Translations under genes and position numbers: made by a program
Shown here: positions 1-64,000 of the stretch, piece by piece
Position numbering within the stretch: the first letter of the stretch is position 1
Layout: every line of letters starts with the position of its first letter
Assembly (NCBI GenBank): GCA_020632135.1
Contig: JACKGC010000001.1
Span: 372,241-436,240 of the forward strand
Length of the DNA stretch: 64,000 nt
Direction: 5' to 3'
DNA from: Candidatus Nomurabacteria bacterium
Lineage (GTDB): Bacteria; Patescibacteriota; Minisyncoccia; Phycocordibacterales; UBA918
Notes under the pieces: generated by a model
Seen by the model: the letters and a program-made list of their open reading frames with translations, nothing else
Told to the model about the DNA's origin: nothing
Database searches by the model: none

Positions 1-416
1 ATCACTGCTTTTTCCCAGAACTTCATTGAGTACCATTTGATCAGTGGTGTCGCAATCAGGCGGAGCCACTTTTTATGAATTGAAACCTGGTATGTATAGT
101 CTATTAGTGTGCCCTCTGGATGTTCTGAAAGCAGCAACTCTTCATGCCCTGACGTGCCAAACTGATAGCTGTCATTGTCAGAAATAAAGCCTTTGCCTGG
201 CAAGATCTGTGTTTTCATCAACACCTGAAAATTTTTACCGAAAGACTTTACCGTCGCTTCCATCTCTAGATCATTACCGTTGCGTTTAGTAACTACGACT
301 TTTTCAGCCACCTTCGGAAAATAGTTCGGCAGTTTTTCAAAGTCGGTCATGACTCGAGCGACCTCTTCAATTGGTGCTCGAATGACCCATTGGTCGTGCA
401 AAGTGATCTCTTTCAT
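1..416 (-). CDS. SRPBCC/START-fold (polyketide cyclase/dehydrase-like) protein; the 3' end is cut by the window edge
   Basis: Not in the ORF track because it is open-ended. My translation from the ATG at 416 reads MKEITLHDQWVIRAPIEEVARVMTDFEKLPNYFPKVAEKVVVTKRNGNDLEMEATVKSFGKNF..., with no stop before position 1. TATTAT-N6-ATG lies upstream. Confidence 0.55.
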   Translation of the reverse strand, partial: MKEITLHDQWVIRAPIEEVARVMTDFEKLPNYFPKVAEKVVVTKRNGNDLEMEATVKSFGKNFQVLMKTQILPGKGFISDNDSYQFGTSGHEELLLSEHPEGTLIDYTYQVSIHKKWLRLIATPLIKWYSMKFWEKAV

Positions 417-603
417 TGCTGTATAATAGCATTATGTATGCAACAGACAGTGCCTGCACTTCTAGTTCTAACAAAAAAATAACCCTGCTCGGGTTATTTT
501 AGTATGGTCAGAGGGATTCGGTCACAAGCGAAGCGGTTCGCTTGCCCTCAAGAGACTAACTGCTTGACGGGGGTATTTTTTAGGGGGCATGTGGGTCGGG
601 GTC

Positions 604-637
604 AAGAAAAGGCCTCGCTACGAGAGCAAGGCCTTTT
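604..637 (-). terminator. Hairpin terminator overlapping the Nudix stop codon
   Basis: AAAAGGCCT...AGGCCTTTT stem with an inner GCT/AGC pairing. It is T-rich on the minus strand. Confidence 0.45.
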
Positions 638-1103
638 AGTTGAATTTGGCAGGCTTGTAGCCGAATTCCTTGACGACAGAGCCGTCGGCGTTGAAGTTGA
701 CTTCGGCTTCGATTCTTTCTCCGTTCAGGATGAGTGGAATCCATTTCGCGTCCGCTGCCCACATCTCCTCGAAAGGAAGATTTGAGATTGGATACCATTG
801 AGGCCTCATCTCTTCTGTTTCGACAGGTTCGCTTTGCCAAGAGTTGGTCATATAGACAAAACACTCAAACACAGGATTTCCATCGAAATAGAAGCGAACT
901 AAGGCAACCTGTTGCAGGTCTTTCTCGTCTGCAACGAGTCCAGACTCCTCTTCAAGTTCCCGAACAGCGGCTGTGATTGGATTTTCCTCGGCCTGAACTT
1001 TGCCACCGTAGCCATTCCATTTGCCGGAACCAAAACCTCGCTTCTTCATCGCTAAAAGAACTTGATCGTCCTTAATACAAAAACAGAGGGTTGATTTCTT
1101 CAT
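636..1103 (-). CDS. Nudix hydrolase (MutT/MTH1-like)
   Basis: Nudix box GGKVQAEENPITAAVRELEEESGL. Confidence 0.85.
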   Translation of the reverse strand: MKKSTLCFCIKDDQVLLAMKKRGFGSGKWNGYGGKVQAEENPITAAVRELEEESGLVADEKDLQQVALVRFYFDGNPVFECFVYMTNSWQSEPVETEEMRPQWYPISNLPFEEMWAADAKWIPLILNGERIEAEVNFNADGSVVKEFGYKPAKFN

Positions 1104-1223
1104 TGTTTACCTCCTTTCTAAGGCTGTGGTAATGGTAGCTTAATAGTCGGAATCTGTGTAGCGGATGTGTCTGGGTCGCCCCACATACCTAACCACCTGG
1201 GTCATGCCGATACTAGGTTTTCT

Positions 1224-1250
1224 TGGCGGAGGCTCCGGGACTCGAACCCT
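1224..1250 (-). other. tRNA 3'-half-like fragment (T-loop, acceptor 3' strand and CCA); not a functional tRNA
   Basis: The minus strand reads GGGTTCGAGTCCCGGAGCCTCCGCCA. No complementary 5' acceptor strand is nearby. It is flanked by the direct repeats GGGTCATGCCGATACTAGGT (1199-1218) and GGGTCATCCGATACTAAGT (1253-1271). Confidence 0.5.
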
Positions 1251-1382
1251 CCGGGTCATCCGATACTAAGTATTTAGCCATATTTTTAGTATTTTATTGT
1301 CCCTGTCCCATTTTTCTTCGTTTTCTTAGTGACTTCATTCGAGTTCGTTGTGTTCAAAGTAATTGACATTTCTTGAGAACAA

Positions 1383-1412
1383 GAAAAAGGCGCTGGAGAT
1401 GTGTCCAGCGCC
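1383..1412 (-). terminator. Rho-independent terminator of the 1445..1942 gene
   Basis: GGCGCTGGA/TCCAGCGCC stem followed by TTTTT on the minus strand. Confidence 0.75.
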
Positions 1413-1444
1413 AAACAGAGTGACTATTGAAGTGAAGAACTTTA

Positions 1445-1942
1445 TCAGCGAAGACCTTCCTTCATGGCATCGCCAAAGCTCTTCAGCTGGTCGCCCATTT
1501 CACGGATCCCTTCCGTGAGTTCGAGCATGACCTGCTGTTGGATTTTGCCTTGGCAGGTTCGGTATGCCTCAAGAGCATCCTCACCGCCCGCCTGGATGAC
1601 TGAGGCGTCGATCAGGCGCTCGGCCCGCTTCTCGGTTTTCTCGTCCACGGCTTCGATGGTTGTCCACTCGCCATTGTACATTCCGCTGGTCGAAGTGGAC
1701 TCACCGTCGTCGCCATCGATTGCGACCGATGAATTGATGAGGTCGCCTTTCCACCACATGGCGAGGGCTTCGCTTTCTCCATCGAGGGTGACAGTACGCC
1801 GAAGTTCGATCTTCAGCTCGCCGCACTCTTGGTTGAGCGCGACGACCCAGTCGTCGTACCCTACCGGCAGTTCCTGCGCGGCGAGAGGGTTCCAGCAGAG
1901 AAGGAAGACAGCGGCGAGGATTGAGAGTGAGCGTGTGAACAT
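1445..1942 (-). CDS. Secreted hypothetical protein with a signal peptide
   Basis: I take the internal start MFTRSLSILAAVFLLCWNPLAAQ, which has an AGGAG RBS 7 nt upstream. The 5' extension in the track lacks support. Confidence 0.6.
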   Translation of the reverse strand: MFTRSLSILAAVFLLCWNPLAAQELPVGYDDWVVALNQECGELKIELRRTVTLDGESEALAMWWKGDLINSSVAIDGDDGESTSTSGMYNGEWTTIEAVDEKTEKRAERLIDASVIQAGGEDALEAYRTCQGKIQQQVMLELTEGIREMGDQLKSFGDAMKEGLR

Positions 1943-1979
1943 GGTCTGTTCTCCTGTGATTGACCTTAAACCTGTTTGT

Positions 1980-2008
1980 ATTATAGCATATATAAAATGT
2001 AATGTCAA
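1980..2008 (-). promoter_or_regulatory. Consensus sigma70-type promoter TTGACA-N17-TATAAT
   Basis: The minus strand reads TTGACAttacattttatatatgcTATAAT, upstream of the 1445..1942 gene. Confidence 0.6.
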
Positions 2009-2117
2009 TAATTTGATTTCTGGGAAAATGGGAACGTGAAAATATTTTTTCGATTCGTGTAGCCTAATTCTTTTTACATAGTTTTTTACATAGTATAGGT
2101 ATGTATACCAAAGTTCG

Positions 2118-2148
2118 AATCCCTGAGAGGTGTTGCCTCTCAGGGATT
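2118..2148 (+). other. 13-bp perfect hairpin whose 5' arm resembles a tRNA T-arm (GTTCGAATCCCT)
   Basis: AATCCCTGAGAGG-tgttg-CCTCTCAGGGATT. The preceding AAGTTCGAATCCCT matches the T-arm of tRNA-Ser but lies on the opposite strand. Confidence 0.4.
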
Positions 2149-2210
2149 GCAGCGGCAATTTTTTATGGCTCTAAATAAGGGTCTGCAGGTCTGCCGATAA
2201 CCAGTATTCG

Positions 2211-2235
2211 TGGCGGCCCGTCCGGGAATCGAACC
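2211..2235 (-). other. Second tRNA 3'-half-like fragment, sitting in the loop of a long hairpin
   Basis: The minus strand reads CGGTTCGATTCCCGGACGGGCCGCCA, with no 5' acceptor partner. It is enclosed by the inverted repeat AAATAAGGGTCTGCAG (2173-2188) / CTGCAGACCCTTTATTT (2248-2264). Confidence 0.45.
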
Positions 2236-2292
2236 GTCTCGTGCTAGCTGCAGACCCTTTATTTTAAGGCTCTAACAGCTAGCTGTTGCTCG

Positions 2293-2379
2293 CGGAGAGA
2301 GAGGGATTCGAACCCTCGAGGAGCTTTCACCCCTAACGGTTTTCAAGACCGCCGCCTTCAACCACTCAGCCATCTCTCC
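2293..2379 (-). tRNA. tRNA-Ser (anticodon TGA), long variable arm
   Basis: GGAGAGATGGCTGAGTGGTTGAAGGCGGCGGTCTTGAAAACCGTTAGGGGTGAAAGCTCCTCGAGGGTTCGAATCCCTCTCTCTCCG. Anticodon loop is CT-TGA-AA. Confidence 0.9.
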
Positions 2380-2431
2380 ATTTCATTTCGAGATGGCTGG
2401 CGGTTGAAGGTTCATCCACCTCGCTTCGCTC

Positions 2432-2462
2432 GGAGGAGAATGTCTCCCAGACATTCTCCTCC
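2432..2462. repeat. Perfect 14-bp stem, 3-nt loop hairpin between a duplicated tRNA-Ser 5' segment and the tRNA
   Basis: GGAGGAGAATGTCT-ccc-AGACATTCTCCTCC. Confidence 0.6.
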
Positions 2463-2564
2463 ACTCAGCCATCTCTCCAATTTATGTAATTGTGGCCACG
2501 ATAGTACCAAAAGATGCGTGAATTGTACACTGTAGGCAGCATTGGCTGTGGTACAATTTTGCCA

Positions 2565-3035
2565 ATGGAGTCATCACCTCGCAGTGTGACGTGGGAAGCG
2601 CCGGAGCACCACCACGTTGAAAAAGGTAACGATTGGTTTTTCGCTTTAGCAATCATTATTGTGGCGTTGGTGATCGTCGCGATACTACTTAGTGACACGC
2701 TATCTGCATTGCTCATTGGTTTGGCGGGTACCGCTTTGGCGATCTCTGCTGCTAAGCGCCCATCCATTATTTCATTTGCGGTCACAGTCCGTGGCGTAAA
2801 GGTGGACGATGATATATACCCGTTTGCAACGCTCAAGAGCTATGCTATTGATGAGGAGAGCCCGACCGGGCCGCAGCTTCTCATTAAGTCAGCTCGGAAG
2901 ATCATGCCACTTATCGTCATTCCGATCCCTGCTGAGCACATTGATGAGATCGAATCAATCCTAAAAGAAAAGTTAGCAGAAGAAGATCTCGAAGAGCCAC
3001 TCTTCATGAAGATACTGGAATTATTTGGGTTTTGA
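2565..3035 (+). CDS. Conserved hypothetical membrane protein (two TM helices and an acidic C-terminal domain)
   Basis: I chose the start at MESSPRSVTWEAPEHHH because TACAAT-N7-ATG lies directly upstream. The TM region is WFFALAIIIVALVIVAILL...LLIGLAGTALAI. Confidence 0.6.
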   Translation: MESSPRSVTWEAPEHHHVEKGNDWFFALAIIIVALVIVAILLSDTLSALLIGLAGTALAISAAKRPSIISFAVTVRGVKVDDDIYPFATLKSYAIDEESPTGPQLLIKSARKIMPLIVIPIPAEHIDEIESILKEKLAEEDLEEPLFMKILELFGF

Positions 3036-3161
3036 TGTATAGTGTTGGCCACGAAGGTCGCAACGAAAGTCGCTCTACTGTCTTCTTCGGCTATCGCCTC
3101 GAAGGACGAGAGCTTCGCTCAGATCTTAAATGAAAATAAAATTTCATTTATTCCTTCGCTC

Positions 3162-3236
3162 GCTCTCGTAGTTTAATGGATAAAATGCTGGTTTGCGGTA
3201 CCAGCGCTCCAGGTTCGATTCCTGGCGAGAGCACCA
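3162..3236 (+). tRNA. tRNA-Arg (anticodon GCG), CCA encoded
   Basis: Acceptor GCTCTCG/CGAGAGC, anticodon loop TT-GCG-GT, T-arm CCAGGTTCGATTCCTGG. Confidence 0.85.
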
Positions 3237-3245
3237 AGGTATAAG

Positions 3246-3276
3246 AAAAACACCAGATGTAAAATCTGGTGTTTTT
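3246..3276 (+). terminator. Terminator after tRNA-Arg
   Basis: AAAAACACCAGAT-gtaaa-ATCTGGTGTTTTT. Confidence 0.75.
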
Positions 3277-3466
3277 CTTATAGCAAGCAAACGGCTTTGC
3301 TTGCGTACTTTGATGCTGGCCGCAGGCATGTTTCTTGCTTGTTCACTAGAGCAAGAAACAGCCGAGGTGGGGTCGAGAACACTTAGTGGATTTGGAGCAA
3401 AGCGAACAAATATACTTAGTGATTCGTGACCACTAGGTATTCTTGATTTCATGCTATGCTACCACC

Positions 3467-3850
3467 ATGAAACGAATGGGTATTGATTATGGTTCTAAAA
3501 AGATCGGCATTGCACTGACAGACGATGGGGGAGTGATGGCGTTCCCGCATGCTGTGGTGCCAAATGACGCTGAGTTTAAGTCATACATTGAACGCTTGGT
3601 CGCCGAGCGGGGGGTGGGAGAGATTGTTATCGGACATTCACTCAACAACCAAGGTGAACCCAATACCATTCACACTGCGGTTGAATCGCTCATGACCGAC
3701 CTCACTCTCTCTCTGGGGTTGCCTATCCATCTTGAGCCAGAGCAGTACTCAACACAGCAGGCCGTGCAGATCCAAGGTCGTTCCGAGCTCACTGATGCCT
3801 CAGCCGCCGCCCTCATTCTTGATAGCTTTATAACTAAACAAAAGAAATAG
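3467..3850 (+). CDS. ruvX: Holliday junction resolvase-like protein RuvX/YqgF
   Basis: MKRMGIDYGSKKIGIALTD..., the YqgF N-terminal motif. TATGCT-N6-ATG lies upstream. Confidence 0.85.
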   Translation: MKRMGIDYGSKKIGIALTDDGGVMAFPHAVVPNDAEFKSYIERLVAERGVGEIVIGHSLNNQGEPNTIHTAVESLMTDLTLSLGLPIHLEPEQYSTQQAVQIQGRSELTDASAAALILDSFITKQKK

Positions 3851-3852
3851 TC

Positions 3853-4182
3853 ATGACAGTTGCTTACGATGATTTTGCAAAATTAGAGATCAAGATTGGC
3901 ACCATCACCGCCGTCGATGTGGTTGAGGGAGCTGATCGACTTCTGAAACTCACGGTCGATGTGGGGGAGAAAGAACCACGGCAGATCGTGTCTGGGATCC
4001 GAGAGTTTGTGTCTGATCCCGATGCGCTCGTGGGGCGACAGTGTCCGTTTTTGGTCAACCTTGAGTCACGTGCAATCCGAGGACTGGAGAGTCAGGGTAT
4101 GATCTTGGCCGCGGGAGATACTGAAACATTTACGCTTTTGCATCCTAGCGCGGCCGTACCACCAGGGACTACAGTACAATAG
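3853..4182 (+). CDS. tRNA-binding domain protein (CsaA/Trbp111-like OB fold)
   Basis: FAKLEIKIGTITAVDVVEGADRLLKLTVDVGEKEPRQIVSGI...ESQGMILAA. Confidence 0.8.
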   Translation: MTVAYDDFAKLEIKIGTITAVDVVEGADRLLKLTVDVGEKEPRQIVSGIREFVSDPDALVGRQCPFLVNLESRAIRGLESQGMILAAGDTETFTLLHPSAAVPPGTTVQ

Positions 4183-4188
4183 TGTGAC

Positions 4189-4800
4189 ATGAGTGTAGAG
4201 AACGATCTAAGGCAACAGGTTTCAGCAGTACTGGAGACCAGTACTGTTGCAAAGGCAAGGGAGATACTCAGCTCCCGCTCTGGCACGGTGATGATCGGTC
4301 TTATCTCATTCATCGAGTCAGCTTTGCCGATACCTATCCTCACTGACCCGTTTCTGGTGGCGGCGATCTTAGCCGACCGAACCCGAGCTGCTCGCTTAGT
4401 TTTAATAACACTGATCACCTCTGTACTTGGTGGGGTAGCCGCCTACTTCATGGCACTCTTTTTCTTGGAGTTCCTTCTTTCATTCCTCAGCCAAACAATG
4501 GTAGAGGAGTTTCATGAGTTGGCCAATGGTACAGGCTCAGGTACTGCGCTACTAACCTTAGTTGGGGCAGTGACCCCAGTGCCATATACCTTGGTGGCGT
4601 GGGCCATTGCGGTCATAAAGGGTAATTTCTGGGTGTTTGTGGCGGCTTCAGTAGTGGGGCGGGGATTTAGGTACGCAGTAGTTGGTTGGTCCACCTACCA
4701 TTTTGGTGCAACGGCATTACGCATTGCGCGCCGCTATATTGGTGTAACGTCGATCATTTTGGTCGTGCTTTTTGCTGCATTCATTTGGTACAAGATGTGA
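4189..4800 (+). CDS. DedA/YqaA-like integral membrane protein
   Basis: Polytopic. Contains the segments ESALPIPILTDPFLVAAIL and VTPVPYTLVAW. Confidence 0.5.
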   Translation: MSVENDLRQQVSAVLETSTVAKAREILSSRSGTVMIGLISFIESALPIPILTDPFLVAAILADRTRAARLVLITLITSVLGGVAAYFMALFFLEFLLSFLSQTMVEEFHELANGTGSGTALLTLVGAVTPVPYTLVAWAIAVIKGNFWVFVAASVVGRGFRYAVVGWSTYHFGATALRIARRYIGVTSIILVVLFAAFIWYKM

Positions 4801-4856
4801 GTTAGTATCTCGAAACTAGGTCAGCAACAGCGTATACTAGAGACATAGTAAAACGT

Positions 4857-5945
4857 ATGTCGGTTCTTTCTCGAGTCTTACCACCACCGAGTTTCCTCAC
4901 TATGCCTTGTGTGGGGGTTGATGTGTCAGACACGTCTCTTAAGTATGTCTCTCTCAAGCCAAACGTGCGGCCTGGTGTAGACCGCGTGATAAAGCAGTGG
5001 GGAGACATTTCGATCCCGAGCGGAACGGTGCAGCGCGGTCTTGTGAGTGATCCAAAGCAGCTCACCGCAGTCCTTAAAGAATTCAAGGCGCAGACCAAAG
5101 CCGAGTTTGTGCGCCTCTCACTACCAGAGGAGCGAGCCTACCTATTTGAGACAACCATCAAGCGAGATACACCGATCAAGGAGATCCGTGGAATGCTTGA
5201 GTTTCGGTTGGAGGAAAATGTGCCGATACCTTCTAAGGATGTCTATTTTGATTACGATATTTTACCCGGTGATCAGGAAAAAAAGACGGTACAGATCGCT
5301 GTGGCGGCCTACGCCAAAGAAACTATTCAGCAGTACTACGATGTTTGTATTGAAGCAGGTTTGCGTCCGGTGGCGTTTGAAGTTGAGGCGCAAGCAATGG
5401 CACGAGCGGTTATTCCCACTGACGTTAAAGGGGCAGTTATGTTGGTTGATTTTGGTAAGACGCGGACCGGTATTGGAATCGCGTATAAGGGCATGTTGCT
5501 CTATACCTCAACGGTAGATATTGGAGGCGATGTGTTGTCCCAGGCGCTGCGTCGGGTACTTGGAGATGCGGTCAGTGAGGGAGAGCTTACCAAACTGAAG
5601 AATACACAAGGTCTCGTTCGGTCGATCGAGTCATCGCACGTACATGAGGCACTTATTAATGCCACATCAGTCATCAAAGACGAACTGGCAACGCGCATGC
5701 AGTACTGGCATCTGCGTAATGGCAATAGTGCTGAGCGCCGGATCTCTTCGGTCATGTTGTGTGGTGGTAGCGCAAACCTTAAGGGGCTACCTGCCTACCT
5801 CACCGAAACGCTCGGTATACCCACGCTGCGAGGCAATGTGTGGGAGAACACCTTTTCACTTAAGCACACGGTCCCACCGATCGATCGTCGGCACTCCTTC
5901 GGGTATGCTACCGCGATTGGTTTGGCACTAAAGAATATTGTCTAG
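4857..5945 (+). CDS. pilM: Type IV pilus assembly protein PilM (actin-like ATPase fold)
   Basis: N-terminal SFL..VGVDVSDTSLKYVSL, and it sits upstream of pilN/pilO-like genes. Confidence 0.8.
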   Translation: MSVLSRVLPPPSFLTMPCVGVDVSDTSLKYVSLKPNVRPGVDRVIKQWGDISIPSGTVQRGLVSDPKQLTAVLKEFKAQTKAEFVRLSLPEERAYLFETTIKRDTPIKEIRGMLEFRLEENVPIPSKDVYFDYDILPGDQEKKTVQIAVAAYAKETIQQYYDVCIEAGLRPVAFEVEAQAMARAVIPTDVKGAVMLVDFGKTRTGIGIAYKGMLLYTSTVDIGGDVLSQALRRVLGDAVSEGELTKLKNTQGLVRSIESSHVHEALINATSVIKDELATRMQYWHLRNGNSAERRISSVMLCGGSANLKGLPAYLTETLGIPTLRGNVWENTFSLKHTVPPIDRRHSFGYATAIGLALKNIV

Positions 5946-5948
5946 CGT

Positions 5949-6497
5949 ATGATCAACCTCATTCCGCCAACAGCTAAGAAGGGAATCGTCTTCGAATACT
6001 GGGTTCGTGTCGTGACGGTCTGGTTGTATCTATGGTCAGCTGTGATGATCGTAGGTATTTGTATCACGCTTCCGACGTATGTGCTCATTAGCGTGCAAGC
6101 ATCAGTGCTCGAATCATCTGCCCAGGAAGCTTCTGAGATGGTGGCAGGATACGATGATGTATCACGGGCGCTGATGGCAGCTAACCAACAGGCCGCGGTG
6201 ATCGTGAAAGAGTCTCGGCTTGTATCGGTGTCTCAGTATTTGCAGCTATTTGAGTCACTGCAAGGTGCGGGCATTACAGTGACTGGTGTCCGATTAGATC
6301 GTACTGCCGACGGCTTGGCGCCAGCTGTGGTGACTGGTAAAGCCATCGACCGACAGACGCTCGCTGCGTTCCGTGATCGCTTAGTGGCACACGCACTGAT
6401 TGAGTTGGTCGACCTGCCGATAGCAAATCTTGCTCAAGATAAAGACATCACGTTCACGCTTACTGTCACTTTTGCTAATCCAACCGCAAACATATGA
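5949..6497 (+). CDS. pilN: PilN-like bitopic membrane protein
   Basis: MINLIPP start and a single TM helix. Follows pilM. Confidence 0.65.
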   Translation: MINLIPPTAKKGIVFEYWVRVVTVWLYLWSAVMIVGICITLPTYVLISVQASVLESSAQEASEMVAGYDDVSRALMAANQQAAVIVKESRLVSVSQYLQLFESLQGAGITVTGVRLDRTADGLAPAVVTGKAIDRQTLAAFRDRLVAHALIELVDLPIANLAQDKDITFTLTVTFANPTANI

Positions 6498-7009
6498 GTA
6501 ACAGCACCAAGAGAAACATAGTCCTTGCAGCAGTACTTATGATCGCCTCGATCGCTGCTTTCGGATTCATGGTGTACCAGGTCTTAGGGCAGGGTGAGCA
6601 GTTGAATGCGCTGGTTGCCAATCGGGATCGATACGATGCACAAAAAGACACCTACAATCAGCTGCAGCGACAAGCAGAAGAGACTCTTGCCGAGCGTCAG
6701 CAGTTGGAAGCGTATTTTTTGAAAAATGAAGGGGCGAGTATAGATTTTCTCAATGCTGTAGAGGGACTAGCGCCACAGATCGGGGTTGCTCTTGAGACTA
6801 CTGCGCTCACACTGCTCATTGAAGAGGATAAGACCAAATGGGTCAAGGCATCCTTTAAATTCAGCGGTTCGCGGGCGGCAGTGCAGCAATTCATTCAGTT
6901 ACTTGAGACGCTGCCGTATATACAGCGCATCTCAAGTGTTGACGTCGACGCCAAAAGCGCTACTGAGTGGCAAGCGGATGTTACTATGCAAGTACGGATC
7001 ATTGAGTAA
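6494..7009 (+). CDS. pilO: PilO-like bitopic membrane protein
   Basis: TM helix followed by a coiled coil, and a 4-nt overlap with pilN. Confidence 0.55.
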   Translation: MSNSTKRNIVLAAVLMIASIAAFGFMVYQVLGQGEQLNALVANRDRYDAQKDTYNQLQRQAEETLAERQQLEAYFLKNEGASIDFLNAVEGLAPQIGVALETTALTLLIEEDKTKWVKASFKFSGSRAAVQQFIQLLETLPYIQRISSVDVDAKSATEWQADVTMQVRIIE

Positions 7010-7014
7010 TACAT

Positions 7015-7482
7015 ATGGACAAGGGAAAGTTTCAAGACATTGCCAGCAAGATATTCAAGTCTTCGGAAGGGCTGCATAAACCGCGCATGATCTCACCTGG
7101 ACGAGAGTGGGCCATTGGTATTGTTGTCTCGGTCCTTATCGTATTGACCAGTGCATTATGGACCGTTCATACGTATGACCGGTTCAAGGACTCAACAATC
7201 AAGCAGACGACTCCAGTTGAGGAACAGGCAGTGGTATACAGAGAAAGTTTGGTTGATACTGCGTTGGGTATCTTCACGGAGCGTGCGCAGCGGCACGCCG
7301 CACTCAGTAGTCAACAGGTCGTGCTCCCGTCTTCTGATCTAGTCTTGCCACCCCAGGAAGAGGATGAGGTTTCAGCTGAAATTACTACCATACCACCACC
7401 AGACCAGCTCGAACCGATAGCAACAGAACCTGAGGAGGGTTCACCCACCGACGGCGAACGAGCAGCGGTGATCGTTGAATAA
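7015..7482 (+). CDS. Hypothetical bitopic membrane protein in the pil operon
   Basis: One TM helix (WAIGIVVSVLIVLTSALW) and an acidic, Pro-rich tail. Confidence 0.5.
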   Translation: MDKGKFQDIASKIFKSSEGLHKPRMISPGREWAIGIVVSVLIVLTSALWTVHTYDRFKDSTIKQTTPVEEQAVVYRESLVDTALGIFTERAQRHAALSSQQVVLPSSDLVLPPQEEDEVSAEITTIPPPDQLEPIATEPEEGSPTDGERAAVIVE

Positions 7483-7522
7483 AAGAGTAGTCAATGAAAA
7501 CTGGACCCTTGTCTGGTTTTTG

Positions 7523-7594
7523 TGCCCCCAGTAGGAATCGAACCCACATCAAGAGCTTAGAAGTCTCCTGCTCTATCCATTGAGCTATGGGGGC
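7523..7594 (-). tRNA. tRNA-Arg (anticodon TCT)
   Basis: GCCCCCATAGCTCAATGGATAGAGCAGGAGACTTCTAAGCTCTTGATGTGGGTTCGATTCCTACTGGGGGCA. Confidence 0.85.
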
Positions 7595-7757
7595 AAAAAA
7601 CGATCTGCAACACGATCATTTATTGAAAGCCATACTAGCGTAAAAAAGTGTTTCAGTCACCTTATTTTTCCGTACACCACGAACGTGCTGGTTTAATAGA
7701 CAGGCGCGTACAACTCATTCGAGTAAGGTTGTCATGCAAAAGTACATTATCGTGCTA

Positions 7758-7803
7758 CCAATCAGCCGGCTCGAAGACGTCAGTCTTCGAGCCGGCTGAT
7801 TGG
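7758..7803. repeat. Perfect 21-bp inverted repeat with a 4-nt loop
   Basis: CCAATCAGCCGGCTCGAAGAC-gtca-GTCTTCGAGCCGGCTGATTGG. It abuts the distal copy of the tRNA-Val 3' end. Confidence 0.8.
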
Positions 7804-7804
7804 T

Positions 7805-7826
7805 GAGCGATGAGAGACTTGGTCAC
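7805..7826 (-). repeat. Copy of the tRNA-Val 3' end (att-like); distal boundary of the AT-rich islet
   Basis: gagcGATGAGAGACTTGgtcac matches the tRNA-Val 3' end GCGCGATGAGAGACTTGaac (9557-). Confidence 0.7.
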
Positions 7827-7991
7827 AAATAAATTTTCTACGAAAATTTTTCGCGACCCCACCTCACTCGTTCGTCGCAAGCTCCTCACATCGTTCCGGC
7901 CTTCAAGTCTCTACGGAAGCAAAACTGTTTGCTTCCTCATCGCGCACGAACAAAAACCGCCCAAGCAAAGCTTGAGCTGGTTTTTGTACTC

Positions 7992-8020
7992 GTGCGCCAT
8001 GTGGGACGACGTTAGAACTT
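7992..8020 (+). repeat. Cassette-junction motif copy A; contains GTTAGAACT at 8011-8019
   Basis: GTGCGCCATGTGGGACGACGTTAGAACTT. Confidence 0.75.
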
Positions 8021-8078
8021 TTCTTCAGGAAGAAGTAGAAAAGGAAAACACCTACGGGGGTAGGGTTTCCTGTAGGTG

Positions 8079-8378
8079 TTAACTGGTCTGTATACTGGAA
8101 TGGTGATATAAGCTGGCAAGGAAGGCCCACCGGTCTTCTCGTTTTGTTCCTGGGGGAAGATAGAAGAAAGCTTCCTTGTTTGTTACCCCGTCGAGGAACC
8201 AATCAATTATATCTACCCCTAGATATTTTTTCGCAAGGCGTTTAAACATACGCTTACTGGGGAATTGCACTGAACAGGAATTTTCTACCTCTGGATGTAT
8301 ATACACGTGGTAAATAACCCCAATCTCGTAGCCTCCGTTAAGGGGACTCATTAACAACTCATTCACTCTTATACTCAT
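8079..8378 (-). CDS. Hypothetical protein in an AT-rich cassette
   Basis: Start at MSIRVNELL with a GGGAG RBS 6 nt upstream. The hairpin AACACCTAC...GTAGGTGTT plus a T-tract follows the stop. Confidence 0.5.
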   Translation of the reverse strand: MSIRVNELLMSPLNGGYEIGVIYHVYIHPEVENSCSVQFPSKRMFKRLAKKYLGVDIIDWFLDGVTNKEAFFYLPPGTKREDRWAFLASLYHHSSIQTS

Positions 8379-8453
8379 AACAATCTCCCGCAGATTGGTC
8401 AATGAACTCTTTACAACAAACAATGCACCGTTTCAGGTGCATTGTCAAGTTTT

Positions 8454-8482
8454 GTGCACTATGTGGGACGATGTTAGAACTT
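8454..8482 (+). repeat. Cassette-junction motif copy B; contains GTTAGAACT at 8473-8481
   Basis: GTGCACTATGTGGGACGATGTTAGAACTT. Confidence 0.75.
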
Positions 8483-8485
8483 GTT

Positions 8486-9217
8486 TTATTGAACAGGTTT
8501 CTCAAAAACAAACAATGTACCAATAAATCCATTGTCTTCAACATCCTGTTTTTCGAACAAGTTAAAACCTGCTTCTGCAAATATGTCCAAGTAAAATTGC
8601 TCGTCCCTATTGTAATCCACCACTGTTCCAATGCCAGGTATGGCACTGTAGTGGAGAGTTTCTTTGTAGTCATTATTGTTGTGTGTAATGTTCTGTCTTT
8701 CAATAAATAAATCAGTTTCAGTGTGAAGTTTGTTTTCTATATATTCCTGATTTGCAACAGCAATAATCGCTTTACCTCTAGGCTTCAACATTTTAAATAT
8801 TTTTGAAGCTATTTCCGGAAATTCTTCTGACAAGAAATGCGGAAAAACATATATAGCGGTAACAAAATCGAAAGTAGAGTTAGTATTGAAGTCTTGAAAA
8901 GAATTGTCATGAAGCTGAACGGAGATATTTTTAGAAGTAACATTTTTAATACTTGATGCGTTCTCAAAATTAACTCGTGAGGGTTCGCATCCTTCGAGCA
9001 GCACATTATCAAATTCACCTCCAAGCTGTTCAGCAACTCTTTTTAGAAAAAAACCAATTCCAAATCCTATGTCAAAAATTGAAATACTTTTTGCATCATG
9101 CACCAGGAAATACTTATTAATGATCAAGTCATTGATTTTTGAATTAATACCTGTCTGTTCCTGATTCTTCCAATCAATTTTGTTGTATTGCAAATAGAAA
9201 AAATCTTTATTTTTCAT
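8486..9217 (-). CDS. Class I SAM-dependent methyltransferase in an AT-rich cassette
   Basis: Motif I is IFDIGFGIGFF. Composition is visibly AT-rich compared with the flanks. Confidence 0.75.
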   Translation of the reverse strand: MKNKDFFYLQYNKIDWKNQEQTGINSKINDLIINKYFLVHDAKSISIFDIGFGIGFFLKRVAEQLGGEFDNVLLEGCEPSRVNFENASSIKNVTSKNISVQLHDNSFQDFNTNSTFDFVTAIYVFPHFLSEEFPEIASKIFKMLKPRGKAIIAVANQEYIENKLHTETDLFIERQNITHNNNDYKETLHYSAIPGIGTVVDYNRDEQFYLDIFAEAGFNLFEKQDVEDNGFIGTLFVFEKPVQ

Positions 9218-9295
9218 AAATATATCCTAACACCAATGTTCATTTAAGCCAGAGACTTTACAGTTTGTGGGTTGCTGATTAAAGCTAAAACTCGT

Positions 9296-9319
9296 TGTGC
9301 GCGATGAGAGACTTGGTCA
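9296..9319 (-). repeat. Copy of the tRNA-Val 3' end (att-like), proximal
   Basis: GTGCGCGATGAGAGACTTGgtcac. 19 nt are identical to the tRNA-Val 3' end, and it shares the GTCAC extension with the 7805 copy. Confidence 0.75.
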
Positions 9320-9426
9320 CCTTCGCATCAACATTTTGTTCGACTTTCAGTCTCCAAAATATTGTGCTACGCGACCCCGGCGCTCGAGTCGTGCTCCCTT
9401 CGGTCCGCGCGATATATTCGCTTTTT

Positions 9427-9480
9427 CGACCAGATTTTTAATGACTGAAAGGAATATAAAAATGGAAGTGCCCTTGTGGT
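9427..9480 (+). repeat. Copy of the junction-element block (GACCAGATT...TATAAAAATGGAAGTGCCCTTGTGGTG)
   Basis: Aligns to the R3 element at 40561-40612. Confidence 0.7.
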
Positions 9481-9514
9481 GCAAGTCTCTCCTCACTCTG
9501 CTAAATCTGAGACA

Positions 9515-9548
9515 CAATAACCCCCAGTCTATGCAGACTGGGGGTTAT
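9515..9548 (-). terminator. 15-bp hairpin immediately 3' of tRNA-Val
   Basis: AATAACCCCCAGTCT-atgc-AGACTGGGGGTTATT. Confidence 0.55.
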
Positions 9549-9556
9549 TGGTCTAG

Positions 9557-9629
9557 TGCGCGATGAGAGACTTGAACTCCCGACCTTCTCGGTGTAAACG
9601 AGCTGCTCTACCAACTGAGCTAATCGCGC
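9557..9629 (-). tRNA. tRNA-Val (anticodon TAC)
   Basis: GCGCGATTAGCTCAGTTGGTAGAGCAGCTCGTTTACACCGAGAAGGTCGGGAGTTCAAGTCTCTCATCGCGCA. Confidence 0.9.
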
Positions 9630-9664
9630 AAATATTAATGTAGGCACTATCGTACCCAATTTTC

Positions 9665-9699
9665 GGAAAAAAACAAGCCGATCCTGGGTGGATCGGCTG
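9665..9699 (-). terminator. Terminator of the small minus-strand ORF
   Basis: AGCCGATCC/GGATCGGCT stem followed by TGTTTTTTT on the minus strand. Confidence 0.6.
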
Positions 9700-9734
9700 T
9701 TAGTACTTTGACCTGGTCGCTAATGCTCCGGTGC

Positions 9735-9908
9735 CTAGTCTGTCTTAAGGTACCGAGCTCGCTGGTCTATCGGATGTCGCGGGGTTGTACGAAGACTTGG
9801 TTGGATGCAACGATGGATCACCAGGTTTGGTAGCGAGCCACGATCTTCAATCGGCCGAGAGAAATTATCGATCTCTGCCCGGGGTTTGGATAGTTCAGTG
9901 GTGGTCAT
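9735..9908 (-). CDS. Small hypothetical protein (57 aa), absent from the ORF track
   Basis: GGAG RBS, then ATG. Sequence is MTTTELSKPRAEIDNFSRPIEDRGSLPNLVIHRCIQPSLRTTPRHPIDQRARYLKTD. A terminator lies downstream. Confidence 0.35.
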   Translation of the reverse strand: MTTTELSKPRAEIDNFSRPIEDRGSLPNLVIHRCIQPSLRTTPRHPIDQRARYLKTD

Positions 9909-9981
9909 GGGTTTCTCCTTTGAATGAGACCGGTAATGTTATAACTCTCTTTTTTCTGTCTGACAAGGTATACTGCTCTCC

Positions 9982-10254
9982 ATGATACAAATGCAGGCGA
10001 TCATCTCCGGGAAGGTGCAAGGTGTGGCGTATCGTGCGTACGTGCAGGAGTCTGCCACAGAGCTCGAGTTGGTTGGGTATGTGTACAACCAGTCAGACGG
10101 AAGTGTGCTCGTGGTGGCTCAAGGTGCAGGAGAAGTACTCAAGGAATTTGTGGAGTACTTGCACGAGGGTTCACTTATGGCGGTAGTTGAGAGCGTGGCG
10201 GTCGAATGGGGAAGTGTTGGGAAAACCTACGATGAGTTTTCAGTGTTGCACTAA
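9982..10254 (+). CDS. acyP: Acylphosphatase
   Basis: ISGKVQGVAYRAYV...GYVYNQSDGSVLVVAQG. TATACT-N7-ATG lies upstream. Confidence 0.9.
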   Translation: MIQMQAIISGKVQGVAYRAYVQESATELELVGYVYNQSDGSVLVVAQGAGEVLKEFVEYLHEGSLMAVVESVAVEWGSVGKTYDEFSVLH

Positions 10255-10257
10255 GGT

Positions 10258-10968
10258 ATGAACAAAACAACAAACGTACAGTGCATCGGGTTTATCATGG
10301 ATGGTAATCGCCGGTGGGCGAAAGAGCAGGGGCTGCTGACCTATGAGGGCCACCGCAAGGGCGGAGAAGTGTTAGCTGAATCGATACGATGGGTACGTGA
10401 CGCAGCCATTCCACATGCGGTGTACTACGCGTTCTCAACGGAGAACTGGAAGCGGAGCGAAGCGGAGGTGGGCTACTTGATGGATCTGTTTCGAGAATGG
10501 TTGCAGAGGATTGAAAATCGATTTGTTACTACTATTGAAGATGAAACGGAGGATCCCGTCAAAATCCGTATTGTTGGCAGACGAGAAGATTTTGCGCCAG
10601 ATATTGTTGCACAGATGAATCAACTTGAAGCTAAGAGTCAGGGGCATGCAGATGCCAAGACAACCATTTGGATTGCGCTCTCATACGGCGGCCGGGCAGA
10701 GATCGTAGCAGCGGTTAACGAGGCGGTCGCGCGCGGTGAGTACGTAACCGAAGAGAGTTTCGAAAAGCTTCTATGGACCGCTGATCTGCCTGATCCAGAT
10801 ATTATTGTGCGGCCAGGTGGGGAACATCGCCTTTCTAATTTCATGACCTGGCGTTCGGTCTATAGTGAACTCATGTTTCTCGACACGCACTGGCCGGCTT
10901 TGACTAAACAAGACTTTGACGACATACTCACACAATATGAACAGCGAGAGCGACGAAAAGGGAAATAA
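10258..10968 (+). CDS. uppS: Undecaprenyl-diphosphate synthase
   Basis: GFIMDGNRRWA, ALSYGGRAEI and RPGGEHRLSNFMTWRSVYSEL. Confidence 0.95.
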   Translation: MNKTTNVQCIGFIMDGNRRWAKEQGLLTYEGHRKGGEVLAESIRWVRDAAIPHAVYYAFSTENWKRSEAEVGYLMDLFREWLQRIENRFVTTIEDETEDPVKIRIVGRREDFAPDIVAQMNQLEAKSQGHADAKTTIWIALSYGGRAEIVAAVNEAVARGEYVTEESFEKLLWTADLPDPDIIVRPGGEHRLSNFMTWRSVYSELMFLDTHWPALTKQDFDDILTQYEQRERRKGK

Positions 10969-11002
10969 GGGAAAGGAAACAGGCGCTGCGCCCACTGAGC
11001 CA

Positions 11003-11731
11003 ATGATCTTATTTGAAGATGATGATGTCTTAGTGATCAATAAACCATACGGCTGGCTGACTCACGAAGACACTAAAACCAGTGCACCGACGGTGGTGGA
11101 GTGGTTTCTTAGTCGGCTGCCTTCGGCAGCCGGCGTCGGCGAACCCGGCTACTCACCCCAGGGTGTCGAGCTTGATCGCTCTGGCGTAGTACACCGCCTC
11201 GACCGCGAGACATCAGGGGTGCTCATCCTCGCTAAGACTCAGGCTGCGTACCAGCAGCTCAAGCAGCAGTTTAAGGACCATAACGTACACAAAGAATATC
11301 GTGCGCTGGTGTATGGTCGACTCAATGACCGTTGGGGCACCATCAACCGACCAATCGGCCGCAGCGCCAAGGATTCACGTCGACGGAGTGCTGAGCGGGG
11401 TGCTAAAGGTCAGTTACGCGAAGCGATCACTGACTTTGAACGGATTGGAGTAGGGGAATTCCAAGATGAGCCGTTTTCGTATGTAAAGCTCATGCCGAAG
11501 ACCGGTCGCACCCACCAACTCCGCGTGCACCTACGTGCCATTGACCGTCCAATTGTGATGGATGGACTCTATGCCGCCCATAAGATCGAGCGGTCAAATA
11601 ACCTTGGTCTTGAGCGTCTCGCGCTCCATGCGCATGTGTTAGAGCTGGCACTGCGAAGTGGGGAGACACACCGTTTCATTGCGCCGGTGCCACTGGCGTT
11701 TGAACAGGCCGCAGATCGCATTGCAGAGTAG
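11003..11731 (+). CDS. RluA-family pseudouridine synthase; start uncertain (10916, 10937 or 11003)
   Basis: ILFEDDDVLVINKPYGWLTH and HRLDRETSGVLILAKT. The 11003 start avoids overlap with uppS. Confidence 0.8.
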   Translation: MILFEDDDVLVINKPYGWLTHEDTKTSAPTVVEWFLSRLPSAAGVGEPGYSPQGVELDRSGVVHRLDRETSGVLILAKTQAAYQQLKQQFKDHNVHKEYRALVYGRLNDRWGTINRPIGRSAKDSRRRSAERGAKGQLREAITDFERIGVGEFQDEPFSYVKLMPKTGRTHQLRVHLRAIDRPIVMDGLYAAHKIERSNNLGLERLALHAHVLELALRSGETHRFIAPVPLAFEQAADRIAE

Positions 11732-11807
11732 GTGAGATTGTGGTAGATTGTGGCACGTTTTTAGGGACGTCTTTTATCGACGCAAGATTAATTTATTCAA
11801 TATATTT

Positions 11808-12425
11808 ATGAAAGCAGTACTGGCTGGGGTGAATGTGTCACCCGTCAATATGGAAGAACGCAAAAGTCTTGGCATCAAGGCTGGCGATACGGTGCGCGTG
11901 CACCAGAAGATCGTGGATGAGAAGGGGAAGACTCGCATCCAGGTCTTTGAGGGTCTCGTATTGGCCCGCAAGCATGGTGATGAGCCAGGCGCTACCTTTA
12001 CTGTACGTAAAGTAGCGAGCGGTGTTGGTGTCGAGAAGATCTTCCCGCTCTACTCTCCACTGATTGACAAGCTCGAGATCGTGAAGCGTGCCAAGGTGCG
12101 CCGCAGCAAGCTCTACTACATCCGTGAGAAGGTGAACCGTGAGATCAAGCGTCAGATGCGTCGTATGAGCCTCGTGTCTATGTCAACAGAGTCTGAAGCT
12201 GAAACAGCCGCTCGCGCTGCCGAGGAGGCTAAGAAGGCCGAGGAAGAGGCAGCTAAAGCTGCTAAAGCTGCTGAAGCAGAAGCTGCCAAGAAGGCTGAGG
12301 AGGTGGCTAAGGCTGCAGAGGCAGCCGCAGCAGAAGCGCCAGCTGAAGATGCAGCTACTGAAGCCTCAGCAGAGGAAGTTCCTACTGCCGAGACTGAAGT
12401 AAAGGAGGAGGAGAAAAAGGACTAG
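11808..12425 (+). CDS. rplS: Ribosomal protein L19 with a long Ala/Glu/Lys-rich C-terminal extension
   Basis: [35 protein letters not shown]...[11 protein letters not shown], followed by the tail [37 protein letters not shown]... Confidence 0.9.
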
Positions 12426-12437
12426 GTGAATACAGAA

Positions 12438-12467
12438 AGCGGCGGCCCGAAGGGCCGCCGCTTTTTT
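12438..12467 (+). terminator. Terminator after rplS (bidirectional position)
   Basis: AGCGGCGGCCC-gaa-GGGCCGCCGCT followed by TTTTTT. Confidence 0.8.
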
Positions 12468-12479
12468 ATATGTCACTCA

Positions 12480-14393
12480 CTAATTCACAATGATCTTGGT
12501 TGGGGTACGGTAGCTGCTTTGTGGCAGCGCGTTCCAGCTCTGATCTGGTGCAGCGTCAGTATCGTTATAGTTGATACTGAGCAGTTGCATACGAGCAGTG
12601 GTGTTTGGTACACCAGGTAGGTGGGTCACGGTCAAGGTCACTGTCTCGGTGCTACCTTCTGGAATGTAGAAGTAGTTACCTTCCTCCTCAGCGCTTGAGG
12701 TTACGACCGGCGTGCCGGAAGCAGCAAGTGCATTGCCTAGGGAATCTTGCAGTTGGTAGTCAACACCGTCTGTACCAACTGGAATGTAGACATCTTGCCC
12801 AAAGGCGGCTACCGCAACACGGATCACGAAGGTGACATAGTCGTTGTTTGAGCCGCTCACTGAGGTCACTTCAGCTGTAGCGGTTGGGCTCTCGACGTCA
12901 GTACCCTTGGTGTAGAGCAGGTGTGTCTCTCCGGTGACCGCACCTTGGAGCTGCTCGCTATCGAGATCGTCACCACCCTCAGCGTCGATATCATCAGCGT
13001 CAATATGACCGACGATCGAGATGCCCTCAAACTCTTCATTGAGTGAACGGAAGTCGATCTCGACTGAGGCGGTGACGCGGTCGCCAGCGTCTATCTGCAA
13101 ATCGCCGTAATCAAACGAGAACGTGATGATGCCAGTAGCACCGTCGGTGACATGTTCATCAGTGTAAGTTTCGCCGTCGATGATGATGCGGGCATTGCGA
13201 ACGAAATCGCTCAGTGTGCCGCTGCTGACAGTGAATTGGATGGGGAGTTCGTAGATGTCGATATCGTTCTCACTGTCGTCAGTATCGAGATCAAAAGCGA
13301 ATACCTCCAAGTAGCCAGAGTTTCGATCATCCTTCACGCGTAGGACTGAAGCATCAGGATCATCGTCAGACCGTCGCGTAATGATCTCGTCAGAGGCGCC
13401 GGCTTCATCGATATTGAGGGTCACTGCGTCAGCGGTGTCGCCGATGTAAAGTGCAGCTCGGTCTGCATCAAGAGCGCGAATGCCCTCGTCGGGAATATAG
13501 GCGGTCCAGATTTCTCCGTTGTCAGTTCCACGGACGCCATTTTGCACATCGACGCGAACGGTGAGTTCTATTTCACGGCCTTCACGCATACGCCAGTCTA
13601 GTCCCGAGAGGCGAATTGTATAGTCGCCGTCAGTTGGCGAGTCCTCAATCCAGTTGTTTCGGTTTGAGGCATCAACACGAGCGAGTCGGGTGTTGCTATT
13701 CCAGATCGATACTTCCTCGAAGGTGTCCCATGGGTCATCTTCATCGTTGGCATTGTCTGGGGTAAAGCCCACCTCAACGCGATTGAGTCGTGCATCACCG
13801 TCTTCGACTCGGAACGAGACCTCCATGATCTCAGCATTACCGTCGCCTTCTTCTAAGTCAGTGTTATTACCATCTTTTACTGTGAAGCGCTCTAGTGAAG
13901 CTTCGCCGCTGAGTGGCGGCTCAGGCTCAGGCTTTGGTTCAGGAGTTGGAGTGGGGGTTGGAGTGGGGGGTACCGTACAGAGGCTCTGTGCCTTTGCCAT
14001 GGTTAGAGGACCATAGTTGTAGCCGAGCGCCGGGCTAATACCTTGTGTCGCCTGGAATTGTTGCAGTGCAGTTTGCGTTTGGGCACCAAAGTAACCAGTT
14101 GCGCCAGCGGGAATTACATGCCCCCGACTCATCAAGAATTGTTGCAGTACGGCCACTTGGCTACTGCGCTCACCATATGCAATATGTTGCTGTGGGTAGA
14201 CACAGACTGTTCCGCTCTGCATAGCCAAAAGTTGCGCCTGCAACGTGGCTATCTGTGTGAGTAAGCTTTGAATTTGAGCCTGCAGTTCTGCGTGGGTTGC
14301 AGCCTGGACTCTTGGGGCAGGGAGGGTGATACTTACGAGCAAAAGCGCGATGATACCACCAACCATGCCCCGATATAGGGTGCTTATTTTCAT
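12480..14393 (-). CDS. Secreted protein with a coiled coil, peptidoglycan-binding-like domain, PT/PE linker and large acidic C-terminal domain
   Basis: Signal/TM segment GGIIALLLVSITLPAPRVQA. PG_binding-like segment VAVLQQFLMSRGHVIPAGATGYFGAQTQTALQQFQ. Linker PPTPTPTPTPEPKPEPEPP. Confidence 0.6.
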   Translation of the reverse strand: MKISTLYRGMVGGIIALLLVSITLPAPRVQAATHAELQAQIQSLLTQIATLQAQLLAMQSGTVCVYPQQHIAYGERSSQVAVLQQFLMSRGHVIPAGATGYFGAQTQTALQQFQATQGISPALGYNYGPLTMAKAQSLCTVPPTPTPTPTPEPKPEPEPPLSGEASLERFTVKDGNNTDLEEGDGNAEIMEVSFRVEDGDARLNRVEVGFTPDNANDEDDPWDTFEEVSIWNSNTRLARVDASNRNNWIEDSPTDGDYTIRLSGLDWRMREGREIELTVRVDVQNGVRGTDNGEIWTAYIPDEGIRALDADRAALYIGDTADAVTLNIDEAGASDEIITRRSDDDPDASVLRVKDDRNSGYLEVFAFDLDTDDSENDIDIYELPIQFTVSSGTLSDFVRNARIIIDGETYTDEHVTDGATGIITFSFDYGDLQIDAGDRVTASVEIDFRSLNEEFEGISIVGHIDADDIDAEGGDDLDSEQLQGAVTGETHLLYTKGTDVESPTATAEVTSVSGSNNDYVTFVIRVAVAAFGQDVYIPVGTDGVDYQLQDSLGNALAASGTPVVTSSAEEEGNYFYIPEGSTETVTLTVTHLPGVPNTTARMQLLSINYNDTDAAPDQSWNALPQSSYRTPTKIIVN

Positions 14394-14521
14394 AGTGGTT
14401 AATTTTTTAAGTACTTCGAATAAGTGTAGGTATTACCTCCGCCTACACTTACTATGACGTATGGAAGTTTGGAAGCTTACAAAAGGCAGCACACGGCCGT
14501 ATGTGGTACGCTGGGGACATT

Positions 14522-15370
14522 ATGAAACCTAGTACAAAACTGCAAGCATTGATTGAAGTGGTTGAAACTGCTGGCCAGTTGGCTCGCGAGTACTTTTACC
14601 AACACGAAGCGTTCGCTGAAAAAGAGGATCGTTCGGTCGTAACTAAAATAGATACCGAGACCGAAGCGGCGTTGCGCGCTTTTATTGCTGCACACTTTCC
14701 GCACGATACGATCGTTGGTGAGGAAGGTGCGGATGTGACAGGTGATTCAGGGTATGTATGGTACATCGACCCGATTGATGGTACTGAGAATTTTATTCGT
14801 AAGATACCGCTCTTTAGTATTACCGCCACTCGGCTTGGTCCGGGGCCGGAAGGTTCGTGTGCGGTAGTTCACAATCCCATCTCACGGCAAACCTTCGCTT
14901 CATTCATGGAAGCAGGGGTGTACGAGAATCGTACTTTAGCCACGCGTGCCGCTACCGCGATCGGTGGTCGGCGAGCCATACACGTGCTTTCATCCTCGTA
15001 TGAGCCATGGGTGAAGCCGGCGAAACATCGGCTGGTACATGAGCTTGGTGCGCGCTACGGACGGAGCGCCTCGTTTAGTGCAGGTCTCTTGGAGCTGGCG
15101 TACGTGGCAGCCGGTCGGCTTGATGGCGTGATCGCTTTGCATAACAACCCGTGGGACACGGCGGCAGGTTTGTATCTTAATAAGTCAGCCGGCTCCCGGA
15201 TCAGCCTGTTTGTCGATGGTGAGTGGCAGGGTTACCATGGCGCTATTAGTGCACTGTATGGCGCATCGAAAAGAGAACGTCCTATACTACTAGTGTCTGA
15301 CCCGGTCATGCACGACGAGTTGTGTGCGTTTGTGGGTGACCCACGGCAGTGGGCAGTCGATACAGCTTGA
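14522..15370 (+). CDS. Inositol monophosphatase family protein
   Basis: WYIDPIDGTENF and NPWDTAAG motifs. Confidence 0.85.
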   Translation: MKPSTKLQALIEVVETAGQLAREYFYQHEAFAEKEDRSVVTKIDTETEAALRAFIAAHFPHDTIVGEEGADVTGDSGYVWYIDPIDGTENFIRKIPLFSITATRLGPGPEGSCAVVHNPISRQTFASFMEAGVYENRTLATRAATAIGGRRAIHVLSSSYEPWVKPAKHRLVHELGARYGRSASFSAGLLELAYVAAGRLDGVIALHNNPWDTAAGLYLNKSAGSRISLFVDGEWQGYHGAISALYGASKRERPILLVSDPVMHDELCAFVGDPRQWAVDTA

Positions 15371-15418
15371 ATTATCAGTATGTATAAGGCATAATGGCCC
15401 GACCTTAGAAAGGTAACT

Positions 15419-15502
15419 GTCCAGGTGGCGAAATTGGTAGACGCGCTACCTTGAGGGGGTAGTGGGAGTTATCCCGTGCTGGTTCAACTCCAGTCCTGGA
15501 CA
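15419..15502 (+). tRNA. tRNA-Leu (anticodon GAG)
   Basis: Acceptor GTCCAGG/CCTGGAC, anticodon stem CTACC/GGTAG, anticodon loop TT-GAG-GG, long variable arm. Confidence 0.9.
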
Positions 15503-15598
15503 CAAAATGCCGACCGCAAAACGAATGTCTTGCGGTCGTTGTATTTTGTGTCCAGCAAACGGCGGCCCTTCGGGCCGCCGTTTGCTATACTGCATACA

Positions 15599-16066
15599 AT
15601 GAATACAATCAGTGATGTATCGTATGGGGTGATACCCCTGCGTCGTGTCGGAGCCGAGTGGGAAGTATTTATGATCCATCAATACAGCCGTATCGGCAAC
15701 AATGCGTACTGGGTCTTTCCCAAAGGACACGCTGAAGCCTCCGAATCACCAATTGAAGCAGCGACCCGAGAACTACATGAAGAAACCGGTTTGACGATCG
15801 AACAGCTCATTACCGAGCCAACATTCTCTGTGTCGTACTCGTTTCTCTATGACGGTGACCAGGTACACAAAACGGTTTGGTTCTATGTGGCTACGGTGTA
15901 TGGAGAGCCACAGCTTGATCCAGAAGAGGTGAAAGAGGCGGGGTGGTATGACCTCAAAGCAGCTCAAACCAAACTCGACTATCAGGACACCAAAAAGCTA
16001 TTCACTGAGGTGTGCACGTTCATACTATCTCCGCAAATGACGGAAAAGCTACACAAGCGCCTCTAA
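15599..16066 (+). CDS. Nudix hydrolase
   Basis: Start at MNTISDVSYGVIPL with TGcTATACT-N7-ATG upstream. Nudix box GHAEASESPIEAATRELHEETGL. Confidence 0.85.
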   Translation: MNTISDVSYGVIPLRRVGAEWEVFMIHQYSRIGNNAYWVFPKGHAEASESPIEAATRELHEETGLTIEQLITEPTFSVSYSFLYDGDQVHKTVWFYVATVYGEPQLDPEEVKEAGWYDLKAAQTKLDYQDTKKLFTEVCTFILSPQMTEKLHKRL

Positions 16067-16420
16067 CTTCACTTTGGCAACAATATCCTCCAAACTACTG
16101 TGTGCTTTGATGAGATAGTCTGTGATAGAACCTTCGTGTGCACCAGCGATATTTTGTACATCATCCATTGCGGTGAGCATAATGACCTTAACTTTCTTGC
16201 CCCACGCATCCTGGCGCAAATGCTCTAGCATTTCGTGTCCGTCCATGATCGGCATGACGATATCGAGTAAAATGAGATCTGGGTGTTTCTCCAACGCTGT
16301 CTCCAGTCCAGCCTTACCGTTTTCAGCGGTGAGAACGGTGAATCCAGCATCAGCAATTGCCTCAGACATAGCTTCTCGGATATCAGCCTCGTCTTCAACT
16401 AGTAGAATTGTTTTACTCAT
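16049..16420 (-). CDS. Single-domain response regulator (CheY-like receiver)
   Basis: KTILLVEDEADIRE...DLILLDIVMPIMDG...KVIMLTA. Confidence 0.9.
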   Translation of the reverse strand: MSKTILLVEDEADIREAMSEAIADAGFTVLTAENGKAGLETALEKHPDLILLDIVMPIMDGHEMLEHLRQDAWGKKVKVIMLTAMDDVQNIAGAHEGSITDYLIKAHSSLEDIVAKVKLEALV

Positions 16421-16495
16421 GATGAACAGATAATAGCATGATGTGTAGGGAGAGGAAAACCCAGGCCAATGGCCTGGGTTTTGGTATTCATTCTC

Positions 16496-17017
16496 TTACA
16501 GGGTGTGAGCAATAATGCTCCATGCGTACATGATGTCGCGCACATACTCTTGTTCGTGCTCCAAGCCACGCTTACGTTTGGCGCCCTTGGCACCCCAGCG
16601 GTATGCGATCAGCAACTCTTCCGCGTGTTGGTAGCCAGCTGGGCGCAAAGTACGGTTGAGGTAGCGTGCTGCTGCCCAAATAGAGTTGTGTGGGTCGCGG
16701 ATATCACCAGCGATGCTGATCCCAGCATACGTGCTTGGTAGTATCTGCATGAGACCGTACGCATGCTCACCAGTGTCAGCTGCTTCAGCTGACACTGCGT
16801 CTGCCTCACAAGCACTTTCTCTCGCTGCGATCGCCATCAACAAATGTGGGGCGAGATCCTCAGATCTGCCTGCGGCAAGAAAAGTTTCGTAGTAAGGAGT
16901 GCAGCGCTGAATGAGCTGCTCCAGGCCATTTTGCCAAACGGCGTTGGCGCCCGCGCCCGCGCTCAGTAGAAATAGGCACAAGAGGGTAGAGAGTTGCAAT
17001 GATGCAAGATGGGCCAT
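16496..17017 (-). CDS. virB1: Lytic transglycosylase (SLT domain), VirB1-like
   Basis: Start at MAHLASLQL (signal peptide) with an AAGGAG RBS. Contains ARESACEADAV...YGLMQILPSTY. Confidence 0.8.
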   Translation of the reverse strand: MAHLASLQLSTLLCLFLLSAGAGANAVWQNGLEQLIQRCTPYYETFLAAGRSEDLAPHLLMAIAARESACEADAVSAEAADTGEHAYGLMQILPSTYAGISIAGDIRDPHNSIWAAARYLNRTLRPAGYQHAEELLIAYRWGAKGAKRKRGLEHEQEYVRDIMYAWSIIAHTL

Positions 17018-17125
17018 GCTTGATCTCCTTCGTGGTACAACCAAATGTAAAATAACAGCAAACAGGAAAACGTCAAGGGTACATATTGACATACAAATTA
17101 ATAAGTGGTGTGACCTAATACTTGC

Positions 17126-17153
17126 TTGCAGGAACAATTTTGCACTATATACT
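17126..17153 (+). promoter_or_regulatory. Candidate promoter for the T4SS operon (TTGCAG-N16-TATACT)
   Basis: Read by eye. It would give a 5' UTR of about 350 nt before virB2. Confidence 0.3.
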
Positions 17154-17511
17154 CACGACAGTACTGTGGTTGCGATCTGTCAAGAGTCGCGAGACTCGTG
17201 ACGAGCATGAAGGCTCTGTCTTCACACAAAAGAACGCAGCAACCATCATCTCGAATTCCGAGCATAGCAGAAGCTCAACAACGGATCTGACCACACCGTT
17301 GTTTGAAAATTACATATTGACCAACAAAAACACTGAAACAGCGTCTGCTGTCAAAGCGGTTTTGTTGTGTGCTATGCTTCGTGATCTGAATTGAGAAGGT
17401 GTCACAACCTTCCCACATCAGCTTGGCTGATGTGAGTGCGGCTTGGCCGTACTTCGTGCCTACGTGCGTTCTGTGCGTGGGGTGGTCACTGCAACAGAAG
17501 GAGAACTCATA

Positions 17512-17808
17512 ATGTTGCAACATCTCAGATTGTTGAGCGCTTGGCTTGGCCAGGCGTTGTTGTTGATGCTCGTCGGAATGAAGGCGAGTGTGGCAGAAGG
17601 GTTTGATGTCCTTGAAGGATTGGCTGAGAATACCTGGCTGACCTTCCGGTCTGATACCGTTTGGTTCGTGATTCTGATTGCCATCGGTTTGTTTGCGATC
17701 TTCGCGATCTTTGGTAGATGGAAGTGGCACCTTATTATCGGCATCGCTGTCGGTGTAACGGTATTGTATGGTGCTGAACGACTTCTGTCCCAGCTGATCG
17801 GTGGCTAG
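17512..17808 (+). CDS. virB2: VirB2/TrbC-like pilin candidate
   Basis: GGAG RBS, a signal-like N-terminus (LLSAWLGQALLLMLVGMKASVAEG), two hydrophobic helices, and the first position in the operon. Confidence 0.55.
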   Translation: MLQHLRLLSAWLGQALLLMLVGMKASVAEGFDVLEGLAENTWLTFRSDTVWFVILIAIGLFAIFAIFGRWKWHLIIGIAVGVTVLYGAERLLSQLIGG

Positions 17809-17829
17809 CCTCTTCTGAGGGATAAATCA

Positions 17830-18135
17830 ATGAATCAGCCAGACATCAAACTAAACTCACTATTCAAGGCTTTGACCGAACGGGTTGCCTTGTTAGGTCT
17901 CGTTCCGTATGGGACCGCAATCCTGATCATCACGATCGGCATGACTTCCATCCCGCTGTTTGAAGAAGTTGCGCAGAGTTGGGCGTTCATGATTGGCGCT
18001 CTTCTCATTGCTGCAGCCTTGCATGCACGGGATCAAGATCTGACCGCCATCATACTGATGCGGGCTAAGATCTTCTGGCGGGGCCGTAGCCCTAATTACT
18101 TCCGTGTCTGGCGTTGCCAGCACTACAGTCCGTAA
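17830..18135 (+). CDS. virB3: VirB3-like protein
   Basis: LFKALTERVALLGLVPYG resembles the VirB3 motif LFKGxTRPxxxxGVP. It lies immediately upstream of virB4. Confidence 0.65.
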   Translation: MNQPDIKLNSLFKALTERVALLGLVPYGTAILIITIGMTSIPLFEEVAQSWAFMIGALLIAAALHARDQDLTAIILMRAKIFWRGRSPNYFRVWRCQHYSP

Positions 18136-18186
18136 CAGCATGAGCGAAGGGGTGCATGGCGCCCCTTCGCGGCAGGAGTACTCTCT

Positions 18187-20679
18187 ATGAGACATGTCCA
18201 GTACGGCGTGGCGCGGACCGCGGGCGGCAAGTGCATGCGACGAGAACCGTCGCATGCGATGCATGTGCCGCACCGACATCACGTCTTCGATGAATACACG
18301 GTCAGTCTGGCCGATGGGAGCTTGATGCAAGTCCTCAGGCTCGAGGGGTTTCGTTTTGAGACAACAGATACAGAGGCGCTCGCCCGTAAGGCGGCTGCCT
18401 TCAACAATCTCTTGCGAAGCCAACACGAACACGTCTACCTCTACACCAACCTGATCCGTCGTCATGAGGATGCGCTCCCGGAGGGGGCGTTTCCACCGGG
18501 TTTCTCCCACGACCTCAACGAGGCGTGGTTGCAGGAATTCCGCGGCGGTAAGGTCTTCACCAACGACTACTATCTCACTATTGTTATGCGCGATCCGTTC
18601 GCGATGGCGAACTGGTGGGAGGAGTGGAAGATGCGATTGACACGTCGGTCGCAGACAGTTGGCCTGAGGGTACGTCAACAGCGTATGGCGAAAGAGTTGT
18701 CGTCCATTGTCACCTCGTTTCAGGGGTGGCTGCATGACTTCGGCACGAAACGTCTCGGGGTCAGTATACTGCACCCGGCAGGGAGTATGGTGCCAGTGCT
18801 TACTTCGGAAGTGCTGCAGCTGCTGTCGTACATCATCAATGGTGAGACAGCACCAGCGCGCTTGCCTTGCAGTACCTTGGCGGAAGCCACGTGTCAGCGG
18901 GAATGGTGGTTTCCAAATGGAACCTTCGTTTCAAAAGGAGTGTCGGAATCAGACACTTTTTATGGGGCGATGTTGTCGCTCCGAGAATATCCCAGCGAAG
19001 GGACTATGAATGGCATCTTTGATGACCTTCTCTCGCTACAGTTTGAGGTGGTGGTAAGTCAGAGCTTTGTGCGTGAACAGAATACGTTTGCACGCAAGCG
19101 GCTGGAGTTACAAAAGCAACGGTATATCTCAGCCAAGGAACACGAGCGAGTCATCAACAGTGTCGAAGACGCGATCGGGGAACTGGCTGCCAGTGAGGTC
19201 TGTTATGGACATCACCACCTCACCATCATGGTGCGGGCGGCGTCTCCAGAAGAACTCGAGTATCGGGTGGCGCTGATCAAACCTATCTTCTCGCACGTTG
19301 GCGTCGAGCTGGTGCGCGAAGGGCTCAACATGGAAGCGGCCTTCTGGGCCCAGTTGCCTGGCAATCGCGAGTATGCGATGCCACGTGGTTGGTCGTTGGT
19401 GAGCACTAAGAACATCGCTGACTTTGCCAGTTTCCACGCCTATGCGCGGGGAGAGGCGGGTGGTAGTTACTTAGGGTCCGCACTGTCGATCTGTAAGAGT
19501 AAGGGCAACACCCCCTACTTCATCAACCTCCATCAGGGAAAGAATGGGAGTACCTGCATTTTCGGTAAGACCGGATCGGGGAAAACGACCGCAGCTGCGT
19601 TTCTGGTCTCACAGTCTCAGAAATACGGCGGTCACACCATTATCTTCGACAAGGATGGCTCGTGGGAAAACTACGTGCGGGCGGAAGATGGTAACTATGC
19701 AACGGTGCGGCCGGGTGAACAAACCGGCTGGAATCCGCTGCAGTTGCCGGATACGCCAGAGAACCGACACTTCGTGAGCGGGTTCGTAAGTCTGCAGTTG
19801 AGTAAAACACTGAAGCAGTCACTGACTCGTGAACAAGAGCGACGGGTTACAGAAGCCGTCAGCCAGTTGTATGACGAATTCGAGCTTACGCAGCGACGTT
19901 ATGCTTTGCTGCGAGAGCTCCTCATCAACAAATCATTACAGGAGGCACTTGAACCTTGGATGGAAAAGGGGCAGTACGGTTGGCTGTTTGACAGCCCCGA
20001 ACACACGCTGTCATTTGACCAACCCATCACGGGGATCGAACTAGGATGGATCCTCGATCAGGGTGAGGTAGTGCGTACCCCGGCGGTATCGTTCCTGCTT
20101 TACTGCACCAAACAGGTGGTCGAGCGGGCACAGCTTCTGCGGATCATCTTGGAAGAAGCTTGGTTCTTATTGCGCGACGAAGCACTCGCCGCACAGTGTG
20201 AGGACTGGGTGCGGACCATGCGGAAGAAGGATGCCTTTCTTTTCTTTCTCTCGCAGAACCTTGATCTTGGCTCTCGAGCCGGGATGGCGATCTATGAGCA
20301 GAGCGCAACCAAGATCTTCTTCCCACCCTTTGCGGCGGAGCGGAAGGTCTACACTGAAACACTCGGGATCACCGAGGCGCAGTATGAGCTCATGTTCGGC
20401 GAGTCGGTTGAATCACGCACCATGCTCATTAAGCATGGTGAAGAAACGGTGGTGGGTGTGCTTGACCTCAGTGTCGTGCCAGAATACCTGCCGATCTTGG
20501 CGGGCGACAAAGAGTCGCTCCAACTAATGCGGAAACTCCGTGCTAAGCATGGTCCGCAGGCAGCTGACTGGCTGCCACACTTCAAAGTGGAGGTACTTCG
20601 TAATGAAAAAGCGAGCCTTGATACTACAGCTCATCGTAGCGACCATGGTAATGTTTGGGTCGAGCGGGATACCCGCTAA
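18187..20679 (+). CDS. virB4: VirB4-family T4SS ATPase
   Basis: 830 aa. Walker A is IFGKTGSGKTT. Length and layout are typical of VirB4/TrbE. AGGAG RBS. Confidence 0.95.
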   Translation: MRHVQYGVARTAGGKCMRREPSHAMHVPHRHHVFDEYTVSLADGSLMQVLRLEGFRFETTDTEALARKAAAFNNLLRSQHEHVYLYTNLIRRHEDALPEGAFPPGFSHDLNEAWLQEFRGGKVFTNDYYLTIVMRDPFAMANWWEEWKMRLTRRSQTVGLRVRQQRMAKELSSIVTSFQGWLHDFGTKRLGVSILHPAGSMVPVLTSEVLQLLSYIINGETAPARLPCSTLAEATCQREWWFPNGTFVSKGVSESDTFYGAMLSLREYPSEGTMNGIFDDLLSLQFEVVVSQSFVREQNTFARKRLELQKQRYISAKEHERVINSVEDAIGELAASEVCYGHHHLTIMVRAASPEELEYRVALIKPIFSHVGVELVREGLNMEAAFWAQLPGNREYAMPRGWSLVSTKNIADFASFHAYARGEAGGSYLGSALSICKSKGNTPYFINLHQGKNGSTCIFGKTGSGKTTAAAFLVSQSQKYGGHTIIFDKDGSWENYVRAEDGNYATVRPGEQTGWNPLQLPDTPENRHFVSGFVSLQLSKTLKQSLTREQERRVTEAVSQLYDEFELTQRRYALLRELLINKSLQEALEPWMEKGQYGWLFDSPEHTLSFDQPITGIELGWILDQGEVVRTPAVSFLLYCTKQVVERAQLLRIILEEAWFLLRDEALAAQCEDWVRTMRKKDAFLFFLSQNLDLGSRAGMAIYEQSATKIFFPPFAAERKVYTETLGITEAQYELMFGESVESRTMLIKHGEETVVGVLDLSVVPEYLPILAGDKESLQLMRKLRAKHGPQAADWLPHFKVEVLRNEKASLDTTAHRSDHGNVWVERDTR

Positions 20680-21379
20680 GACCCTCATTGTCCAAGACCC
20701 ATGGAATCTCATCCACAACCTACACTCAGCTGAGCGACTGGCTGAGATCATCGGTATCTCGGTCGACCAGCTCTATGAGTTGGTGGAGATGGTGGAACTC
20801 ACCACGAAGGTGCTTGATGAAGCGACCCAGATCCACCACGCGACCACCGACCGGTGGGCGATCGAAGAGCGGGTTCGGGTCTTGCTTGACGAACATGTCG
20901 GTACTTGGATCCAGACCAATGTGCCACTGGCATATCATGACCTCATGACCTCACTGGTCAACGGTCACCTCAGCGGCTACTTCACCAGTCTTCGGGAAGA
21001 CTACCCAATGTTGACTGACTACGAACGTGATCCGTGGCACCCTGAGAGTGCGCGAGCGAGGTACTACACCGGCTTGCAAGAGCGGATCGACGCAGCTGAT
21101 GTCATGGTGCAGTATCAGTTTGATCGCGCGCCGGAGACCTACAAGGTCTATGATGGATTGCGCGCTCAGCTGCCACAGCCACACATCAATGGAGCAGTAG
21201 CAGTACTCACGGAGGCGACACTGCAAAGTGCCTACGCCAACGAACAGTTCTATCGAGCTCAGGCGGCCCGGGATGCAGCAGGGCTGCAAGACCAACGTCG
21301 GCTCATCGAAGGGCGCCGTAACTGGGCGAACTTCGTCAATGTGCGAGACCCGGCCACGCGGTTTGGGTTTCTGCGATGA
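20603..21379 (+). CDS. virB5: Secreted helical protein in the VirB5/TrbJ position
   Basis: GGAGG RBS and signal peptide MKKRALILQLIVATMVMFGSSGIPA. It overlaps the virB4 3' end by 77 nt. Assignment is by position only. Confidence 0.35.
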   Translation: MKKRALILQLIVATMVMFGSSGIPAKTLIVQDPWNLIHNLHSAERLAEIIGISVDQLYELVEMVELTTKVLDEATQIHHATTDRWAIEERVRVLLDEHVGTWIQTNVPLAYHDLMTSLVNGHLSGYFTSLREDYPMLTDYERDPWHPESARARYYTGLQERIDAADVMVQYQFDRAPETYKVYDGLRAQLPQPHINGAVAVLTEATLQSAYANEQFYRAQAARDAAGLQDQRRLIEGRRNWANFVNVRDPATRFGFLR

Positions 21380-21439
21380 ATCATCACGGGCTGCTCAGTC
21401 ATAGCGGCTGAGCAGCCCTTTCTTGTAGGAGGAATCACC

Positions 21440-22336
21440 ATGGCAGATGCCCCAGGGTTTCTTGAAGAGAATTTCGTTCGCGTTGAAGAGGAGATAATCT
21501 TCGGTGTCGTATTGAAGGTGTATGAGGGTTTGGTGCATGACTGGCACACGACTCTCGTCTACATGTCACTGATCTTGATCGGTTGGATGGCACTTGAGTG
21601 GTTATTCTTACCCTCGAGCACTACCATTCGTAGTACAGTGAAGAAGATGCTCATTCTGACCATTGTCTGGGCGTTCTTGAAAAATTTCAGTACGTTCGCG
21701 ACCTTTGTGTACAGACCGATCGTGCATGGCCCGAAGGAGCTTTCGGCTTCTATAGTCAGTGCCCTGACGGGTAAAGAAACAAATTCGTATGCGAGTTTGG
21801 ACGGGCTGCTTGATGCGGCCATTGCGATCGTCTTGCAACTATTAGACCAGGCTGGTTTCTCGGTCGAAGGGATCGGATTCCTTGCGCTCGCGCTCTTCTT
21901 CGCTCTGTTCGCAGGGCGAGCGATCGCTGAAGCTGCAGGATACATCCTCATCATCATTGTCGTGACTGGCGTGCTGATGTTTTTCGCACCGATCGCCATT
22001 GCCTTTGCGATGTACGACTGGTCACGCGGGGTCACTAAGGCGTGGTTTCGCGCGCTCGTGGGAGTAGCCTTTGCGCAAATATTCTTGCATGCAGCCTTAG
22101 TGCTCATGCTCGGTATCATTGGTGACAAGGTTCTCTCAGGTGCTATTGGCACCGAAGAACTCGATGCGCAGTGGGTCTTTCTCAGCATGCTGCTGATGTA
22201 CCTGGCGTTTCGCGTATTCCGCGCCGCCATGGGTAGGGCCGATGCGCTTTCTGCAGGGATCATGGCTGAATCAAGCCGTGACCTCAAAAGTTCCATCGCA
22301 TCGCTGAAGCAAGCGGTGCATCGTCGTAAGAAATGA
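21440..22336 (+). CDS. virB6: VirB6/TrbL-like polytopic membrane protein
   Basis: Multiple TM helices, GGAGGA RBS, and its position after virB5. Confidence 0.7.
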   Translation: MADAPGFLEENFVRVEEEIIFGVVLKVYEGLVHDWHTTLVYMSLILIGWMALEWLFLPSSTTIRSTVKKMLILTIVWAFLKNFSTFATFVYRPIVHGPKELSASIVSALTGKETNSYASLDGLLDAAIAIVLQLLDQAGFSVEGIGFLALALFFALFAGRAIAEAAGYILIIIVVTGVLMFFAPIAIAFAMYDWSRGVTKAWFRALVGVAFAQIFLHAALVLMLGIIGDKVLSGAIGTEELDAQWVFLSMLLMYLAFRVFRAAMGRADALSAGIMAESSRDLKSSIASLKQAVHRRKK

Positions 22337-22361
22337 TAACGCTCACAACGGAGGTACGCTA

Positions 22362-22526
22362 ATGAGGTTCATCATCCTTGGATTATGTTCTCTGGGTATT
22401 GTTGCGTGCGGTAGTACCGTACCGATGGTCTCAGATGATTCACCTTGTACGGGTGTGCTCATTGAGCACGAGCTCGTGCGAGACTCGTATCCACTACTAC
22501 AAAAGGGGTCCGACCATGCAGAGTGA
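22362..22526 (+). CDS. virB7: VirB7-like small lipoprotein (54 aa), absent from the ORF track
   Basis: GGAGG RBS 7 nt upstream. MRFIILGLCSLGIVAC|GSTVPMVSDDSPC... with a lipobox Cys. Lies between virB6 and virB8 and overlaps the virB8 start. Confidence 0.5.
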   Translation: MRFIILGLCSLGIVACGSTVPMVSDDSPCTGVLIEHELVRDSYPLLQKGSDHAE

Positions 22527-23304
22527 ATCCAACGTTATTCAGTTGAGTGACCCACACGTGCCAGCGGCACTGCAGGAGGTCATGCAACACTTCTTCCAGT
22601 ATGCCGGTCGCCAAGAGGCAGACCATATCGCTCGCGTGCGCCGCCTAGTGCGCGCCGCTGTCATGATGCTGGTTGTGTCACTAGCGATCAGCGCTGCTGG
22701 CGTAACCACGCTCTATCTGATCTACCAAAGATTGCCTGAGCTCACGCACGTGCAGTACGGATTGATCGAGGTCGACAAAACTCTCGGACAGGTGCGAGAG
22801 ATCAAGATGCTCACTGAGCCATACAAGATCAATACAGCAGTTCGTAACAATTTGCTCGCCGACGTTCTGCGTCAGCTGGAGCAGTACGATTCTGACTTGA
22901 ATCGGTATTGGGCAAATAATGTGTATTGGTTTGTGACCGATGAAGTCTTCGAGCCATACTTCGCCCGTCTGAAACAGCGAATGGACGAAAAACAGCAGCG
23001 GACCACACTGATTGAGATCACGGTTCCGCCGGTAGAGATCACCACACATGCCAATGACGGAGCGAAGAACACCTCAGTCATTGAGTACAACCAAATTGCT
23101 AGGTCTGCCGATGGGAGCGAGGAAGTGTTCGCAAAAAAAGCGTACCTGACCTACCGCTTCGTGCCATACAAGAAGTTGGCCCCCGGGGAGACCTATACTG
23201 AAATGCAGAGATTAAAGATGTTGAAAAACCCCTTTGGTCTCGTGGTGAGTCGCTTCTCAGTTGAGAACATCTTCACCCAGCACACGAAAGAGGTAACACA
23301 ATGA
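22516..23304 (+). CDS. virB8: VirB8-like bitopic protein
   Basis: Start at MQSESNVIQL. Cytoplasmic N-terminus, one TM helix (AAVMMLVVSLAISAAGVTTLYLIY) and a periplasmic domain. Confidence 0.6.
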   Translation: MQSESNVIQLSDPHVPAALQEVMQHFFQYAGRQEADHIARVRRLVRAAVMMLVVSLAISAAGVTTLYLIYQRLPELTHVQYGLIEVDKTLGQVREIKMLTEPYKINTAVRNNLLADVLRQLEQYDSDLNRYWANNVYWFVTDEVFEPYFARLKQRMDEKQQRTTLIEITVPPVEITTHANDGAKNTSVIEYNQIARSADGSEEVFAKKAYLTYRFVPYKKLAPGETYTEMQRLKMLKNPFGLVVSRFSVENIFTQHTKEVTQ

Positions 23305-24197
23305 AACAGCTACTCATGCTGATAGGCCTTCAGTGCCTACTGTCAGTACTGGTGGTGCACGCGGCAGCAACGCCCGAGCGCCAGTTGGTGGATGCTAAGA
23401 CAGTGAAGTACTCGTATCGTCACGGCCAGACCTATGAGCTGGGATTGACGGTCGGGTACCTCTCACTGATCGAGTTTCCGGTGGCAGAGACGATCGTCGA
23501 AGCGACCAGTGCCGCAGATCCGGCAGTGTGGGTGACCTCACAACCGGCCCCGCACCTCTTCACGATCAAGACTGTCCGTGCTGGTGGCGATGTGAACTTT
23601 CTCATCACCACACACGATGGTCTGCAGTACCGAACGTATATGTTCCACATCACAACTACTGAGGTGATCGCAGCTGATGCTGCGGACCCAGAGCCGATGA
23701 TGTGGCAGGTGCAGTTTGAAGCACCACCGACACCAATGGTGCTGGCTGGCAAATCAAAGACACCAGTGGCACCGCCGCCTAAGCGGCCGAGCCTCCTTGA
23801 AGCTACGCCGTCAGCCCTGCGTCACTACACGTACGAAGGGTCCGGCAACCAACGTCTAGCGCCCGTGGTGGCGTTTGATAACGGTAAGTTTACCTTCCTG
23901 CGTTTCTCACCCGATCGGCCTTGGCCGGTCATCTACGTGTCCGATCTGGTCACGGGTAAGGAGCGTTTGGTGAATCCACGCCAAGAAGGCCCCGACATCA
24001 TTGTGGAGGGCGTCTATGGCAAGTTGGTGCTGCGCTACGGTACCGAGGCACATGCGTGTCTATGGAATACCAGGCTGGTCACGCCGGATTCAGACGAGAA
24101 GACCTTCTCGATCATGGCTCCGGCACGAACTGGTTTGGCAAAGAAAAAACCAGCTAATCTAACGGGAGAGACATATGACCCGCTCAACAACCTCTGA
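23301..24197 (+). CDS. virB9: VirB9/TrbG/CagX-like protein
   Basis: Signal peptide. N-terminal domain WVTSQPAPHLFTIKTVRAGGDVNFLITTHDGLQYRTYMFHI. C-terminal domain YTYEGSGNQRLAPVVAFDNGKFTFLRF...LVNPRQEG. Confidence 0.8.
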   Translation: MKQLLMLIGLQCLLSVLVVHAAATPERQLVDAKTVKYSYRHGQTYELGLTVGYLSLIEFPVAETIVEATSAADPAVWVTSQPAPHLFTIKTVRAGGDVNFLITTHDGLQYRTYMFHITTTEVIAADAADPEPMMWQVQFEAPPTPMVLAGKSKTPVAPPPKRPSLLEATPSALRHYTYEGSGNQRLAPVVAFDNGKFTFLRFSPDRPWPVIYVSDLVTGKERLVNPRQEGPDIIVEGVYGKLVLRYGTEAHACLWNTRLVTPDSDEKTFSIMAPARTGLAKKKPANLTGETYDPLNNL

Positions 24198-25335
24198 CGG
24201 TGGTAACGACCGGCAGCGAGAACGTGAAGCGTTGGAGCAAACGCTCAACCAGCAGAACCCGACCGACCGGTTGGGTCTGCGTGATCCAAAGTTGCTCTTC
24301 ATAGTGGCACTGGCCGCACTAGCGGTGCTGGTAACCTACTTTCTCTCCGGAGATACAGAACCACGCCAGAAAGTCACTGAGGCAGAAGTGTTGGAGGAGC
24401 CAGTGCATGGCCCGCCGAAGCATTTTCCGAAACAACGATCTTTCCTTGATGATCTCAAGCGAGAGATCGTACCAGGAGAGTCACTTGTGGAAACCGACGC
24501 ACAGTTCTGGCGCAAGAGTGCCGCGAGTGGAAAAGCAATTCGGCTTGATACCCCTAAACCGCCCACGGTCGCTGCTACCAAGCGCGCCGGGCAGGCAGGG
24601 GAGTATCATGCTGCTGGCTACAATGCGCCGCCGCCGCAAAATGGCAGAGCGCAAGTGGCAAAAGCAGAAACCGGCCCGTACGACGACCCGACGGTCAGTC
24701 AGTACGTGCAGACCGTGCGTCCGGAGACACTCTGGCACAACCAAAACCGCATTAAGCGTGGTAAGACGCTCACTATCATCATGGAGCGTCCGATCGTCAG
24801 CACCTTCCCTTCGAAAGTGAAGGGGTATCTGGTTGAGCCGGTGTATGCAGAATCTGGTGATCAGGTGCTGCTGCCCCGGTACACTGAACTCCACGGCACT
24901 GCAGCCAATGAAGAGATTGGCAATACGCAGGACCGGCTCGGAGTGATGTGGGAATACGCGGAGTACCGCGTCCATGGTGCGACCGACGGTATTGTCCGGG
25001 TCCCGTTTGAATCAGCGGTCTATGACCAGCTGGGACGGGTCGGCGTCGCCGGGAAGGTGAACACCTTCTTCTGGCAACGCTTTGGTAACGCACTTCTTAC
25101 TTCTTTCATTGGGGCGGTTGCGAGTAATGTCGGCGCTGCCACTGATGATGCGAGCAATGCGCAGCAAGCGTACATCGAGGCCTTCACGCACTCAACACAA
25201 CGTGAGGCGCAGCGCTCACTTCAGGCTCAAAATGTCTGGAAGCCGCGCATAGATGTTTCACGCGCGATCATTGTCACTGCCTTCGCCCAACGGGATATTC
25301 TGTGGGAGGAAGGTCAGGCTGAGGGCTTGCGATGA
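24175..25335 (+). CDS. virB10: VirB10/TrbI-like protein
   Basis: N-terminal TM helix, Pro-rich region and a TrbI-like C-terminus (LPRYTELHGTA...QDRLGVMWEYAEY...DQLGRVGVAGKVNTFF). Confidence 0.8.
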   Translation: MTRSTTSDGGNDRQREREALEQTLNQQNPTDRLGLRDPKLLFIVALAALAVLVTYFLSGDTEPRQKVTEAEVLEEPVHGPPKHFPKQRSFLDDLKREIVPGESLVETDAQFWRKSAASGKAIRLDTPKPPTVAATKRAGQAGEYHAAGYNAPPPQNGRAQVAKAETGPYDDPTVSQYVQTVRPETLWHNQNRIKRGKTLTIIMERPIVSTFPSKVKGYLVEPVYAESGDQVLLPRYTELHGTAANEEIGNTQDRLGVMWEYAEYRVHGATDGIVRVPFESAVYDQLGRVGVAGKVNTFFWQRFGNALLTSFIGAVASNVGAATDDASNAQQAYIEAFTHSTQREAQRSLQAQNVWKPRIDVSRAIIVTAFAQRDILWEEGQAEGLR

Positions 25336-26348
25336 ATGCGCATAATGCTCTCGATCGGTACCTTGGGTACCTAGAACGATACCTCAATGACAAGGATGTT
25401 GTTGAGGTGATGATCAACAAACCAGTCAGTACGTCCGGCCCTGCTACTGTGTTCGTCGAACGCGGCGGGGTGATGGAGCAACACGAAGACACTGAACTCA
25501 CGTTCGATCGACTGCGGCAGATCGCGCAGTTGGCGGCGAGTTACTCAGATCAACCTGAGCACACGGAGGCGTATCCGCTCATTGCGGCCACACTCCCCAC
25601 GGGAGAGCGGGTGCAGGCGGTACTCCCACCAGCAACGGTATCAGACCGAGTGGTCATCGCCATTCGGAAACACACACATACCAACTTGAGTCTGGAGGAT
25701 TACCGCGACAACGGTGCCTTCCGTTTGACCAAGCAGACCAATCTCGAGAGTGAAAACATCTACCGAGAACTCGAATCGCTCTACCGAGAAGGAACGTTCT
25801 ATGAGTTCACCAAAATGGCGATCGACTCACGGTTGACCATCCTGATCTCAGGAGGCACGTCCAGCGGCAAGACCACATTCTTACGGGCCTGCCTACGGGC
25901 TATTAGTCAAGACGAGCGGATCATTACGATCGAGGACAGTCTGGAGTTGCAGTTAGTACGGCCCAATACGGTGCCGCTGTTGTATCCACGACAAGGGACA
26001 CAGACCAACCGACACACGGCGCAAGACTTGGTGCAGGCATCACTACGCCTACGTCCCGATCGCATCTTTCTCGGAGAGCTGCGGGGACCAGAAGCCTTTG
26101 ATTTTCTCGAAGCGGTCAACTCGGGGCATCCGGGGAGCGCTGCCTCCATCCATGCCAACTCCTCGTATCTGGCGCGCGCAAAACTGGCAATGCTTGTCTC
26201 GCGCGCTAAGACCAACATGACCTACGACTCGATCGTCCGTTTAATCGACACGACCATTGATGTTGCGATACACTGCGCGCGTCGTGGTCCGGGGGATTGG
26301 GGTATCCAAGAAGTGTATTTTCCCAAAGCTGCTGCGGCGGCTGAGTGA
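25332..26348 (+). CDS. virB11: VirB11-family traffic ATPase
   Basis: Walker A is ISGGTSSGKTTFLRA. Also IFLGELRGPEAFDFLEAVNSGHPGS. Confidence 0.9.
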   Translation: MNAHNALDRYLGYLERYLNDKDVVEVMINKPVSTSGPATVFVERGGVMEQHEDTELTFDRLRQIAQLAASYSDQPEHTEAYPLIAATLPTGERVQAVLPPATVSDRVVIAIRKHTHTNLSLEDYRDNGAFRLTKQTNLESENIYRELESLYREGTFYEFTKMAIDSRLTILISGGTSSGKTTFLRACLRAISQDERIITIEDSLELQLVRPNTVPLLYPRQGTQTNRHTAQDLVQASLRLRPDRIFLGELRGPEAFDFLEAVNSGHPGSAASIHANSSYLARAKLAMLVSRAKTNMTYDSIVRLIDTTIDVAIHCARRGPGDWGIQEVYFPKAAAAAE

Positions 26349-26402
26349 TTGGTCAGTATGTGTTTGTAGTTCTTTTACGATCCAGTTCATTTCGATCTTT
26401 CT

Positions 26403-26437
26403 CAAGCTCGCACTTCAGTGCGAGCTTGCTTTTTTTA
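26403..26437 (+). terminator. Terminator closing the T4SS operon
   Basis: CAAGCTCGCAC-ttca-GTGCGAGCTTG followed by CTTTTTTT. Confidence 0.8.
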
Positions 26438-26483
26438 TACTTCGCGGTAGGCTGACAAAGGATTTTTGAAGGAGGATCCGTTC

Positions 26484-26978
26484 ATGATAAACAGTACAGT
26501 TGATGAGTATCTCCGTCTCATTGATGCCGGCAAACGGGAGCAAATACCCCTTGCGGCGCAGCAGAAGCTGTCACAAACCGTGCAGTTGACTTCAGAGGCA
26601 GGGCCGTTCCATGATCTTGTGATCAAGAAGCGGTTCGAGCCGGTCCATGCGATCGCGGTCTATGGCACCTTCATTGTGCGGGATTGGTTTGCAGCCATTC
26701 GTGATGTGCTCGGCGGACGAAGCCGTTCTAGTCAGAACGTTATCGTTGATGCCATTGAGCAGGTACAGAATGAGGTGCGACTACGAGCCTGGCAACAAGG
26801 CGCCAACTACGTCGTGGGATTCCACCTGAGCGTAAGTGAAGTATCAGGGAAGGGGAAAGCGATGCATACTGCATTTGCGTACGGCACACCATTGGTGGTT
26901 GAGCAGCTTCCACTGGCTGAGCAGCGACACATGATCGCGCAGCAGCACCTGCCGCGGGGAGAGGCTCAAGAGCCTTGA
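26484..26978 (+). CDS. YbjQ/UPF0145-family domain protein with an N-terminal extension
   Basis: AAGGAGG RBS. VRDWFAAIRDVLGGRS...AWQQGANYVVGFHLSVSEVSGKGKAMHTAFAYGTPLVV. Confidence 0.6.
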   Translation: MINSTVDEYLRLIDAGKREQIPLAAQQKLSQTVQLTSEAGPFHDLVIKKRFEPVHAIAVYGTFIVRDWFAAIRDVLGGRSRSSQNVIVDAIEQVQNEVRLRAWQQGANYVVGFHLSVSEVSGKGKAMHTAFAYGTPLVVEQLPLAEQRHMIAQQHLPRGEAQEP

Positions 26979-27045
26979 CTAGCATCAGAATTGTAGTACG
27001 GTAGTAGCGTACTAAGTGGTGCGGTAACTTAAGAGGAGGTGCACC

Positions 27046-27639
27046 TTGTTCATTCGTATACAGTTTCTGTTGGTGGTCGCGCTTTTGCTGGCTGGTTGTG
27101 CAAGTAACCCACGTGGCTCAGCCACCGACCCAAAAACGTCTGCGGTAGCGCAGTGTGTCGCTGATCAGACAGCTCAATCCACTGCTGGCGGCATCACACG
27201 CAGTACGCGTGAGGTCACGCTCATGTGTGAGCTAGAACGGCTCATTGCCCAGCATCGGGTGCAGGTGCCGGATGTGTCGCTTCACACAGACACCGGAGAG
27301 GCCGCGAGCGTGGTAACGCTTCAAGCAGCCGCCGGCTTTGCGCCGGGTGGCACGTTGCTCAAAGATCCAGTGGTGCCGCTGTTGGAACAGCTCGGCTGGT
27401 TGCTCTATGCTGTACCGGATCTGAAGGCGCACGTGGTGGGGCATACCGATAGTATCGGTGAACGCGCCGTCAATCAGCGCTTGAGTGAGCTGCGCGCCGA
27501 AGTGGTCGCACGGCAGTTACTTGCCTACAGTGGTAATGTCACTGCAGCCGGCAAGGGAGAACTCGAGCCGGTCGCTGACAATCGCTACGCACCAGGACGA
27601 GCCCAAAATCGGCGCGTCGAGATCATATTCAGCTTCTGA
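27046..27639 (+). CDS. OmpA-family (peptidoglycan-associated) lipoprotein
   Basis: TTG start with an AAGAGGAGG RBS, lipobox LLLAGC, and an OmpA_C-like tail GHTDSIGERAVNQRLSELRAEVVARQL...RAQNRRVEI. Confidence 0.75.
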   Translation: MFIRIQFLLVVALLLAGCASNPRGSATDPKTSAVAQCVADQTAQSTAGGITRSTREVTLMCELERLIAQHRVQVPDVSLHTDTGEAASVVTLQAAAGFAPGGTLLKDPVVPLLEQLGWLLYAVPDLKAHVVGHTDSIGERAVNQRLSELRAEVVARQLLAYSGNVTAAGKGELEPVADNRYAPGRAQNRRVEIIFSF

Positions 27640-27660
27640 GTCCACGGTGACTGGGGAGCA

Positions 27661-27690
27661 AAAGGCGGGGAATACATTCCCCGCCTTTTT
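27661..27690 (+). terminator. Terminator
   Basis: AAAGGCGGGGAA-taca-TTCCCCGCCTTTTT. Confidence 0.75.
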
Positions 27691-27740
27691 ACGTGCTTTG
27701 GTTATTGTTGGTGCAATTGCTCTGGTACTATATATGTGCA

Positions 27741-29033
27741 ATGCAATCTACGAAGAAGATCCGTTTTCTGCGAGGACTTGAGCGCCTACTTCTCGTCTTT
27801 ACGATGTTGATCGTGGTGTTACTCGCGGTGTTTTCTGCCAACGGTAATCTGGGTGTGCAAGAATCGTATGCGGGTGGCGGTATAGTGGTCGCTGCTCTTT
27901 TGATAGTCTTTTTGATCCAGCATAGTATTGACTCCTCAGTTGCGGTCGTCGAATCGCAAGCAAACTATCTGCAAGATGATGCTCTTGCTGCGTTGTTTGA
28001 CCGTAGCCCCGTGGCGTACTTGATCGTTGATAAGCAGGGGCGGGTGGTAGAAGGTAATGTGGCTGCAGTAAAACTGCTGAAGGGAGAGGTGGCTGCGTTG
28101 CCAGGGTTGCCCTTCTTTAATTTGTTGGCAGGTATGGAAGAAGACCAACATGATGTGCTGATCAGCAAAATCAAGGCAGGATTGACCATAAACGACCTGG
28201 AGGTGCCGATGCAGACCTTGCGTGCAGATGAGTCGGTCTGGGTGCTCCTCTCTGTGTTCGCGTACCGTAATGCCGGACAACGCTTACTTACGTTGGTTAA
28301 TGTAACTGAGCAGAAGAAGGTCGATACCGCGAAGTCTGAGTTTGTGGCACTGGCGACACATCAACTCCGTACACCGATCGCTGCTATTCGTTGGAATGTG
28401 GAGTTGCTTGAGAAGCGGCTCATGAAGGGGAAGACCGACAGTCTTGAAAAGTATGCGGACAAGATCGAGCGCAACACCTTGCGTATGATCGATCTTATCA
28501 ATGATTTCCTCAGTGTGTCGAAGTTGGAAATGGGTACCTATGCAGCCAAGACCGAACCGACAGACCTGACTGATTTCGTCGACAGTATCCTCGATGAGTT
28601 TGCCGAGAAGATCACACAAAAGCAGATCAAGATCGTGCGCACCGATGATCCGCCGCATGTGGTCATCGAAGCTGACAGTCGCTTGTTCCACATCGTAGTG
28701 AGCAATCTGGTTTCCAATGCGGTGAAGTACCTTAATCCGGCTGGACAGATAGAATTACAATACTCGCTCAGCGGCAATGTACTGCAGTTGGCAGTGGCTG
28801 ATGACGGTATCGGTATTCCAAGTGATGAGTTGGGTGACCTCTTCACGAAGTTCTACCGCGCAAGCAACGCTCGTTCACACCAAACCCAAGGTACCGGCTT
28901 GGGGCTCTACATTGTAAAGGAGTCGGTTAAGCAAATGGGCGGTGAGATCACTGTTGAGTCAGAAGCAGGACAGGGTGCGCGTTTTGTGGTGACACTACCT
29001 GTGCAAGTGGTATCAGCTGGTGAAACGAGCTAA
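27741..29033 (+). CDS. Sensor histidine kinase (TM, PAS-like, HisKA and HATPase domains)
   Basis: Start at MQSTKKIRF with TATATA-N6-ATG upstream. H-box ATHQLRTPIAAI. G-boxes DDGIGIP and GTGLGLYIVKE. Confidence 0.9.
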   Translation: MQSTKKIRFLRGLERLLLVFTMLIVVLLAVFSANGNLGVQESYAGGGIVVAALLIVFLIQHSIDSSVAVVESQANYLQDDALAALFDRSPVAYLIVDKQGRVVEGNVAAVKLLKGEVAALPGLPFFNLLAGMEEDQHDVLISKIKAGLTINDLEVPMQTLRADESVWVLLSVFAYRNAGQRLLTLVNVTEQKKVDTAKSEFVALATHQLRTPIAAIRWNVELLEKRLMKGKTDSLEKYADKIERNTLRMIDLINDFLSVSKLEMGTYAAKTEPTDLTDFVDSILDEFAEKITQKQIKIVRTDDPPHVVIEADSRLFHIVVSNLVSNAVKYLNPAGQIELQYSLSGNVLQLAVADDGIGIPSDELGDLFTKFYRASNARSHQTQGTGLGLYIVKESVKQMGGEITVESEAGQGARFVVTLPVQVVSAGETS

Positions 29034-29042
29034 GATGTACTC

Positions 29043-29927
29043 ATGCGAATGTATTTGTTGTCTCTGGCGTTGACATGCTTTTTAGTGGTACAGCCAGTGG
29101 TCGTCTCGGCCAAGACCGCACCTGACCGCAGTGAGCTTTTGGCTGAGATCACACGCCTACAGGCCCTGATCATTGAGTTGCAGGCTATTGTTGATGCACA
29201 GACATTGGTAGTAGAAGCAAATGACCACCCTTTACTGAGCAGCAATGTCAGTAGTGTTGCGGAGTACTGGGTTACTGGTGAAGCGGACTTGGCGTATGTC
29301 ACTAACCTCGCACACCGAGCATATTTCTCTCGAGTTTTTACATTGTTCCCAGACGCATATGATTTGCAGCTAGCTCGGTTACGAGTATTTGGTGATGATG
29401 ATTCGCCCTATGATGCGTTTGTTGAGACGTTGCCGCCAGAGTATGAGTCGTGGGTGTATGCGGTGCATGAGGACGTCGTGGGGTGGGGTAGTACGCCAGC
29501 GAGTGATGAGCTGATCGTGCACGAGCTCGGCCACATTATTTCCTATGAAGAGATCGTCGGAGTACCTAAACCTGCAGAAGCACACTGCCATGCATACTTT
29601 GACCGGTATGGCTGTCCGCTTGAAAATTCATTTTTAGCGCAATTCATTCAAGCATTTTGGTCTGAACAGGCGCTCGATCGGGCAGGGGAATACAGCGAAA
29701 GACCTGATGGTACTGAAGCGGCATATACATTTTATGACGCGCACTCCGACGCTTTTGTATCTGAATATGCAGCGATAGGTCCAGAAGAGGACTTTGCGGA
29801 ATCATTTGCCACTTTTGTGTTGGGTGAGCGCTCAGGTGGAGCACTGGCAAGAGAGAAGGTTGATTTCTTTTGGCAGTATCCGCACCTGCGGGTAGTGCGT
29901 GATGAGATACGGCAGCAGCTGGAATGA
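29043..29927 (+). CDS. Secreted hypothetical protein with an HExxH motif (putative metallopeptidase)
   Basis: Signal peptide and LIVHELGHIISYEE. Confidence 0.4.
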   Translation: MRMYLLSLALTCFLVVQPVVVSAKTAPDRSELLAEITRLQALIIELQAIVDAQTLVVEANDHPLLSSNVSSVAEYWVTGEADLAYVTNLAHRAYFSRVFTLFPDAYDLQLARLRVFGDDDSPYDAFVETLPPEYESWVYAVHEDVVGWGSTPASDELIVHELGHIISYEEIVGVPKPAEAHCHAYFDRYGCPLENSFLAQFIQAFWSEQALDRAGEYSERPDGTEAAYTFYDAHSDAFVSEYAAIGPEEDFAESFATFVLGERSGGALAREKVDFFWQYPHLRVVRDEIRQQLE

Positions 29928-30014
29928 ACAGGTTGGGCGCTACACCACAAGAGTACTTCCGTTTTGATTATCGGAATAGATCCTCTTTAAAAACTAGGTC
30001 GCGCGCCGGCCTGT

Positions 30015-31154
30015 TCATTCCACCAACCCCTTCGCGTTCTGTATGCGTTCGTAGCTCTCTTTGATACGTGCCTCACTCAGTCGGCCCTGGGCGACCGCTG
30101 CAAGGACCGCGGTGACACCTTCGCCAACTCGCGCTGGCTCTGCAGCGAACATGAGTACATCAGCACCAGCTTGGAGTGCCGGTACGGCTGCTTGTCCGGC
30201 GGGGGTACTACTCGAAACAGCCTGCATGATCAGATCGTCAGTAATGATAACGCCATCAAAGCCAAGTCCATCGCGTAAGTAGTTGGTGAGGAAAAAGTAT
30301 GAGAGCGTAGCGGGTTGTGTGTCTATCTGTGGGAATTGCACGTGGGCAGTCATGACAGCTGCGACTTCGTACTCAGCAATGAGCTTTTCAAAACTACTAG
30401 TGAATGCGGGCAACGCCTCGAGAGTGATCGGCACGCTTGGTAATACGACATGTGAGTCTTCAGTTGTGTCGGCATGACCCGGGAAGTGTTTAGCGACACC
30501 GATTACGCCCGACTCAGACATCCCCGCTATCATGGCGCCGGCCATGTCTGCGGTGAGTTCACGTGAAGCAAATGAGCGCTGGTACATAAAGGAGTCAGTG
30601 GTTGAGGCGTAGTCGAGCACGGGCGCGAGATTGAGGTTGATGCCTAATTTCTCGAGCTCCTTTCCCCGCACTAGACCGACCTGGTATGCGCTGCTCGTAC
30701 TGATGATCTCACGCTGACTGGTTTGAATAAAGGTTGGACCCTTGAGCCGGCTCACTGACCCACCCTCTTGGTCAATGGCGATGAAAAGTGGTCGGGTACT
30801 GGACGCGTTCCAGGTCCGCACCCAGCTGCGTATTTCAGTTGGATCTTCGGGCACGCTCATAATGACCACGCTACCAAGGTGATAGGTGTCGATCAGTTCG
30901 CTCGTGCTTGCCACGGGTGTCTCGGCCCAGTGGCCAACCATGAACAGCTCACCGACCATTTCTTCCAAGGTTACCTCAGGCTCAGGTGGCGGAGTAGTAA
31001 CTGAGCCGGTCGTGGTAGCAGCTGGACGCAGTGGCTGCGCTTGTGGGGGAAGCTTAGTGTCTTCATACAGATAGAAGCCAACACCAGCCGCAGCAAACAG
31101 TAGAACAATAATGAATATTCGAAACAGACGCATACAATTAGGTGTTAGACGCAA
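30015..31154 (-). CDS. nagZ: Glycoside hydrolase family 3 beta-N-acetylhexosaminidase (NagZ-like), membrane-anchored
   Basis: IAIDQEGGSVSRL and KHFPGHADT. Confidence 0.8.
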   Translation of the reverse strand: MRLTPNCMRLFRIFIIVLLFAAAGVGFYLYEDTKLPPQAQPLRPAATTTGSVTTPPPEPEVTLEEMVGELFMVGHWAETPVASTSELIDTYHLGSVVIMSVPEDPTEIRSWVRTWNASSTRPLFIAIDQEGGSVSRLKGPTFIQTSQREIISTSSAYQVGLVRGKELEKLGINLNLAPVLDYASTTDSFMYQRSFASRELTADMAGAMIAGMSESGVIGVAKHFPGHADTTEDSHVVLPSVPITLEALPAFTSSFEKLIAEYEVAAVMTAHVQFPQIDTQPATLSYFFLTNYLRDGLGFDGVIITDDLIMQAVSSSTPAGQAAVPALQAGADVLMFAAEPARVGEGVTAVLAAVAQGRLSEARIKESYERIQNAKGLVE

Positions 31155-31875
31155 AGCGTTGTATAAATCGACGCAAGATGGTGTGGGCGTGTGGAGTGTC
31201 TTCCGTTCTGACTGCTTCGATCAATGCTTCCGCCGTTTCCGCTTCGAAGTAGTCGTGATGTCTGTATACATTGATTCGCACAATAAAGACGCTGGGATCA
31301 GCTTCTGGATGGAACTGCGTTGCGTACACGTTTTCTCCAACGCGGAACATCTGGACCGGGCAGGTAGTGCTTGATGCGAGGAGGACAGCGCCTGGCGGGG
31401 TAGTGTCGCACGCTTCCTTATGACCTACCAGTACCCGAAAGGTGTCAGGTAGTCCAGCTAAGAGAGGGTCTGCTTTACCGGCTTCTGTTAGGGAGATGTC
31501 GACGCCGCCGACTGGTTCGCCAAACTGCTTGGAGATCGTGCTACCGCAATGGTTGCCTAACAGGCCATTGCCTGAGCAGGCCCCCAGAAAGGGAAAGTCT
31601 CGTTCGATCACTTGAGTGAGGAGTCGCGTAAAATCAGCTTCGATATTTTTTTGGAGGGGTGATTTCTTCGCTTCGGGAGTACTGATGTCAAAGGGGCTGC
31701 CACCCACGATAATGCCGCTGTACAGGCTGAGGTCAAGTTCGGGAATGCCCGTCTGCTCGATGCGGATGCGCTCGGTCTCTTTTGGTGTGAGGCCGCCGCG
31801 CTGGAGGATCGCCTCGTATTCATTATCAGCCGTTTCGTCTTCGGGCCGTAGCTGCATGATCAGGAATGGTTTCAT
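31138..31875 (-). CDS. Class I glutamine amidotransferase domain protein
   Basis: FLGACSGNGLL (nucleophile elbow) and YATQFHPE. Confidence 0.8.
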   Translation of the reverse strand: MKPFLIMQLRPEDETADNEYEAILQRGGLTPKETERIRIEQTGIPELDLSLYSGIIVGGSPFDISTPEAKKSPLQKNIEADFTRLLTQVIERDFPFLGACSGNGLLGNHCGSTISKQFGEPVGGVDISLTEAGKADPLLAGLPDTFRVLVGHKEACDTTPPGAVLLASSTTCPVQMFRVGENVYATQFHPEADPSVFIVRINVYRHHDYFEAETAEALIEAVRTEDTPHAHTILRRFIQRFASNT

Positions 31876-31899
31876 AACGTACGGGGGAGTATAGCAAGT

Positions 31900-33318
31900 T
31901 TAGGTATCTGTGCCAGTTTTATTTGTTTGCAGCTGTTGTTTAGCTGCTTTGTACGCTGCCATGGCGCGGCGATAGCTGTCTTTTTGGTCAACGAGCGGTG
32001 CGGGGTAGTTGGGAGCGAGGGTGCTCAGATCTTGAGTTTTACCGTCGGTGAGTGTCTCACTTTGGATGTTTGCCAGCTCCGGCACCCACTGCTTTATATA
32101 TGTGGCAGTAGGGTCGTATTTGGTGGCCTGGGTGTACGGGTTGAAAATACGTAACGGTCGCGGGTCGGCACCGGTTGAGGCGCTCCACTGCCAACCGCCA
32201 TTGTTTTGGGCCGGGTCATAGTCAACCAACCTTTGTGCAAAGTACCGCTCGCCCCAGCGCCAGTCAATGAGGAGGTTTTTGGTGAGGTAGGAAGCAACTA
32301 CCATCCGCACCCGGTTGTGCATCCAACCGGTGGCGTTGAGCTGGCGCATGCCGGCATCGACCAAGGGCACGCCGGTGCGTCCATCGCTCCAAGCTTTAAA
32401 TTGGGCTTCGTCATTTTGCCACGCGAGGTACTGGGCGAAGGGGAGAAATGAATGTTTGAAGATGAGTGGGAAGTGGTAGGCGATGTAGTAGTAGAAATCA
32501 CGCCAGTAGAGTTCAGTAATAAACTGGCTGTGGGCACCAGCGTGTGCAACTGCATGGTGGTAGGTTTCGCGAATCGAGAGGGTGCCAAATTTGTGGTGGG
32601 CCGAGAGCTGGGAGGTGCCGTGCACGGCCGGGAGATCGCGCTGTTGTTTGTACTTCGATAGGTAGGTGTCGGCGGTGAGCAATTTGAGTGCTTCGGTACG
32701 GCCACCGTGGAGGCGTTGCATGGGTAGAGGGTGGGTGGTGATGCTGTATAGGTCGACAGTGTCGGTGTTGAGTGATCGCGTCCAGTAGTTTGAAAAATTA
32801 TTTTTCTGCGGCGAGGGTACTGCATACGTCACCGCCTTTTTCATGAATGGAGTAAAGACCGAGTAGAACTTACTTTCGCCAGTACGAATTGATTCAATGG
32901 GAGAAAGTGTGACGTCCTCATGTCGCGTAAAGGCAACTTGGTGCGCTTCACAGACGTCAGCGATCGCTTTGTCGCGTGTGTGCGCAAACGGGGTGTAGTC
33001 CTTGTTCACAAACACAGCTTCTACGCCGTCATTAGTAAGCAAACTCTCAACCACCTCGGCTGGGTCGCCACCGCAAACGTACAGCTGGCTCCCGCGCGCT
33101 TGCAGGGCGGTATCAAGCTCGCGCAGTGCACCCACCATAAAGTGAAAGGCGGCTGGGCTGAAATAGTCATTTTGCGTTGCGTCGATCTGACGCGGGTCTA
33201 AGATGAACACAGGCACAACCTCAATCGCTTTACTCAGGGCAGCCAGGAGTCCGAGATTGTCTTCCAGTCGTAAGTCGCGCCGAAAGATGAAGGCAGCTTT
33301 CTGGTGTAGTTTTTCCAT
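31900..33318 (-). CDS. phrB: Deoxyribodipyrimidine photolyase / cryptochrome family
   Basis: Start at MEKLHQK with TGcTATACT-N8-ATG upstream. FRRDLRLEDN, WMHNRVRMVVASYL and NNGGWQW. Confidence 0.9.
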   Translation of the reverse strand: MEKLHQKAAFIFRRDLRLEDNLGLLAALSKAIEVVPVFILDPRQIDATQNDYFSPAAFHFMVGALRELDTALQARGSQLYVCGGDPAEVVESLLTNDGVEAVFVNKDYTPFAHTRDKAIADVCEAHQVAFTRHEDVTLSPIESIRTGESKFYSVFTPFMKKAVTYAVPSPQKNNFSNYWTRSLNTDTVDLYSITTHPLPMQRLHGGRTEALKLLTADTYLSKYKQQRDLPAVHGTSQLSAHHKFGTLSIRETYHHAVAHAGAHSQFITELYWRDFYYYIAYHFPLIFKHSFLPFAQYLAWQNDEAQFKAWSDGRTGVPLVDAGMRQLNATGWMHNRVRMVVASYLTKNLLIDWRWGERYFAQRLVDYDPAQNNGGWQWSASTGADPRPLRIFNPYTQATKYDPTATYIKQWVPELANIQSETLTDGKTQDLSTLAPNYPAPLVDQKDSYRRAMAAYKAAKQQLQTNKTGTDT

Positions 33319-33378
33319 GTACGGGGAGTATAGCAAAACGGCGGGATGCTTTGCATCCCGCCGTTCTTTTCATCACCA

Positions 33379-33822
33379 CTATCGGATCTCATGCAGATCA
33401 ACGATCGAGAGTTCGCCGCTTTCGGCATCAAGCCAACGCACAAAGTGGGGCGTGAGTTTAAACATGACGAAGTCCTCTGCGCCCTCGACGTAGTATTTGG
33501 CGGTGTTTTTCTCCTTGAACCACGTGTGGACGTTCTCTTGGTCCTCGGGGGAGAGTTGGGTGACATCGCCACGGATGTCAACCACTTTCAGTGGGTCGAC
33601 CACCTCCTCAATAACGGAGAGGGATACGACCGGGTGGTCAACGATGTGTTGATATTTTGAAAAGGCTTTGCGGGTGCCGAAGAAAATATTGAGTTCATCA
33701 TCGACCACATACAGCATGAGAGAAGTGGTCGGGAGTCCGTGCTCATCAAGGATTGAGAAGACCGCTTTGCGGTGGTGGTTTAAAAAGTCGATGATGGTAT
33801 GACGAAGAGTTGCTTGATCCAT
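33379..33822 (-). CDS. Pyridoxamine 5'-phosphate oxidase-like FMN-binding protein
   Basis: Layout resembles general stress protein 26. Assigned by weak sequence resemblance only. Confidence 0.5.
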   Translation of the reverse strand: MDQATLRHTIIDFLNHHRKAVFSILDEHGLPTTSLMLYVVDDELNIFFGTRKAFSKYQHIVDHPVVSLSVIEEVVDPLKVVDIRGDVTQLSPEDQENVHTWFKEKNTAKYYVEGAEDFVMFKLTPHFVRWLDAESGELSIVDLHEIR

Positions 33823-33879
33823 ACGCAAGAACAATTAGGTACTAATATGCGAGTAGTATACCGCACCTCTGTAACTTGG

Positions 33880-34899
33880 CTACTGTTGCCAGTGTTTTGC
33901 TTCATCGCGCAAGCCCTCGTGTATCAGTTGTAGCGAGTCGAGCCAGGAGGTTTCGTGATAGGGGATGTGGTGCATGGCACAGAAGCGGCGGACGACCTGT
34001 CGCGCTTTCACGTAGTGAAAGCGCGACATGGTTGGAAAGAGGTGGTGCTCGATCTGGCACTCGAGTCCACCAAAGATATATGAGGTGATGAATGAGGGGG
34101 TGATATTGCGACTGAGGGTGATCTGGTGCACCCAGTTATGCTCCTTGTCAACTTCAAGCATGTCTTCGCCTTTATGATTGGGGGCAAAGATCAGTGCCAT
34201 ATATACACCAGTGGCTAGTATGACCGAGAGGGTGAAGATGCCGGCTACCAATGGTGGCAAGAACAAAAGAGTGAATTTAATGAGCACGATAAAATGGATC
34301 GCCATCAAAATGAGTTCAATACCAGCGCGCCAGGTAAGGTTACCAAACAAATGCGTAATGCTCAGGCGGAGGTTGTGTGGGTAGACAAACCAGACTCCGA
34401 CCCAAAATAAAATGTGTTGATATGGAAACAGGAAGTGTTGCTGAAACGCACTTCTAGCGATTGCTTGTTCGTGCTCAAACACGAAGGGTATTTCGACGTC
34501 AGGGTCGTGCCCAATGTGATTAGGTGCTTTGTGGTGGGCGTTGTGCTTCTGATACCAACGGCTCTCGCTTAAGCCACAGCCCAGTCCCCACACCAGTACT
34601 GCCCAAAATGTGTTAGCGCGCGCGTCCTTGAATACACCCTGGTGTGAGAGGTCGTGCCCGATGAGGCCAAGTTGCACGGTGAGGAAACCAGCCAAAACAC
34701 CATTAGCAATTTGTACCGCGAGGCTGTCGGTGAGGATGACCACATATGCCACCACCCCCAGCCCTAAGAGGGTCAGCAGAAAAATGGATATGTGCTCAAA
34801 GTAGGTGCGCTGAAAGAGCCCGGCACGTTCCACCTCCGCTTTGAGTTCACGGTATTTCGCCAGTGGTAGGGCGTACTCACTCCCGCGCTTTGGTGACAT
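33880..34899 (-). CDS. Membrane fatty acid desaturase
   Basis: Three His boxes: HDLSHQ, HNAHHKAPN and QIEHHLFP. Confidence 0.85.
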   Translation of the reverse strand: MSPKRGSEYALPLAKYRELKAEVERAGLFQRTYFEHISIFLLTLLGLGVVAYVVILTDSLAVQIANGVLAGFLTVQLGLIGHDLSHQGVFKDARANTFWAVLVWGLGCGLSESRWYQKHNAHHKAPNHIGHDPDVEIPFVFEHEQAIARSAFQQHFLFPYQHILFWVGVWFVYPHNLRLSITHLFGNLTWRAGIELILMAIHFIVLIKFTLLFLPPLVAGIFTLSVILATGVYMALIFAPNHKGEDMLEVDKEHNWVHQITLSRNITPSFITSYIFGGLECQIEHHLFPTMSRFHYVKARQVVRRFCAMHHIPYHETSWLDSLQLIHEGLRDEAKHWQQ

Positions 34900-34974
34900 C
34901 GGTCATACTGTACGCGCACAGAACGAAAAACGCAAAAGGGCCGCGCCTGCGGCGCGGCCCTTTTGCTGATCCCT

Positions 34975-35235
34975 CTATACCAATTCCCGTGCTTGCGTCA
35001 AAAAATCTCGCACCACACCTTTCTGGATCTCATCTGTTTTCATAAATTTCAGGTTCCGGCGATGTTTGCCGCTGCCTCGGAGGAGTTTGTTGGGGTCCCT
35101 GAGTTTGGCACCTTCGGAGAACTCAAGGGTCACGTGGTTGGTGTAGACAAAAATGCCGGTATACGGTTTGTCTTGGCTATAGAGCAGACCACCGTACTTT
35201 ATCTCCTCGCTGGTGGGTTTGTTGGTCAACACCAA
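34975..35235 (-). CDS. DUF1801-like protein; the reading frame stays open upstream to about 35328 with no canonical start
   Basis: Upstream in-frame translation reads ...TIPTITPEKFLKELKAHDKEKYAIVTTLRDLVLTNKPTSEEIKYGG. There is no ATG, GTG or TTG before the TTG at 35235. Confidence 0.4.
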   Translation of the reverse strand: MVLTNKPTSEEIKYGGLLYSQDKPYTGIFVYTNHVTLEFSEGAKLRDPNKLLRGSGKHRRNLKFMKTDEIQKGVVRDFLTQARELV

Positions 35236-35334
35236 GTCGCGCAGCGTCGTGACAATCGCGTACTTTTCTTTGTCGTGGGCTTTGAGCTCTTTGAGAAATT
35301 TTTCTGGGGTAATGGTAGGTATGGTGAGGTAGGG

Positions 35335-35658
35335 TTACTTAAGCTTCACCGCCGTTCCATACGCCAACATCTCAGCGGCACCAGCCATGACGACGGAGGT
35401 AGAAAATTCCATGGCGATGATCGCGTCGGCACCGAGCTCGAGCGCTTCGTTGACCATACGGTTGTATGCCTCCTCGCGGGCTACGATACTCATTTCAGTG
35501 TAGGTCTTTACCTCGCCGCCGACGATGCTCTTCAGGCCCGCGCCGATATCACGGCCAATGTTGCGTGCGCGGACGGTGTTGCCTTTTACGACGCCCAGGA
35601 CTTCGCTGATCTCGCGGCCGGGTACGTCGATGCTGGTGGTGACAATAATGGTACTCAT
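35335..35658 (-). CDS. YbjQ/UPF0145 family protein
   Basis: GVVKGNTVRARNIGRDIGAGLKSIVGGE...ALELGADAIIAMEF...AYGTAVKL. Confidence 0.85.
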   Translation of the reverse strand: MSTIIVTTSIDVPGREISEVLGVVKGNTVRARNIGRDIGAGLKSIVGGEVKTYTEMSIVAREEAYNRMVNEALELGADAIIAMEFSTSVVMAGAAEMLAYGTAVKLK

Positions 35659-35682
35659 GGTTTTGTGCTTACTTGCTAAGTG

Positions 35683-35871
35683 CTACTTGTCTTCGCTTTT
35701 TTCATCATTAATTTCCTCGATCTCGTCTTCGTCTTTATTCAGCAGGATCGCCATGCCGACGCCAGCCACCGCCAACCCATACAGCGCTGCCCATACGATT
35801 TCTTGATAGAGCACATACGTGAGCCACAGCCCAAACAGCAAAACGATGATCCCAGTAATGATCCGAAACAT
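35683..35871 (-). CDS. Small two-TM membrane protein with an acidic tail
   Basis: TATATA-N8-ATG upstream and a hydrophobic sequence. Confidence 0.5.
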   Translation of the reverse strand: MFRIITGIIVLLFGLWLTYVLYQEIVWAALYGLAVAGVGMAILLNKDEDEIEEINDEKSEDK

Positions 35872-35914
35872 GTGTTCAGTATATACCTAAGGCGAGGAGA
35901 GGGAAGCTCTGTGT

Positions 35915-36715
35915 TTACGCTGGATGTTTCGTAAACGGTAACTGTACCAAAAACAGTACTATCAAAGTCCCGATGATCAAACTGCTTGGTGGTAGATCTA
36001 CATACAGCGCAGCACAGAGACCGGTCACAACCGACAGCACCGAGACCGCGGTCGTGGTGAGTACTAAAGCCTTGAAGGAAGAGACCCACTGTCGTGCCGT
36101 CAGGACCGGGATCACAAACAAGGCACCGATCAAGAGTCCACCAATGGTTTTGATACCAACCCACACCACGATCGCTAAGATCCAGAAGTAGATCAGGAGG
36201 ACAAGCTGTGGTGTGCGCCGAAACGGAATGAGGAACCGTGGGTGTTGGGTCGCTCCCAAGAGGGGATACCACAAATACCACGCGATCCCGATCACACAAA
36301 CTGTGGCCGACACAATGGCGACGAGGTCGGTGGTAGTCAGGGTCAGGATGCTGCCAAAGAGATAATTCTCAAACGCAAAAGCGGTGTCTTTGGCAACGTG
36401 TACGAGCGCCAGTGCGAGCGCCAATCCGCCGCTTAAGAAGAACATGGCGAGGGAATCCGGGCTGTATGAATCAGAATCTAAGAGCCACCAGATCAGGGTA
36501 CTCACTAAGATGAGAGCGGGAAGTGCGCCCCACCACGGGCTTACCCCCACGAGGAGCGCAGCACCGATACCGGCGAGTGCCACATGTGCAAACATATCAG
36601 AAGCGATGGATTGCTTGCTTTGCACCACGAACGGCCCGAGCACGCCAGCTAAGACGGCCATGCCAATGCCGCCAATGAAGGCATATTGCACAAAGGTGTA
36701 GGTGAGGAGTTCCAT
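35915..36715 (-). CDS. znuB: Metal ABC transporter permease (ABC-3 family, ZnuB-like)
   Basis: Polytopic protein in an operon with znuC and znuA. Confidence 0.8.
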   Translation of the reverse strand: MELLTYTFVQYAFIGGIGMAVLAGVLGPFVVQSKQSIASDMFAHVALAGIGAALLVGVSPWWGALPALILVSTLIWWLLDSDSYSPDSLAMFFLSGGLALALALVHVAKDTAFAFENYLFGSILTLTTTDLVAIVSATVCVIGIAWYLWYPLLGATQHPRFLIPFRRTPQLVLLIYFWILAIVVWVGIKTIGGLLIGALFVIPVLTARQWVSSFKALVLTTTAVSVLSVVTGLCAALYVDLPPSSLIIGTLIVLFLVQLPFTKHPA

Positions 36716-36717
36716 GG

Positions 36718-37404
36718 TTAGCAGTGGTGATGAATTGTGTGCGGCTGTATGCCATCAAACGCTGAGGGGTGGCAGTCAGTGTGGAGAGTTTGGTTAAGGT
36801 AGAGTACGCGATCACTTAGCGGCAGTACACTCTCTACGTCGTGTGAGACGAGCAGCACGGTCATCTGGTGGTCTTGCTGGAGGTGGCGAATCAGTTCATA
36901 GAGCCCATTTCGCGAAGTGTAGTCAACGGCGGCGAGTGGCTCATCGAGAATGAGGACAGTTGGGTCTCCGAGCAGAGCGCGGGCAATAGCAATGCGCTGC
37001 CGCTCGCCGCCTGAGAGGCTGATGTACGGCTGATGTAGCTTGTTTGTTGCAACGCCAACGTGCTCAAGAGCCTTTGGCAGATCAGCTGGCTTTTTGCTAC
37101 CGCTATAGAGCGGGGTGGTGCCAATGGCAATGTACTCGTAGACCGAAAGTGGTAGCTGGTACTGATCGGAGGTGGCGAGTTGGGGGATGTACTGTACGCG
37201 CTCGCCCGGGCGAATCGTAACGGTTCCTTCATAGTGCGGATCAAGACCAAGGATGATCTTCACGAGCGTCGATTTGCCCGCGCCGTTCGGGCCGATCAAG
37301 GAAACGAGCGACTGTTCCTCCACATCGAAGCTCACATCGACCAAAACCCGTCGCGCATCGACGGCTTTGGTAACATTCTTAACGCTAATGACCGGGTTAC
37401 TCAT
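36718..37404 (-). CDS. znuC: Metal ABC transporter ATPase (ZnuC-like)
   Basis: Start at MSNPVISVKNV, with an ATGA overlap onto the znuA stop. GPNGAGKST, LSGGERQR and LILDEP. Confidence 0.9.
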   Translation of the reverse strand: MSNPVISVKNVTKAVDARRVLVDVSFDVEEQSLVSLIGPNGAGKSTLVKIILGLDPHYEGTVTIRPGERVQYIPQLATSDQYQLPLSVYEYIAIGTTPLYSGSKKPADLPKALEHVGVATNKLHQPYISLSGGERQRIAIARALLGDPTVLILDEPLAAVDYTSRNGLYELIRHLQQDHQMTVLLVSHDVESVLPLSDRVLYLNQTLHTDCHPSAFDGIQPHTIHHHC

Positions 37405-38392
37405 TACACTGAAGTGCCGTGGCAAAGGTCTCAAGATTGCTTCGCATAAGCGTGAGGTAATTGTCGCCCGCTGGCACGATATATGCAATGGGGTTAATGC
37501 TGAGTGTTTGTAGGCCGGTCTCGCGAGCGAGGGTGTCGCCGTAGGCAGCAACGCTGTTCTCTTCAAGGAGGATCGCACCAATGCCTTCTGCTGCTTCTTC
37601 CCGCAGCTCTGTCAGTGTGATAACTGAGGGAGTGTCTTGAGTGGAGAGACCCGCGATCGAGTGGACTGCAAATTCGTAACGATCTGCAAGGTAGCTAAAT
37701 GCGTCGTGTGAAGTGATAATCTCATCAAGGGCACAGCTGGCGAGGCGACTGGCGTGCTCGGCATCAAGCGCCGCAAGCTCTGTTTGGAGTGCTGCCGCAT
37801 TGGTTTCATACGCAGCCGCATTTTCTGGATCAAGCGTTACGACTGCTTCGGTCAGGTGTTCTACCATATCACCAAAGAGGATCGGGTCGAGCCAGGTGTG
37901 TGGGTCGTAGGCACCATGGTCGTGTTCATCAGGCTCGTCTTCATGTTCGTGCTCATCATGATGATGTCCGCCTTCATGGAGTTCAATATCGGCAGTCGCG
38001 ATCACGACTGGCACGCCGTCAGCTTCGAGTTGGTCCATGACCGCATCGCCCCACGGCTCGAAATCAGCCCCTTGTAGCACCACCACGTCAGCACGCTGGA
38101 GAGCAAGAATATCCTGAGTAGTTGGTTCAAAGTCATGCGGGTCGGTCCCAGCGCCGATGTTGATCACTGTGCCGAGATCACCTACGATCCGCTCCAGAGC
38201 AAACTGCAGAGGATAGAATGATGTGGCCAAGGTAAATGAACCGTCAGCGCGGACTGGCTCTTTTGCTTCAATGGCGTGTGCTTCAGGGTCGTGAGGCTGG
38301 TCATGATCATGATCAGTATCGTTGGTAGAGAAGAAAAGCCAGCCAGCAGCAACGAGTAGTAAGAGGGCAATTAGTAAAACAGGATTTTTCAT
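37397..38392 (-). CDS. znuA: Metal-binding lipoprotein/SBP (ZnuA-like) with a His/Asp/Glu-rich loop
   Basis: HEGGHHHDEHEHEDEPDEHDHGAYDPHTW. Confidence 0.85.
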   Translation of the reverse strand: MKNPVLLIALLLLVAAGWLFFSTNDTDHDHDQPHDPEAHAIEAKEPVRADGSFTLATSFYPLQFALERIVGDLGTVINIGAGTDPHDFEPTTQDILALQRADVVVLQGADFEPWGDAVMDQLEADGVPVVIATADIELHEGGHHHDEHEHEDEPDEHDHGAYDPHTWLDPILFGDMVEHLTEAVVTLDPENAAAYETNAAALQTELAALDAEHASRLASCALDEIITSHDAFSYLADRYEFAVHSIAGLSTQDTPSVITLTELREEAAEGIGAILLEENSVAAYGDTLARETGLQTLSINPIAYIVPAGDNYLTLMRSNLETFATALQCNE

Positions 38393-38415
38393 GACACTTT
38401 ATTAATGCAAATAAT

Positions 38416-38427
38416 TCGCAATTGCGA
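38416..38427. promoter_or_regulatory. Perfect 12-bp palindrome just downstream of the znuA -10 (candidate Zur operator)
   Basis: TCGCAATTGCGA. The minus strand reads TGcTATACT-cgcaattgcga. Confidence 0.45.
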
Positions 38428-38450
38428 GTATAGCAGACTCATGGTAATGT

Positions 38451-38463
38451 GCAAATGATTTGC
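38451..38463. promoter_or_regulatory. 13-bp palindrome upstream of zur (candidate Fur-family box)
   Basis: GCAAATgATTTGC. Confidence 0.45.
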
Positions 38464-38476
38464 AGACTACAATACT

Positions 38477-38836
38477 ATGAAAACCAGACTCACCAAAAAA
38501 CGCCAAGCTATCCTCCGTGTCTTAGAGGAGAGTAGTGAAGCGCTGTCGGCTGCAGAGGTGCATGCCTTGGTGCCAGAGGTGGACTTGGCTACCGTCTATC
38601 GAAACCTTGAGCACTTCACAAACGAAAAGACCATCAAGAAACTGCAGCTCGGCACCCAGGAGGCACGCTTTGAATTCCAACACGAACCGCATCACCACGC
38701 GGTTTGCACCGAGTGCGAACGAGTGCTGCATTTCACCGCTCCAGATGAAAAGATCAAGAAGCTCCTTCGCCTGGAGGATTTTAAAGTGGATGAATTAGAG
38801 GTGACAGTGCGGGGGATCTGTAATCATCAGAAATAA
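38477..38836 (+). CDS. zur: Fur-family regulator, probably Zur
   Basis: Fur-like N-terminus, HHHAVCTECERVLHF, and divergent orientation from znuACB. Confidence 0.8.
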   Translation: MKTRLTKKRQAILRVLEESSEALSAAEVHALVPEVDLATVYRNLEHFTNEKTIKKLQLGTQEARFEFQHEPHHHAVCTECERVLHFTAPDEKIKKLLRLEDFKVDELEVTVRGICNHQK

Positions 38837-38838
38837 GT

Positions 38839-39030
38839 ATGTGTGCTATTTGCGGACTACCAACTACTCACGCGAATTTTACCCAAGCTTTAGGATGGGC
38901 GGTTTTCTTTTCGTTCGCCCTTATGACTTTTTTAAGTACGTGGCTGATCGTGACCAGTGTGCGGGTACGTGCGTTCTTCCAAAAAATCCGACGATGGGCG
39001 GCGGGAGCTAAGAGATCACCCAGTAAATAA
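38839..39030 (+). CDS. Small CxxC membrane protein coupled to zur
   Basis: MCAICG... followed by one TM helix, with a 2-nt gap after zur. Confidence 0.35.
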   Translation: MCAICGLPTTHANFTQALGWAVFFSFALMTFLSTWLIVTSVRVRAFFQKIRRWAAGAKRSPSK

Positions 39031-39046
39031 ATGGATGTGTGATCTG

Positions 39047-39174
39047 GGGCACGTACTGTCCCTGGGTGCAACCAAATTTTTAAAGAGCTTGCGACTATAA
39101 AAATGGAAGTGCTCTTGTGGTGGAACCGGTTTGAGGAGATGACGATGAAGTGGTGAGGGGAAGGAGAGGGGTGT
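39047..39174 (+). repeat. Junction element R1
   Basis: GGGCACGTACTGTCCCTGGGTGCAACC...TATAAAAATGGAAGTGCTCTTGTGGTGGAACCGGTTTGAGGAGATG... Confidence 0.85.
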
Positions 39175-39435
39175 CTATCCGTATAGCTCACTATGAGAAC
39201 CGACGGCTACAAAGTGAACAACATCATCCTTAATGTATACATACACAGCTCGTACGTCTCCCGTCACATCAATACTAAAGTGGTTGCTCCATTTACCAGA
39301 CAAGCGATGGTTTCTGAGGGAGGGGTCGTATGGGTCATTAACAAATTTCTGCAATACCAACAGGACTTTCTTTTTTATCGGTTTTGGCAGCTTGGTAAAC
39401 TCTTTTTCAAATCGCTTCGACAGTACGTAGTGCAT
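39175..39435 (-). CDS. RelE/YafQ-family type II toxin
   Basis: 86 aa. ...LRNHRLSGKWSNHFSIDVTGDVRAVY...AVGSHSELYG. Paired with an upstream antitoxin. Confidence 0.8.
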   Translation of the reverse strand: MHYVLSKRFEKEFTKLPKPIKKKVLLVLQKFVNDPYDPSLRNHRLSGKWSNHFSIDVTGDVRAVYVYIKDDVVHFVAVGSHSELYG

Positions 39436-39436
39436 A

Positions 39437-39715
39437 CTAAAGCGTTTTTAGATGCTTGAGCATATCATCACCCGTCTTGAATGTGCGAGCCTTACCAGCA
39501 GCATATTCTGCTTGTGCCTCCTCTAAGATCTGCTCTAGATACGGAGTAGGGCGCAACGGATTCGCCGAGAGGGTAATTTCCTTATTACGAACAAATTGCT
39601 TGAGAAAGGCGTTTATTACGGTGCTCAACGGTACACCTAATTCCTCGGAAACCTTTTTAGCCTCTGCTTTCAGCTTTTTGTCAGTTTTAATGTTTAAAAT
39701 GGTGTGCGTATTCAT
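39437..39715 (-). CDS. RelB/DinJ-family antitoxin
   Basis: NIKTDKKLKAEAKKVSEELGVPLSTVINAFLKQFV. Confidence 0.8.
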   Translation of the reverse strand: MNTHTILNIKTDKKLKAEAKKVSEELGVPLSTVINAFLKQFVRNKEITLSANPLRPTPYLEQILEEAQAEYAAGKARTFKTGDDMLKHLKTL

Positions 39716-39750
39716 ATACCAAAGTATATACTTTGGTATTACTTCGTCAA
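39716..39750 (-). promoter_or_regulatory. TA1 promoter (TTGACG-N16/17-TATACT-N7-ATG) overlapped by a perfect 24-bp palindrome at 39716-39739
   Basis: ATACCAAAGTATATACTTTGGTAT. Confidence 0.65.
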
Positions 39751-39760
39751 GTACTCATAT

Positions 39761-39860
39761 AGGCACGTACTGTCCCTCGGTGCAACCTAATTTAACGACT
39801 GGAGGGAGTATAAAAATGGAAGTGCTCCTGTGGCGGAACCAATTAGAAGAGAGGTGCCTC
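39761..39860 (+). repeat. Junction element R2
   Basis: AGGCACGTACTGTCCCTCGGTGCAACC...TATAAAAATGGAAGTGCTCCTGTGGCGGAACC... Confidence 0.85.
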
Positions 39861-39939
39861 GCTTGGTTAAGCGAGGCAGGGGCTTGTTTTAGGTGATCAT
39901 ATTGAAAATGGTTCCGCTGGGTCGGTAGAAAAAACAATT

Positions 39940-40200
39940 CTACCCGTATAGCTCACTATGCGAGCCGGTGGCAACCAAAATCAATACCCCTTCATATGAG
40001 TCATCAAAGATCACTCGTATGTCAGCTGTCACATCGAAACTCCAGAGTCCAGTATATTTTCCTTTGAGGCTATGCGTGTGCAGCAGGGAATGGTTTTTGT
40101 CCTGCAAAAACAAGGTTAGTCGTTCAGCAAATTGTTCTTTGGTTTTTGCGGGCAACTTCTTGTATTGTTTCTCAAACTGCTTCGATTTTGCAATCCGCAT
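39940..40200 (-). CDS. RelE/YafQ-family type II toxin (second copy, diverged)
   Basis: ...HTHSLKGKYTGLWSFDVTADIRVIF...ATGSHSELYG. Confidence 0.8.
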   Translation of the reverse strand: MRIAKSKQFEKQYKKLPAKTKEQFAERLTLFLQDKNHSLLHTHSLKGKYTGLWSFDVTADIRVIFDDSYEGVLILVATGSHSELYG

Positions 40201-40203
40201 AGA

Positions 40204-40470
40204 CTATTTGTTGAGTGACGCAACTAAGTCGTCAACAGAATCAAATTCTTCTAGTCTGCCAGCTTCGTAGTCAGCCCGTGCTTCTTTAACTAAACGTTCA
40301 AGAAATGGAGTCATGCGAGGGGCAGAGGATAGTTCGAGTTCACCGGTGCGAGCAAACTGACTGAGGGTAGCATTTACCACTGCGCTCAATGAAAGTCCGA
40401 GTTCTTTGGCTCGCTTTTGAGCGTTCTTCTTGACGGTATCATCGATTTTTAAATTGACCTGGGTTTTCAT
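40204..40470 (-). CDS. RelB/DinJ-family antitoxin (second copy)
   Basis: NLKIDDTVKKNAQKRAKELGLSLSAVVNATLSQFA. Promoter TTGACG-N17-TATACT-N8-ATG lies upstream. Confidence 0.8.
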   Translation of the reverse strand: MKTQVNLKIDDTVKKNAQKRAKELGLSLSAVVNATLSQFARTGELELSSAPRMTPFLERLVKEARADYEAGRLEEFDSVDDLVASLNK

Positions 40471-40536
40471 GTACCCAAAGTATATATAGATGGTATTCCT
40501 ACGTCAAGTACTCAAAATTAGCAATTGTTCTCTTTA

Positions 40537-40673
40537 GGGCACGTACTGTCCATGGGTGCGACCAGATTATTAAAGGGCTTGCGACTATAAAAATAGAAGT
40601 GCTCTTGTGGCGGAACCAGTTTAAGGTAATGACGGTTGAGTGGCTGGAGGTGGTGAGAGAGGTGTTGAGATAA
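40537..40673 (+). repeat. Junction element R3
   Basis: GGGCACGTACTGTCCATGGGTGCGACCAGATT...TATAAAAATAGAAGTGCTCTTGTGGCGGAACCAGTTTAAGG... Confidence 0.85.
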
Positions 40674-40766
40674 ACTGGTCATGGCAGTCACTTGCGGATG
40701 TTGTTTTTAGTTACTTTGTTTTGAGAAAATTGGTAGTATTGATGGTAATAATGAGCGGATGTTGTT

Positions 40767-42068
40767 ATGCGTGAACGGTTTGGAAACTTCAATAATCCCC
40801 GCACTGAAGGAGTAAGAAAACGAGGTATCGACATAAAGGGTCCGAGTGACATGCTTGAGAGTCATGAAGCATTTGCCCAGTCAGTTGAGTCGTTGACTGA
40901 AGACCTGGCACAAGGTGTCCGTTTTGAGCAGAGTGCTTATCGGCTTACTGAAAGTGGTGATTTTACCAATCGGTATCGAGTAACTTTTTCTTCGGCAGAA
41001 GATATTGAATTTGAGATTAACACAAAAAATATCCCGAGCCATCTCCAACGTCAGCTGATAAATAATGAGTCCGTCGTGTGCTCTATAAACGGCGGTTTTT
41101 TCTTTTTAACTGATGATAAATTAGATAATCCTCCAAAAGAGATTGTTTTAGGTACAATTGTTCGAGATGGTGTGTTGTGTGGAGTACAATCGCATGATCG
41201 TCCTGTGCTTTGGGTTGATACAGACGGAGTTTTGCAGGTGACGGAAGTGATAAGCGAAGGTTATGTCACGATTGGAAATGCGATGTTTTCATGGGTAGGG
41301 AACAATTCTGGTCAGAAAAATGCAGAGGTGAAATTATTTGGCGTTGATAGTTGTGTCATTCAGCATGTGAGTGATTCAGAGACGGGTACTAAACGGGTTT
41401 TAAATGAGGAACTGAGTAAAACCCCAGCGAAAACCGATATCGTGGACATTGTGTGTGAGATAAGGGAAGGGTGTCTGGTGGTTTCTGAGAAGCGAGAAGG
41501 AGGTGGTACTTCTTTCTTGGAAGGGAATTTCCTTTTACAAGGAGACAAAGAAGCACTTCAAAATATCTCAGTAGGGGATATGGTTACTATCAATTACAAC
41601 GATCTTAATGTGAAAGAAATAAGAAATGCTATGACAGTCGGTCCTTCAGTATTTCATTTTGACGCGGAGCGTGATCATCCGATTAATCACGATAGGTCAT
41701 TGGGAGATAAACCATCTTTCTCTGATCGTCGCATGGCTCGTTCGGTTGTTTACAAAACGATAAATGATGCTGTCACATTCGAGGTGTTTGATGGAGCGCC
41801 TAAAACAGCCACATTTCAAGGTGTTACCCCAGAAGAGGTTGCTGATATTCTCAAGCAAAATGAGGTCGGTTTGGAGTGGGCGTATTTTCTTGACCCCGGA
41901 CAGTCTGCTCGATTGGCAGTACGTCACGCGGATGGCTCGGTTGAAGGGTATGGGAACCGTCATTATGTGCGGTGGCCAAGTTCATCTAATCAGCCGTATC
42001 TTTGGGCAGGAGAACACGGTCGAGCAGTACCCTCAGTGGTAAATGCTATACTGAAGCACAAAAAGTAA
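40767..42068 (+). CDS. DUF2233 / phosphodiester glycosidase-like protein, with no signal peptide
   Basis: CSINGGFFFL, MTVGPSVF and AYFLDPGQSARL resemble the NAGPA/DUF2233 motifs (INGGFF ... LDGGGS). Confidence 0.55.
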   Translation: MRERFGNFNNPRTEGVRKRGIDIKGPSDMLESHEAFAQSVESLTEDLAQGVRFEQSAYRLTESGDFTNRYRVTFSSAEDIEFEINTKNIPSHLQRQLINNESVVCSINGGFFFLTDDKLDNPPKEIVLGTIVRDGVLCGVQSHDRPVLWVDTDGVLQVTEVISEGYVTIGNAMFSWVGNNSGQKNAEVKLFGVDSCVIQHVSDSETGTKRVLNEELSKTPAKTDIVDIVCEIREGCLVVSEKREGGGTSFLEGNFLLQGDKEALQNISVGDMVTINYNDLNVKEIRNAMTVGPSVFHFDAERDHPINHDRSLGDKPSFSDRRMARSVVYKTINDAVTFEVFDGAPKTATFQGVTPEEVADILKQNEVGLEWAYFLDPGQSARLAVRHADGSVEGYGNRHYVRWPSSSNQPYLWAGEHGRAVPSVVNAILKHKK

Positions 42069-42070
42069 TT

Positions 42071-42682
42071 ATGTACACAACGAGAAAATCTTTCCCTAAA
42101 GATTTGCCACCAAAAAAAACCTTCTTTTGTATTTTGTGTGGAGCACCGTCAGTTGCTAAGGCGGTACAAGAGAATGGCACAGTCGTTTTTAAGTGTAGTA
42201 TTTGTAATGGTACGAATGAGCGTTTTTTAGCGTGGGATCCTGGTATGGAACAATTTTTCAATCAGGATAACGAGTTGGTGCACGGTAGTGTTGGGGTGAT
42301 CGTGCAGAATCAAAATAAAGAAATACTACTTTTTAAACGGGTGAAGTATCCGTTTTTGTGGACGATTCCAGCTGGACATTTAGATAAGGATGAGGATCCC
42401 AAGCAGGCTGCTACTCGTGAGTTACATGAAGAAACACAAATAAACGCGAGTGAGTTGCGGTCGGTCTTTGCGGGAGAAATTCGTGGCGATAGCTGTGTTG
42501 GTGGTGCTGACATTCACTATTGGCATGCGTATGTGTATCAAGCAAGTGATGATGTTGAGCCGATCATTGAAGCTGAGGAGGGAAGAGAGTGGGGTTGGTT
42601 TGTGCTCAGTGAGTTACCAGAACTAACCATGCCAGTCGGCTATTTACTATCTTTGTCCGAGGTGTGTGTGACTCTGGAATGA
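42071..42682 (+). CDS. Zn-ribbon plus Nudix hydrolase (NudC-like architecture)
   Basis: CILCG...CSICNG followed by the Nudix box GHLDKDEDPKQAATRELHEETQI. Starts 3 nt after the upstream stop. Confidence 0.75.
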   Translation: MYTTRKSFPKDLPPKKTFFCILCGAPSVAKAVQENGTVVFKCSICNGTNERFLAWDPGMEQFFNQDNELVHGSVGVIVQNQNKEILLFKRVKYPFLWTIPAGHLDKDEDPKQAATRELHEETQINASELRSVFAGEIRGDSCVGGADIHYWHAYVYQASDDVEPIIEAEEGREWGWFVLSELPELTMPVGYLLSLSEVCVTLE

Positions 42683-42715
42683 TTTCCTCCATCTAAACGC
42701 AAAAAACAGCATTTA

Positions 42716-42842
42716 GTGGAACCAAAAGTCCTTGTTTCATTATGTTTCCTAGGTATCTAGGACAGTAGGGCACGTACTGTCTCTGGGGTGGAACCAGTTT
42801 GAGGAGATGTGTATTGAGTGGTTGGAAGAGGCGAGGATGGTG
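42716..42842 (+). repeat. Junction element R4; carries the full inverted-repeat core at 42760-42781
   Basis: GTGGAACCAAAAGTCCTTGTTTCATTATGTTTCCTAGGTATCTAGGACAGTAGGGCACGTACTGTCTCTGGGGTGGAACCAGTTTGAGGAGATG... Confidence 0.85.
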
Positions 42843-42882
42843 TTTTGTAAATTAGAATCTTGATATTGTATACTTTAAGCAT

Positions 42883-43302
42883 ATGGAAACATTGCCTTTA
42901 GGTAAGGTTGCTGCTTCAGCGGCAGTTATTAGAAGAAACAAGATTCTTTTATTACAACGTTCTGAAAAATCAAAACTATTTCCTGGATACTGGACCTTTC
43001 CTTCGGGGGGAATAGAGGAATTTGATCCCAATGCTGAATCAGCAGTCTCACGAGAAGTAAAAGAAGAAACAGGACTAGACTTTGTTCCAAAAAAGAAATT
43101 TGGTTTTTATGAGAGTCATGCGGGTGGTAAACGTCATTTTGCATTAGTCCATCTTGGTGTTAGTAAAGGAAAGTTACGACTCCAGGAGTCAGAAGTGATT
43201 ACCGCAAATTGGTTTACATATAAAGAAGCAAAGAAACTGAATCTAGCTTTTGCGTACCCAAATGTGATCAAAGATTTATACAAAAGTAAGCTGATTCAAT
43301 AA
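42883..43302 (+). CDS. Nudix hydrolase
   Basis: GGIEEFDPNAESAVSREVKEETGL. TATACT-N8-ATG lies upstream. Confidence 0.8.
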   Translation: METLPLGKVAASAAVIRRNKILLLQRSEKSKLFPGYWTFPSGGIEEFDPNAESAVSREVKEETGLDFVPKKKFGFYESHAGGKRHFALVHLGVSKGKLRLQESEVITANWFTYKEAKKLNLAFAYPNVIKDLYKSKLIQ

Positions 43303-43343
43303 AATTGCCCCAACGTAGACGTCGGGGCAATGGAGGTTTCGTT

Positions 43344-44477
43344 TTACTGAAGAGCTAGCCATTCGGCAGCGATTCGTTGCCTGATAGTATCTTTCACTTC
43401 ATGGATGACATGATGCTCAAGATTATTTTCAACTAAGCGCTTGCAACCTTCAGCCATTTCAGCAAAAACCAAATCCATGGTTTCGTCTGGACAACTACCA
43501 ACAAGGAAGTTTACCGCTGCTCCGTTTCTTAGGATGTGAACATTTTTTCCTGAAGGCAGTTCATATTCAGTTATCATTTTGCTGATATGACTGACTCTTT
43601 TGGCTCGATTTCTTACACCTGGCATGTCCAGTTCGTTTGCTTTCGAGCCAGCACTGGCCAAAATGATTCCGTCACGCGCATCTTGCATATCGGCGATATT
43701 GATGGCTTGAGTGCCTGTCGCGCTAATGACTATATCGCACGCATTGAGCAGTTCTTCAAGCGAGAGGCAAACGTTGTGTCGGTAGCTCCTTGCTTCAAGT
43801 AGCCTGAGAGGATTTTTGTCGAACACTATGGTGTGTGTGCCATTGGCCCGAGCAGCGGTAGCGACTCTTCTGCCAATCATGCCGTATCCTACGATACCGA
43901 CTTTCTTGCCAAAAGCGCTGATACCCACATCTCTTAACATCGAATCCACGGCGAACCATGCACTTTCGCCGACAAACGTAGCTTCGACGTCTTTGATCTC
44001 GCTCCGAGCAATTGAAATGATAGGCACGTTAATACCTGTCATTGTTTGAAGGTAGCGATTGTGTCCGAAGGTTGTGACTTCAAGTACGCCGATTGGTAGC
44101 TTTGTGCCTCGGGTGCTTAACTCACTGAGTGGTTTGGCAAAGTAGCCCCCTACATCGACTAAAGCCAGGGGAAGAGATGCTTTTTCTAGTTGTCGAGCAA
44201 TAGTTTCGTGGAGAATAGATGTGTTCTCCATGGTGTCGTAGTCAAGCTGCTCAACTCGTACTCCCATTCTTTCGATACTGGCGATCACGTCAGTATTTTT
44301 CGAAAATGGTTTCGCGAAGATGACGGGCACCTCATGTCCTAGTGACAGTAGGTGATGTACGAATTCTTGTGTGTCAGTCAAAGCATGTAGTATCCCCACG
44401 ATGCTCATCGTTGGTGCTTGAGCGAGGATGGACTTGGTGACAACAAGTTTCTCATTTGAAAAGTTGATCATGTTCAT
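43344..44477 (-). CDS. S-adenosylhomocysteine-hydrolase-like NAD-binding domain protein
   Basis: GKKVGIVGYGMIGRRVATAARANG...ISATGTQAINIADMQDARDGIILASAGSKANELD parallels the SAHH NAD domain. The N-terminal half is not recognisable. Confidence 0.5.
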   Translation of the reverse strand: MNMINFSNEKLVVTKSILAQAPTMSIVGILHALTDTQEFVHHLLSLGHEVPVIFAKPFSKNTDVIASIERMGVRVEQLDYDTMENTSILHETIARQLEKASLPLALVDVGGYFAKPLSELSTRGTKLPIGVLEVTTFGHNRYLQTMTGINVPIISIARSEIKDVEATFVGESAWFAVDSMLRDVGISAFGKKVGIVGYGMIGRRVATAARANGTHTIVFDKNPLRLLEARSYRHNVCLSLEELLNACDIVISATGTQAINIADMQDARDGIILASAGSKANELDMPGVRNRAKRVSHISKMITEYELPSGKNVHILRNGAAVNFLVGSCPDETMDLVFAEMAEGCKRLVENNLEHHVIHEVKDTIRQRIAAEWLALQ

Positions 44478-44558
44478 GCTCCTGGTTGTGGAAAGGTCAA
44501 ATCTGGATGTGACAATACAATATATTCTTTAATACGTCTATACTTAAATAAGTTCACA

Positions 44559-44615
44559 GTGGAACCAAATCTCTTTATTTTATTATGTTTCCTAGATGTC
44601 TAGGACAGTAGGGCC
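44559..44615 (+). repeat. Junction element R5 (left half only)
   Basis: GTGGAACCAAATCTCTTTATTTTATTATGTTTCCTAGATGTCTAGGACAGTAGGGCC. Confidence 0.8.
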
Positions 44616-44705
44616 AGAGTCCGAACCTTATTCTAACCATCCTCTCGGACCAAGAATACATGAGTGGGGTGAAGGAAAAGTTGGCGTTGATAGCGGATTA
44701 TCGGT

Positions 44706-44746
44706 GAAAAAGAAAAAGCCCGCCAACACAATGAAGGCTGGCGGGC
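44706..44746 (-). terminator. Terminator of the PurM-like gene
   Basis: GCCCGCCA/TGGCGGGC stem followed by TTTTTCTTTTT on the minus strand. Confidence 0.65.
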
Positions 44747-44768
44747 CTTTCCGTTGTGTTGACGGGCT

Positions 44769-45953
44769 TCAGTCGTGATCGAGAGACGAAAGCACGCCGC
44801 CGTTTGCGAAGCGAGAATGGATGACGACTTCATTGTCGGCAGACTCGGTCGTATACCCGATAATGTACGGGTCATGCCCATCTTTTCTTGCTTGGTCCAT
44901 AACCAGATCGTCGTCTGTCTTGTCGCAGATAAGCATCATGCCGCATCCGCCGTGGAAAGTGCCGTAACACTCATGGTCAGACATCGGTTGATCTCCGAGC
45001 TGTGACAATCGCTGCGCTTCCTTGAGCACCCATGCCGGTTCCGGCATGGAGTCGAGGACAGCACCCACCCCAGCCGGAAGGATTTCTGTCAGTTTGCTCC
45101 AGACGCCGCCGCCGGTGATGTGAGCAGCGCCACAAAGTAGAGCATCTGATTCGTAACGAGCTCCATCCGATGCCCAGCCGTTAAGTGCTGCGACTGTTTT
45201 GGCATAGCTTTGCGATGGTACCACCAACGCCTCGATGAACTTGCGCGCATCGGGGTTGTGCATCATTCCGGGAAAGTCGGTTCCCCAACGATCCAAAATG
45301 AGGTTGGTGAACTTGGTCCCGCCGTTACAGCGATACCCCTTGTCACGCAGGCCGATAATTGCCATGCCTGGTGTGATCGACGAGCCGTTAGGGGGTATGT
45401 CGAGTGCAGCCAAGCCGAGGCAGGTAGCGCCCCAGGTCATAATCAGCTGACTTGGGTCACCAGTATCACAGAATGCGGTGATGCTGTGCTTCATTACGGC
45501 GGTCTCGCCGGTCAGAAGAACCAGATTCGATTTGCAAAGCGCTTGGGCAAATCCGCGAAGCAACGCTTCACACAAATGCCAGTTTTCATTTGTGATGGCT
45601 TTGACGTCGATGTTGCTGGAAGCAATCATGACGGGTAGGCCACCGCGACACGCCAGGTCATCGGCGTTCATAGTGATAACTTCCCAGCCGAGACCTTCAA
45701 AAGCCTCGGGAGTATTCATCAGCGTGAAGAACTGCGGCTTGCCACCAGCACCATCACTCTGCACCACTTCGTAGCATTGCTCGAACCGCCCTTCGGGCAG
45801 ATTCCAGATGTAGCCATCCATAGCACGCATACCAGCACCACCACGCATGATGGTAATGGCAGGTGAGTTATGGAAACTGGCGACGCAGACTTCCCGTGCC
45901 AACTTAGAAAACCGGTCACCCGGCTCAACGATTTCAGTATTGTAGTCGCTCAT
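44769..45953 (-). CDS. PurM/AIR-synthase-superfamily protein (subfamily not assignable)
   Basis: Start at MSDYNTEIV with a GGAGAAG RBS. SDGAGGKP, MNADDLACRGGLP, LTGETAVM and AHITGGGVW. Confidence 0.7.
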   Translation of the reverse strand: MSDYNTEIVEPGDRFSKLAREVCVASFHNSPAITIMRGGAGMRAMDGYIWNLPEGRFEQCYEVVQSDGAGGKPQFFTLMNTPEAFEGLGWEVITMNADDLACRGGLPVMIASSNIDVKAITNENWHLCEALLRGFAQALCKSNLVLLTGETAVMKHSITAFCDTGDPSQLIMTWGATCLGLAALDIPPNGSSITPGMAIIGLRDKGYRCNGGTKFTNLILDRWGTDFPGMMHNPDARKFIEALVVPSQSYAKTVAALNGWASDGARYESDALLCGAAHITGGGVWSKLTEILPAGVGAVLDSMPEPAWVLKEAQRLSQLGDQPMSDHECYGTFHGGCGMMLICDKTDDDLVMDQARKDGHDPYIIGYTTESADNEVVIHSRFANGGVLSSLDHD

Positions 45954-46139
45954 CTGAGCTTCTCCTCTTCTCAAAGATCGTAAAGATCTGGTTAAACTCA
46001 ATCGACACTATGCCTCAAAAGACATAAAAAGGAAACACCAAAGTTCAATTCCCGTCACTATGACGATTTTGTATGCAAAAATATATAGTAAAACAAGGCC
46101 AGTTTTAGCTTGTTAATGTTGGGCGACGTCGTAGAGGAC

Positions 46140-46148
46140 GTTAGAACT
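46140..46148 (+). repeat. GTTAGAACT junction core, copy C
   Basis: Context is GACGTCGTAGAGGACGTTAGAACTATTTTT. Confidence 0.7.
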
Positions 46149-46212
46149 ATTTTTGAAAGATTGGGTGATACGAGTATTTATATTCCGACATTTTACCCTA
46201 CTGTGTAACTCA

Positions 46213-46875
46213 CTATTTCCTCTTAGCAGATATGGCCAACGCATTTGGTAGCCCGCTCACAGCCCTATCTTGTTCGTTCCCACAATACTCATATTTAGTC
46301 TCTAGGGTAAAGTCATTGAGGAATTCTTCTGAAAAATATTCATCTAACGAATGTTGCGGAAATGTGATTGTTACCTTTCCATTAAAAAGCGTGATGGTGA
46401 TATTACCGTCGGTATCTTTTTGTTCTTCTGCATCAGCAACGGGGTTGCTTACAATCGCTATGAATTTTCCTCCAGACTTTAATACCCTCGCAACTTCCTT
46501 GAGAGACTTTTTTATATCTTTTGAGTAATGAAGAGCAAACCTTGAAGTCACAACATCAAACGACCCATCCTCATACGGGATACACTCAAAAGTTCCTTCC
46601 TTCAATTCTGCTGTATCTTTTAGAGTTTCTTTTGCCTCATCAACAAATTTACGAGACGAGTCAATACCAGCAAGATTTGTAAATCCCATCTTTGAGTATG
46701 CGGACAAATCTATACCACCACCGCAACCCACATCAAGCAATCTGCTTGTGCGTGAGAGTGCAGAAATTTGCTCGTAGATAAATCTTCTCCCTGCATCTTT
46801 TTCAAGATTTTCTATACTTGCTTCAGAATACTTTTTTGCCGTATCCCCACTATCATATTGTTTCTCAATTCCCAT
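46213..46875 (-). CDS. Class I SAM-dependent methyltransferase in an AT-rich cassette
   Basis: Motif I is LLDVGCGGGIDL. Confidence 0.8.
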   Translation of the reverse strand: MGIEKQYDSGDTAKKYSEASIENLEKDAGRRFIYEQISALSRTSRLLDVGCGGGIDLSAYSKMGFTNLAGIDSSRKFVDEAKETLKDTAELKEGTFECIPYEDGSFDVVTSRFALHYSKDIKKSLKEVARVLKSGGKFIAIVSNPVADAEEQKDTDGNITITLFNGKVTITFPQHSLDEYFSEEFLNDFTLETKYEYCGNEQDRAVSGLPNALAISAKRK

Positions 46876-46891
46876 ACAAAAATCCTATCAG

Positions 46892-46900
46892 GTTAGAACT
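46892..46900 (+). repeat. GTTAGAACT junction core, copy D
   Basis: Lies between the methyltransferase start and the tRNA-His 3' end. Confidence 0.7.
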
Positions 46901-46942
46901 GAAAAGTCTCGCTATATCTTCGTAAAATGAAGATATTTTCTT

Positions 46943-47018
46943 TGGGGCGGCTACCGGGAATCGAACCCGAACTTTCGGTACCACAAACCGATGCACTAAC
47001 CGTTATACTATAGCCGCC
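46943..47018 (-). tRNA. tRNA-His (anticodon GTG) with G-1 and encoded CCA
   Basis: GGCGGCTATAGTATAACGGTTAGTGCATCGGTTTGTGGTACCGAAAGTTCGGGTTCGATTCCCGGTAGCCGCCCCA. Confidence 0.9.
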
Positions 47019-47145
47019 AGGTGCCGGGCCGGCGGCGGGGGGAGCGGAGGCTCCTCACACGCCGCCGGCCGTGGTGGCACATTTATACCTATTTTTAACA
47101 CAAATGTCGAGAGAAACTAGGGTGCACTACGGTATACTCGTGAGT

Positions 47146-47235
47146 ATGGATCAGGCGTCTCTGTTGGTAACACTCTTCTTCACCTTTATGCTTGGTGCGG
47201 GAATTGGCTTCTATGTGGCGAGCTTCATTTTCTAA
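47146..47235 (+). CDS. Candidate 29-aa single-TM micro-protein, absent from the ORF track
   Basis: TATACT-N7-ATG upstream. MDQASLLVTLFFTFMLGAGIGFYVASFIF. Confidence 0.3.
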   Translation: MDQASLLVTLFFTFMLGAGIGFYVASFIF

Positions 47236-48349
47236 ATTAGCGGTCCTGCTGCTGATCAGCGGGCCATCGTTCGGCTTAGCACAAACCGTGCACCAAGAAG
47301 TGCAAGAGCGACTTTCTGCGGAGGTGCTCGAAGTGGTCAAGGAGTATGATCGCACTATCACCGGCACCAACGCCACTGCCACTGTACAAGAAGTCCGCGC
47401 AACGCTCCTGGAAGGCGACCGTGCCGGAGAAGTGGTGCGTTTTGAAAGTGAGCTCGTGCGGCTGGAGTCAGGTGACCACATCTTTGTCGATCATCGGGTC
47501 TTGATCAGTGGCGAGGAGTATTTCTCCTATGCTGATTTTGAACGCCGTCCGGTCCTGGCTTTGCTCGCAGCCTTATTCGTGTTGCTGCTACTCTGCCTCT
47601 CGGGTTGGCAGGGCGTCCGAGCACTGTTGTCCTTGGGGGCAAGTGTGATCTGTATATTCTTTCTGTTGGTACCAGCACTTTTAGCGGGTTATGACCCAGC
47701 GCTGGCGAGTATGGTGATCGCGGGCGGCATCTTGGCACTGGTCTTGTTTGGCACCCATGGCTTTACTGCCCGTACAACGATAGCGTTTGTCGGTACTTTC
47801 AGCGCAGTAGTTGTCACGTGTCTGATCGCTTGGCTTTCCACCAACGCCATGCGCCTGTCTGGTTTTGGGTCTGATGCCTCGGTGTATCTTAATTTTGCCA
47901 CTAACGGCACACTCGATCTGTCTGGTCTGCTGCTCGGTAGTATCATCATTGGTATCCTTGGTGTACTTGATGATGTGTCGATCACTCAAGCGTCAGTGAC
48001 GGAGCAGTTAAAACATGCCAATCCTTCATTTCAATTCACTGATCTATACCGCCGGGCCATTACGGTGGGGCGAGATCATATTGGTTCGCTGGTAAATACT
48101 TTGGCTTTGGCGTACGTGGGGGTATCGCTCCCGCTCATATTGCTCTACGTCCATGCTGATAGCGCACTGTTCCTGTCGCTCAACCAAGAAGTGATCGCCG
48201 CCGAGGTAGTTCGGATATTAGTTGGCAGCATTGGCCTGATGCTCGCGGTGCCGGCCACGACCGCCGCCGCAGCTTGGTACTTCAGTCGACACACAGTTGA
48301 CGAAGAGCCGGAGGCATCGCCTTGCGCGCACGGACACCACCATCACTAA
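47213..48349 (+). CDS. YibE/F-family membrane protein with a His-rich C-terminus; start uncertain
   Basis: Signal peptide, soluble domain, then a polytopic region with GILGVLDDVSITQAS. Ends CAHGHHHH. Confidence 0.7.
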   Translation: MWRASFSKLAVLLLISGPSFGLAQTVHQEVQERLSAEVLEVVKEYDRTITGTNATATVQEVRATLLEGDRAGEVVRFESELVRLESGDHIFVDHRVLISGEEYFSYADFERRPVLALLAALFVLLLLCLSGWQGVRALLSLGASVICIFFLLVPALLAGYDPALASMVIAGGILALVLFGTHGFTARTTIAFVGTFSAVVVTCLIAWLSTNAMRLSGFGSDASVYLNFATNGTLDLSGLLLGSIIIGILGVLDDVSITQASVTEQLKHANPSFQFTDLYRRAITVGRDHIGSLVNTLALAYVGVSLPLILLYVHADSALFLSLNQEVIAAEVVRILVGSIGLMLAVPATTAAAAWYFSRHTVDEEPEASPCAHGHHHH

Positions 48350-48397
48350 AAACTAAGCTATACTTTTAGGACTTATCATTTGTAACAAGTTTTACGT

Positions 48398-48793
48398 ATG
48401 AAGGGATTTGTGGAGGAGTTCAAAGCGTTTGCTATGAAGGGGAATGTGGTGGACTTGGCCGTAGCGGTCGTTATCGGTGCGGCGTTTGGAAAGATCGTTT
48501 CAGCGCTCGTGGATAGTATCATTATGCCACTTGTGGGCGTGCTGCTCGGTGGCAAGGATTTTTCTGGCATGTCGGTCATGGTGGGGGATGCTACAGTCGC
48601 GTACGGAGCGTTCGTCCAAGCGGTAGTCGATTTCATTATCATCGCACTCGCCATCTTTATGGTGGTGAAGGCCATTAATAAAGCTCAGAGTGCAATGGAG
48701 GACGAAGCAGCGGCGCCGGCAGAAGAGAAGCCAGCGGAGCCTTCTGAAGAAGTGAAGCTCTTGCGTGAGATTCGTGATAGTCTCAAGCGGTAG
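48398..48793 (+). CDS. mscL: Large-conductance mechanosensitive channel
   Basis: [44 protein letters not shown]. Confidence 0.95.
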
Positions 48794-48816
48794 TCGGCAC
48801 GCATTCACTGTATAGA

Positions 48817-48851
48817 AAAGCCGCCGTCTCTTTGAGACGGCGGCTTTTTTA
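48817..48851 (+). terminator. Terminator after mscL
   Basis: AGCCGCCGTCTC-ttt-GAGACGGCGGCT followed by TTTTTT. Confidence 0.85.
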
Positions 48852-49071
48852 TTCCCCTCAGTATGTGAGGAACTTCACTGTAGGATTGTGGTGCGCGCGT
48901 AGGTGATGATTGATTGCTTGTTGGGGTGAATGGAACGAAACGGCAACCACTATGCTGAAAAGTGGTGAAAAACACTAGCCGTCAAGTATTTTGGAGACCA
49001 AGAAATAAAAAAATGTCTCTGTATAGCTTGGCAAACAAGGATTTCTGATTCCTATTTTCGCTATGCAGTAG

Positions 49072-49080
49072 TTATCCACA
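49072..49080 (+). promoter_or_regulatory. Perfect DnaA-box 9-mer upstream of the nrd genes
   Basis: TTATCCACA. Confidence 0.4.
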
Positions 49081-49387
49081 GAATCGAGCGCCTGGCATCG
49101 ATAAAAACGTTATTTATCGGTTTCATGTCCGCTGTCTCATAATTCGCAAGGTGGTAAGATGGAGTAACCACACGAGAAGATATCGTGTGTCGGAGGTAAG
49201 ACACACGCTCCCCCTCTATAACAGAGAGCCGAGCTTTAACGCCACAGCAAAAGAGCGGTGTGTTTGTCGCGACCTTTCGATTGCGCTTAGACCTAATTGA
49301 CCGTCGAAAGACGGTGTACTCTTCCACCAATTATGTCTGATCGCAATTACGTAGTTACTCAAGTAAAAGTCAATTCCCAAGATTGCT

Positions 49388-50701
49388 ATGGAAATTCAAA
49401 GTATCCGAAAGCGTGATGGTTCGGTTCAGCCATTTGATATCACCAAGATTGAAAATGCTATCGCCAAGGCGTTAGCTGAGACGGGTGAAGGCGACCGTGT
49501 CACCGCCAAAGATGTCGCGGAATTAGCTCATGAAAAAGTGGTCGCGATGTGCGTTCGAGCAGGCACGGCGTCAGATGATGATCCGCTTTCTCAAAAATGT
49601 ATCGATGGTAACCCTGCGGTGGAAGAGATCCAAGACCTCGTGGAGCAAGCGCTGATGGAGCGGGATCATTACGAGACCGCCAAGGCCTACATCATCTACC
49701 GCAATGAGCGTAAGAAATTACGTGAGCGAGATATTTTTAAGAAGCGACAAAACCTCAAGCCATATGAGTACCCAGAGCTGTATGAATACGTAGACGCAAT
49801 TCGGCACTCCTACTGGATTCACACTGAATTCAATTACACCTCCGACATCCAAGACTTCCACATTAATGTAAATGACGTGGAGCGCACCGCGATCAAGAAC
49901 TCCATGCTCGCGATCGCCCAGATCGAAGTGGCCGTAAAGACCTTCTGGGGTGATATCTACAAGAAGCTTCCTAAGCCAGAGATCGGCGCGGTCGGGGCTA
50001 CCTTTGCTGAGTCTGAGGTGCGACACACTGATGCCTACTCACACCTCCTCGAGATCCTTGGTCTCAATGATGAGTTTGCAAAGATCAAAGACATCCCGGT
50101 CATTCAAGAGCGCATGAATTACCTTGAGAAGGTGATCGAGCTTGCCAAGACCCAGGAAGACCGTGAGTACTCCCACGCCATCATGCTTTTTGCACTGTTT
50201 GTGGAGCACGTATCGCTCTTCTCACAGTTCCTCATCATGATGAGCTTCAACAAGCACAAGAATCTCTTCAAGGGCATCTCAAACGCAGTGGAAGCTACTT
50301 CCAAAGAAGAGCAGATCCATGGCATGTTCGGTATTGATGTCATCAATATCATCAAGAAGGAACATCCTGAGTGGTTTGATGAGAAGTGCCATAACTTCAT
50401 CATCAAGGCGTGTGAAGAGGCATACGAATCAGAAGCAAAGATCATCGACTGGATCTACGAAGCCGGCGAGCTTGATTTCTTGCCAGCAGCTAATGTGAAG
50501 GAGTTTGTGAAACATCGCTTTAATAACTCACTCGCCTCAATCGGTCTACCACGTATCTTCGAGGTTAGCGAGGCACTCTTAGAAGAAACAGACTGGTTCG
50601 ATAATGAGGTGATCGCCACCAAGCACGTTGATTTCTTCCACAAGCGTTCCATTAACTACAACAAGCGCTCGGCTTCGGTGACTAGTGACGACTTGTTCTA
50701 A
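49388..50701 (+). CDS. nrdB: Ribonucleotide reductase small (radical-generating) subunit with an N-terminal ATP-cone
   Basis: ATP-cone IRKRDGSVQPFDITKIENAI...AKAYIIYRNERK, then ferritin-like FAESEVRH and SKEEQIHG. Confidence 0.85.
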   Translation: MEIQSIRKRDGSVQPFDITKIENAIAKALAETGEGDRVTAKDVAELAHEKVVAMCVRAGTASDDDPLSQKCIDGNPAVEEIQDLVEQALMERDHYETAKAYIIYRNERKKLRERDIFKKRQNLKPYEYPELYEYVDAIRHSYWIHTEFNYTSDIQDFHINVNDVERTAIKNSMLAIAQIEVAVKTFWGDIYKKLPKPEIGAVGATFAESEVRHTDAYSHLLEILGLNDEFAKIKDIPVIQERMNYLEKVIELAKTQEDREYSHAIMLFALFVEHVSLFSQFLIMMSFNKHKNLFKGISNAVEATSKEEQIHGMFGIDVINIIKKEHPEWFDEKCHNFIIKACEEAYESEAKIIDWIYEAGELDFLPAANVKEFVKHRFNNSLASIGLPRIFEVSEALLEETDWFDNEVIATKHVDFFHKRSINYNKRSASVTSDDLF

Positions 50702-50709
50702 AAAGAGCG

Positions 50710-50804
50710 GAGCTTGTGAGACTTATTTCGCACACGCTCCGATGTCCACAGATCCGCTTAAGCATTCAATCCCCGCGGACGCTCGAAATAAGTCCCACAA
50801 GCTC
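50710..50804 (+). repeat. Hairpin element E1 (21-bp stem and conserved core)
   Basis: GAGCTTGTGAGACTTATTTCG-[CACACGCTCCGATGTCCACAGATCCGCTTAAGCATTCAATCCCCGCGGACGCT]-CGAAATAAGTCCCACAAGCTC. Confidence 0.75.
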
Positions 50805-50865
50805 TGCTTGGACAGAGACTGAGGTATACTGTCGCAACTTACTAACGAATAATTTCTGAACATCT

Positions 50866-52548
50866 ATGGAATCCTGGTACTGGCTGAATGAAAATAGTCG
50901 CGCATTCTTAGACCGCGGATATTTGTCTCCGGGACAAACTGCTGAGGAGCGCATTCGCGTCATTGCGGATACGGCTGAGCAGTATCTTGGTCGTAAAGGC
51001 TTCTCAGACAAATTCTACGAATACATGAGTAAAGGCTGGATCTCACTGGCGTCGCCGGTGTGGTCTAACTTCGGCATCAAGAAGGGGCTGCCGATCAGTT
51101 GTTTTGGTTCATATGTATCCGACAACATGGGCAGTATTCTCCATACGCACGCCGAAGTGGGCATGATGAGTAAGTATGGTGGTGGCTGTTCTGGCTACTT
51201 TGGTGAGCTGCGTGCCCGTGGTGCTGAGATCGCCTCAGACAACGGTCACTCCTCTGGCTCAGTGCACTTTATGCAGCTATTTGAAACGCTGGTTGATGTA
51301 GTGTCGCAGGGTTCGGTGCGTCGCGGCCACTTCTCACCGTATCTACCGGCTGAGCACAACGACATCATGGAGTTTCTCGATATTGGTACCGAAGGCAACC
51401 CGATCCAAAAGCTCACGCATGGTGTAACAGTGGGGGACGAATGGATGGAATCCATGATCGAAGGTGATGAGGCTAAGCGCAAGATCTGGGCGCGCATCAT
51501 CCAACGCCGTGGCGAAATGGGGTATCCGTATATTATGTTCTCTGACACGGCCAACAAGGCAACGGTTGATGTGTACAAGGATAACGACCTGACCATCTAC
51601 GCTTCCAACATGTGCAGCGAGATCATGCTGCCAAGCAAGGACGACTGGTCGTTTGTGTGCTGTCTCTCATCAGTCAATCTCTTGCATTACGAGGACTGGA
51701 AGGACACTGATCTCATCGAGACCATGATCGGGTTCCTTGATGCGGTGATGGAAGATTTCATTGTGAAACTTGAAGCGTTGCGTGATCATGAACAAAAAGA
51801 AAAGCGCCAAGCATTTCGGTTTATGGAGCGGGCATACAACTTCGCCAAGGCTAACCGTGCGCTTGGTTTGGGTGTTCTTGGATATCACTCATTGCTCCAA
51901 TCAAAAAACCTTGCGTTTGAAAGTGATGAAGCGGCAGCGCTGAATCGTGAGGTGTTTAAGCTTATGCAAGAAAAGGCCGATGCAGCAACCAAGGAGTTGG
52001 CCAAAGAGCTGGGTGAACCAGAGGTACTCAAGGGTTATGGCCGTCGCAATACCACTACCATGGCGATTGCACCAACCACTTCCTCCGCCTTCATTCTCGG
52101 GCAGGTGAGTCAGGGCATTGAGCCGATCTGGAGTAACTGTTACACCAAGGATGTGGCCAAGATGAAGGTGACGATCAAGAACCCGAATCTCCAAGCTCTC
52201 TTGGCAGAGAAAGGGAGGGACGACAAGATGACTTGGGACAGTATCCGTGACAACGACGGCTCTGTGCAGCACCTTGAGTGTCTTACTGATGAAGAGAAGG
52301 CGGTCTACCGCACGTTTGCCGAGATCGATCAAGAGAAGATCATAGACCAAGCGGGAGAACGACAGGCCTACATCGATCAGGGGCAATCGCTCAACATCAT
52401 GGTGGCACCTGACACCCCAGTAAAGGATATTAACGCACTCTACATCAAGGCGTGGAAGCAAGGTGTAAAGAGCTTGTATTATCAGCACTCGATGAACGCG
52501 GCCCAGCAGATGGTTCGCAAAAAGCTGGCAGAGAAGGAAGGGAAATAG
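50866..52548 (+). CDS. nrdA: Ribonucleotide reductase catalytic subunit; short form without an ATP-cone
   Basis: ASNMCSEIMLP and the C-terminal region, 560 aa. Confidence 0.85.
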   Translation: MESWYWLNENSRAFLDRGYLSPGQTAEERIRVIADTAEQYLGRKGFSDKFYEYMSKGWISLASPVWSNFGIKKGLPISCFGSYVSDNMGSILHTHAEVGMMSKYGGGCSGYFGELRARGAEIASDNGHSSGSVHFMQLFETLVDVVSQGSVRRGHFSPYLPAEHNDIMEFLDIGTEGNPIQKLTHGVTVGDEWMESMIEGDEAKRKIWARIIQRRGEMGYPYIMFSDTANKATVDVYKDNDLTIYASNMCSEIMLPSKDDWSFVCCLSSVNLLHYEDWKDTDLIETMIGFLDAVMEDFIVKLEALRDHEQKEKRQAFRFMERAYNFAKANRALGLGVLGYHSLLQSKNLAFESDEAAALNREVFKLMQEKADAATKELAKELGEPEVLKGYGRRNTTTMAIAPTTSSAFILGQVSQGIEPIWSNCYTKDVAKMKVTIKNPNLQALLAEKGRDDKMTWDSIRDNDGSVQHLECLTDEEKAVYRTFAEIDQEKIIDQAGERQAYIDQGQSLNIMVAPDTPVKDINALYIKAWKQGVKSLYYQHSMNAAQQMVRKKLAEKEGK

Positions 52549-52550
52549 CA

Positions 52551-52591
52551 AAAAACCAGCGCGGGGCCCGAAGGGCCCCGCGCTGGTTTTG
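52551..52591 (+). terminator. Terminator after nrdA
   Basis: CCAGCGCGGGGCCC-gaa-GGGCCCCGCGCTGG followed by TTTT. Confidence 0.85.
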
Positions 52592-52606
52592 CGTTGGGCA
52601 GCGAGC

Positions 52607-52699
52607 ACCGCCAGACACCAATTTTTCACACGCTCCGATGTTCACAGACCAGCTTAAGCACGCAACCCCCGCGGATGTTCAAAATTAGTGTCTGGCGGT
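52607..52699 (+). repeat. Hairpin element E2 (19-bp stem, same core as E1)
   Basis: ACCGCCAGACACCAATTTT-[tCACACGCTCCGATGTTCACAGACCAGCTTAAGCACGCAACCCCCGCGGATGTTC]-AAAATTAGTGTCTGGCGGT followed by TTTTT. Confidence 0.75.
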
Positions 52700-52728
52700 T
52701 TTTGCGTGGGTATCTCTTCTTCGATACA

Positions 52729-53121
52729 ATGCCACATATGCACGAACAGATACGGAGGATCATTATCGGCTCAGACGCCTACGCTCTCGCGACCAGCGGC
52801 CCGTATGGTGTGAACGTGGTGCCACTCTCGGTGGTGGAGGTGCGGGACGACGAGATCCATCTCTACGATTTCTTTATGAGTAAAACAGCAGAGAATATAA
52901 AAGCCGTGCCGGAGGTGGCACTGGCGTGCTGGCAGGGTTTCCGCGGGGTACAAGTAAAAGCCGAGGCGGTGTATGAGACTAGTGGGGAAGTGTACGAAGC
53001 AGCGGTGACAGAGATGAAAGAGCGCTTTCCAGACCGTATGCTGGCCGGTGTGATCAGGCTGACGCCGACTGCGGTGTACGACGTCGCGCCGGGGGCGAGT
53101 GGGGATGATCTATTGAGGTAG
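52729..53121 (+). CDS. Pyridoxamine 5'-phosphate oxidase-family (FMN-binding split-barrel) protein
   Basis: Start at MPHMHEQIRR. Assigned by weak family resemblance. Confidence 0.45.
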   Translation: MPHMHEQIRRIIIGSDAYALATSGPYGVNVVPLSVVEVRDDEIHLYDFFMSKTAENIKAVPEVALACWQGFRGVQVKAEAVYETSGEVYEAAVTEMKERFPDRMLAGVIRLTPTAVYDVAPGASGDDLLR

Positions 53122-53364
53122 GGTGAAAGAGGTGCGAAAAACCAAAGGTTTTTCGCACCTATCCACCACCCTGTTGAAATCTTCACTTTGCCGTTCTTTC
53201 AATAGGGTACAATGCAGGTACGTAGAAGCTTCGTGCTTTTACGAACATGTTTCTATCTAGCAGGCGGCGCCCACCAGGGACTACGTATCGCGACTACGCA
53301 GTCCCCGCTGGGCGCCGTTTGTATTGTGTTATACGCTCACGTATGATTACGTAATAGTTTACAT

Positions 53365-54306
53365 ATGCTGAGAAGTCCCTATCTCATCGCGTTACTGATC
53401 ACGGTTCTCGGTGCCAGCACCTACTGGTATCGTTTAACTGCGGCTGAGTGCCCCGTGCCGCTATCGTATCGGATCGGAGAGATCGACCCCTCATTTGAAC
53501 TTTCTCGCGAAGCAGCACAGCTGTATATAACCCAAGCTGAGGCTGTGTGGGAGGACGCGGTTGGGCGCGAGTTATTTATATACGATGATTCCACTGACTT
53601 CACCATCGATTTTGTCTATGACGAACGGCAAGCAGCCGCCAACTCTGAAGCGGCTCAGCGTAGTGTGCTTGATGAACAACGTGAAGAGAATGAAAGGATA
53701 TTGGCCGCAGTAGCAGAACTACAGCAGGAGCATGCCAGTCTCGCTGTTTCTTATGAGCGGCGTGTTGCTGCGTACGAGGCACGACTCGATGCGTATAATG
53801 CCGAAGTGACCAAGTACAACGATCGTGGTGGTGCCCCGCCAGAAGTGTTTGAGGGGCTCGAAGCAGAGCGTACAGAACTTGAGGCAACTGCGCAGTCACT
53901 CAGTAAAACCGCGGCAGAACTCAACCAACTTGCGTCAGAACTCAACCAACTCAGCAATCGCGGTAATGACCTGGTAGAGCGATATAATAAGGATGTGGTT
54001 GAGTACAATGAAGCTTATGGATACAGTCGTGAATTTACACAAGGTGATTACCAGGGCAACAACATCAATGTGTACAAGTTCTCCAACGATGCAGAGGTGG
54101 TGACAGTCCTGGCCCATGAGTTTGGGCACGCGCTTGGTCTCGGTCACGTTGAAGGTCCATCGTCGCTCATGTACTATTTACTAGACGAAGTGACCACGGT
54201 GCCGGAGTTGTCTGAGGATGACCGGGCTGCGTATCAGGCAGTATGCGGGGATGCTGAGAGCTTTGCACAGTGGGTCAGACGGCAGATCAGGCAGCTGATC
54301 AATTAA
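53365..54306 (+). CDS. Matrixin-like (M10) zinc metalloprotease with a coiled-coil insert, membrane-anchored or secreted
   Basis: AHEFGHALGLGHVEGPSSLMYY (HExxHxxGxxH plus a Met-turn). Confidence 0.8.
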   Translation: MLRSPYLIALLITVLGASTYWYRLTAAECPVPLSYRIGEIDPSFELSREAAQLYITQAEAVWEDAVGRELFIYDDSTDFTIDFVYDERQAAANSEAAQRSVLDEQREENERILAAVAELQQEHASLAVSYERRVAAYEARLDAYNAEVTKYNDRGGAPPEVFEGLEAERTELEATAQSLSKTAAELNQLASELNQLSNRGNDLVERYNKDVVEYNEAYGYSREFTQGDYQGNNINVYKFSNDAEVVTVLAHEFGHALGLGHVEGPSSLMYYLLDEVTTVPELSEDDRAAYQAVCGDAESFAQWVRRQIRQLIN

Positions 54307-54312
54307 TGTTTA

Positions 54313-55122
54313 ATGCAAGATAATTGTATGCAAGGAGGAATATTTCAAACACCACAGATGCGCCTGTTAGGATCATTGGTGATGCTGATGGTACTGATCG
54401 CGCTTGGCTCATATGCGTCACTGAATTTCGCAAAGATCAAGCATGTAGACCCGATGCCGGCAACCATCAGTGTGGCCGGTGAAGGTGAGGTATTGGCGGT
54501 GACAGATATCGGCCAGTTTTCGTTCTCGGTGACGGCGGAAGGAGAAGATGCACCGAGCGCGCAAGAGGCCTCGGGTGAGAAGATCAATGCTATTTTAACG
54601 TATCTCAAGGAGCAGGGGATCGAGGATAAGGATATTAAGACTCAAAACTACAACATGTACCCCAAGTACCGCTATGAAGAGCGGATCTGTCCAGCAGGCT
54701 CATACTGTCCGCCGGGTGAGCGTGTGCCAGATGGTTTTGAAGTAACGCAGAGTATTATCGTGAAGGTTCGTAAGACCAATCAGGCACCAAGCATTATTGC
54801 TGGTGTGGGTGAGCGCGGTGCAACTAATATCAGCGGTCTGAGCTTCACGATCGATGATGAGGAGGTGTTGCGTGATGAAGCCCGTGTGAAGGCGATTGCG
54901 GATGCGAAGGAGAAAGCTGCTGCACTTGCTGAGCAACTCGGTGTGCGTCTCGTACGTCTTGCTTCATACTACGAGGAATCTGGCTACTATGAGCCGTATG
55001 CGGTACGTACCATGGCCTTTGATATGGCCGAAGAAGCCGCGGTTGGCTTTGGTGGGGCTGAGCTGCCGATGGGAGAGGAGAGTACGATCGTGCGGGTGAA
55101 TGTGACGTTTGAGGTGCGGTAG
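54313..55122 (+). CDS. SIMPL/DUF541 domain protein
   Basis: ISVAGEGEVLAVTDIGQFSFSV...INAILTYLKEQGIEDKDIKTQNYNMYPKY. Confidence 0.75.
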   Translation: MQDNCMQGGIFQTPQMRLLGSLVMLMVLIALGSYASLNFAKIKHVDPMPATISVAGEGEVLAVTDIGQFSFSVTAEGEDAPSAQEASGEKINAILTYLKEQGIEDKDIKTQNYNMYPKYRYEERICPAGSYCPPGERVPDGFEVTQSIIVKVRKTNQAPSIIAGVGERGATNISGLSFTIDDEEVLRDEARVKAIADAKEKAAALAEQLGVRLVRLASYYEESGYYEPYAVRTMAFDMAEEAAVGFGGAELPMGEESTIVRVNVTFEVR

Positions 55123-55135
55123 GGGAGGAGAGGAA

Positions 55136-55173
55136 GGGGCGGCGGGCTTTGCCCGCCGCCCCTTTACTTTTTT
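55136..55173 (+). terminator. Terminator
   Basis: GGGGCGGCGGGC-ttt-GCCCGCCGCCCC followed by TTTACTTTTTT. Confidence 0.8.
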
Positions 55174-55250
55174 CCAAACAGGCGTATGATGTTAGTAATT
55201 AGAGCCCCTGGAGGGGTTTTAAATTTGCCGAATTTTAATTATCAAAGACC

Positions 55251-55439
55251 ATGGATTCATTAGTAAAATACTTTCGCGATACCGCAGCCGAGCTCAAGCA
55301 GGTGAACTGGCCAACCCAGAACCAAGCCATGCTCTACGCGGTGCTCGTGATCATCATCTCAGTCCTCGTATCACTCTTTACTGGCGCGTTTGACTACCTG
55401 TTTTCACACGTAATTGAGCGTATTATTCATCGCTTTTAG
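55251..55439 (+). CDS. secE: Preprotein translocase subunit SecE
   Basis: ELKQVNWPTQNQAMLYAVLVIIISVLVSLF. Lies upstream of nusG. Confidence 0.85.
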   Translation: MDSLVKYFRDTAAELKQVNWPTQNQAMLYAVLVIIISVLVSLFTGAFDYLFSHVIERIIHRF

Positions 55440-55441
55440 TC

Positions 55442-55987
55442 ATGGCAAAACAGCAAAGCACCGGCGAACGACACTGGTACGCCATTCACACCTACTCTGG
55501 CTACGAGAACGCGGTAACGCGTAACCTCAAGCAGCGTATTGATTCGCTTAACATGCACGACAAGATCTTCAACGTGGTCGTGCCGACCGAGAAGAAGATC
55601 CGCGTCAAAGGTGGTAAGCGTGTAACCGAAGAGGAGCGCATCTACCCAGGATACGTGCTGGTGGAAATGATCGTAGATGATGAATCGTGGTTTGTGGTGC
55701 GTAACACCCCACGCGTAACCGGCTTCGTTGGTAGTGGTACCCAGCCGGTACCGCTCACTGAAGCTGAGTACAATTCGCTCATGAAGCGGATGGAGAGCGA
55801 TACGGTCAAGCACAAGGTTGATCTCAGTGTCGGTGATCTCGTCAGTATCGTTGATGGTCCGTTCAAAGACCTTGAAGGCAAGGTTGGGGAAGTGGATGAA
55901 GAGAATGGAAAGGTAAAGGTGATGGTGAGTATGTTTGGCCGGGAGACCCCGGTGGAATTGGACTTTTTGCAAGTAAAGCGAGTATAA
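55442..55987 (+). CDS. nusG: Transcription antitermination factor NusG
   Basis: WYAIHTYSGYENAV and the KOW segment GDLVSIVDGPFKDLEGKVGEVD. Confidence 0.95.
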   Translation: MAKQQSTGERHWYAIHTYSGYENAVTRNLKQRIDSLNMHDKIFNVVVPTEKKIRVKGGKRVTEEERIYPGYVLVEMIVDDESWFVVRNTPRVTGFVGSGTQPVPLTEAEYNSLMKRMESDTVKHKVDLSVGDLVSIVDGPFKDLEGKVGEVDEENGKVKVMVSMFGRETPVELDFLQVKRV

Positions 55988-56004
55988 GTCTCATTTTTTA
56001 AGAG

Positions 56005-56032
56005 AAAAAGCTGCCTTCTGGCAGCTTTTTCT
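56005..56032 (+). terminator. Terminator after nusG
   Basis: AAAAAGCTGCC-ttct-GGCAGCTTTTT. Confidence 0.8.
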
Positions 56033-56094
56033 TGTAATTAGTCAGCAGTAGGATATGCTCTCGTTAGGTGCATCTTTTGTTCGGGAGATATAGA

Positions 56095-56250
56095 ATGAAA
56101 ACGAGAGTTCATTACTTGAAAAAGAACGGCAAGCTCTTTGGTTTTTGGATCAGTATAAGAGATGCAGAGCCGGACCGTGAGCTGGCGAATCGTGACTATG
56201 AAAAATTGCTGAATCAAAACAAAGGAGCACGTGCGAACGTGCGCTGCTGA
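56095..56250 (+). CDS. Small basic hypothetical protein (51 aa) inserted between nusG and rplK
   Basis: GGGAGA RBS. MKTRVHYLKKNGKLFGFWISIRDAEPDRELANRDYEKLLNQNKGARANVRC. Terminators lie on both sides. Confidence 0.35.
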   Translation: MKTRVHYLKKNGKLFGFWISIRDAEPDRELANRDYEKLLNQNKGARANVRC

Positions 56251-56267
56251 GCTGGGCTCTGACCCCA

Positions 56268-56293
56268 AACGCCGCCCTCTCGGGCGGCTTTTT
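56268..56293 (+). terminator. Terminator
   Basis: GCCGCCC-tctc-GGGCGGC followed by TTTTT. Confidence 0.7.
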
Positions 56294-56391
56294 GCTTGCA
56301 AAACCGGCTTTTCTCTTGTATTCTACGCGGGCTTCTATTGGTGTTCGTAGCTATGGACTGCGGCCACTATCACAGTTTTAATTAAGAAAAC

Positions 56392-56817
56392 ATGGCAAAA
56401 AAACTACTAAAGCAGGTAAAAGTGCAGGCGGTTGGCGGTAAGGCTACCCCAGCGCCACCACTTGGTCCGGTGCTCGGACAAGCCGGTATCAACATCGGTG
56501 AGTTCGTCAATCAGTTCAACGAGCAGACTCGTGAGCGCATGGGCGACATCGTCCCTTGTGTGATCAATGTCTACGATGACCGCAGCTTTGACTTCACCGT
56601 GAAGGTGTCTCCAATGTCTCGCTTGATCCTCAAGAAGATCGGCAAGCCGAGCGGTTCTGGTAAGAATACCGTTTCTCAAGTTGGTACCATCACTCGCACG
56701 CAGGTACGTGAAGTAGCTGAGGAAAAGATGCCTGATCTCAATGCCGCTTCAATCGAAGCAGCGATGAAGACGGTAGAGGGAACCTGCTACTCGATGGGTG
56801 TAAAGGTGGTTGATTAA
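56392..56817 (+). CDS. rplK: Ribosomal protein L11
   Basis: KVQAVGGKATPAPPLGPVLGQAGINIGEFVNQFN. Confidence 0.95.
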   Translation: MAKKLLKQVKVQAVGGKATPAPPLGPVLGQAGINIGEFVNQFNEQTRERMGDIVPCVINVYDDRSFDFTVKVSPMSRLILKKIGKPSGSGKNTVSQVGTITRTQVREVAEEKMPDLNAASIEAAMKTVEGTCYSMGVKVVD

Positions 56818-56833
56818 TTACGTTACTCAAAAG

Positions 56834-56870
56834 AAAAGACGGGCAGCTTCGCTGCCCGTCTTTTCTTTTT
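56834..56870 (+). terminator. Terminator after rplK (no rplA follows)
   Basis: GACGGGCAGC-ttc-GCTGCCCGTC followed by TTTTCTTTTT. Confidence 0.8.
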
Positions 56871-56895
56871 ATAGAGAAACTGCCCGATTTAATCA

Positions 56896-56986
56896 TGCGA
56901 AGGAAAGGCCTCCGCAAACAAACATGTGCGAAGGAAAGGCCTCCGCAATCTAGGCCTCCGCAATCTAAGGAAGTGCTCTTGTGGTG
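56896..56986 (+). repeat. Nested direct repeats plus an exact copy of the 18-mer GGAAGTGCTCTTGTGGTG, upstream of the cofE-like gene
   Basis: TGCGAAGGAAAGGCCTCCGCAA occurs twice (56896, 56927). AGGCCTCCGCAATCT occurs twice (56937, 56952). The 18-mer is at 56969-56986. Confidence 0.75.
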
Positions 56987-57016
56987 CTTTTCTAAAAACA
57001 CTCTATACTAGCGCGT

Positions 57017-57727
57017 ATGCAATTCATTCCGGTCAAAACCCGCATACTGCAGCCGCCCAAAGATGACTTGCTTGCTGTACTCGATGTAAGTCTCACTGAC
57101 CTTCAGGCGGGCGATGTGCTGGTGGTGAGCTCGAAGGTGTTAGCAATTCACGAGGGACGTTGTGTGCCAGGAGGGGAGTACGATGTGGCGGCGCACATCG
57201 CCCGCGAAGCTGATGTGGTCATACCACGGCCAGACCGTCCATCACCACTTACCCTCATCAACCACACGATAGTCGGAGGGGCTGGAGTTGATCGGAGTAA
57301 CAGCAATGGCTATGTCACATTATTGCCACGTGATCCTTTTCTGAGCGCGCGACGTATCTACGAGTATACGACCAAGCGCTTTGGCACCACAGAGCTCGGG
57401 GTGATCATTACCGACAGTCACTCAGTGCCATGTCGCTACGGCGCGCAAGGTGTGGCGATTGGCTGGTGGGGCTTCCAGCCCTTAGTAGATCATGTCAATA
57501 AAGCTGATCTTTTTGGACGCAAAATTCAGTATGAACGTTCCAACTTAGCTGATGGCGTTGCGGCTGGTGCAGTGGTGGTGATGGGGGAGGTCGCGGAATG
57601 TACGCCGCTGGTTATTGCACGCAACGTGCCAAATCTTCTGTTTACTACTGAAAACACCAAGGATAAGCTCTTTTGTCCACCAGAAGACGATATTATGAAA
57701 GTACTCTACAAAGACTTTTTGACGTAA
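57017..57727 (+). CDS. F420-0:gamma-glutamyl ligase (CofE)-family protein
   Basis: TATACT-N7-ATG upstream. GDVLVVSSKVLAIHEGR...GVIITDSHSVPCRYGAQGVAIGWWGF. Confidence 0.7.
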   Translation: MQFIPVKTRILQPPKDDLLAVLDVSLTDLQAGDVLVVSSKVLAIHEGRCVPGGEYDVAAHIAREADVVIPRPDRPSPLTLINHTIVGGAGVDRSNSNGYVTLLPRDPFLSARRIYEYTTKRFGTTELGVIITDSHSVPCRYGAQGVAIGWWGFQPLVDHVNKADLFGRKIQYERSNLADGVAAGAVVVMGEVAECTPLVIARNVPNLLFTTENTKDKLFCPPEDDIMKVLYKDFLT

Positions 57728-57805
57728 TTGAGCTCCGTATCCGCACTTATTCGTGGTTTGTTGACAGGCCCTCCACACGTAGTATGCACATGCTAAAATT
57801 ACCAC

Positions 57806-60800
57806 ATGTCAGGTACTCGGTACCGAACGTTTGTGGTAGTCGGAGCCGTCCTCCTCGCGCTTTTCGCTATGTACTGGAGCGGCTTCTTCACTACCACCCA
57901 TTCCATCACCGACGACCTCGCCCAGTTCGACCTCGTCGGAGAGCGAGTTGAGGACGACTTCACCCAGTACCCACTGGTATCATTAAACGACGAGTACACC
58001 CTCACCGATACCCTCAAGGACGGCGTCGAGATCACCTATGGCAGCCAAGCCAGTACTACTTTCAATTCTCCTGACCTTAGTCAGTCTCTGTCACTCCAGT
58101 TCCCAAAGTCTCTCTCAGAACCCCTCACCATCACGCTCCCGGGCAATCGCACCTTCACTGTCACCCACAACGTGGAAGGTCACTACCAGAGTGAGCTCCT
58201 CACTAACACAACGGCCGCGACTGACCCGCTCCGCTTCGGCGCACGCTCCGAGGCGCTAACCCAAGTCGAATCTGCCGAAGCGGAGGAGTCAGTCGCGGCC
58301 GAAGCAACCCCCACCTACCTCAAGTACACCTCCCCCAACTCCCGCACCCACACGTACTACGCCTACCAGAAGGACCAAGCCGCCGGCTACCGCAACTTAA
58401 AGCACTGGACCATCTACCAAAGCGGTACCGGCCAAGAGACCGCCTCATACACCTTCGCTAACGCCCACCTCAAGACCAACGACCGGGGGGAAGTGGAAGT
58501 CCGCTATCTAGGGACTTACGAGGTCCCTAGATCGGGGGAAGAGGGAGGAGGAGCGGTCGAGGCTGACCTCTGGGCCCGTGCTCAGGCCGTCCTTGCAAAA
58601 GACGCCCTTCTAAACATCGAGAACCAACCCCCTGATCTCACCATCCCCGCCCCGTACACCATCGATGCCCAAGGCAACCAGGTCACTCATGAGTGGGTGG
58701 TCACCCCCCAAAGTGCTATCGACCCGTCTGATACTTCCGGCAACTACGTCCTCTCCGTCTCTTTCGAGGTACCGCTCCTTGGCTACCCAATTGCGCTCGA
58801 TCCAACCCTGCAGTTTACCGCACCCGGCACCAGCAACTCAGGTGACGTCATCACCGGCGAAAAGACAAGCAGCAACTTCGGCACCAGCATGACCACCGGC
58901 GACTGGAACGGTGACGGCAAGACCGACCTGGCGGTGGGGGCCAGTGGCTACGATAACATTGGAGGAGAGGGGAGGGTCTACATCTTCTGGTCTTCCAGCC
59001 GACCAGATAATACTGCTGAGGCCGACGTCATCTTGACTGGTCAAAGCACAATCAATGAATTTGGCCACTCCCTCGCGACCGGCGACTTCAACGCCGACGG
59101 CACCGACGACCTGGTGGTAGGGGCTCGAGGATACGGCAGTAGTCAAGGACGAGTGTATACCTTCTACGGCGGCAGTCTCGAGGGTGGGGTAGCAAACACT
59201 GTTGCTGACGATATCATCACCGGTGAAGCTTCCTTTAATTTTTTCGGTCAATCGCTTGCAGTCGGCGATTTCGATGCTGATGGTCGGGATGATCTCGCGG
59301 TTGGAGCAAATTATTATAGCGTCGGCTCATTTACCTTGGATGGCCGTGCTTACATCTTCTATGGTGACGGCTCCATCCCCACCACCGCTGGCACAGCCGA
59401 CGTCACCCTAACCGGCGAAGCTGCCAACAACAACTTCGGCTCCTCCCTCACCACCGGTGACTACAACGCCGACGGCACCGACGACCTGGCCGTGGGCGCC
59501 TACTTCTGGAACAACAACGCCACCGGCCGCGCCTACCTCTTCTACGGCGGCAGCATGGTCTCTGAGAACGCCTCCGGCGCCGACGTCACCCTAACCGGCG
59601 AAGCTACCAGCAACCAATTCGGCTGGTCTCTCACCACCGGTGACTACAACGCCGACGGCACCGACGACCTGGCCGTGGGCGCCTACAGCTACACTACTAA
59701 CACCGGCCGCGCCTACCTCTTCTACGGCGGCAGCATGGTCTCTGAGAACGCCTCCGGCGCTGATATTATCCTGACTGGTGAGACTACCAACAACCGCTTC
59801 GGCCACTCCCTCATCACCGGTGACTACAACGCCGACGGCACCGACGACCTGGCCGTGGGCGCCTATCGGTACAACTCCTCCCAAGGCCGCGCCTACCTCT
59901 TCTACGGCGGCAGCATGGTCTCTGAGAACGCCTCCGGCGCCGACGTCACCCTAACCGGCGAAGCCACCAACAACAGCTTCAGCTATTCCCTCACGACCGG
60001 CGACTTAAACGATGACGGGAAAGACGACCTCCTCGTCGGAGCCTACCAGTACAACTCCTACCAAGGTCGCACCTACATCTTCTACTCCCAATCCGGGCAG
60101 GTGAACTTAAATGAGCACATCACCGGCGAGGGCACCGGCGACTACTTCGGCTCGGCTTTTGCCGTTGGCGACTTCAACAACGACGGCCGGGATGACTTAG
60201 CGGTGGGTGCGCCATATGACAACTCCAACACCGGGAAAGTGTACATTTTCTACAACGACGGTGACTACAGCACCCTAGCGAGTACGAGTGACGTGATTCT
60301 CACAGGTTCAACAACAGGCGACAAATTTGGCACCGCTCTCATCGCTGGTGACTTCAACAACAATGGCCAAGATGATCTAGTAATTACAGCAACGTTTTAT
60401 AACAGCAACCAAGGTGGCGCATTTATTTTTTATGGAGGTGACATTGTTTCAAACTCGGCATCTTCTGCAGACGTCATCATCACTGGAGAAGCGTCAAGCT
60501 ACCTGGGAGATGTATTGGAAAAAGGTGACCTCAATAACGACGGTGTTGATGATTTGGTTATTAGCTCCATTAACTACGGAACTGTAACGGGCCGCGCCTA
60601 CCTCTTCTACGGGGGTACGCTTTCAAGTAGCTCAGCTTCAGCAGCAGATGTTATTTTCACAGGTGAATCCACATTAGACGCCTTCGGCATCTCCCTCACC
60701 ACCGGCGACTTCAACGCCGACGGCACCGACGACCTCGCGGTCGGCGCCTTCCTCTACTCCGCACAGACCGGCCGCGCCTACCTCTTCTACGGCGGCGCTA

Positions 60801-63800
60801 TGGCAAGCGGCAACGCCTCCGGCGCGGATGTGACCTTGACCGGCGAGACCACCGGCAACGCCTTCGGCATCTCCCTCACCACCGGCGACTTCAACCACGA
60901 CGGCACCGACGACCTCGCGGTTGGTGCCTCCGGCTACACCACAAACACCGGCCGCGCCCACCTCTTCTACGGCGGCGCTATGACCAGCAAGAACGCCTCC
61001 GGCGCGGATGTGACCTTGACCGGCGAGACCACCGACAACCGCTTCGGCTATTCGCTCACGACCGGCGACTTCAACGCCGACGGCACCGACGACCTCGCGG
61101 TCGGCGCCTTCCACTACTCCTCATTTACCGGCCGCGCCTACCTCTTCTACGGCGGTACCTTTACTGCTTCCATGGAAGCCGCCACCAGCTCGAGCATTAT
61201 GATCACCGGCGACTCTGCAAACGACGACTTTGGCCTCTCCCTCGCCACCGGCGACTTCAACGCCGACGGGAAGGACGACTTGGTCATCGGCGCGCCGGGC
61301 TACGACAACGGTGGGGACACCGGCCGCATATACTTCTACGAAACCCGCGAGGACTACGCCTGGGAGATCCAGCGGCAGTCCTTGGCTGATGGCCTGCGCG
61401 TCGACCCCCTCATGGGCTACGAGATGAAGATCACGGGGGAGGGGACGGGCAACTCCTTCGCCTCCGCCATCGCCATGGCCGACCTCAACCACGACGGCAA
61501 GGATGACCTCATTGTGGGAGCGTCAGCCTATGATAGTACGTACATAAACGTTGGTAAGGTGTATATCTTCTACAACGACGGCAACTACCCAGCGCGAGCA
61601 GGTCGTGCAGACCATGTGATTGTGGGCGCGAACCTAAACGCTCTGTTCGGTACATCAATGACAACTGGAGACTTCAATGGGGATGGAGTGTTAGACCTGG
61701 CGGTTGGTTCGTATTCATACAGTTCCTACCAAGGCCAAACGTACATATTCTATGGCCCGATCACAGCAGATAGTATCGCAGATGCAGACGTCACGCTCAC
61801 TGGTGAGGCAGTTAGTTACTTTGGTGAATCCATGACCGTGGGTGACTTTAATGACGACGGAACAGACGACCTAGTGGTTGGTGCAACAGCATATAGTAGC
61901 TCAAACTTTACGGGCCGAGCATATATCTTTTACGGTAATTCTCTGACCGATGAAACTGCCACGGGCGCTGATGTAATATATACAGGAGAATCAACCTTTG
62001 ATTTTCTAGGCTACAGCTTAGCGGTTGGTGATTATAATAACGATGGTGTGGACGATCTAGCGGCTGGTGCGTATTTTTATGGTACTAACGTTGGTCGAGC
62101 TTATCTTTTCTTTAGTACTTCTACTCCTGGATCACGGAATGCCTCAGCCGCTGATGCGATATACACTGGTGAGAGCGGTAGCAGCTTTGGCGCCAGTCTG
62201 ACTGCAGGTGATTATAACCACGATGGAATTGATGATGTCGCTATCGGTGCTTCCGGATACACGACCAATACAGGTCGAACGTATCTATTTTTCAGCACCT
62301 CTACCCCTGGCTCGCGCAATGCCATAGCAGCAGACGTTATCTTAACTGGCGAAATCACCAACAACTACTTCGGCACCTCCCTCACCACCGGTGACTTTAA
62401 CCACGACGGCACCGACGACCTCGCGGTGGCGGCGGAAGGCTACGATGTCACCACGAACTCCAACGAAGGCCGCGCGTACATCTTCTACAGCACCTCCACC
62501 CCCGGCTCGCGCGCCGCTACAGCCGCTGATGTGATCCTCACCGGAGAAGGCGCGAGTAACTCCTACGGCGGTGCCCTCTTCTCTGGCGACCTCAACAACG
62601 ACGGGACCGACGACCTCCTCGTCGGCGCCGCAGGGTACAACTCCTCCCAAGGCCGGCTCTACTTCTACACCACCAACGACCGGCACATGACGGGCGAGGG
62701 AACGGACGATACCCTAGGTACTAGTTTTGCTACCGGTGACTTCAATCATGACGGAAATAATGATCTTGCAGTGGGGGCGCCGGGGTACGGCGCAAATCAA
62801 GGTAGAGCATATCTTTTCTATGGCGGTAGAAAAGCGACGACGAGCGCAAGTGGTGCTGATGTCGTCCTAACGGGTCAGACTACCGGTAACTACTTCGCTC
62901 GCTCCCTCGCTACTGGCGATTTCAATAATGACGGTACAGACGATCTGGTGGTAGGCGCTAGGGGGCATACGTCTAATACCGGCCGGGCGTATATTTTCTA
63001 TGGTGGAGAAATGGCAGCTTCGTTGACGGCGGGTGCTGATGAGGATGTTGCCATTTCTGGTGAAGGGGCAGTTGACTACTTCAGTAACTCATTTGCAGTT
63101 GGTGATTACAACGCAGATGGCAGGGATGACTTGATTGCTACAGCTATTGGATACACCTCCGTGTCATTTACTGGTAGAGCATATATTTTCTATGGCGGTG
63201 GGTCATTTCCCACAGCTGCTGCTGACGCAGATGTGATCATAGGCGGCGAGAACGCCGGAGACATATTAGGTTACTCCCTCACCACCGGTGACTTCAACGC
63301 CGACGGCACCGATGACTTTGTGATTGGAGCAACCGGCTATTCCTCTGGTGCTGGAACTGGTCGTGCTTATATATTTTACGGAGGCGCTCTTGCAAGTACA
63401 ACCGCCAGCAATGCAAATGTGATACTTACCGGCGAGGATACCAGCAACAATTTCGGCGAGGAGCTCAGCTCCGGCGACTTCAACGCCGACGGCACCGATG
63501 ACTTGGCGGTTGGTGCGTACTCCTACAACACATCCCAAGGCCGTGCATATATCTTCTACGGCGGTAGTATGACGAGCGAGAGCGCCTCTGCGGCAGACGT
63601 GATACTTACCGGCGAGGATACCAGCAACGTATTCGGCGCCTCCCTCACCACCGGCGACTTCAACGCCGACGGCACCGACGACCTGGCGGTTGGTGCATAC
63701 ACCTACAATACATCCCAAGGCCGTGCATATATCTTCTACGGTAACGAGCTTCGTACGACCGGCGCGGAAAATGCCAATGTCATTGTGACCGGCGAGAAGA

Positions 63801-64000
63801 CATCAAGTAACTTTGGTATCACACTCGCCGCAGGTGACCTCAACAGCAATGGCGTCGACGACCTTATTATCAGTGCCTCTGGCTACGACGACACCTCCAT
63901 CACCAACAACGACGAAGGCCGCGTGTACATCATCACCTCCGAAGCCGCGGCGGAGCGGTACTCGCATCACCAGCTGCAAGGGACGATCCAGTTCTTTGGT
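57806..64000 (+). CDS. Giant membrane-anchored FG-GAP (integrin-alpha-like) repeat protein; the 3' end lies beyond the window
   Basis: Not in the ORF track. I translated the frame by hand from the ATG at 57806 (an in-frame TAA lies at 57794) to 64000 and found no stop. N-terminal TM helix FVVVGAVLLALFAMYWSGFF. There are 28 units of about 60 aa with the pattern FGxSLxxGDFNxDGxDDLxVGA...GRAYxFYG. Confidence 0.9.
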   Translation, partial: MSGTRYRTFVVVGAVLLALFAMYWSGFFTTTHSITDDLAQFDLVGERVEDDFTQYPLVSLNDEYTLTDTLKDGVEITYGSQASTTFNSPDLSQSLSLQFPKSLSEPLTITLPGNRTFTVTHNVEGHYQSELLTNTTAATDPLRFGARSEALTQVESAEAEESVAAEATPTYLKYTSPNSRTHTYYAYQKDQAAGYRNLKHWTIYQSGTGQETASYTFANAHLKTNDRGEVEVRYLGTYEVPRSGEEGGGAVEADLWARAQAVLAKDALLNIENQPPDLTIPAPYTIDAQGNQVTHEWVVTPQSAIDPSDTSGNYVLSVSFEVPLLGYPIALDPTLQFTAPGTSNSGDVITGEKTSSNFGTSMTTGDWNGDGKTDLAVGASGYDNIGGEGRVYIFWSSSRPDNTAEADVILTGQSTINEFGHSLATGDFNADGTDDLVVGARGYGSSQGRVYTFYGGSLEGGVANTVADDIITGEASFNFFGQSLAVGDFDADGRDDLAVGANYYSVGSFTLDGRAYIFYGDGSIPTTAGTADVTLTGEAANNNFGSSLTTGDYNADGTDDLAVGAYFWNNNATGRAYLFYGGSMVSENASGADVTLTGEATSNQFGWSLTTGDYNADGTDDLAVGAYSYTTNTGRAYLFYGGSMVSENASGADIILTGETTNNRFGHSLITGDYNADGTDDLAVGAYRYNSSQGRAYLFYGGSMVSENASGADVTLTGEATNNSFSYSLTTGDLNDDGKDDLLVGAYQYNSYQGRTYIFYSQSGQVNLNEHITGEGTGDYFGSAFAVGDFNNDGRDDLAVGAPYDNSNTGKVYIFYNDGDYSTLASTSDVILTGSTTGDKFGTALIAGDFNNNGQDDLVITATFYNSNQGGAFIFYGGDIVSNSASSADVIITGEASSYLGDVLEKGDLNNDGVDDLVISSINYGTVTGRAYLFYGGTLSSSSASAADVIFTGESTLDAFGISLTTGDFNADGTDDLAVGAFLYSAQTGRAYLFYGGAMASGNASGADVTLTGETTGNAFGISLTTGDFNHDGTDDLAVGASGYTTNTGRAHLFYGGAMTSKNASGADVTLTGETTDNRFGYSLTTGDFNADGTDDLAVGAFHYSSFTGRAYLFYGGTFTASMEAATSSSIMITGDSANDDFGLSLATGDFNADGKDDLVIGAPGYDNGGDTGRIYFYETREDYAWEIQRQSLADGLRVDPLMGYEMKITGEGTGNSFASAIAMADLNHDGKDDLIVGASAYDSTYINVGKVYIFYNDGNYPARAGRADHVIVGANLNALFGTSMTTGDFNGDGVLDLAVGSYSYSSYQGQTYIFYGPITADSIADADVTLTGEAVSYFGESMTVGDFNDDGTDDLVVGATAYSSSNFTGRAYIFYGNSLTDETATGADVIYTGESTFDFLGYSLAVGDYNNDGVDDLAAGAYFYGTNVGRAYLFFSTSTPGSRNASAADAIYTGESGSSFGASLTAGDYNHDGIDDVAIGASGYTTNTGRTYLFFSTSTPGSRNAIAADVILTGEITNNYFGTSLTTGDFNHDGTDDLAVAAEGYDVTTNSNEGRAYIFYSTSTPGSRAATAADVILTGEGASNSYGGALFSGDLNNDGTDDLLVGAAGYNSSQGRLYFYTTNDRHMTGEGTDDTLGTSFATGDFNHDGNNDLAVGAPGYGANQGRAYLFYGGRKATTSASGADVVLTGQTTGNYFARSLATGDFNNDGTDDLVVGARGHTSNTGRAYIFYGGEMAASLTAGADEDVAISGEGAVDYFSNSFAVGDYNADGRDDLIATAIGYTSVSFTGRAYIFYGGGSFPTAAADADVIIGGENAGDILGYSLTTGDFNADGTDDFVIGATGYSSGAGTGRAYIFYGGALASTTASNANVILTGEDTSNNFGEELSSGDFNADGTDDLAVGAYSYNTSQGRAYIFYGGSMTSESASAADVILTGEDTSNVFGASLTTGDFNADGTDDLAVGAYTYNTSQGRAYIFYGNELRTTGAENANVIVTGEKTSSNFGITLAAGDLNSNGVDDLIISASGYDDTSITNNDEGRVYIITSEAAAERYSHHQLQGTIQFFG

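Follow-up and report, generated by a model that had tools for sequence, protein, structure and literature searches.

Among the described repeat families, the REP/BIME sequences with their RAYT proteins are small imperfect palindromes present in many copies; they contain bulges, carry a conserved single-stranded motif beside the hairpin, are common at gene ends and terminators, and are presumed to be handled in trans as folded single-stranded DNA. The same traits recur in a repeat, apparently undescribed, that folds into a hairpin and occurs at scattered sites in the genomes of numerous ultra-small bacteria of the Patescibacteria (CPR), and Y1_Tnp genes exist in genomes that bear this element. 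The two differ in that a REP has a 5' GTAG by a 20–40-nt palindrome, whereas the element, of 42–60 nt, has a 5' (G)CGAC and a 17-nt 3' tail; in that the element is solo or in direct tandem, also within genes, and not in inverted BIME pairs; and in that no cognate RAYT flanked by it was found in the loci sampled and the family spans many lineages instead of being species-specific. The element resembles the IS200/IS605 PATEs (palindrome-associated transposable elements) in several respects: its ends are asymmetric and lack terminal inverted repeats, hairpins lie close to them, insertion takes place 3' of a specific short sequence without duplicating the target, the wobble pairs are strand-specific, and there is a preference for single-stranded targets such as hairpin loops. 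It is, however, much smaller, with a single large hairpin and one of 3 bp, and its target consists only of G-Y-G. Classical IS200/IS605 elements have an orientation bias, whereas no replication-strand bias was detected for this element, and no autonomous parent was seen in the 1.2 Mb sampled.

The Rickettsia palindromic elements (RPEs), for which we know of no established mobilising mechanism, are likewise selfish palindromes that reside, in a non-destructive manner, in frame in protein genes and in RNA genes; their sequence is unrelated, they are about 100–150 bp long and limited to Rickettsia, whereas the present element has a defined insertion rule (after GYG, no duplication). Integron attC sites (size range 57–141 nt) are comparable in length and in that a folded strand would form the recognised shape, with conserved ends, an unpaired spacer, extrahelical bases and a variable terminus, and the copies studied here also lie between small cassettes, including toxin-antitoxin pairs; the element, in contrast, has no cores or integrase, its 3' end is located 12 nt past the base helix, and it moves without a cassette gene. 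The MITEs, such as the Neisseria Correia elements and ERIC, are also small, non-autonomous, multi-copy, mostly intergenic and capable of altering the expression of neighbours but have terminal inverted repeats and target-site duplications, neither of which is present here. A TIGR (Tas-associated) array, i.e. 5–15 tandem 36-nt units with edge and loop repeats beside a Nop-domain Tas gene (PMC12045711), was considered and rejected: the element is dispersed or forms spacerless tandems of 2–4, its two variable arms are mutually complementary, and no recurrent neighbour protein family was found at the sampled loci.

The comparison starts from 40 bases (39083–39122) of the window, i.e. the whole 64-kb stretch of DNA that was analysed. 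With a probability of roughly 75%, these bases are the 3' two-thirds of a single copy of a small, non-autonomous mobile element family. They include the 18-mer GGAAGTGCTCTTGTGGTG, which the original prediction had also placed outside the local array, and this is borne out: at up to three mismatches, the window contains seven matches (0.06 expected), two of them exact (39105–39122 and 56969–56986), two with one mismatch (9464–9481, and 29943–29960 on the minus strand, the latter absent from the original prediction), two with two mismatches (at 39818 and 40595) and a doubtful one with three (at 10099). For the copy near tRNA-Val, the single mismatch had been given correctly, but the position, 9463–9480, was off by one.

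Altogether, five complete copies and a single remnant without the hairpin are found in the window, or about one per 10 kb. The flagged copy, E1, is a 54-nt insertion, CAACC...CTTGTGGTG, at 39069–39122 on the plus strand (covariance model 71.9 bits, E = 1e-16), preceded by GTG at 39066–39068; its boundaries were set by comparison with an empty local repeat, O4. E2 (39783–39835, plus strand, 51.6 bits) occupies the same site within the local repeat O2 and has an inner module of a different subtype (AACGACTGGAGGGAGTAT), and E3 (40559–40612, plus strand, 61.4 bits) lies within O3. E4 (9427–9481, plus strand, 67.6 bits) is 75 nt away from the 3' end of tRNA-Val (9556–9629, minus strand), with its tail toward the tRNA. 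E5 (29943–30001, minus strand, 70.3 bits) sits inside a long hairpin, in its loop (GGAATGAACAGG...CCTGTTCATTCC; flank duplex -32.3 kcal/mol), between two convergent genes; in a strain-level search for an empty allele, all three contigs that encode its neighbouring protein were filled. The remnant, GCAATCTA-A-GGAAGTGCTCTTGTGGTG (56960–56986, plus strand, 23.8 bits, E = 4e-4), lies in the interval between rplK and a cofE-like gene and has 31 hairpin positions deleted in the covariance model alignment. The only matches to Rfam in the window at the gathering score are tRNAs, and in 38950–40750 there is none at E values up to 10.

The members of the family are usually 42–60 nt long (54 nt in the window) and follow the pattern C(G/A)ACC…CTTGTGGTG. 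On the given strand, the 5' end is (G)CGAC, and the lower stem of a long irregular hairpin joins CC-(bulge)-A-TTTT(T) to (A)AAAA-T-GG; the apical module is freely variable and, in the window subtype, has the form N-G-A[mini-hairpin]G-A-N', with tandem G.A pairs. The tail, GAAGTRCYCTTGTGGYG, is almost invariant and single-stranded, with its RCY and GGY forming a 3-bp mini-hairpin; the ends of the element, CGAC... and ...GTGGTG, show no inverted-repeat relationship. In E1, the main irregular hairpin of the family structure spans 39068–39110 on the plus strand: 39068–39069 pair with 39109–39110, 39072–39073 with 39105–39106, and AATTTTTA (39075–39082) with TATAAAAAT (39096–39104), around an inner mini-hairpin, GCTTGC (39087–39092), with 39084 and 39095 forming an A-C mismatch in this copy. 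The conserved 3' tail GCTCTTGTGGTG follows at 39111–39122 (plus strand), with the mini-hairpin joining 39111–39113 to 39119–39121 and the element ending in GTG. The tail is devoid of stop codons in all six frames. An intrinsic terminator was also considered and rejected: the T-tract flanks the inner stem on its 5' side and the A-tract on its 3' side, the two are paired with each other, and no T-run follows on either strand.

Outside the window, the tail pattern has at least 116 exact-match loci, compared with about 1 expected in 596 Gb. These loci come from at least about 75 assemblies, nearly all of them labelled as Patescibacteria, and the family is multi-copy and confined to this group among the matches listed, where the labels include Parcu- and Paceibacteria, Kaiser-, Taylor-, Wolfe- and Lloydbacteria and similar lineages. 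The conservation of the tail is, in part, an ascertainment effect, as an exact match to the tail was the criterion for retrieving the loci; the copies found by profile only have 1–4 changes in the tail. There were no matches to the motif in the viral contigs searched, and no description of the element in the searchable literature (motif strings and keywords).

Copies of the element are present or absent at otherwise equivalent, orthologous sites. Comparison of empty and filled sites places the insertion after G-Y-G, often before C, without target-site duplication, and all pairs compared fit G-Y-G^, namely O4 against O1–O3 in the window, the Dus genes of L122 and L123 against those of L120, L121 and L084, and four tRNA ends. 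The same comparison confirms the proposal that ...CTTGTGGTG is an element terminus. In the 5' flanks, G is found at -3 in 66% of the copies and at -1 in 73%, and C follows the tail in 48%. In a test for target-site duplication, the agreement between flank base -2 and the tail base was that expected by chance, and the upstream flank positions do not covary with the tail positions. In most lineages, the Dus orthologues have no insertion (ATYGTCGCR|CAAAT), nor have the closest listed homologues of the query, P0002 and P0004 (70–71% identity), whereas L120 and L121 each have one 57-nt copy and L084 has two in tandem. Such presence and absence at orthologous sites implies that no individual copy is required.

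The range of tolerated contexts is broad. In-frame copies reside within six or more real genes, among them those for CopA, PrmC, Dus, KsgA, Fpg and an oligopeptidase, in three different reading frames and on both strands, and the 57-nt copies are predicted to add 19-residue peptides such as APQGHFHFPNPGYREGKLV, putatively as surface loops; against six in-frame cases, there are two weak candidates for genes that are disrupted instead of extended. One copy lies inside a 23S rRNA gene, as an rRNA expansion. In five copies, the element overlaps a tRNA 3' end by exactly 5 nt; 71 of the 87 tRNA genes in these genomes are without CCA, and in such genes the insertion follows the discriminator base and the TGG of the element supplies the CCA. 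The tolerated sites also include terminator and hairpin loops. The flanks are mutually complementary (duplex energy of -15 kcal/mol or below) for 17% of the copies and 6% of the controls, duplex energy having replaced a fixed-register measure of flank complementarity that was uninformative. Neighbouring copies mostly have the same orientation or form direct tandems of 2–4 without spacers; the element itself ends in GTG, so that new copies can land behind old ones, in head-to-tail tandems. There is no bias in orientation relative to neighbouring genes, and none is apparent relative to GC skew (flank skew on the element strand negative in 59% of the loci, p = 0.16).

These contexts bear on the rival explanation that fares best, although we consider it improbable: a REP/BIME-like cis-element of the host, i.e. 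a protein-binding site, a stabiliser of mRNA 3' ends, a terminator enhancer or a tRNA 3'-end module, for which spread would be secondary. The extreme conservation of the tail over distant lineages, the retention of the hairpin in each copy, coding regions included, and the frequency of copies in or near terminators and downstream of tRNA genes, to which they contribute the CCA, are all compatible with such a role. Nevertheless, the copies occur in both orientations, 17 of them in divergent promoter regions and others within proteins and rRNA, the hairpin is not followed by a U-tract, and the copies are individually dispensable by the orthologous-site comparison. Moreover, a function of this kind is compatible with mobility and would be an add-on to a mobile element more than a replacement for it.

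The local setting of the flagged copy brings up another alternative. The three copies form an array in the window because an outer repeat of about 110 nt, which separates cassettes of the toxin-antitoxin and NUDIX types, has a single hot spot occupied by the element: O1 (39047–39176, plus strand) carries E1, O2 (about 39761–39880) carries E2 and O3 (about 40537–40666) carries E3. The fourth repeat, O4 (42768–42844, plus strand), has both halves of O1–O3 without the 54 nt, and its empty site, ...CTCTGGGGTG^GAACCAG..., puts the insertion point after G42790. The outer repeats separate two YafQ/RelB pairs with their own promoters, an NAGPA and NUDIX cassette and a NUDIX cassette. The outer repeat sequence GGGCACGTACTGTCYCTGG has four matches in the window (0.03 expected) and none in 119 other loci. 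An attC-like site of an integron-type array, at which a tyrosine recombinase working on the folded strand would take up cassettes, would agree with the four repeats between small cassettes, with the conserved ends, the two helical segments with an internal loop and bulged bases and the variable terminal structure, and with the Xer-like recombinase genes in these genomes. We find this quite improbable. The RYYYAAC/GTTRRRY cores are absent from the element and have only poor matches in the outer repeat, the nearest being GTGCAAC (one mismatch) and GTTTGAG (two mismatches), which are complementary at 4 of 7 positions and absent from solo copies elsewhere; no integrase gene is found among the proteins of the 64-kb window that were scanned; and elsewhere the element is mostly solo, in cassette-free tandems or within genes. 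As the fourth cassette boundary is without an element, it is the outer repeat, not the element, that makes up the cassette boundary.

The folding of the element is supported by covariation across the family. In 121 distinct copies, 91.6% of the cells are paired, compared with 79.6% in shuffles, compensatory changes are found in 16 of the 19 pairs, and there are 238 double-change cells against 64 in shuffles (0/500), although this alignment was fitted to the covariance model, which favours the modelled structure. On 27 copies, the family structure pairs 92.9% of the cells, and a plain MAFFT alignment of these yields 34 double-change cells compared with 9.7 in shuffles (0/500). In an independent hand parse, the pair next to the T-tract is A/T in 100 copies and G/C in 7. 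The tail mini-hairpin pairs, R.Y', C.G and Y.G, are 99–100% paired, and all 7 copies that end in GGCG have G as R (Fisher p = 1e-4). These pairs include G-T wobbles and therefore form on the given strand only; overall, there are 234 G.T and 38 A.C cells, an excess coming mainly from three conserved wobble pairs. The continuous-stem subtypes fold with a z of about -2.7 relative to shuffles (DNA parameters), whereas the window copies, taken as single strands, fold no better than dinucleotide shuffles (z from -0.3 to +1.2), and for the window subtype nearest-neighbour energies are likewise no better than shuffles. A first consensus fold, obtained with RNAalifold from a plain MAFFT alignment of the continuous-stem subtype, was discarded, with the inner stem mis-aligned. 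Judging from these sequence comparisons, a folded single strand is likely to be the functional form, as originally suggested; the strong covariation, however, belongs to a fold other than the hairpin then proposed. The complementarity of the hairpin arms could alternatively be kept by template-switch correction instead of selection.

In the original proposal, that hairpin joins AAGAGC (39083–39088) to GCTCTT (39111–39116) and presents TATAAAAATGGAAGTG as its loop, and TATAAAAAT might serve as the -10 element of a promoter directing transcription antisense to the toxin genes; we regard this model as very unlikely. The short complementary segments are real, here and in the other copies for which they were listed; the 6-bp pairing is the minimum-energy fold of E1, and in the window subtype AGGAG is complementary to the CTCYT consensus, with 82% of the cells paired compared with at most 67% in slid registers. 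Nonetheless, the changes taken as compensatory occupy non-homologous positions in the model alignments: the proposed 5' arm falls in the 5' half of the inner module in the first and third array copies but in the loop or the 3' half in the second and in the copy at 9427–9481 (GGAG and AAGG). Across 27 copies of the same subtype, pairing in this helix reaches 82.1%, compared with 80.5% after shuffling of the columns (47/500 as high), with double changes at one pair, and a T to C change in the tail leaves the proposed partner as A. The hairpin with the TATAAAAATGGAAGTG loop is no better than shuffles (z = -0.27) and shows no covariation. The pairing is impossible to draw in other subtypes that keep the same tail, and these have CTTAGAAAAAT, GATTTATCAAAAT or GATTAGAAAAT in place of the TATA sequence; the supposedly invariant TATAAAAAT is missing from other subtypes and, where present, makes up the 3' strand of the main stem, which covaries. 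E3, in addition, has ATA and not ATG/TGG. In a promoter consensus scan, TATAAAAAT had no -35 partner at a spacing of 16–18 nt, the only promoters found being those of the toxin-antitoxin operons themselves, on the minus strand; nor does a link to toxin genes hold elsewhere, where the copies occur in all types of context and in both orientations relative to genes. Finally, there is hardly any likelihood that the conserved sequence is the start of a small peptide (ATG GAA GTG CTC TTG TGG ..., MEVLLW...), as the 17–26-codon open frames from ATG in E1 and E2 and the stop-free tail might suggest, given that E3 reads ATA at the putative start codon, that the peptides differ from the end of the tail onward, that in most family members AAAATAG or another context is found at the ATG position, and that the in-gene copies are in three frames and on both strands.

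A small mobile element, then, remains the preferred reading. A trans-acting enzyme would recognise it in the form of folded single-stranded DNA, reading the conserved 5' CGAC and the 3' tail, and would move it in that form. Our first guess, a tentative one, is an HUH/Y1 enzyme (IS200/IS605- or RAYT-like) acting by ‘peel and paste'; a tyrosine recombinase acting on the folded site is the second and a less probable one. An enzyme-free microhomology mechanism may also be envisaged, and the junctions share 3–7 nt with the element's own end, which makes the crossover point ambiguous. No mobilising enzyme was found near the sampled elements. IS200-like Y1 genes lie within 800 nt of 3 of the 116 elements sampled, and Y1_Tnp genes at 110–780 nt from 4 copies; the gene in L022 has its own unrelated palindromic flanks, and 80 metagenome loci with relatives of the Y1 genes, most of them probably from element-free genomes, contain one weak copy of the element. 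The recurrent protein families around the sampled loci are housekeeping ones only, besides small clusters of Y1_Tnp, Xer-like, HNH and NYN proteins with no consistent adjacent arrangement. No autonomous parent with the same ends is present in the 1.2 Mb of sampled loci, where a search for orphan heads and tails a few kb apart returned only composite variants of 150–240 nt without ORFs.

We see about even odds for a broader formulation, in which the element would represent an undescribed Patescibacteria-wide family, the smallest known structured mobile elements (42–60 nt). A conserved, possibly host-encoded enzyme would read the universal 17-nt tail and the 5' CGAC on a single strand of folded DNA, and insertion after GYG without duplication would have repeatedly remodelled minimal genomes, creating 19-residue loops in essential enzymes, an rRNA expansion, split terminator loops and CCA-encoding tRNA genes. 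The genomes of Patescibacteria are tiny and streamlined and, to our knowledge, few mobile elements have been described in them, and the element would represent a major cause of genome change in this group that has been overlooked. It would also offer a handle for strain typing, and it would be a nuisance in gene calling, where it gives rise to spurious small ORFs and to unexpected insertions of 19 residues in enzymes such as Dus, PrmC, KsgA, Fpg and CopA. The exact insertion rule and the universal tail make the mobilising enzyme directly searchable; if new, it would be a compact, sequence- and structure-specific single-strand DNA integrase. The supply of CCA to CCA-less tRNA genes would be an unusual case of a selfish insertion that alters tRNA gene structure. 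One further stretch of the window, ACAACCAGTC..GACGGAAGTGTGCTCGTGGTG (10085–10116, plus strand, 10.9 bits, E = 0.84), with three mismatches to the 18-mer, has the appearance of a doubtful decayed copy and may be a chance match.

The 18-mer GGAAGTGCTCTTGTGGTG matches the window exactly at 39105–39122 and 56969–56986, with one mismatch at 9464–9481 and at 29943–29960 (minus strand), with two at 39818 and 40595, and with three at 10099, i.e. 7 matches compared with 0.06 in dinucleotide shuffles. It closes a hairpin-forming repeat of 42–60 nt (hereafter, the element), with array copies at 39069–39122, 39783–39835 and 40559–40612, further copies at 9427–9481 and 29943–30001 (minus strand), and a hairpin-less remnant at 56960–56986. 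The search pattern AAAAYRGAAGTRCYCYTGTGGYG carries ~40 bits, so that about one chance match is expected in the 596 Gb searched; more than 116 loci, as a minimum, from ~75 assemblies are among the matches listed. The labels of these listed assemblies (Parcubacteria/Paceibacteria, Kaiser-, Taylor-, Wolfe- and Lloydbacteria, Minisyncoccia and third-party ‘Saccharibacteria’ bins) all denote Patescibacteria, the sole exception being a 5.7-kb contig in an ‘Omnitrophica’ bin. The motif has no match in 2.9 million viral contigs or in Rfam, and no description of it was found in the searchable literature; the family appears to be undescribed, and it is widespread in a phylum about which little is understood. 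Since an exact match to the tail, the conserved segment 3′ of the hairpin, was the criterion for fetching loci, ascertainment partly accounts for the near-invariance of the tail; the copies found only by profile show 1–4 tail changes.

The 125 distinct copies that were lined up share a plan that reads, 5′ to 3′, (G)CGAC; C with a bulge of 1–2 nt; A-TTTT(T); a variable inner module; (A)AAAA-T-G-G; AAGT; R-C-Y-CTTGT-G-G-Y′-G. The inner module defines four subtypes: the window type, N-G-A[G-mini-hairpin-C]G-A-N′-(T/C)AT, which creates TATAAAAAT; a continuous stem, CTTAG-NNN-TACT-NNN-CTTAG; a minimal form, GAT-TT-ATC, with a unit of 42 nt; and CTTGA[GCGAAGC]GATTAG. Composite versions of 150–240 nt also occur, as in the fetched loci L028 (minus strand, ~1440–1590) and L051 (4175–4415), where several extra hairpins replace the apical module, suggesting that the element is able to take up cargo or further, nested insertions.

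The fold shows covariation. In a plain MAFFT alignment of 27 window-type copies, 92.9% of the cells are paired compared with 86.5% in column shuffles, and 34 double-change cells are seen compared with 9.7 (0/500 shuffles), with slid registers only 35–54% paired. At the top of the T/A stem, for example, T.A is clearly swapped for C.G in 7 copies, and below the stem A.T is swapped for G.C; the inner mini-hairpin shows four or more pair types. A search with a covariance model derived from this alignment detected 129 copies across 100 sources; in the 121 distinct rows, which were fitted to the model and thus favour the modelled structure, 91.6% of the cells are paired compared with 79.6%, compensatory changes occur in 16 of the 19 pairs, and double-change cells number 238 compared with 64 (0/500), the unfitted results agreeing in direction. 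When 111 copies were parsed by hand, the base just 5′ of the T-tract and that just 3′ of the A-tract were A/T in 100 and G/C in 7, with 7 of the 8 C's partnered by G; likewise, CGAC-C co-occurs with AAAAT-G, and CGAC-T/A with AAAAT-A.

The original prediction was that a strand folds and an element terminates at this site, and both are borne out: the object is real, and the short complementary segments are present as listed. The hairpin drawn from these segments (AAGAGC/GCTCTT) and the function attached to it were both wrong, and its supposed loop, TATAAAAAT, is instead the 3′ strand of the main stem. Across the 27 window-type copies, the proposed helix is 82.1% paired compared with 80.5% in shuffles (47/500 as high), with double changes at one pair, and the partner stays A where the tail T changes to C (30% of the copies). 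The model alignments place AAGG of the 9427–9481 copy and GGAG of the second array copy in the loop or the 3′ half of the inner module, and AAGAGC of the first copy in its 5′ half, so that the ‘compensation’ compares non-homologous positions. At the consensus level, AGGAG is complementary to CTCYT in the window subtype, where an alternative conformer is therefore possible; the subtypes without an AGGAG-type partner keep the same tail. The single-strand fold of the first array copy reaches −4.4 kcal/mol compared with −4.0 ± 1.6 in shuffles, and none of the five window copies folds better than shuffles on either strand. The continuous-stem and minimal subtypes score a z of about −2.7 (DNA parameters), which the window subtype does not reach because much of it consists of A.T and G.A pairs.

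Variation in the tail is confined to R, Y and Y′, that is, to A.T, G.T or G.C and T.G or C.G in a 3-bp RCY/GGY′ stem. R is G in 7/7 of the copies ending in GGCG (Fisher p = 1e-4), and an association of G with C is seen at the neighbouring pair (p = 1e-8). Over all pairs, G.T wobbles outnumber A.C (234 vs 38), almost all of them from three conserved wobbles, with the main stem symmetric, which points to the given strand as the one where the whole structure can form. Relative to the neighbouring genes, the copies face both ways (<E< 35, >E< 29, >E> 21, <E> 17), and they also occur antisense to tRNAs and host genes, which we infer to fit a reading at the DNA level better than one as RNA.

Evidence of mobility comes from pairs of empty and filled sites. 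A ~110-nt outer repeat, with four copies in the window and none in the other loci, is filled at the same point in three copies and empty in the fourth (42768–42844): ...CCCTGGGTG[CAACC...CTTGTGGTG]GAACC... vs ...CTCTGGGGTG^GAACC...; the inner-module subtype of the second array copy differs from that of the first and third. These outer repeats (GGGCACGTACTGTCYCTGG ... GGAACCNGTTTRAGGAGATG..GAGTGG..) divide two YafQ/ParE-RelB toxin-antitoxin pairs (minus strand), a NAGPA+NUDIX pair and a further NUDIX gene, which gives 39036–43302 the look of integron cassettes without an integrase, and an open frame (WNQFEEM.IEWLEE...) is kept in their right half in 4/4 copies. Each toxin-antitoxin cassette has its own TTGACG-16/17-TATACT promoter (39716–39750 and 40471–40507, minus strand); in the first, a perfect 24-nt palindrome over the −10 box and start codon, ATACCAAAGTATATACTTTGGTAT, is a likely antitoxin operator.

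The effects of the element can be seen in proteins, in rRNA and in tRNA genes. Orthologues of the tRNA-dihydrouridine synthase Dus are mostly 320–326 residues long and read ...PIVAQIF..., where three lineages have 19 extra residues (APQEHFHFPKPEYGQGKSV and relatives), one of these lineages carrying the insert twice in tandem; P0002 and P0004 (70–71% identity), the nearest relatives listed for this double-insert protein, are empty. At the nucleotide level, ATYGTCGCR|CAAAT becomes GTCGCA[CCACARG.GCAC...TTGGTCGCA]CAAAT, a 57-nt insertion. In-frame copies, in both orientations and three frames, lie in the genes for a CopA-type ATPase, PrmC (two), oligopeptidase B, Dus, KsgA and Fpg. Other short in-frame insertions, such as GLTRLNLENSDLRFNLVSS.EHG and ARPIQHGVKVLPLRL, recur at other sites in Dus homologues of different lineages (P0010/P0098/P0114, P0101/P0113, P0030/P0056/P0119, P0053/P0027 and P0048), suggesting that further small insertion-element families are active in Patescibacteria proteins.

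Five copies overlap tRNA 3′ ends by exactly 5 nt, antisense. In these genomes, 71/87 tRNA genes encode no CCA and continue into a CA... trailer, and all five overlapped genes read N73-CCA-CAAG; removal of the element restores ordinary trailers (CAAAC, CATTAG, CATAAA, CAAGAA), so that the CCA of these genes is the element's TGG. The trailer start of the CCA-less genes (window and L003–L115) is strikingly uniform, nearly always C-A (N73-CAAA/CAAG/CAT...). A 23S rRNA gene (L070 1–675, minus strand) carries, near E. coli position ~180, a ~150-nt insertion that includes a partial duplication of flanking rRNA sequence and one element copy on the rRNA strand. The flanks pair (≤−15 kcal/mol) in 17% of the copies compared with 6% of re-paired controls (p = 0.002), the element then lying in the loop of a pre-existing terminator-like hairpin (−32 kcal/mol for the 29943 copy). 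Several Paceibacteria MAGs share another repeat family, the palindrome (C)TGGATCCCCGC...GCGGGGATGAC(A), often with the element in its loop (flanks in L007, L016, L022, L028, L032, L038, L039, L053, L073 and L111) and with empty copies in L073 and L018.

Every resolved site is consistent with C(G/A)AC...CTTGTGGTG being placed behind G-Y-G without duplication. Position −3 of the 5′ flank is G in 66% of the copies and position −1 in 73%, and C follows the tail in 48%; the flank base at −2 matches the tail Y′ no more often than by chance. Spacer-less tandems arise because the element ends in GTG, letting a second copy land directly behind. The proposed mover is a trans-acting enzyme that would read a folded single strand. 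Our first guess, at a probability of roughly 0.35, is an HUH/Y1-type enzyme, on the grounds that the target is short, fixed and not duplicated, the ends are asymmetric and the pairs are strand-specific. IS200-like Y1 (PF01797) genes lie <800 nt from three copies. One, the RAYT-like Y1_Tnp gene of L022 (4270–4931), is bracketed by its own inverted palindromes (TACATCTCTCCGACAGATGT..ACATCAGTCGGAGAGATGT) in a REPtron-like arrangement unrelated to the element. Relatives of these Y1 genes are encoded at 80 metagenome loci, which hold a single diverged copy, at 110 nt from the gene; most of these loci probably come from genomes that lack the element, which makes this a weak test. When the 998 ORFs of the element loci were clustered all against all, the recurrent clusters were all small, and these searches found no mobilizing enzyme; nor was a GC-skew bias of element orientation found. 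Targets share 3–7 nt with the element's own 5′ end (GTGCGAC), which leaves the exact crossover ambiguous, and homology-guided recombination or template switching is a possible insertion route. A tyrosine recombinase acting on a folded site is our second guess, at a lower probability than the first. An enzyme-free microhomology process, to which the shared 3–7 nt are relevant, is rated slightly less probable still. Xer-like, HNH and NYN genes recur at the loci, without a consistent adjacent arrangement.

REPs are recognized by GTAG, strictly extragenic location and BIME pairs, MITEs by terminal inverted repeats and target duplication, and attC by core sites and an integrase; the element differs from all three in having none of these respective features. 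It works most like REP/RAYT or IS200/IS605-derived PATEs, behaves in genes like the Rickettsia palindromic elements, and is best called a small non-autonomous palindromic mobile repeat. As a terminator, a promoter or a TIGR array, it failed the defining tests.

Several other features were noted at these loci. The stretch upstream of the remnant (56830–56968), which separates rplK from the cofE-like gene, is locally rearranged, with GCGAAGGAAAGGCCTCCGCAA twice and AGGCCTCCGCAATCTA twice in tandem. Two ~76-nt repeats (80% identical; 50706–50808 and 52607–52699), each inside a 24–25-nt inverted repeat, represent another hairpin repeat; they immediately follow the ribonucleotide reductase small-subunit gene and the gene after it. 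L085 holds a group I intron (1047–1348; Rfam RF00028, 69.6 bits) into which the 3′ end of a predicted HNH-type ORF (790–1155) extends, with an element copy 1.3 kb from the intron. A very large gene at 58800–64000, continuing past the window end, consists of ~25 or more degenerate ~180-nt (60-residue) repeats with FG..GD.N.DG..D motifs (FG-GAP/VCBS-like).

Follow-up and report, generated by a model that had tools for sequence, protein, structure and literature searches.

A probable mosaic of separately mobile gene pairs among nucleotide- and cofactor-handling genes of a Patescibacteria genome

The presence of six consecutive genes with nucleotide- or cofactor-related folds in a genome of the Patescibacteria (candidate phyla radiation, CPR) raises the question of whether their products act together in one system or whether genes of separate origin have come to lie side by side. 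The window, which refers to the whole 64-kb stretch of DNA that was analysed, contains all six predicted open reading frames (g1–g6, Table 1), and the folds originally assigned to them are matched by Pfam, with NAGPA/DUF2233 found in g1, NUDIX in g2 and g3, AdoHcyase_NAD in g4, AIRS and AIRS_C in g5 and Methyltransf_11 in g6. The succession of six such folds is a real observation, which the comparative data characterize as a juxtaposition instead of a conserved set. With a probability of about 0.6, we interpret the interval as a mosaic variable region of cassette type and not as a single functional system or pathway. Its parts are two separately mobile gene pairs (module A, g1 and g2; module B, g3 and g4), one resident purine-type gene (g5) and a lone methyltransferase (g6).

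Table 1. Coordinates of genes, repeats and other features of the region, in window positions.
Feature	Position	Strand	Description
Repeat r1	39037-39176	+	left border of array; two tandem, diverged copies of core unit; families D1-D4
Toxin-antitoxin cassette 1	39175-39715	-	ParE/YafQ-type toxin (39175-39435); RelB-type antitoxin (39437-39715)
Repeat r2	39751-39890	+	between the two toxin-antitoxin cassettes
Toxin-antitoxin cassette 2	39940-40470	-	YafQ/ParE-type toxin (39940-40200); DUF6364/RelB-type antitoxin (40204-40470)
Repeat r3	40527-40666	+	between toxin-antitoxin cassette 2 and g1
g1	40767-42068	+	433 aa; DUF2233/NAGPA-fold (phosphodiester-glycosidase-like); first gene of module A
g2	42071-42682	+	203 aa; Zn-ribbon (CxxC...CxxC) and Nudix; second gene of module A
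Repeat r4	42715-42850	+	left part in common with r5, and right core
g3	42883-43302	+	139 aa; small MutT/NudG-like Nudix; phosphohydrolase partner of module B
GC-rich hairpin	43304-43331		between convergent g3 and g4; terminator-like sites on both strands
g4	43344-44471	-	375 aa; SAHH-fold, NAD motif, remodelled substrate pocket; core gene of module B
Repeat r5	44558-44614	+	left part of element only; right border of array; family D5
g5	44769-45953	-	394 aa; divergent PurM-type (AIR-synthase-like); resident, outside cassette array
g6	46213-46875	-	220 aa; class I SAM-dependent methyltransferase
tRNA-His(GTG)	46943-47017	-	ARAGORN; Rfam tRNA 60 bits; 3' end towards g6

The distribution of the genes in related loci is central to this interpretation. 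When the six proteins were compared with 121 non-self loci by tblastn, g4 was found alone in 55 and g5 alone in 43 loci, g3 together with g4 in 10 and g1 together with g2 in 3, with the remaining eleven mixed cases consisting of short Nudix-box cross-hits or g6 matches of 26–27% identity. None of the 121 loci joins members of two different modules, and the proposal that the six genes constitute one combination is thus not borne out. Similarly, the suggested trio of SAHH-like, PurM-like and methyltransferase genes was never seen to travel together in these loci, whereas the predicted pairing of the DUF2233-like protein with a Nudix enzyme is real. Relatives that are 87% and 64% identical to g4 retain only g3 and g4, those of g1 only g1 and g2, and each module is found in other places as a pair that lacks the remaining genes. 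The neighbourhood of g5 contained none of its five companions in the 46 genomes that hold this gene, and no linked homologue of g6 was detected in any of the 121 loci.

The expectation of a mostly accessory region is met by its base composition, by the rarity of two of its families and by the flanking toxin-antitoxin cassettes and repeats. The GC3 of g1–g4 and g6 ranges from 0.25 to 0.46 (0.33 in g6), compared to 0.58–0.64 in surrounding core genes, which g5 resembles with a value of 0.608. Among 5.8 billion proteins, the families of g1 and g4 count 28 and 91 homologues, respectively, and that of g5 more than 329. The toxin-antitoxin modules and intergenic repeats noted at the outset were found as two ParE/RelB modules, the first with Pfam matches to YafQ_toxin/ParE_toxin and RelB and a GC3 of 0.47–0.48, the second likewise with domains assigned by Pfam, and as five repeats, which are confined to 39.0–44.7 kb of the window and are all located on the forward strand at module borders. 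These lineage-specific repeats exactly bracket four cassettes, the two ParE/RelB modules, g1g2 and g3g4, which are placed between Fur/ZnuABC genes and g5. Nucleotide identity to r1 amounts to 73% in r2 and 80% in r3, and the repeats are better conserved than the intervening toxin-antitoxin genes, since the proteins separated by r2 share only 41–42% of their amino acids. The repeat r5 and the left part of r4 have an identity of 88%, and the conservation pattern in the right core of r4 reads like the peptide GHVLSLGWNQFEEMCIEWLEEARMVF. The repeat core recurs at module borders in three related loci (L010, L063 and L005), in the first of which the repeats enclose four genes and not the pair alone. 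No hairpin or RNA structure was seen in the repeats, and a search with four query proteins revealed no recombinase in the vicinity of the array. The window does not contain a second copy of the tRNA-His gene and hence no att-type duplication at this site.

In module A, g2 starts 2 nucleotides after the stop codon of g1, instead of the 3 counted originally. The DUF2233 fold of g1, matched by Pfam with 33 bits (cut-off 25), is borne out by a confident AF2 model (pLDDT 92.7) and by Foldseek matches to 5h3k, 6ozd, 3ohg and NAGPA structures with E-values from 1e-16 to 1e-9, and no signal peptide is evident in the protein by eye. The resemblance of g2 to NudC holds for the layout of a Zn-ribbon followed by a Nudix domain and for nothing else, as reflected in a score of 19 bits against a model cut-off of 158. 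The pair recurs in three other CPR contexts with identities of 60% (L063), 49% (L064, where the genes overlap) and 36% (L065, in reversed gene order), and in all of them the g2 orthologues adjoining those of g1 share with g2 the ribbon, the Nudix box and the GDxCxGGADIH motif. Judged by folds, motifs and neighbourhoods, g1 and g2 could form a cytoplasmic pair acting on a nucleotide-sugar or a sugar-1-phosphodiester, with cleavage of the pyrophosphate by the Nudix enzyme and of the glycosyl-phosphate bond by the NAGPA-like protein.

Different properties are found for the two genes outside of the array. The protein g5, initially regarded as a PurM relative without assignable subfamily, does have an assignable affinity, since its family profile matches exclusively PurM structures in the PDB and since a genuine PurL adjoins its homologue in 13 of 46 genomes, with no PurL found within the 64-kb window. 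Its score of 93.5 bits against TIGR00878 is far below the equivalog cut-off of 236, and we regard g5 as a divergent PurM-type gene, which probably partners PurL as a cyclo-ligase of the AIR-synthase type. It is compositionally native, common across CPR and associated with PurL. The gene g6 (Methyltransf_11, 87.6 bits) is a generic, lone foreign methyltransferase between g5 and tRNA-His, without conserved partner.

CPR genomes rely on salvage, and the clustering might alternatively reflect ordinary nucleotide housekeeping in an auxotrophic episymbiont, as lineage-specific metabolism and not as conflict. The Nudix enzymes would then sanitise or recycle scavenged nucleotides, g1 would recycle host-derived sugar phosphodiesters, g4 would be the divergent SAH/nucleoside hydrolase of the lineage, g5 PurM and g6 a routine methyltransferase. 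Ribonucleotide reductase genes at a distance of 2.5 kb, the CPR-wide occurrence and PurL linkage of g5, a CPR relative of g4 among ATP synthase and ribosomal genes and, at some distant loci, neighbours with housekeeping roles (RNase R, transporters) are consistent with this view, which we nevertheless consider unlikely in light of the scarcity of the g1 and g4 families, the foreign composition of g1–g4 and g6, the residence of g1–g4 in an array with toxin-antitoxin cassettes, the altered active site of g4 and the mobile and defence-related surroundings of its relatives described below.

Module B is not operonic in the CPR clade, where its two genes are convergent. In the window, the hairpin between g3 (Pfam NUDIX, 73 bits; top NCBIfam affinities of MutT/NudG-type) and g4 probably serves both as bidirectional terminator. 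The convergent pair is kept in relatives of 59–87% identity (L004–L010, L066, L067 and L069), and one CPR relative of g4 (L011/L101) is found without any partner. In diverse bacteria, 23 of 27 well-flanked loci (at least 700 nucleotides on both sides) contain a CYTH, Nudix or HD protein within two genes of the g4 homologue, and of the 57 metagenome loci, 23 have a CYTH neighbour, 8 a g3-like Nudix and 4 an HD protein. The partners are interchangeable, including CYTH/CyaB-like, Nudix and HD proteins and a guanylate-kinase-Nudix fusion. Module B is thus part of a widespread, undescribed two-gene family that combines an SAHH-fold protein, with its NAD-binding motif retained and its active site remodelled, with an exchangeable nucleotide phosphohydrolase in otherwise unrelated contexts, which are often mobile or resemble defence islands. 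Neighbours of g4 relatives include Ppl (177 bits), PDC-S27 (678 bits), HsdR, serine recombinases and RHS, and one relative resides on a conjugative plasmid of Agrobacterium with an integrase nearby. The proposed defence context is in this way recovered for distant relatives of the pair, which are often found beside known defence genes, but in a minority of loci and with an identity of 33–39%. For the CPR clade, the link to defence is weak and one of guilt by association. No specific PADLOC defence model matches any of the six components, g4 included, and the CYTH partner likewise gave no PADLOC hit. The anti-defence reading, with genes borne by phages, is unsupported, as no relatives of g1, g4 or g6 were found in viral contigs.

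The N-terminal half of g4, mistakenly described as unrecognisable, is part of a complete two-domain SAHH fold. The NCBIfam SAHH model aligns across residues 24–371, and the AlphaFold model (AF2, pLDDT 92.4) superposes on SAHH structures with a TM-score of 0.82 over 377 columns. The protein retains the GYGMIG motif and the acidic NAD-ribose residue, whereas six of the eight substrate and catalytic residues of SAHH are replaced by family-conserved alternatives. With these residues gone, g4 could be a non-catalytic, ligand-binding protein. Fusions of the g4 domain to peptidase_M78 (ImmA/IrrE-type), typical signal-responsive proteases, fit the role of a sensor. In such case, g4 would be a pseudoenzyme sensing nucleosides or NAD, which regulates or is regulated by a partner controlling a nucleotide signal, with a CyaB-like CYTH protein making a cyclic or linear nucleotide and a Nudix or HD protein degrading it. 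Over their full length, the CYTH partners can be aligned with class IV adenylate cyclase, but with scores of 30–49 bits they stay below the family cut-off of 58. Nudix and HD partners are unable to make a signal, and there would thus be no single logic for all variants. Moreover, the residues that stand in the replaced positions of the pocket are polar or charged and are invariant or nearly so (H137, N138, R156, S157, K160, E163, S276, E280), which looks like a new active site and renders a role as sensor improbable.

Finally, the original prediction of one accessory pathway or defence/anti-defence system, which would make or remove a modified nucleotide by hydrolysis through Nudix enzymes, by SAHH-like and PurM-like reactions and by a concluding methylation, could draw on the nucleotide- or cofactor-handling nature of all six products, on their contiguity between toxin-antitoxin modules and a tRNA gene and on the same arrangement in two metagenome contigs from other samples, but it appears highly implausible, since both contigs match the window with 100% identity and hence come from the same strain, the set splits in every diverged relative and is contradicted by the co-occurrence counts, repeats separate the modules and the composition of g5 is native while that of its neighbours is not.

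Within the mosaic, the pair of SAHH-like protein and phosphohydrolase constitutes a new lead, whose function we infer from folds, motifs and neighbourhoods. The phosphohydrolase would alter the phosphorylation state of a nucleotide, with the MutT-like g3 converting an NTP to NMP and PPi. The SAHH-like enzyme, carrying tightly bound NAD+, may subsequently add or eliminate a group at C4' or C5' of the nucleoside by transient oxidation of the ribose 3'-position, as in SAHH and AgmF. A nucleoside-derived molecule might in this way be made or destroyed, most likely in a setting of conflict, such as defence or toxin-immunity. In comparison to SAHH, the motifs DDGGD, EETTTG, K..FDN, GHF and GHP are changed in g4 to DVGGY, EVTTFG, K..EAT, GSK and SCP, with substitutes that are invariant or nearly so throughout the family, and a precedent for an enzyme of this fold with a substrate other than SAH is provided by AgmF (PMC8599513).

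The six open reading frames g1 to g6 at 40767-46875 (NCBI protein accessions MCB9812479-84 in the source genome) are all recovered when the ORFs of the region are listed and translated. Their positions are compiled in the table together with those of five repeats (r1-r5), which border two toxin-antitoxin (TA) cassettes, module A consisting of g1 and g2, and module B consisting of g3 and g4. The starts of g4 and g5 were taken from the called genes P0001 and P0092, the former of which begins at Met3 of a 377-residue ORF that has no exact match among database records, and the spacing between the stop of g1 and the start of g2 amounts to 2 nt instead of the 3 nt initially reported. On the upstream side, the genes are preceded by ZnuABC, Fur and two ParE/RelB-type TA pairs, both of which are type II systems of small adjacent genes combining YafQ_toxin/ParE_toxin with RelB/DUF6364 domains, while YibE/F, MscL and a ribonucleotide reductase are found downstream. 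In the latter, encoded at 49388-50701 and 50866-52548 of the window, an N-terminal ATP-cone is present in the small subunit (Pfam ATP-cone and Ribonuc_red_sm), and the large subunit is short (560 aa) with no ATP-cone match, which is an uncommon placement of the allosteric domain. Further downstream, between 57000 and 61000, the GC content rises up to 0.56-0.60 with a negative GC skew, unlike in the remainder of the window.

Features of the cassette array and its surroundings, with Pfam assignments and GC content at third codon positions (GC3)
Feature	Position	Strand	Length	Assignment	GC3
r1	39037-39176	+		border repeat	
r2	39751-39890	+		border repeat	
r3	40527-40666	+		border repeat	
g1	40767-42068	+	433 aa	NAGPA/DUF2233	0.36
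g2	42071-42682	+	203 aa	NUDIX	0.40
r4	42715-42850	+		border repeat	
g3	42883-43302	+	139 aa	NUDIX	0.25
g4	43344-44471	-	375 aa	AdoHcyase_NAD	0.455
r5	44558-44614	+		border repeat	
g5	44769-45953	-	394 aa	AIRS + AIRS_C	0.608
g6	46213-46875	-	220 aa	Methyltransf_11	0.33
tRNA-His(GTG)	46943-47017	-		beyond g6	

The original prediction had interpreted the six genes as a single accessory set centred on nucleotide and SAM chemistry. While the observation of the genes is real, their interpretation as one set is not supported. No contig besides L001-L003, which match the window at 100% identity, contained the whole set. Among the relatives of g4, those at 87% (locus L010) and 64% identity (L004-L009) retain only the convergent small Nudix gene g3, and at 48% identity the g4 relative is a solitary antisense insertion between atpE and atpB. 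In that locus (L011, 8001-9140, with the same arrangement in L101), the ATP synthase operon is otherwise intact and directly adjacent to secY and genes of ribosomal proteins. For g1, relatives at 60%, 49% and 36% identity have kept only the Zn-ribbon Nudix gene g2, and at none of the 46 loci of g5 homologues, identified by scanning a single genome for each GTDB species, were the other five genes found nearby. When the six proteins were finally searched by tblastn in 121 non-self loci, g4 was detected alone in 55 and g5 alone in 43 loci, g3 with g4 in ten, g1 with g2 in three (of which two also show a cross-hit of the Nudix box to g3) and g1 alone in one. The mixed combinations other than the two real pairs, namely g2 with g4 (four loci, generic Nudix cross-hits), g3 with g5 (one locus, a 61-aa Nudix cross-hit) and g5 with g6 (two loci), reflect short Nudix-box cross-hits or methyltransferase matches of 26-27% identity. 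The predicted linkage of the DUF2233-like/Nudix pair recurs in relatives, whereas the SAHH-like (S-adenosylhomocysteine hydrolase), PurM-like and methyltransferase genes are not joined. As proposed, g6 is a SAM methyltransferase by its Pfam match, although a generic one of class I with foreign composition, and it showed no conserved partner in the same 121 loci.

Composition, repeats and comparative context concur in where the real units start and stop, and the region is an array of repeat-bracketed cassettes beside a native gene and a tRNA gene. The five repeats sit exactly at the borders of the independently travelling units, in the order Fur, r1, TA cassette 1, r2, TA cassette 2, r3, g1 and g2, r4, g3 and g4, r5, g5. 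Complete elements are restricted to 39037-44614 within the 64-kb window, and partial short matches to their promoter-like segment occur at three further places. The same borders are reflected in GC3, which ranges from 0.58 to 0.64 in core genes including g5 (with a lower value of 0.51 for ZnuA) and from 0.40 to 0.51 in the TA genes. For scans relying on sequence only, the array offers a caution, as a run of thematically alike folds can consist of juxtaposed independent cassettes. A second stretch of low GC content (0.41-0.44), located at 7600-9500 between tRNA-Arg(TCT) and tRNA-Val(TAC), may likewise be a small variable locus adjoining a tRNA gene. It contains a class-I-methyltransferase-like ORF (8486-9217, minus strand) with only 23% identity to g6, and the promoter-like segment of the repeat is present there as a partial copy at 9437-9481.

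With respect to the nature of the repeats, a simple tandem duplication as origin of r1-r3 conflicts with their conservation, since the repeats are identical in 73-80% of their nucleotides and thus far more alike than the intervening TA modules, which share 41-42% identity at the protein level. A repeat core of about 80 nt is also found at module borders in three related loci, with two copies in L010 (6304-6402 and 9673-9750, one adjoining the Nudix gene), three in L063 (around 2466, 8028 and 8764-8850, following the g2 orthologue and a PemK TA module, the latter beside IS30-like genes) and one in L005 (1252-1329), and it was not detected in the other 118 related loci. Substitutions within this core display a three-base periodicity with synonymous swaps of Leu and Arg codons, and it reads as GHVLSLGWNQFEE-C-(D/E)WL-(D/E)AR-VF followed by a stop, with no consistent start codon. 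When 1.84 billion proteins were searched exhaustively with HMMER, ten hits were returned, all of them short ORFs of 33-107 residues that carry the peptide at their ends, with unrelated N-terminal parts in the eight that were read. The search revealed no parent gene, and the peptide was not found in viral contigs. The repeat may be a recombination site, the remnant of a gene or a micro-ORF.

Integration at tRNA-His with duplication of the tRNA end is incompatible with the absence of a second copy from the window. Equally, a structured RNA is disfavoured by an RNAalifold energy of -0.83 kcal/mol with essentially no covariation; the repeats have no match in Rfam, and an E-value-mode search of the region at 36-49 kb detected the tRNA alone. 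The closest resemblance is to integrons and cassette arrays with TA genes, such as sedentary chromosomal integrons, in that a repeat of the same orientation is present at every cassette border, TA cassettes carry their own promoters on the strand opposite to the repeats and cassettes vary in composition. Unlike in integrons, the repeats do not form attC-like hairpins, with z-scores for the single-stranded DNA folds of r1, r3, r4 and r5 close to zero (-0.8 to +0.8), nor do they adopt a consensus structure, and their core shows codon-like conservation. An integrase was not found nearby in a search in which no ORF of the window resembled the four recombinases employed as tblastn queries, with an additional Pfam screen covering part of the window. 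We have found nothing relevant on integrons of Patescibacteria in the searched literature. The lineage-specific border repeat may represent a novel type of site at which cassettes are exchanged in Patescibacteria, and the array provides a handle on how the ultra-small genomes of the candidate phyla radiation (CPR) exchange accessory genes.

The gene next to the array, g5, is part of a family of more than 329 members, which in a survey of one genome per GTDB species is confined to many groups of Patescibacteria, to Nanoarchaeota, Micavibrio and Bdellovibrionales-type genomes. Initially regarded as having no assignable subfamily, g5 contains the PurM-type motifs DGxGxK, TGETA.M, AHITGGG and FHGGCGM, all 19 matches of the family profile in the PDB are PurM or AIR synthase, and a genuine large PurL adjoins the homologue in 13 of 46 loci (among L017-L062, as at 2041-7188 in L018 and 5986-12362 in L046), where these neighbours exceed the cut-off of TIGR01735 with 1437 and 1528 bits. 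In light of these motifs, the restriction of structural matches to PurM and the linkage to PurL, the protein is best interpreted as a divergent enzyme of the PurM type that is resident in the genome. It shares both AIRS domains and the motifs with PurM (TIGR00878; PDB 1cli, 3m84) but is about 50 residues longer than the canonical enzyme, and its score of 93.5 bits against TIGR00878 lies below the cut-off of 236.35. Further pur genes were not found in the sampled neighbourhoods of the family, PurL is absent from the 64-kb window, and the searched literature held nothing relevant on purL or purM in Saccharibacteria. Since the organisms bearing this pair are thought to lack de novo purine synthesis, the role of a lone PurL-PurM pair of steps poses a question.

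In module A, g1 adopts the DUF2233/NAGPA fold over its whole length (pLDDT 92.7; Foldseek E-values of 1e-16 to 1e-9), and its 33 bits against Pfam PF09992 surpass the gathering threshold of 25. The proposal of a cytoplasmic DUF2233-like protein is thus upheld for the fold, whereas the location rests on a predicted N-terminal helix in which no hydrophobic signal sequence is evident by eye. Compared to the NAGPA 'uncovering enzyme' and bacterial DUF2233 proteins (PDB 6pki, 3ohg, 5h3k, 6ozd), with which g1 shares the fold over the entire protein at 12-14% identity, it differs in this apparent lack of a signal peptide, NAGPA being luminal and 6ozd being described as exported, and in its fixed pairing with a Zn-ribbon Nudix protein. 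Both genes are kept in all three CPR-type contexts examined, overlapping in one and in swapped order in another, and an association of DUF2233 with Nudix proteins was not encountered in the searched literature. The orthologues of g2 all contain a CxxC...CxxC ribbon, the Nudix box and a GDxCxGGADIH(Y/F)W motif. The architecture suggested to be NudC-like therefore holds for the Zn-ribbon and Nudix domains but does not extend to an identity as NudC (NAD+ diphosphatase), as g2 scores 19.4 bits against NF001299 with its cut-off of 158. We also did not see in its sequence the NudC-specific motif of the SQPWPFPxS type downstream of the Nudix box. Its nearest relatives of known structure are Nudix enzymes of the Ap4A, DIPP and ADP-ribose type. 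A homologue of g1 from Actinosynnema at 29% identity belongs to a polyketide/sugar cluster, which includes PIG-L and glycosyltransferases but no Nudix protein. By this sugar context and general knowledge of the families, g1 and g2 might conceivably form a cytoplasmic pair cleaving a nucleotide-sugar or a sugar-1-phosphodiester.

Within module B, the N-terminal half of g4 had appeared unrecognizable. The AF2 model of the protein (pLDDT 92.4) instead displays a complete two-domain SAHH fold, composed of a substrate-binding and an NAD domain, which matches the structures 3x2f and 7r39 in Foldseek with a TM-score of 0.82 over 377 aligned columns at 21-26% identity, and the NCBIfam SAHH model covers residues 24-371. 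Its scores of 129.4 bits against TIGR00936 (cut-off 497.6) and 144.8 bits against NF004005 (cut-off 275) are both below the equivalog level. In alignments to 7r39 and 7r37, with positions numbered according to what we take to be the corresponding residues of human SAHH, DDGGD is replaced by DVGGY (D131 to V), EETTTG by EVTTFG (E156 to V), TK..FDN by IK..EAT (D190 to A, N191 to T), GHF..E by GSK..E (H301 to S) and GHP.E.MD by SCP.E.MD (H353 to C). In contrast to these, g4 retains the counterparts of His55 and Lys186, the NAD motif GYGMIG and the NAD-ribose aspartate, and GYGMIG and V216/D218 are invariant in the family alignment A2. The substituted pocket positions are invariant or nearly so across the g4 family in an alignment spanning 33-87% identity, and this conservation of the replaced residues argues for an active site that was remodelled rather than decayed.

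The g4 family is small (91 clusters), and its neighbours were clustered over 57 metagenome loci. A CYTH protein of 170-185 residues, which matches class IV adenylate cyclase over its full length but below the threshold, is the partner in 23 loci, a g3-like Nudix protein in eight, including three distant operonic cases, and a YedJ-like HD phosphohydrolase in four. Guanylate-kinase partners in two loci are already contained in the Nudix count, one being a guanylate-kinase-Nudix fusion (L078) and the other a guanylate-kinase protein grouped with the g3-like set (L105), with the Nudix domain assigned by Pfam for L078 only. Using profiles built from the neighbour clusters, a partner was located within two genes of the g4 homologue in 23 of the 27 loci with at least 700 nt on both sides. 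The remaining surroundings of the pair vary by locus. Neighbours include Ppl (177 bits), PDC-S27 (678 bits), type I HsdR, an E1-like protein, serine recombinases and an RHS toxin locus. In L015/L016 (1-9944; also L077, L080 and L081), an RHS/YD-repeat toxin gene, a small ORF, two CYTH genes, the g4 homologue and a Ppl-like gene follow each other, which embeds the module in a polymorphic-toxin and defence locus. Another homologue is found on an integrase-bearing segment of a conjugative plasmid of Agrobacterium fabrum, where its 169-residue neighbour matches neither Pfam nor our CYTH, Nudix and HD profiles. Some family members of 635-656 residues (L014, 7001-8923; P0027, P0030, P0045, P0057, P0061 and P0081) are fused to an ImmA/IrrE-type M78 metallopeptidase, suggesting that the SAHH-like domain can serve as ligand sensor for a protease.

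The pairing of an SAHH-fold protein with a phosphohydrolase is strongly conserved, mobile and uncatalogued, and its role may lie in defence, immunity or salvage. The assignment of the entire six-gene region to a defence island finds no specific counterpart in PADLOC-DB v2, in which g1, g4 and g5 match no model, g2 and g3 match only the generic Nudix model PDC-S07 and g6 only the generic methyltransferase region of mad2; the distant g4 homologues and their CYTH partners are equally without match. Relatives of g1, g4 and g6 were not found in viral contigs, matches in PHROGs are to generic families only, and the searched literature held nothing relevant on an association of CYTH and SAHH proteins. 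With a probability of about 0.3, we tentatively regard g3 and g4 as representing, within the CPR, a conflict system of two genes centred on nucleotides, which has not been described before and would function in defence. Its core would be an SAHH-fold protein, probably binding NAD, with a rebuilt, family-conserved active site, and its partner an interchangeable nucleotide phosphohydrolase or kinase, such as a CyaB-like CYTH, a MutT-like Nudix, a YedJ-like HD protein or a guanylate-kinase-Nudix fusion. The pair would move among unrelated bacteria on islands and plasmids, beside Ppl, PDC-S27, type I restriction-modification and RHS loci, and might make or destroy a molecule derived from a nucleoside, such as a nucleotide analogue with a modified ribose, thereby blocking the replication of a phage or competitor. 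Modified nucleotides are known weapons in such conflicts. The pair, absent from current defence catalogues, would offer a testable new module and extend the NAD-assisted ribose chemistry of SAHH-type proteins to a new substrate.

Compared to SAHH/AhcY (PDB 3x2f, 7r39, 1a7a), g4 shares the two-domain fold, the NAD motif GxGxxG and the acidic residue at the NAD ribose but is 30-60 residues shorter and devoid of the C-terminal tail. While SAHH is a single housekeeping gene, g4 is rare and mobile and has a phosphohydrolase as its partner. That the fold supports other chemistry at C4'/C5' is illustrated by AgmF, an SAHH-fold NAD+-dependent dehydratase of angustmycin biosynthesis, which contains tightly bound NAD+ and acts on a nucleoside other than SAH (PMC8599513). 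Whereas H56, D129, K184, D188 and H299 of AgmF are essential by mutagenesis (PMC8599513), the g4 family has kept the equivalents of the His and Lys alone and lacks those of D129, D188 and H299, and whereas AgmF originates from a six-gene antibiotic cluster, g4 is part of a two-gene pair.

Follow-up and report, generated by a model that had tools for sequence, protein, structure and literature searches.

The palindrome R4 in the 64-kb window (the whole stretch of DNA analysed here) is a joint between neighbouring gene cassettes in a 7.9-kb array that is anchored at the gene for tRNA-His. We consider it very probable that positions 39047-46948 hold a tandem array of six cassettes at the 3' end of this tRNA gene, and that every boundary in it is a junction of the large serine recombinase (LSR) family. 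The conserved right arm of the repeated junctions is the C-terminal coding tail of an LSR of about 580 amino acids. A first-pass annotation of this DNA had described the palindrome as the core site of a tyrosine recombinase, with half-sites at four other junctions. The observation as such is right, but the assignment to a tyrosine recombinase is not supported, and the structure extends further than had been drawn.

The R4 palindrome and its relation to the other junctions

The inverted repeat at R4 covers positions 42760-42782 and consists of a left arm, GGACAGTA (42760-42767), a spacer, GGGCACG (42768-42774), and a right arm, TACTGTCT (42775-42782). It had been reported as an 8-7-8 repeat. 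The palindrome is present, but the 8-bp arms carry one mismatch in their outermost pair, and the perfect inverted repeat is 7-7-7 with the arms GACAGTA/TACTGTC. Taken alone, the palindrome is not unusual. The window contains 28 inverted repeats of the 7-7-7 type, and mononucleotide shuffles gave about four for the 7-9-7 geometry, which is equally probable. What gives the palindrome weight is that it sits at a repeated junction and is conserved elsewhere, in other genomes.

We compared the five previously listed copies (R1-R5) with each other. Exact copies of the sequence GGCACGTACTGTCC are located at 39048, 39762 and 40538, and a copy with one mismatch lies at 42769; allowing up to two mismatches, the pattern has five matches in the window, compared to 0.38 expected. 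The sequence GGACAGTAGGGC is found at 42760 and 44603. The right arm is common to R1-R4, in agreement with the earlier statement that R1-R3 share the right side alone of R4. Likewise, a 57-nt left arm is common to R4 and R5 (42715-42771 vs 44558-44614, 88% identity), and R5 indeed has only the left side of R4. Its right flank, which had been called unrelated, is unlike the arm of R1-R4 but belongs to a second conserved tail type. Left-arm identity stops after GGGC and right-arm identity begins at (G)GGC, and all five copies have no bases in common except GGC. The proposed break of identity inside the spacer is therefore borne out, since the switch falls within GGGC, and so is the interpretation of the junctions as products of site-specific recombination with a crossover in this part of the spacer. 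The distinction between attP and attL/attR-like sites also holds: R4 is attP-like, as it combines both element arms, and the remaining junctions are hybrid sites.

The same picture was obtained in related contigs. Among about 80 junctions, the switch was always located at (G)GGC, without scatter of the breakpoints. The R4 palindrome was conserved at six other junctions between a left and a right arm (L017:4596, L040:2632, L023:4306, L071:4932, L081:6492, and a variant in L023).

A cassette array next to tRNA-His

The array stretch is located between a zinc-uptake/Fur cluster and the tRNA-His gene (GTG; 46943-47017, minus strand), which is both its anchor and its target gene. Its GC content is mostly low (about 43%, compared to 55% in the flanks). 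The six cassettes, c1-c6, occupy positions 39051-46942, and R4 is one internal joint between them. All junction elements given below lie on the plus strand.

R1 (39047-39175) consists of the core GGGC (39047-39050) and a P' arm, that is, an LSR tail, with a 53-nt insertion; in frame, this arm reads HVLSLGATKFLKSLRL up to a stop codon. The left flank of R1 is chromosomal DNA past a small ORF (38839-39030), and the array begins on its left side with R1 as an attL-like B-O-P' junction. Insertion-type P' arms are also present at R2 (39761-39896), where they follow the core (A)GGC, and at R3 (40537-40673), where the core is GGGC. The left flank of R2 is the promoter (39750-39723, minus strand) and operator of the first ParE/RelB cassette, and that of R3 is the promoter of the second, ParE/RelB-like cassette. 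R4 (42768-42863) is preceded by a left arm of type L (42715-42767), a miniature of an LSR 3' end that carries the left arm of the palindrome. Its core GGGC (42768-42771) is followed by a canonical P' arm, which includes the right palindrome arm TACTGTC(T), encodes HVLSLGWNQFEEMCIEWLEEARMVFCKLES followed by a stop codon, and was detected by nhmmer with E=6e-21. A second type-L arm (44558-44610, 88% identical to that of R4) precedes R5 (44611-44707). Here, the core GGGC leads into the P'3 arm, the second conserved tail type, which reads GQSPNLILTILSDQEYMSGVKEKLALIADYR up to the stop codon. This arm is 84-86% identical to L064:1059-1202, and its peptide GQSPNLILTILSDQEYMSGVKEKL.. is kept in L023, too.

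R5 had been regarded as the end of the structure. This is not the case, since the array runs on via a junction at 46121 to tRNA-His at 46943. This junction, R6 (46121-46208), was absent from the list of the first-pass annotation. It consists of a core GGGC and a P'2 arm, the third tail type, which reads GDVVEDVRTIFERLGDTSIYIP.., and at the joint TGGGC is directly followed by GACGTCGTAGAGGACGTTAGAAC... In related loci, 17 copies of P'2 were found after the same kinds of left arm. In the LSR frame, R6 reads GRRRRGCSN.., which is the ending of the LSR homologues P0003, P0006, P0033 and P0036; P0024 has the variant PGSRGCSNCV. A hidden Markov model of the P' arm matched neither the R5 flank nor 46121, and both are separate arm families rather than decayed P' arms. 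The tail types in the window are therefore P' at R1-R4, P'3 at R5 and P'2 at 46121. We also considered that the right flank of R5 could be a chromosomal secondary attB and the tRNA-His junction an empty site, and rejected this because the flank is a conserved tail and an extra junction is present at 46121.

A type-B right-end module (46892-46948), composed of GTTAGAACTGAAAAGT.. and a hairpin, closes the array on its tRNA-proximal side. Via TGGGGC it is joined to the tRNA-His 3' end, and the joint is an attR-like X-O-B' junction. The type-B module was also found upstream of P' or P'2 in L011, L022, L023, L063, L069 and L074. A tRNA-His gene is located at the downstream array end, in the expected orientation, in 11 loci (the window and 10 related ones). 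Tests with Rfam at gathering and E-value thresholds gave no matches over the island and nothing relevant over the type-H arms in L040 and L009, and no tRNA fragments were detected within the array.

The genes of the cassettes are found on both strands. c1 (39175-39715, minus strand) encodes ParE/YafQ and RelB, and c2 (39940-40470, minus strand) ParE/YafQ and a RelB-like protein; these toxin-antitoxin cassettes have their own promoters. c3 (40767-42682, plus strand) carries an NAGPA-like and a Nudix gene. The first gene of c4 (42883-43302, plus strand) encodes another Nudix protein and the second (43344-44477, minus strand) an AdoHcyase_NAD/2-Hacid_dh protein, which is NAD-binding and AdoHcyase-like. 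c5 (44769-46001, minus strand) contains an AIRS-like gene and c6 (46213-46875, minus strand) a methyltransferase gene. None of these cassettes harbors recombinase or replication genes, and no recombinase was found among about 40 ORFs scanned across the window. A type IV secretion cluster is among these ORFs. At NCBI, identical copies of proteins from the window carry the labels Candidatus Kaiserbacteria and Candidatus Nomurabacteria, which places the organism among the Patescibacteria (CPR). No LSR could be tied to this genome; P0010, an LSR with a Kaiserbacteria label that was considered as a candidate, belongs to a sister assembly.

The right arm as the tail of a large serine recombinase

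LSRs are enzymes of about 450-700 amino acids with a catalytic, a recombinase and a zinc-ribbon domain. They act at sites of 40-50 bp, which are imperfect inverted repeats made of two half-sites, are normally bound by a dimer and have a 2-bp crossover.

An exact-pattern scan of species-representative genomes for the right arm gave 33 loci, about the number expected by chance for the pattern. Eleven of these 33 loci belong to Patescibacteria, and there the similarity extends over about 85 nt. Viral contigs contained no match to the pattern. With synonymous changes, the right arm is present in 11 genomes of Patescibacteria and in 31 contigs from a metagenome scan. As a protein, it is conserved across about 60 Patescibacteria junctions (GHVLSLGWNQFEE..W..EAR). 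Its frame reads GHVLS(L/M)GWNQFEExC(I/L)xWLxEAR and then ends with a stop codon, and the differences between copies are largely synonymous. The related loci were fetched with a pattern inside P', which makes the conservation of its first 26 nt partly circular; secondary sites in these loci, which were found by the model alone, comprise variants such as TGGGCGACTACCGACC.

In L025, the right arm forms the C-terminus of a 624-aa ORF with matches to the Pfam domains Resolvase and Zn_ribbon_recom, and LSR ORFs also cross the core in L040, L062, L064 and L083. A database search returned 105 LSR homologues, typically 560-620 aa if full-length, whose source names, where given, are Kaiserbacteria, Parcubacteria and the Patescibacteria group. 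The domain set of LSRs (Resolvase, Recombinase, Zn_ribbon_recom) is present, in line with membership in this family. A profile built from 26 homologues contains an invariant Ser16 and a CxxC..C..H motif and matches serine-recombinase catalytic domains, namely those of the TP901-1 integrase (2e-15), TnpX and phiC31. Family-A LSRs are very divergent; a PDB search with a single sequence gave no match, whereas the profile search did.

The homologues differ in how they continue behind the core. The switch point follows a conserved ...(S/E)xQG, encoded by ..GGG C. At least 17 of the 105 homologues have a WNxxE..W tail. In at least 49, the frame passes after ..HQG (GGG C) into a tRNA gene that is read as its reverse complement (RLPGIEPE..), and wherever the DNA was looked at, this tRNA was tRNA-His. 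P'2 (RRRRGCSN.. or a close variant) is read by P0003, P0006, P0024 and P0036, identified by regular expression, and by P0033, identified by eye. In L040, the LSR ORF enters tRNA-His directly, with ...CAGAAGGGGC joined to GGCTATCGGGAATCGAACCC. It follows from this joint and the tail switch that the attP crossover is located within the 3'-terminal part of the recombinase gene. As long as the element is free, the LSR ORF extends across attP; once the element is integrated, the ORF runs into tRNA-His and its last ~30 residues are swapped.

The left arm and the geometry of the sites

The left arm (L arm) aligns with the 3' ends of the LSR genes of L025, L040 and L062, from AGT GGA ACC (encoding the conserved SGT) to the core. 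Relative to these genes, it has two deletions, which are the same in seven loci from different lineages, including L017, L040, L023, L071 and L081. Because the deletions are shared across loci, the L arm is a conserved miniature and not a random remnant: judged by these alignments, it is a 57-nt version of the LSR gene 3' end that is inherited as a module. In the window, it forms the right end of two cassettes. The motif GGACAGTA of the L arm mirrors TACTGTCC in the P' tail arm, and the palindrome arises wherever an L arm meets a WNQFEE-type arm. At R4, the inverted half-sites of the L arm and the P' arm rebuild a full attP-like site, and this is the palindrome. Left flanks in the related loci are of several kinds, among them coding sequence of the recombinase, promoters of toxin-antitoxin genes, a pseudo-tRNA with a hairpin, and the miniature arm or its hairpin variant. 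At R1-R3 and most related junctions, no left half-site is recognisable, and the right arms alone are conserved.

All junction classes share (G)GGC alone, with different flanks. The crossover lies within GGGC, with GG or GC as the putative dinucleotide. After GGGC, the tRNA arm and the P' arm both read xxxTACxG. An outer motif, with positions counted after GGGC, is located at +13 to +19 in the tRNA arm (TCGAACC) and at +18 to +24 in P' (TGGAACC). This outward shift by 5 bp would match the one expected between attB and attP. According to a rule reportedly described by Rutherford and colleagues in 2013, attP has the outer motif, the one of the zinc-ribbon domain, about 5 bp further out than attB. 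The outer motifs of L064, CTGGTTCA and TGGAACCAG, mirror each other across the step from G to C in TGGGC. The R4 palindrome is not exactly centred on a dinucleotide, because its 7-bp spacer is odd. Two inverted half-sites were seen at the L-arm/P' junctions (R4 and six others) and at the attP of L064. The conservation of the right half-site alone is unusual for LSR sites.

Related arrays and signs of mobility

With models for the three arm types, arrays were detected in most related contigs that are long enough to hold them. The distance from one site to its co-oriented neighbour was measured for 57 intervals and has a median of 1.1 kb. One of these loci, L064, is a 10.5-kb circular assembly with a 118-nt terminal repeat. 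It encodes a complete LSR (Resolvase, Recombinase, Zn_ribbon), which runs into a P' site and is directly followed by two small cassettes; its cargo includes a reverse transcriptase, Shedu and a nuclease. L078 is a single cassette of 1.6 kb, again circularly assembled. Both circles could be tandem duplications or assembler artefacts. Homologues of c1, with about 70% DNA identity across the toxin-antitoxin genes and the promoter arm, are located at core junctions in six unrelated contigs, and in L055 both bounding cores of the homologue were confirmed, 721 nt apart. To the right of tRNA-His, L040 and the window agree in gene order, with 66-86% identity in the matched flanks, yet the array of L040 is wholly different. 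L064, L078 and the c1 homologues are hints of mobility. Within the species, we did not detect any strain variants: the array is the same in every contig that contains the species' Fur or the 139-aa Nudix protein, and no polymorphism, empty site or circle junction of the window array was seen in those contigs.

Alternative explanations

A serious alternative is that the sites are indeed LSR sites, but that the cassettes have never been mobile in their own right: they would be the decayed remains of successive full-length LSR elements whose recombinases were deleted, and the array would now be fixed. We assign this possibility a minor, though real, share of the probability. It would account for a window without an LSR, for an array that is unchanged across all sampled contigs of the species, for the disruption of the tail at R1-R3 by the 53-nt insertion and for the absence of the left half-site at the same junctions. 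Moreover, tandem accretion with decay is known to occur at tRNA genes (tycheposon preprint, 10.1101/2020.12.28.424599). However, the two deletions shared by the L arms of seven loci point to a module and not to independent decay, and a similar toxin-antitoxin cassette was found at core junctions in six unrelated contexts. The circular single-cassette contig of 1.6 kb and the small cassettes right behind the LSR gene within a circular element also argue against a fossil, as does L040, in which the common gene order to the right of tRNA-His is accompanied by a different array.

Another alternative, in line with the first-pass annotation, is that R4 is the 7/8-7-7/8 core of a tyrosine recombinase, which would be a lambda-, Xer- or IntI-type enzyme, and that the other junctions are attL or attR sites. 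The 7-bp arms and 7-bp spacer of R4 fit this geometry, and so do the break of identity within the spacer and the retention of the palindrome at six related junctions. But most junctions are one-armed, including the other four that had been named. Identity over the whole overlap, as is typical for tyrosine recombinases, was not found: junction classes have 3-4 bp in common, and partner sites share GGC/GGGC alone instead of an overlap of 6-8 bp. Moreover, the arm is the coding tail of a serine recombinase, in which the frame changes its partner at the core, and no tyrosine recombinase is encoded among the approximately 40 ORFs of the window or beside the sites in L040, L041, L064 and L083. We regard this view as largely refuted and very improbable.

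We give even less credit to an integron-type array without an integrase (CALIN), in which the repeats would be attC sites, imperfect hairpins with R''/L''-L'/R' boxes that recombine as folded single strands. Such arrays also consist of small cassettes (here ~0.7-2.2 kb), toxin-antitoxin and Nudix cargo is typical of chromosomal integrons, and no recombinase gene is located beside the array. But single-stranded DNA folds of R1 and R4 were no better than those of shuffled sequences on either strand (z -0.1 to -1.0), RYYYAAC...GTTRRRY boxes were not seen by inspection, and no IntI was found. In addition, the repeats are LSR coding tails, and the genes have both orientations and their own promoters, unlike the promoterless and uniformly oriented cassettes expected of an integron. 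Finally, although 7-7-7 inverted repeats are common in the window, it is very unlikely that the palindrome is an incidental or regulatory hairpin (an operator or terminator) without a role in recombination, as it folds weakly, was not called a terminator in a terminator and promoter scan, and coincides precisely with the point where two repeat families switch, as it does again in six other contigs.

A possible mechanism of array formation

If the boundaries of the array are LSR-family junctions, a circular cassette (X-GGGC-tail) would recombine with the junction beside tRNA-His. The tRNA half-site would be the sole conserved part of the target junction, and hence the target would be regenerated with each insertion. 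Cassettes would stack in one orientation because of this regeneration. Those without an LSR may be moved in trans by an LSR encoded elsewhere. The earlier suggestion that R4 and R5 delimit an excisable unit appears plausible to us. For the circular form of this unit (c4), we predict a joint between the L arm of R5 and the P' arm of R4 (...AGATGTCTAGGACAGTAGGGCACGTACTGTCTCTGGGG), and its deletion would join the L arm of R4 to P'3 (...AGGTATCTAGGACAGTAGGGCCAGAGTCCGAACC). For a c1-c3 circle, the predicted joint combines the L arm of R4 with the P' arm of R1 (...GGACAGTAGGGCACGTACTGTCCCTGGGTGCAACC).

A more far-reaching model, which we put forward tentatively and think somewhat unlikely in its entirety, is that Patescibacteria possess an integron-like, LSR-based platform for gene capture. 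It would handle recombinase-less cassettes of 0.5-3 kb by means of one-sided sites that double as replacement tails. Insertion would be serial and tRNA-proximal, and the tail (the enzyme's own, that of the tRNA, or one of three cassette types) would tune the activity or direction of the LSR.

Comparison with known systems

Staphylococcal cassette chromosome (SCC) elements insert at the 3' end of rlmH as tandem units bounded by short direct repeats, and of their target site the half-site in the target gene alone is conserved. SCC composite islands are driven by LSRs (CcrAB/CcrC). Their arrays include recombinase-less units, termed pseudo-SCC (bioRxiv 10.1101/336396). The arrays described here resemble them in the type of enzyme, the use of the 3' end of one conserved gene, the tandem units bounded by direct repeats, some of them lacking a recombinase, and the exclusive conservation of the half-site inside the target gene. 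The best NCBIfam similarities of the L064 recombinase are to CcrB, CcrC and XisF, all far below the cut-offs (102 bits for the CcrB model, compared to a cut-off of 900); family A had no match to the CcrB model. In contrast to SCC, the target is tRNA-His instead of rlmH, the hosts are Patescibacteria, and the units are much smaller, with the median spacing given above. Furthermore, the repeat is the C-terminal tail of the recombinase, so that integration rewrites the recombinase.

With the serine integrases of phages (phiC31, Bxb1, A118/LI, TP901-1), the system shares the catalytic domain, a crossover identity of a few bp, and inverted half-sites with an inner and an outer motif, the latter being located 5 bp further out in the element arm. 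But phage sites have two recognisable half-sites, whereas here it is mostly the right one that can be recognised. Phage integrases are also not known to insert repeatedly into the product junction, and the units described here have no phage genes.

Tycheposons of Prochlorococcus enter one tRNA gene and push older elements outward, and remnants accumulate (10.1101/2020.12.28.424599). They and the tandem islands described by Islander/TIGER are similar to the present arrays in their accretion at one tRNA gene and the piling up of cargo-only units, and a minority of tycheposons use an LSR. However, partial copies of the tRNA gene flank each tycheposon unit, and a tyrosine integrase together with a replication module is found in most of them. 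Here, the crossover is located in the last 4 nt of the tRNA gene, the repeats are recombinase tails, and most units are devoid of recombinase or replication genes.

The likeness to integrons consists in an array of small, mostly recombinase-less cassettes in one orientation beside a fixed anchor, with toxin-antitoxin and Nudix cargo. The enzyme class is a different one, attC hairpins are missing, the cassettes have their own promoters, and the anchor is a tRNA gene and not attI. Changes of a protein by integration have precedents, too. SSV-type integrases are split by integration. In the integration-dependent immunity of the mycobacteriophage BPs type, attP is located within a gene, and integration changes the C-terminus of the encoded protein (PMC4557955). 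In these cases, a repressor is rewritten or a tyrosine integrase is split, whereas here the main part of a serine recombinase stays the same and a tail of about 30 amino acids is exchanged. A full-text search of the published literature did not reveal any description of such arrays in Patescibacteria.

Implications for Patescibacteria

The genomes of Patescibacteria are tiny, and the ways in which genes enter or leave them are poorly understood. The arrays are hot spots for cargo at one tRNA gene. In the window, this cargo comprises toxin-antitoxin, Nudix and methyltransferase genes, and in the arrays of related loci also Shedu, reverse transcriptase and nuclease genes. From one related genome to the next, the turnover of the arrays seems to be complete. 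The compact and well-defined sites, together with their enzymes, might become genetic tools for bacteria that are hard to manipulate. If the cassettes are moved in trans, the system would be a serine-recombinase counterpart of the integron. If our interpretation is true, the site writes the C-terminus of its own enzyme, which suggests a built-in switch between the free and the integrated state.

Sequence features flanking the core

The right-end modules, which lie to the left of the GGGC core at the end of each preceding unit, all open ∼50 nt from the core with the sequence (T)AGTGGAACCAAAAGT or TTAGAACTGAAAAGT (42715-42727 at R4, 44558-44570 at R5, and 46892-46906 at the tRNA-His-proximal end of the array). 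This stretch corresponds to the SGT codons of the gene encoding the large serine recombinase of the related loci. That units lacking the recombinase keep this stretch suggests a putative accessory binding site.

On the other side of the core, the tail arms of junctions R1, R2, and R3 carry an insertion of ∼53 nt (39069-39121, 39783-39835, and 40559-40611, respectively), which is also present in a Paceibacteria contig (L038:3185-3250). It starts with TGCAACC, mimicking the TGGAACC motif at an equal distance from the core, and produces the short alternative tail GATKFLKSLRL*.

In many related loci, the left arm is a pseudo-tRNA-His 3' end in sense orientation, followed by a terminator hairpin (L009:2870-2981, L040:4520-4627, L061, L066, L033, and L078, among others). 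The arm reads from TTCGATTC through an inserted hairpin to CCCGRTAGCCGCCCC and then the terminator hairpin. This arm combines with the core, or with the real tRNA-His, into a long imperfect palindrome. A comparison with Rfam gave no match for these left arms.

Promoters and gene content

The promoter regions of the two toxin-antitoxin units of the array are nearly identical (39718-39757 versus 40475-40514). The first, with its promoter at 39750-39723, contains the perfect operator-like palindrome ACCAAAGTATATACTTTGGT, which is present in the second (∼40475-40514) only in degenerate form. We found the same palindrome again beside the cores of two related loci (L053 and L055) and, with one mismatch, of two others (L056 and L070).

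Compared to the rest of the array, the AIRS-like gene of unit c5 (44769-46001) has a host-like GC content of 55%. The gene may have been captured from the host or acquired from another donor. Elsewhere, the window encodes a PilM-like protein (4857-5945) and a type IV secretion gene set (21440-26348) comprising VirB6/TrbL, VirB8, VirB9/CagX, VirB10/TrbI, and a VirB11-like ATPase.

The cargo of two recombinase-bearing relatives (L083, 254-3692, and L041, 8406-21863) is varied: one locus carries a ThiF/E2-like pair and an HTH/M78 peptidase pair, the other a Phage_rep_O protein and a conjugation module with a relaxase and proteins resembling VirD4 and TrwB.

Circularly assembled contigs

Two related contigs end in terminal repeats. 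The smaller (L078; 1706 nt, repeat of 123 nt) consists of one unit encoding a Nudix protein and a 234-aa protein, and may represent either a cassette excised as a circle or a collapsed tandem duplication. The larger (L064; 10609 nt) is a circular assembly with a 118-nt repeat; besides the recombinase, its genes encode a reverse transcriptase, a nuclease similar to SNase, and a Shedu SduA_C protein. The element looks like a mobile defence island.
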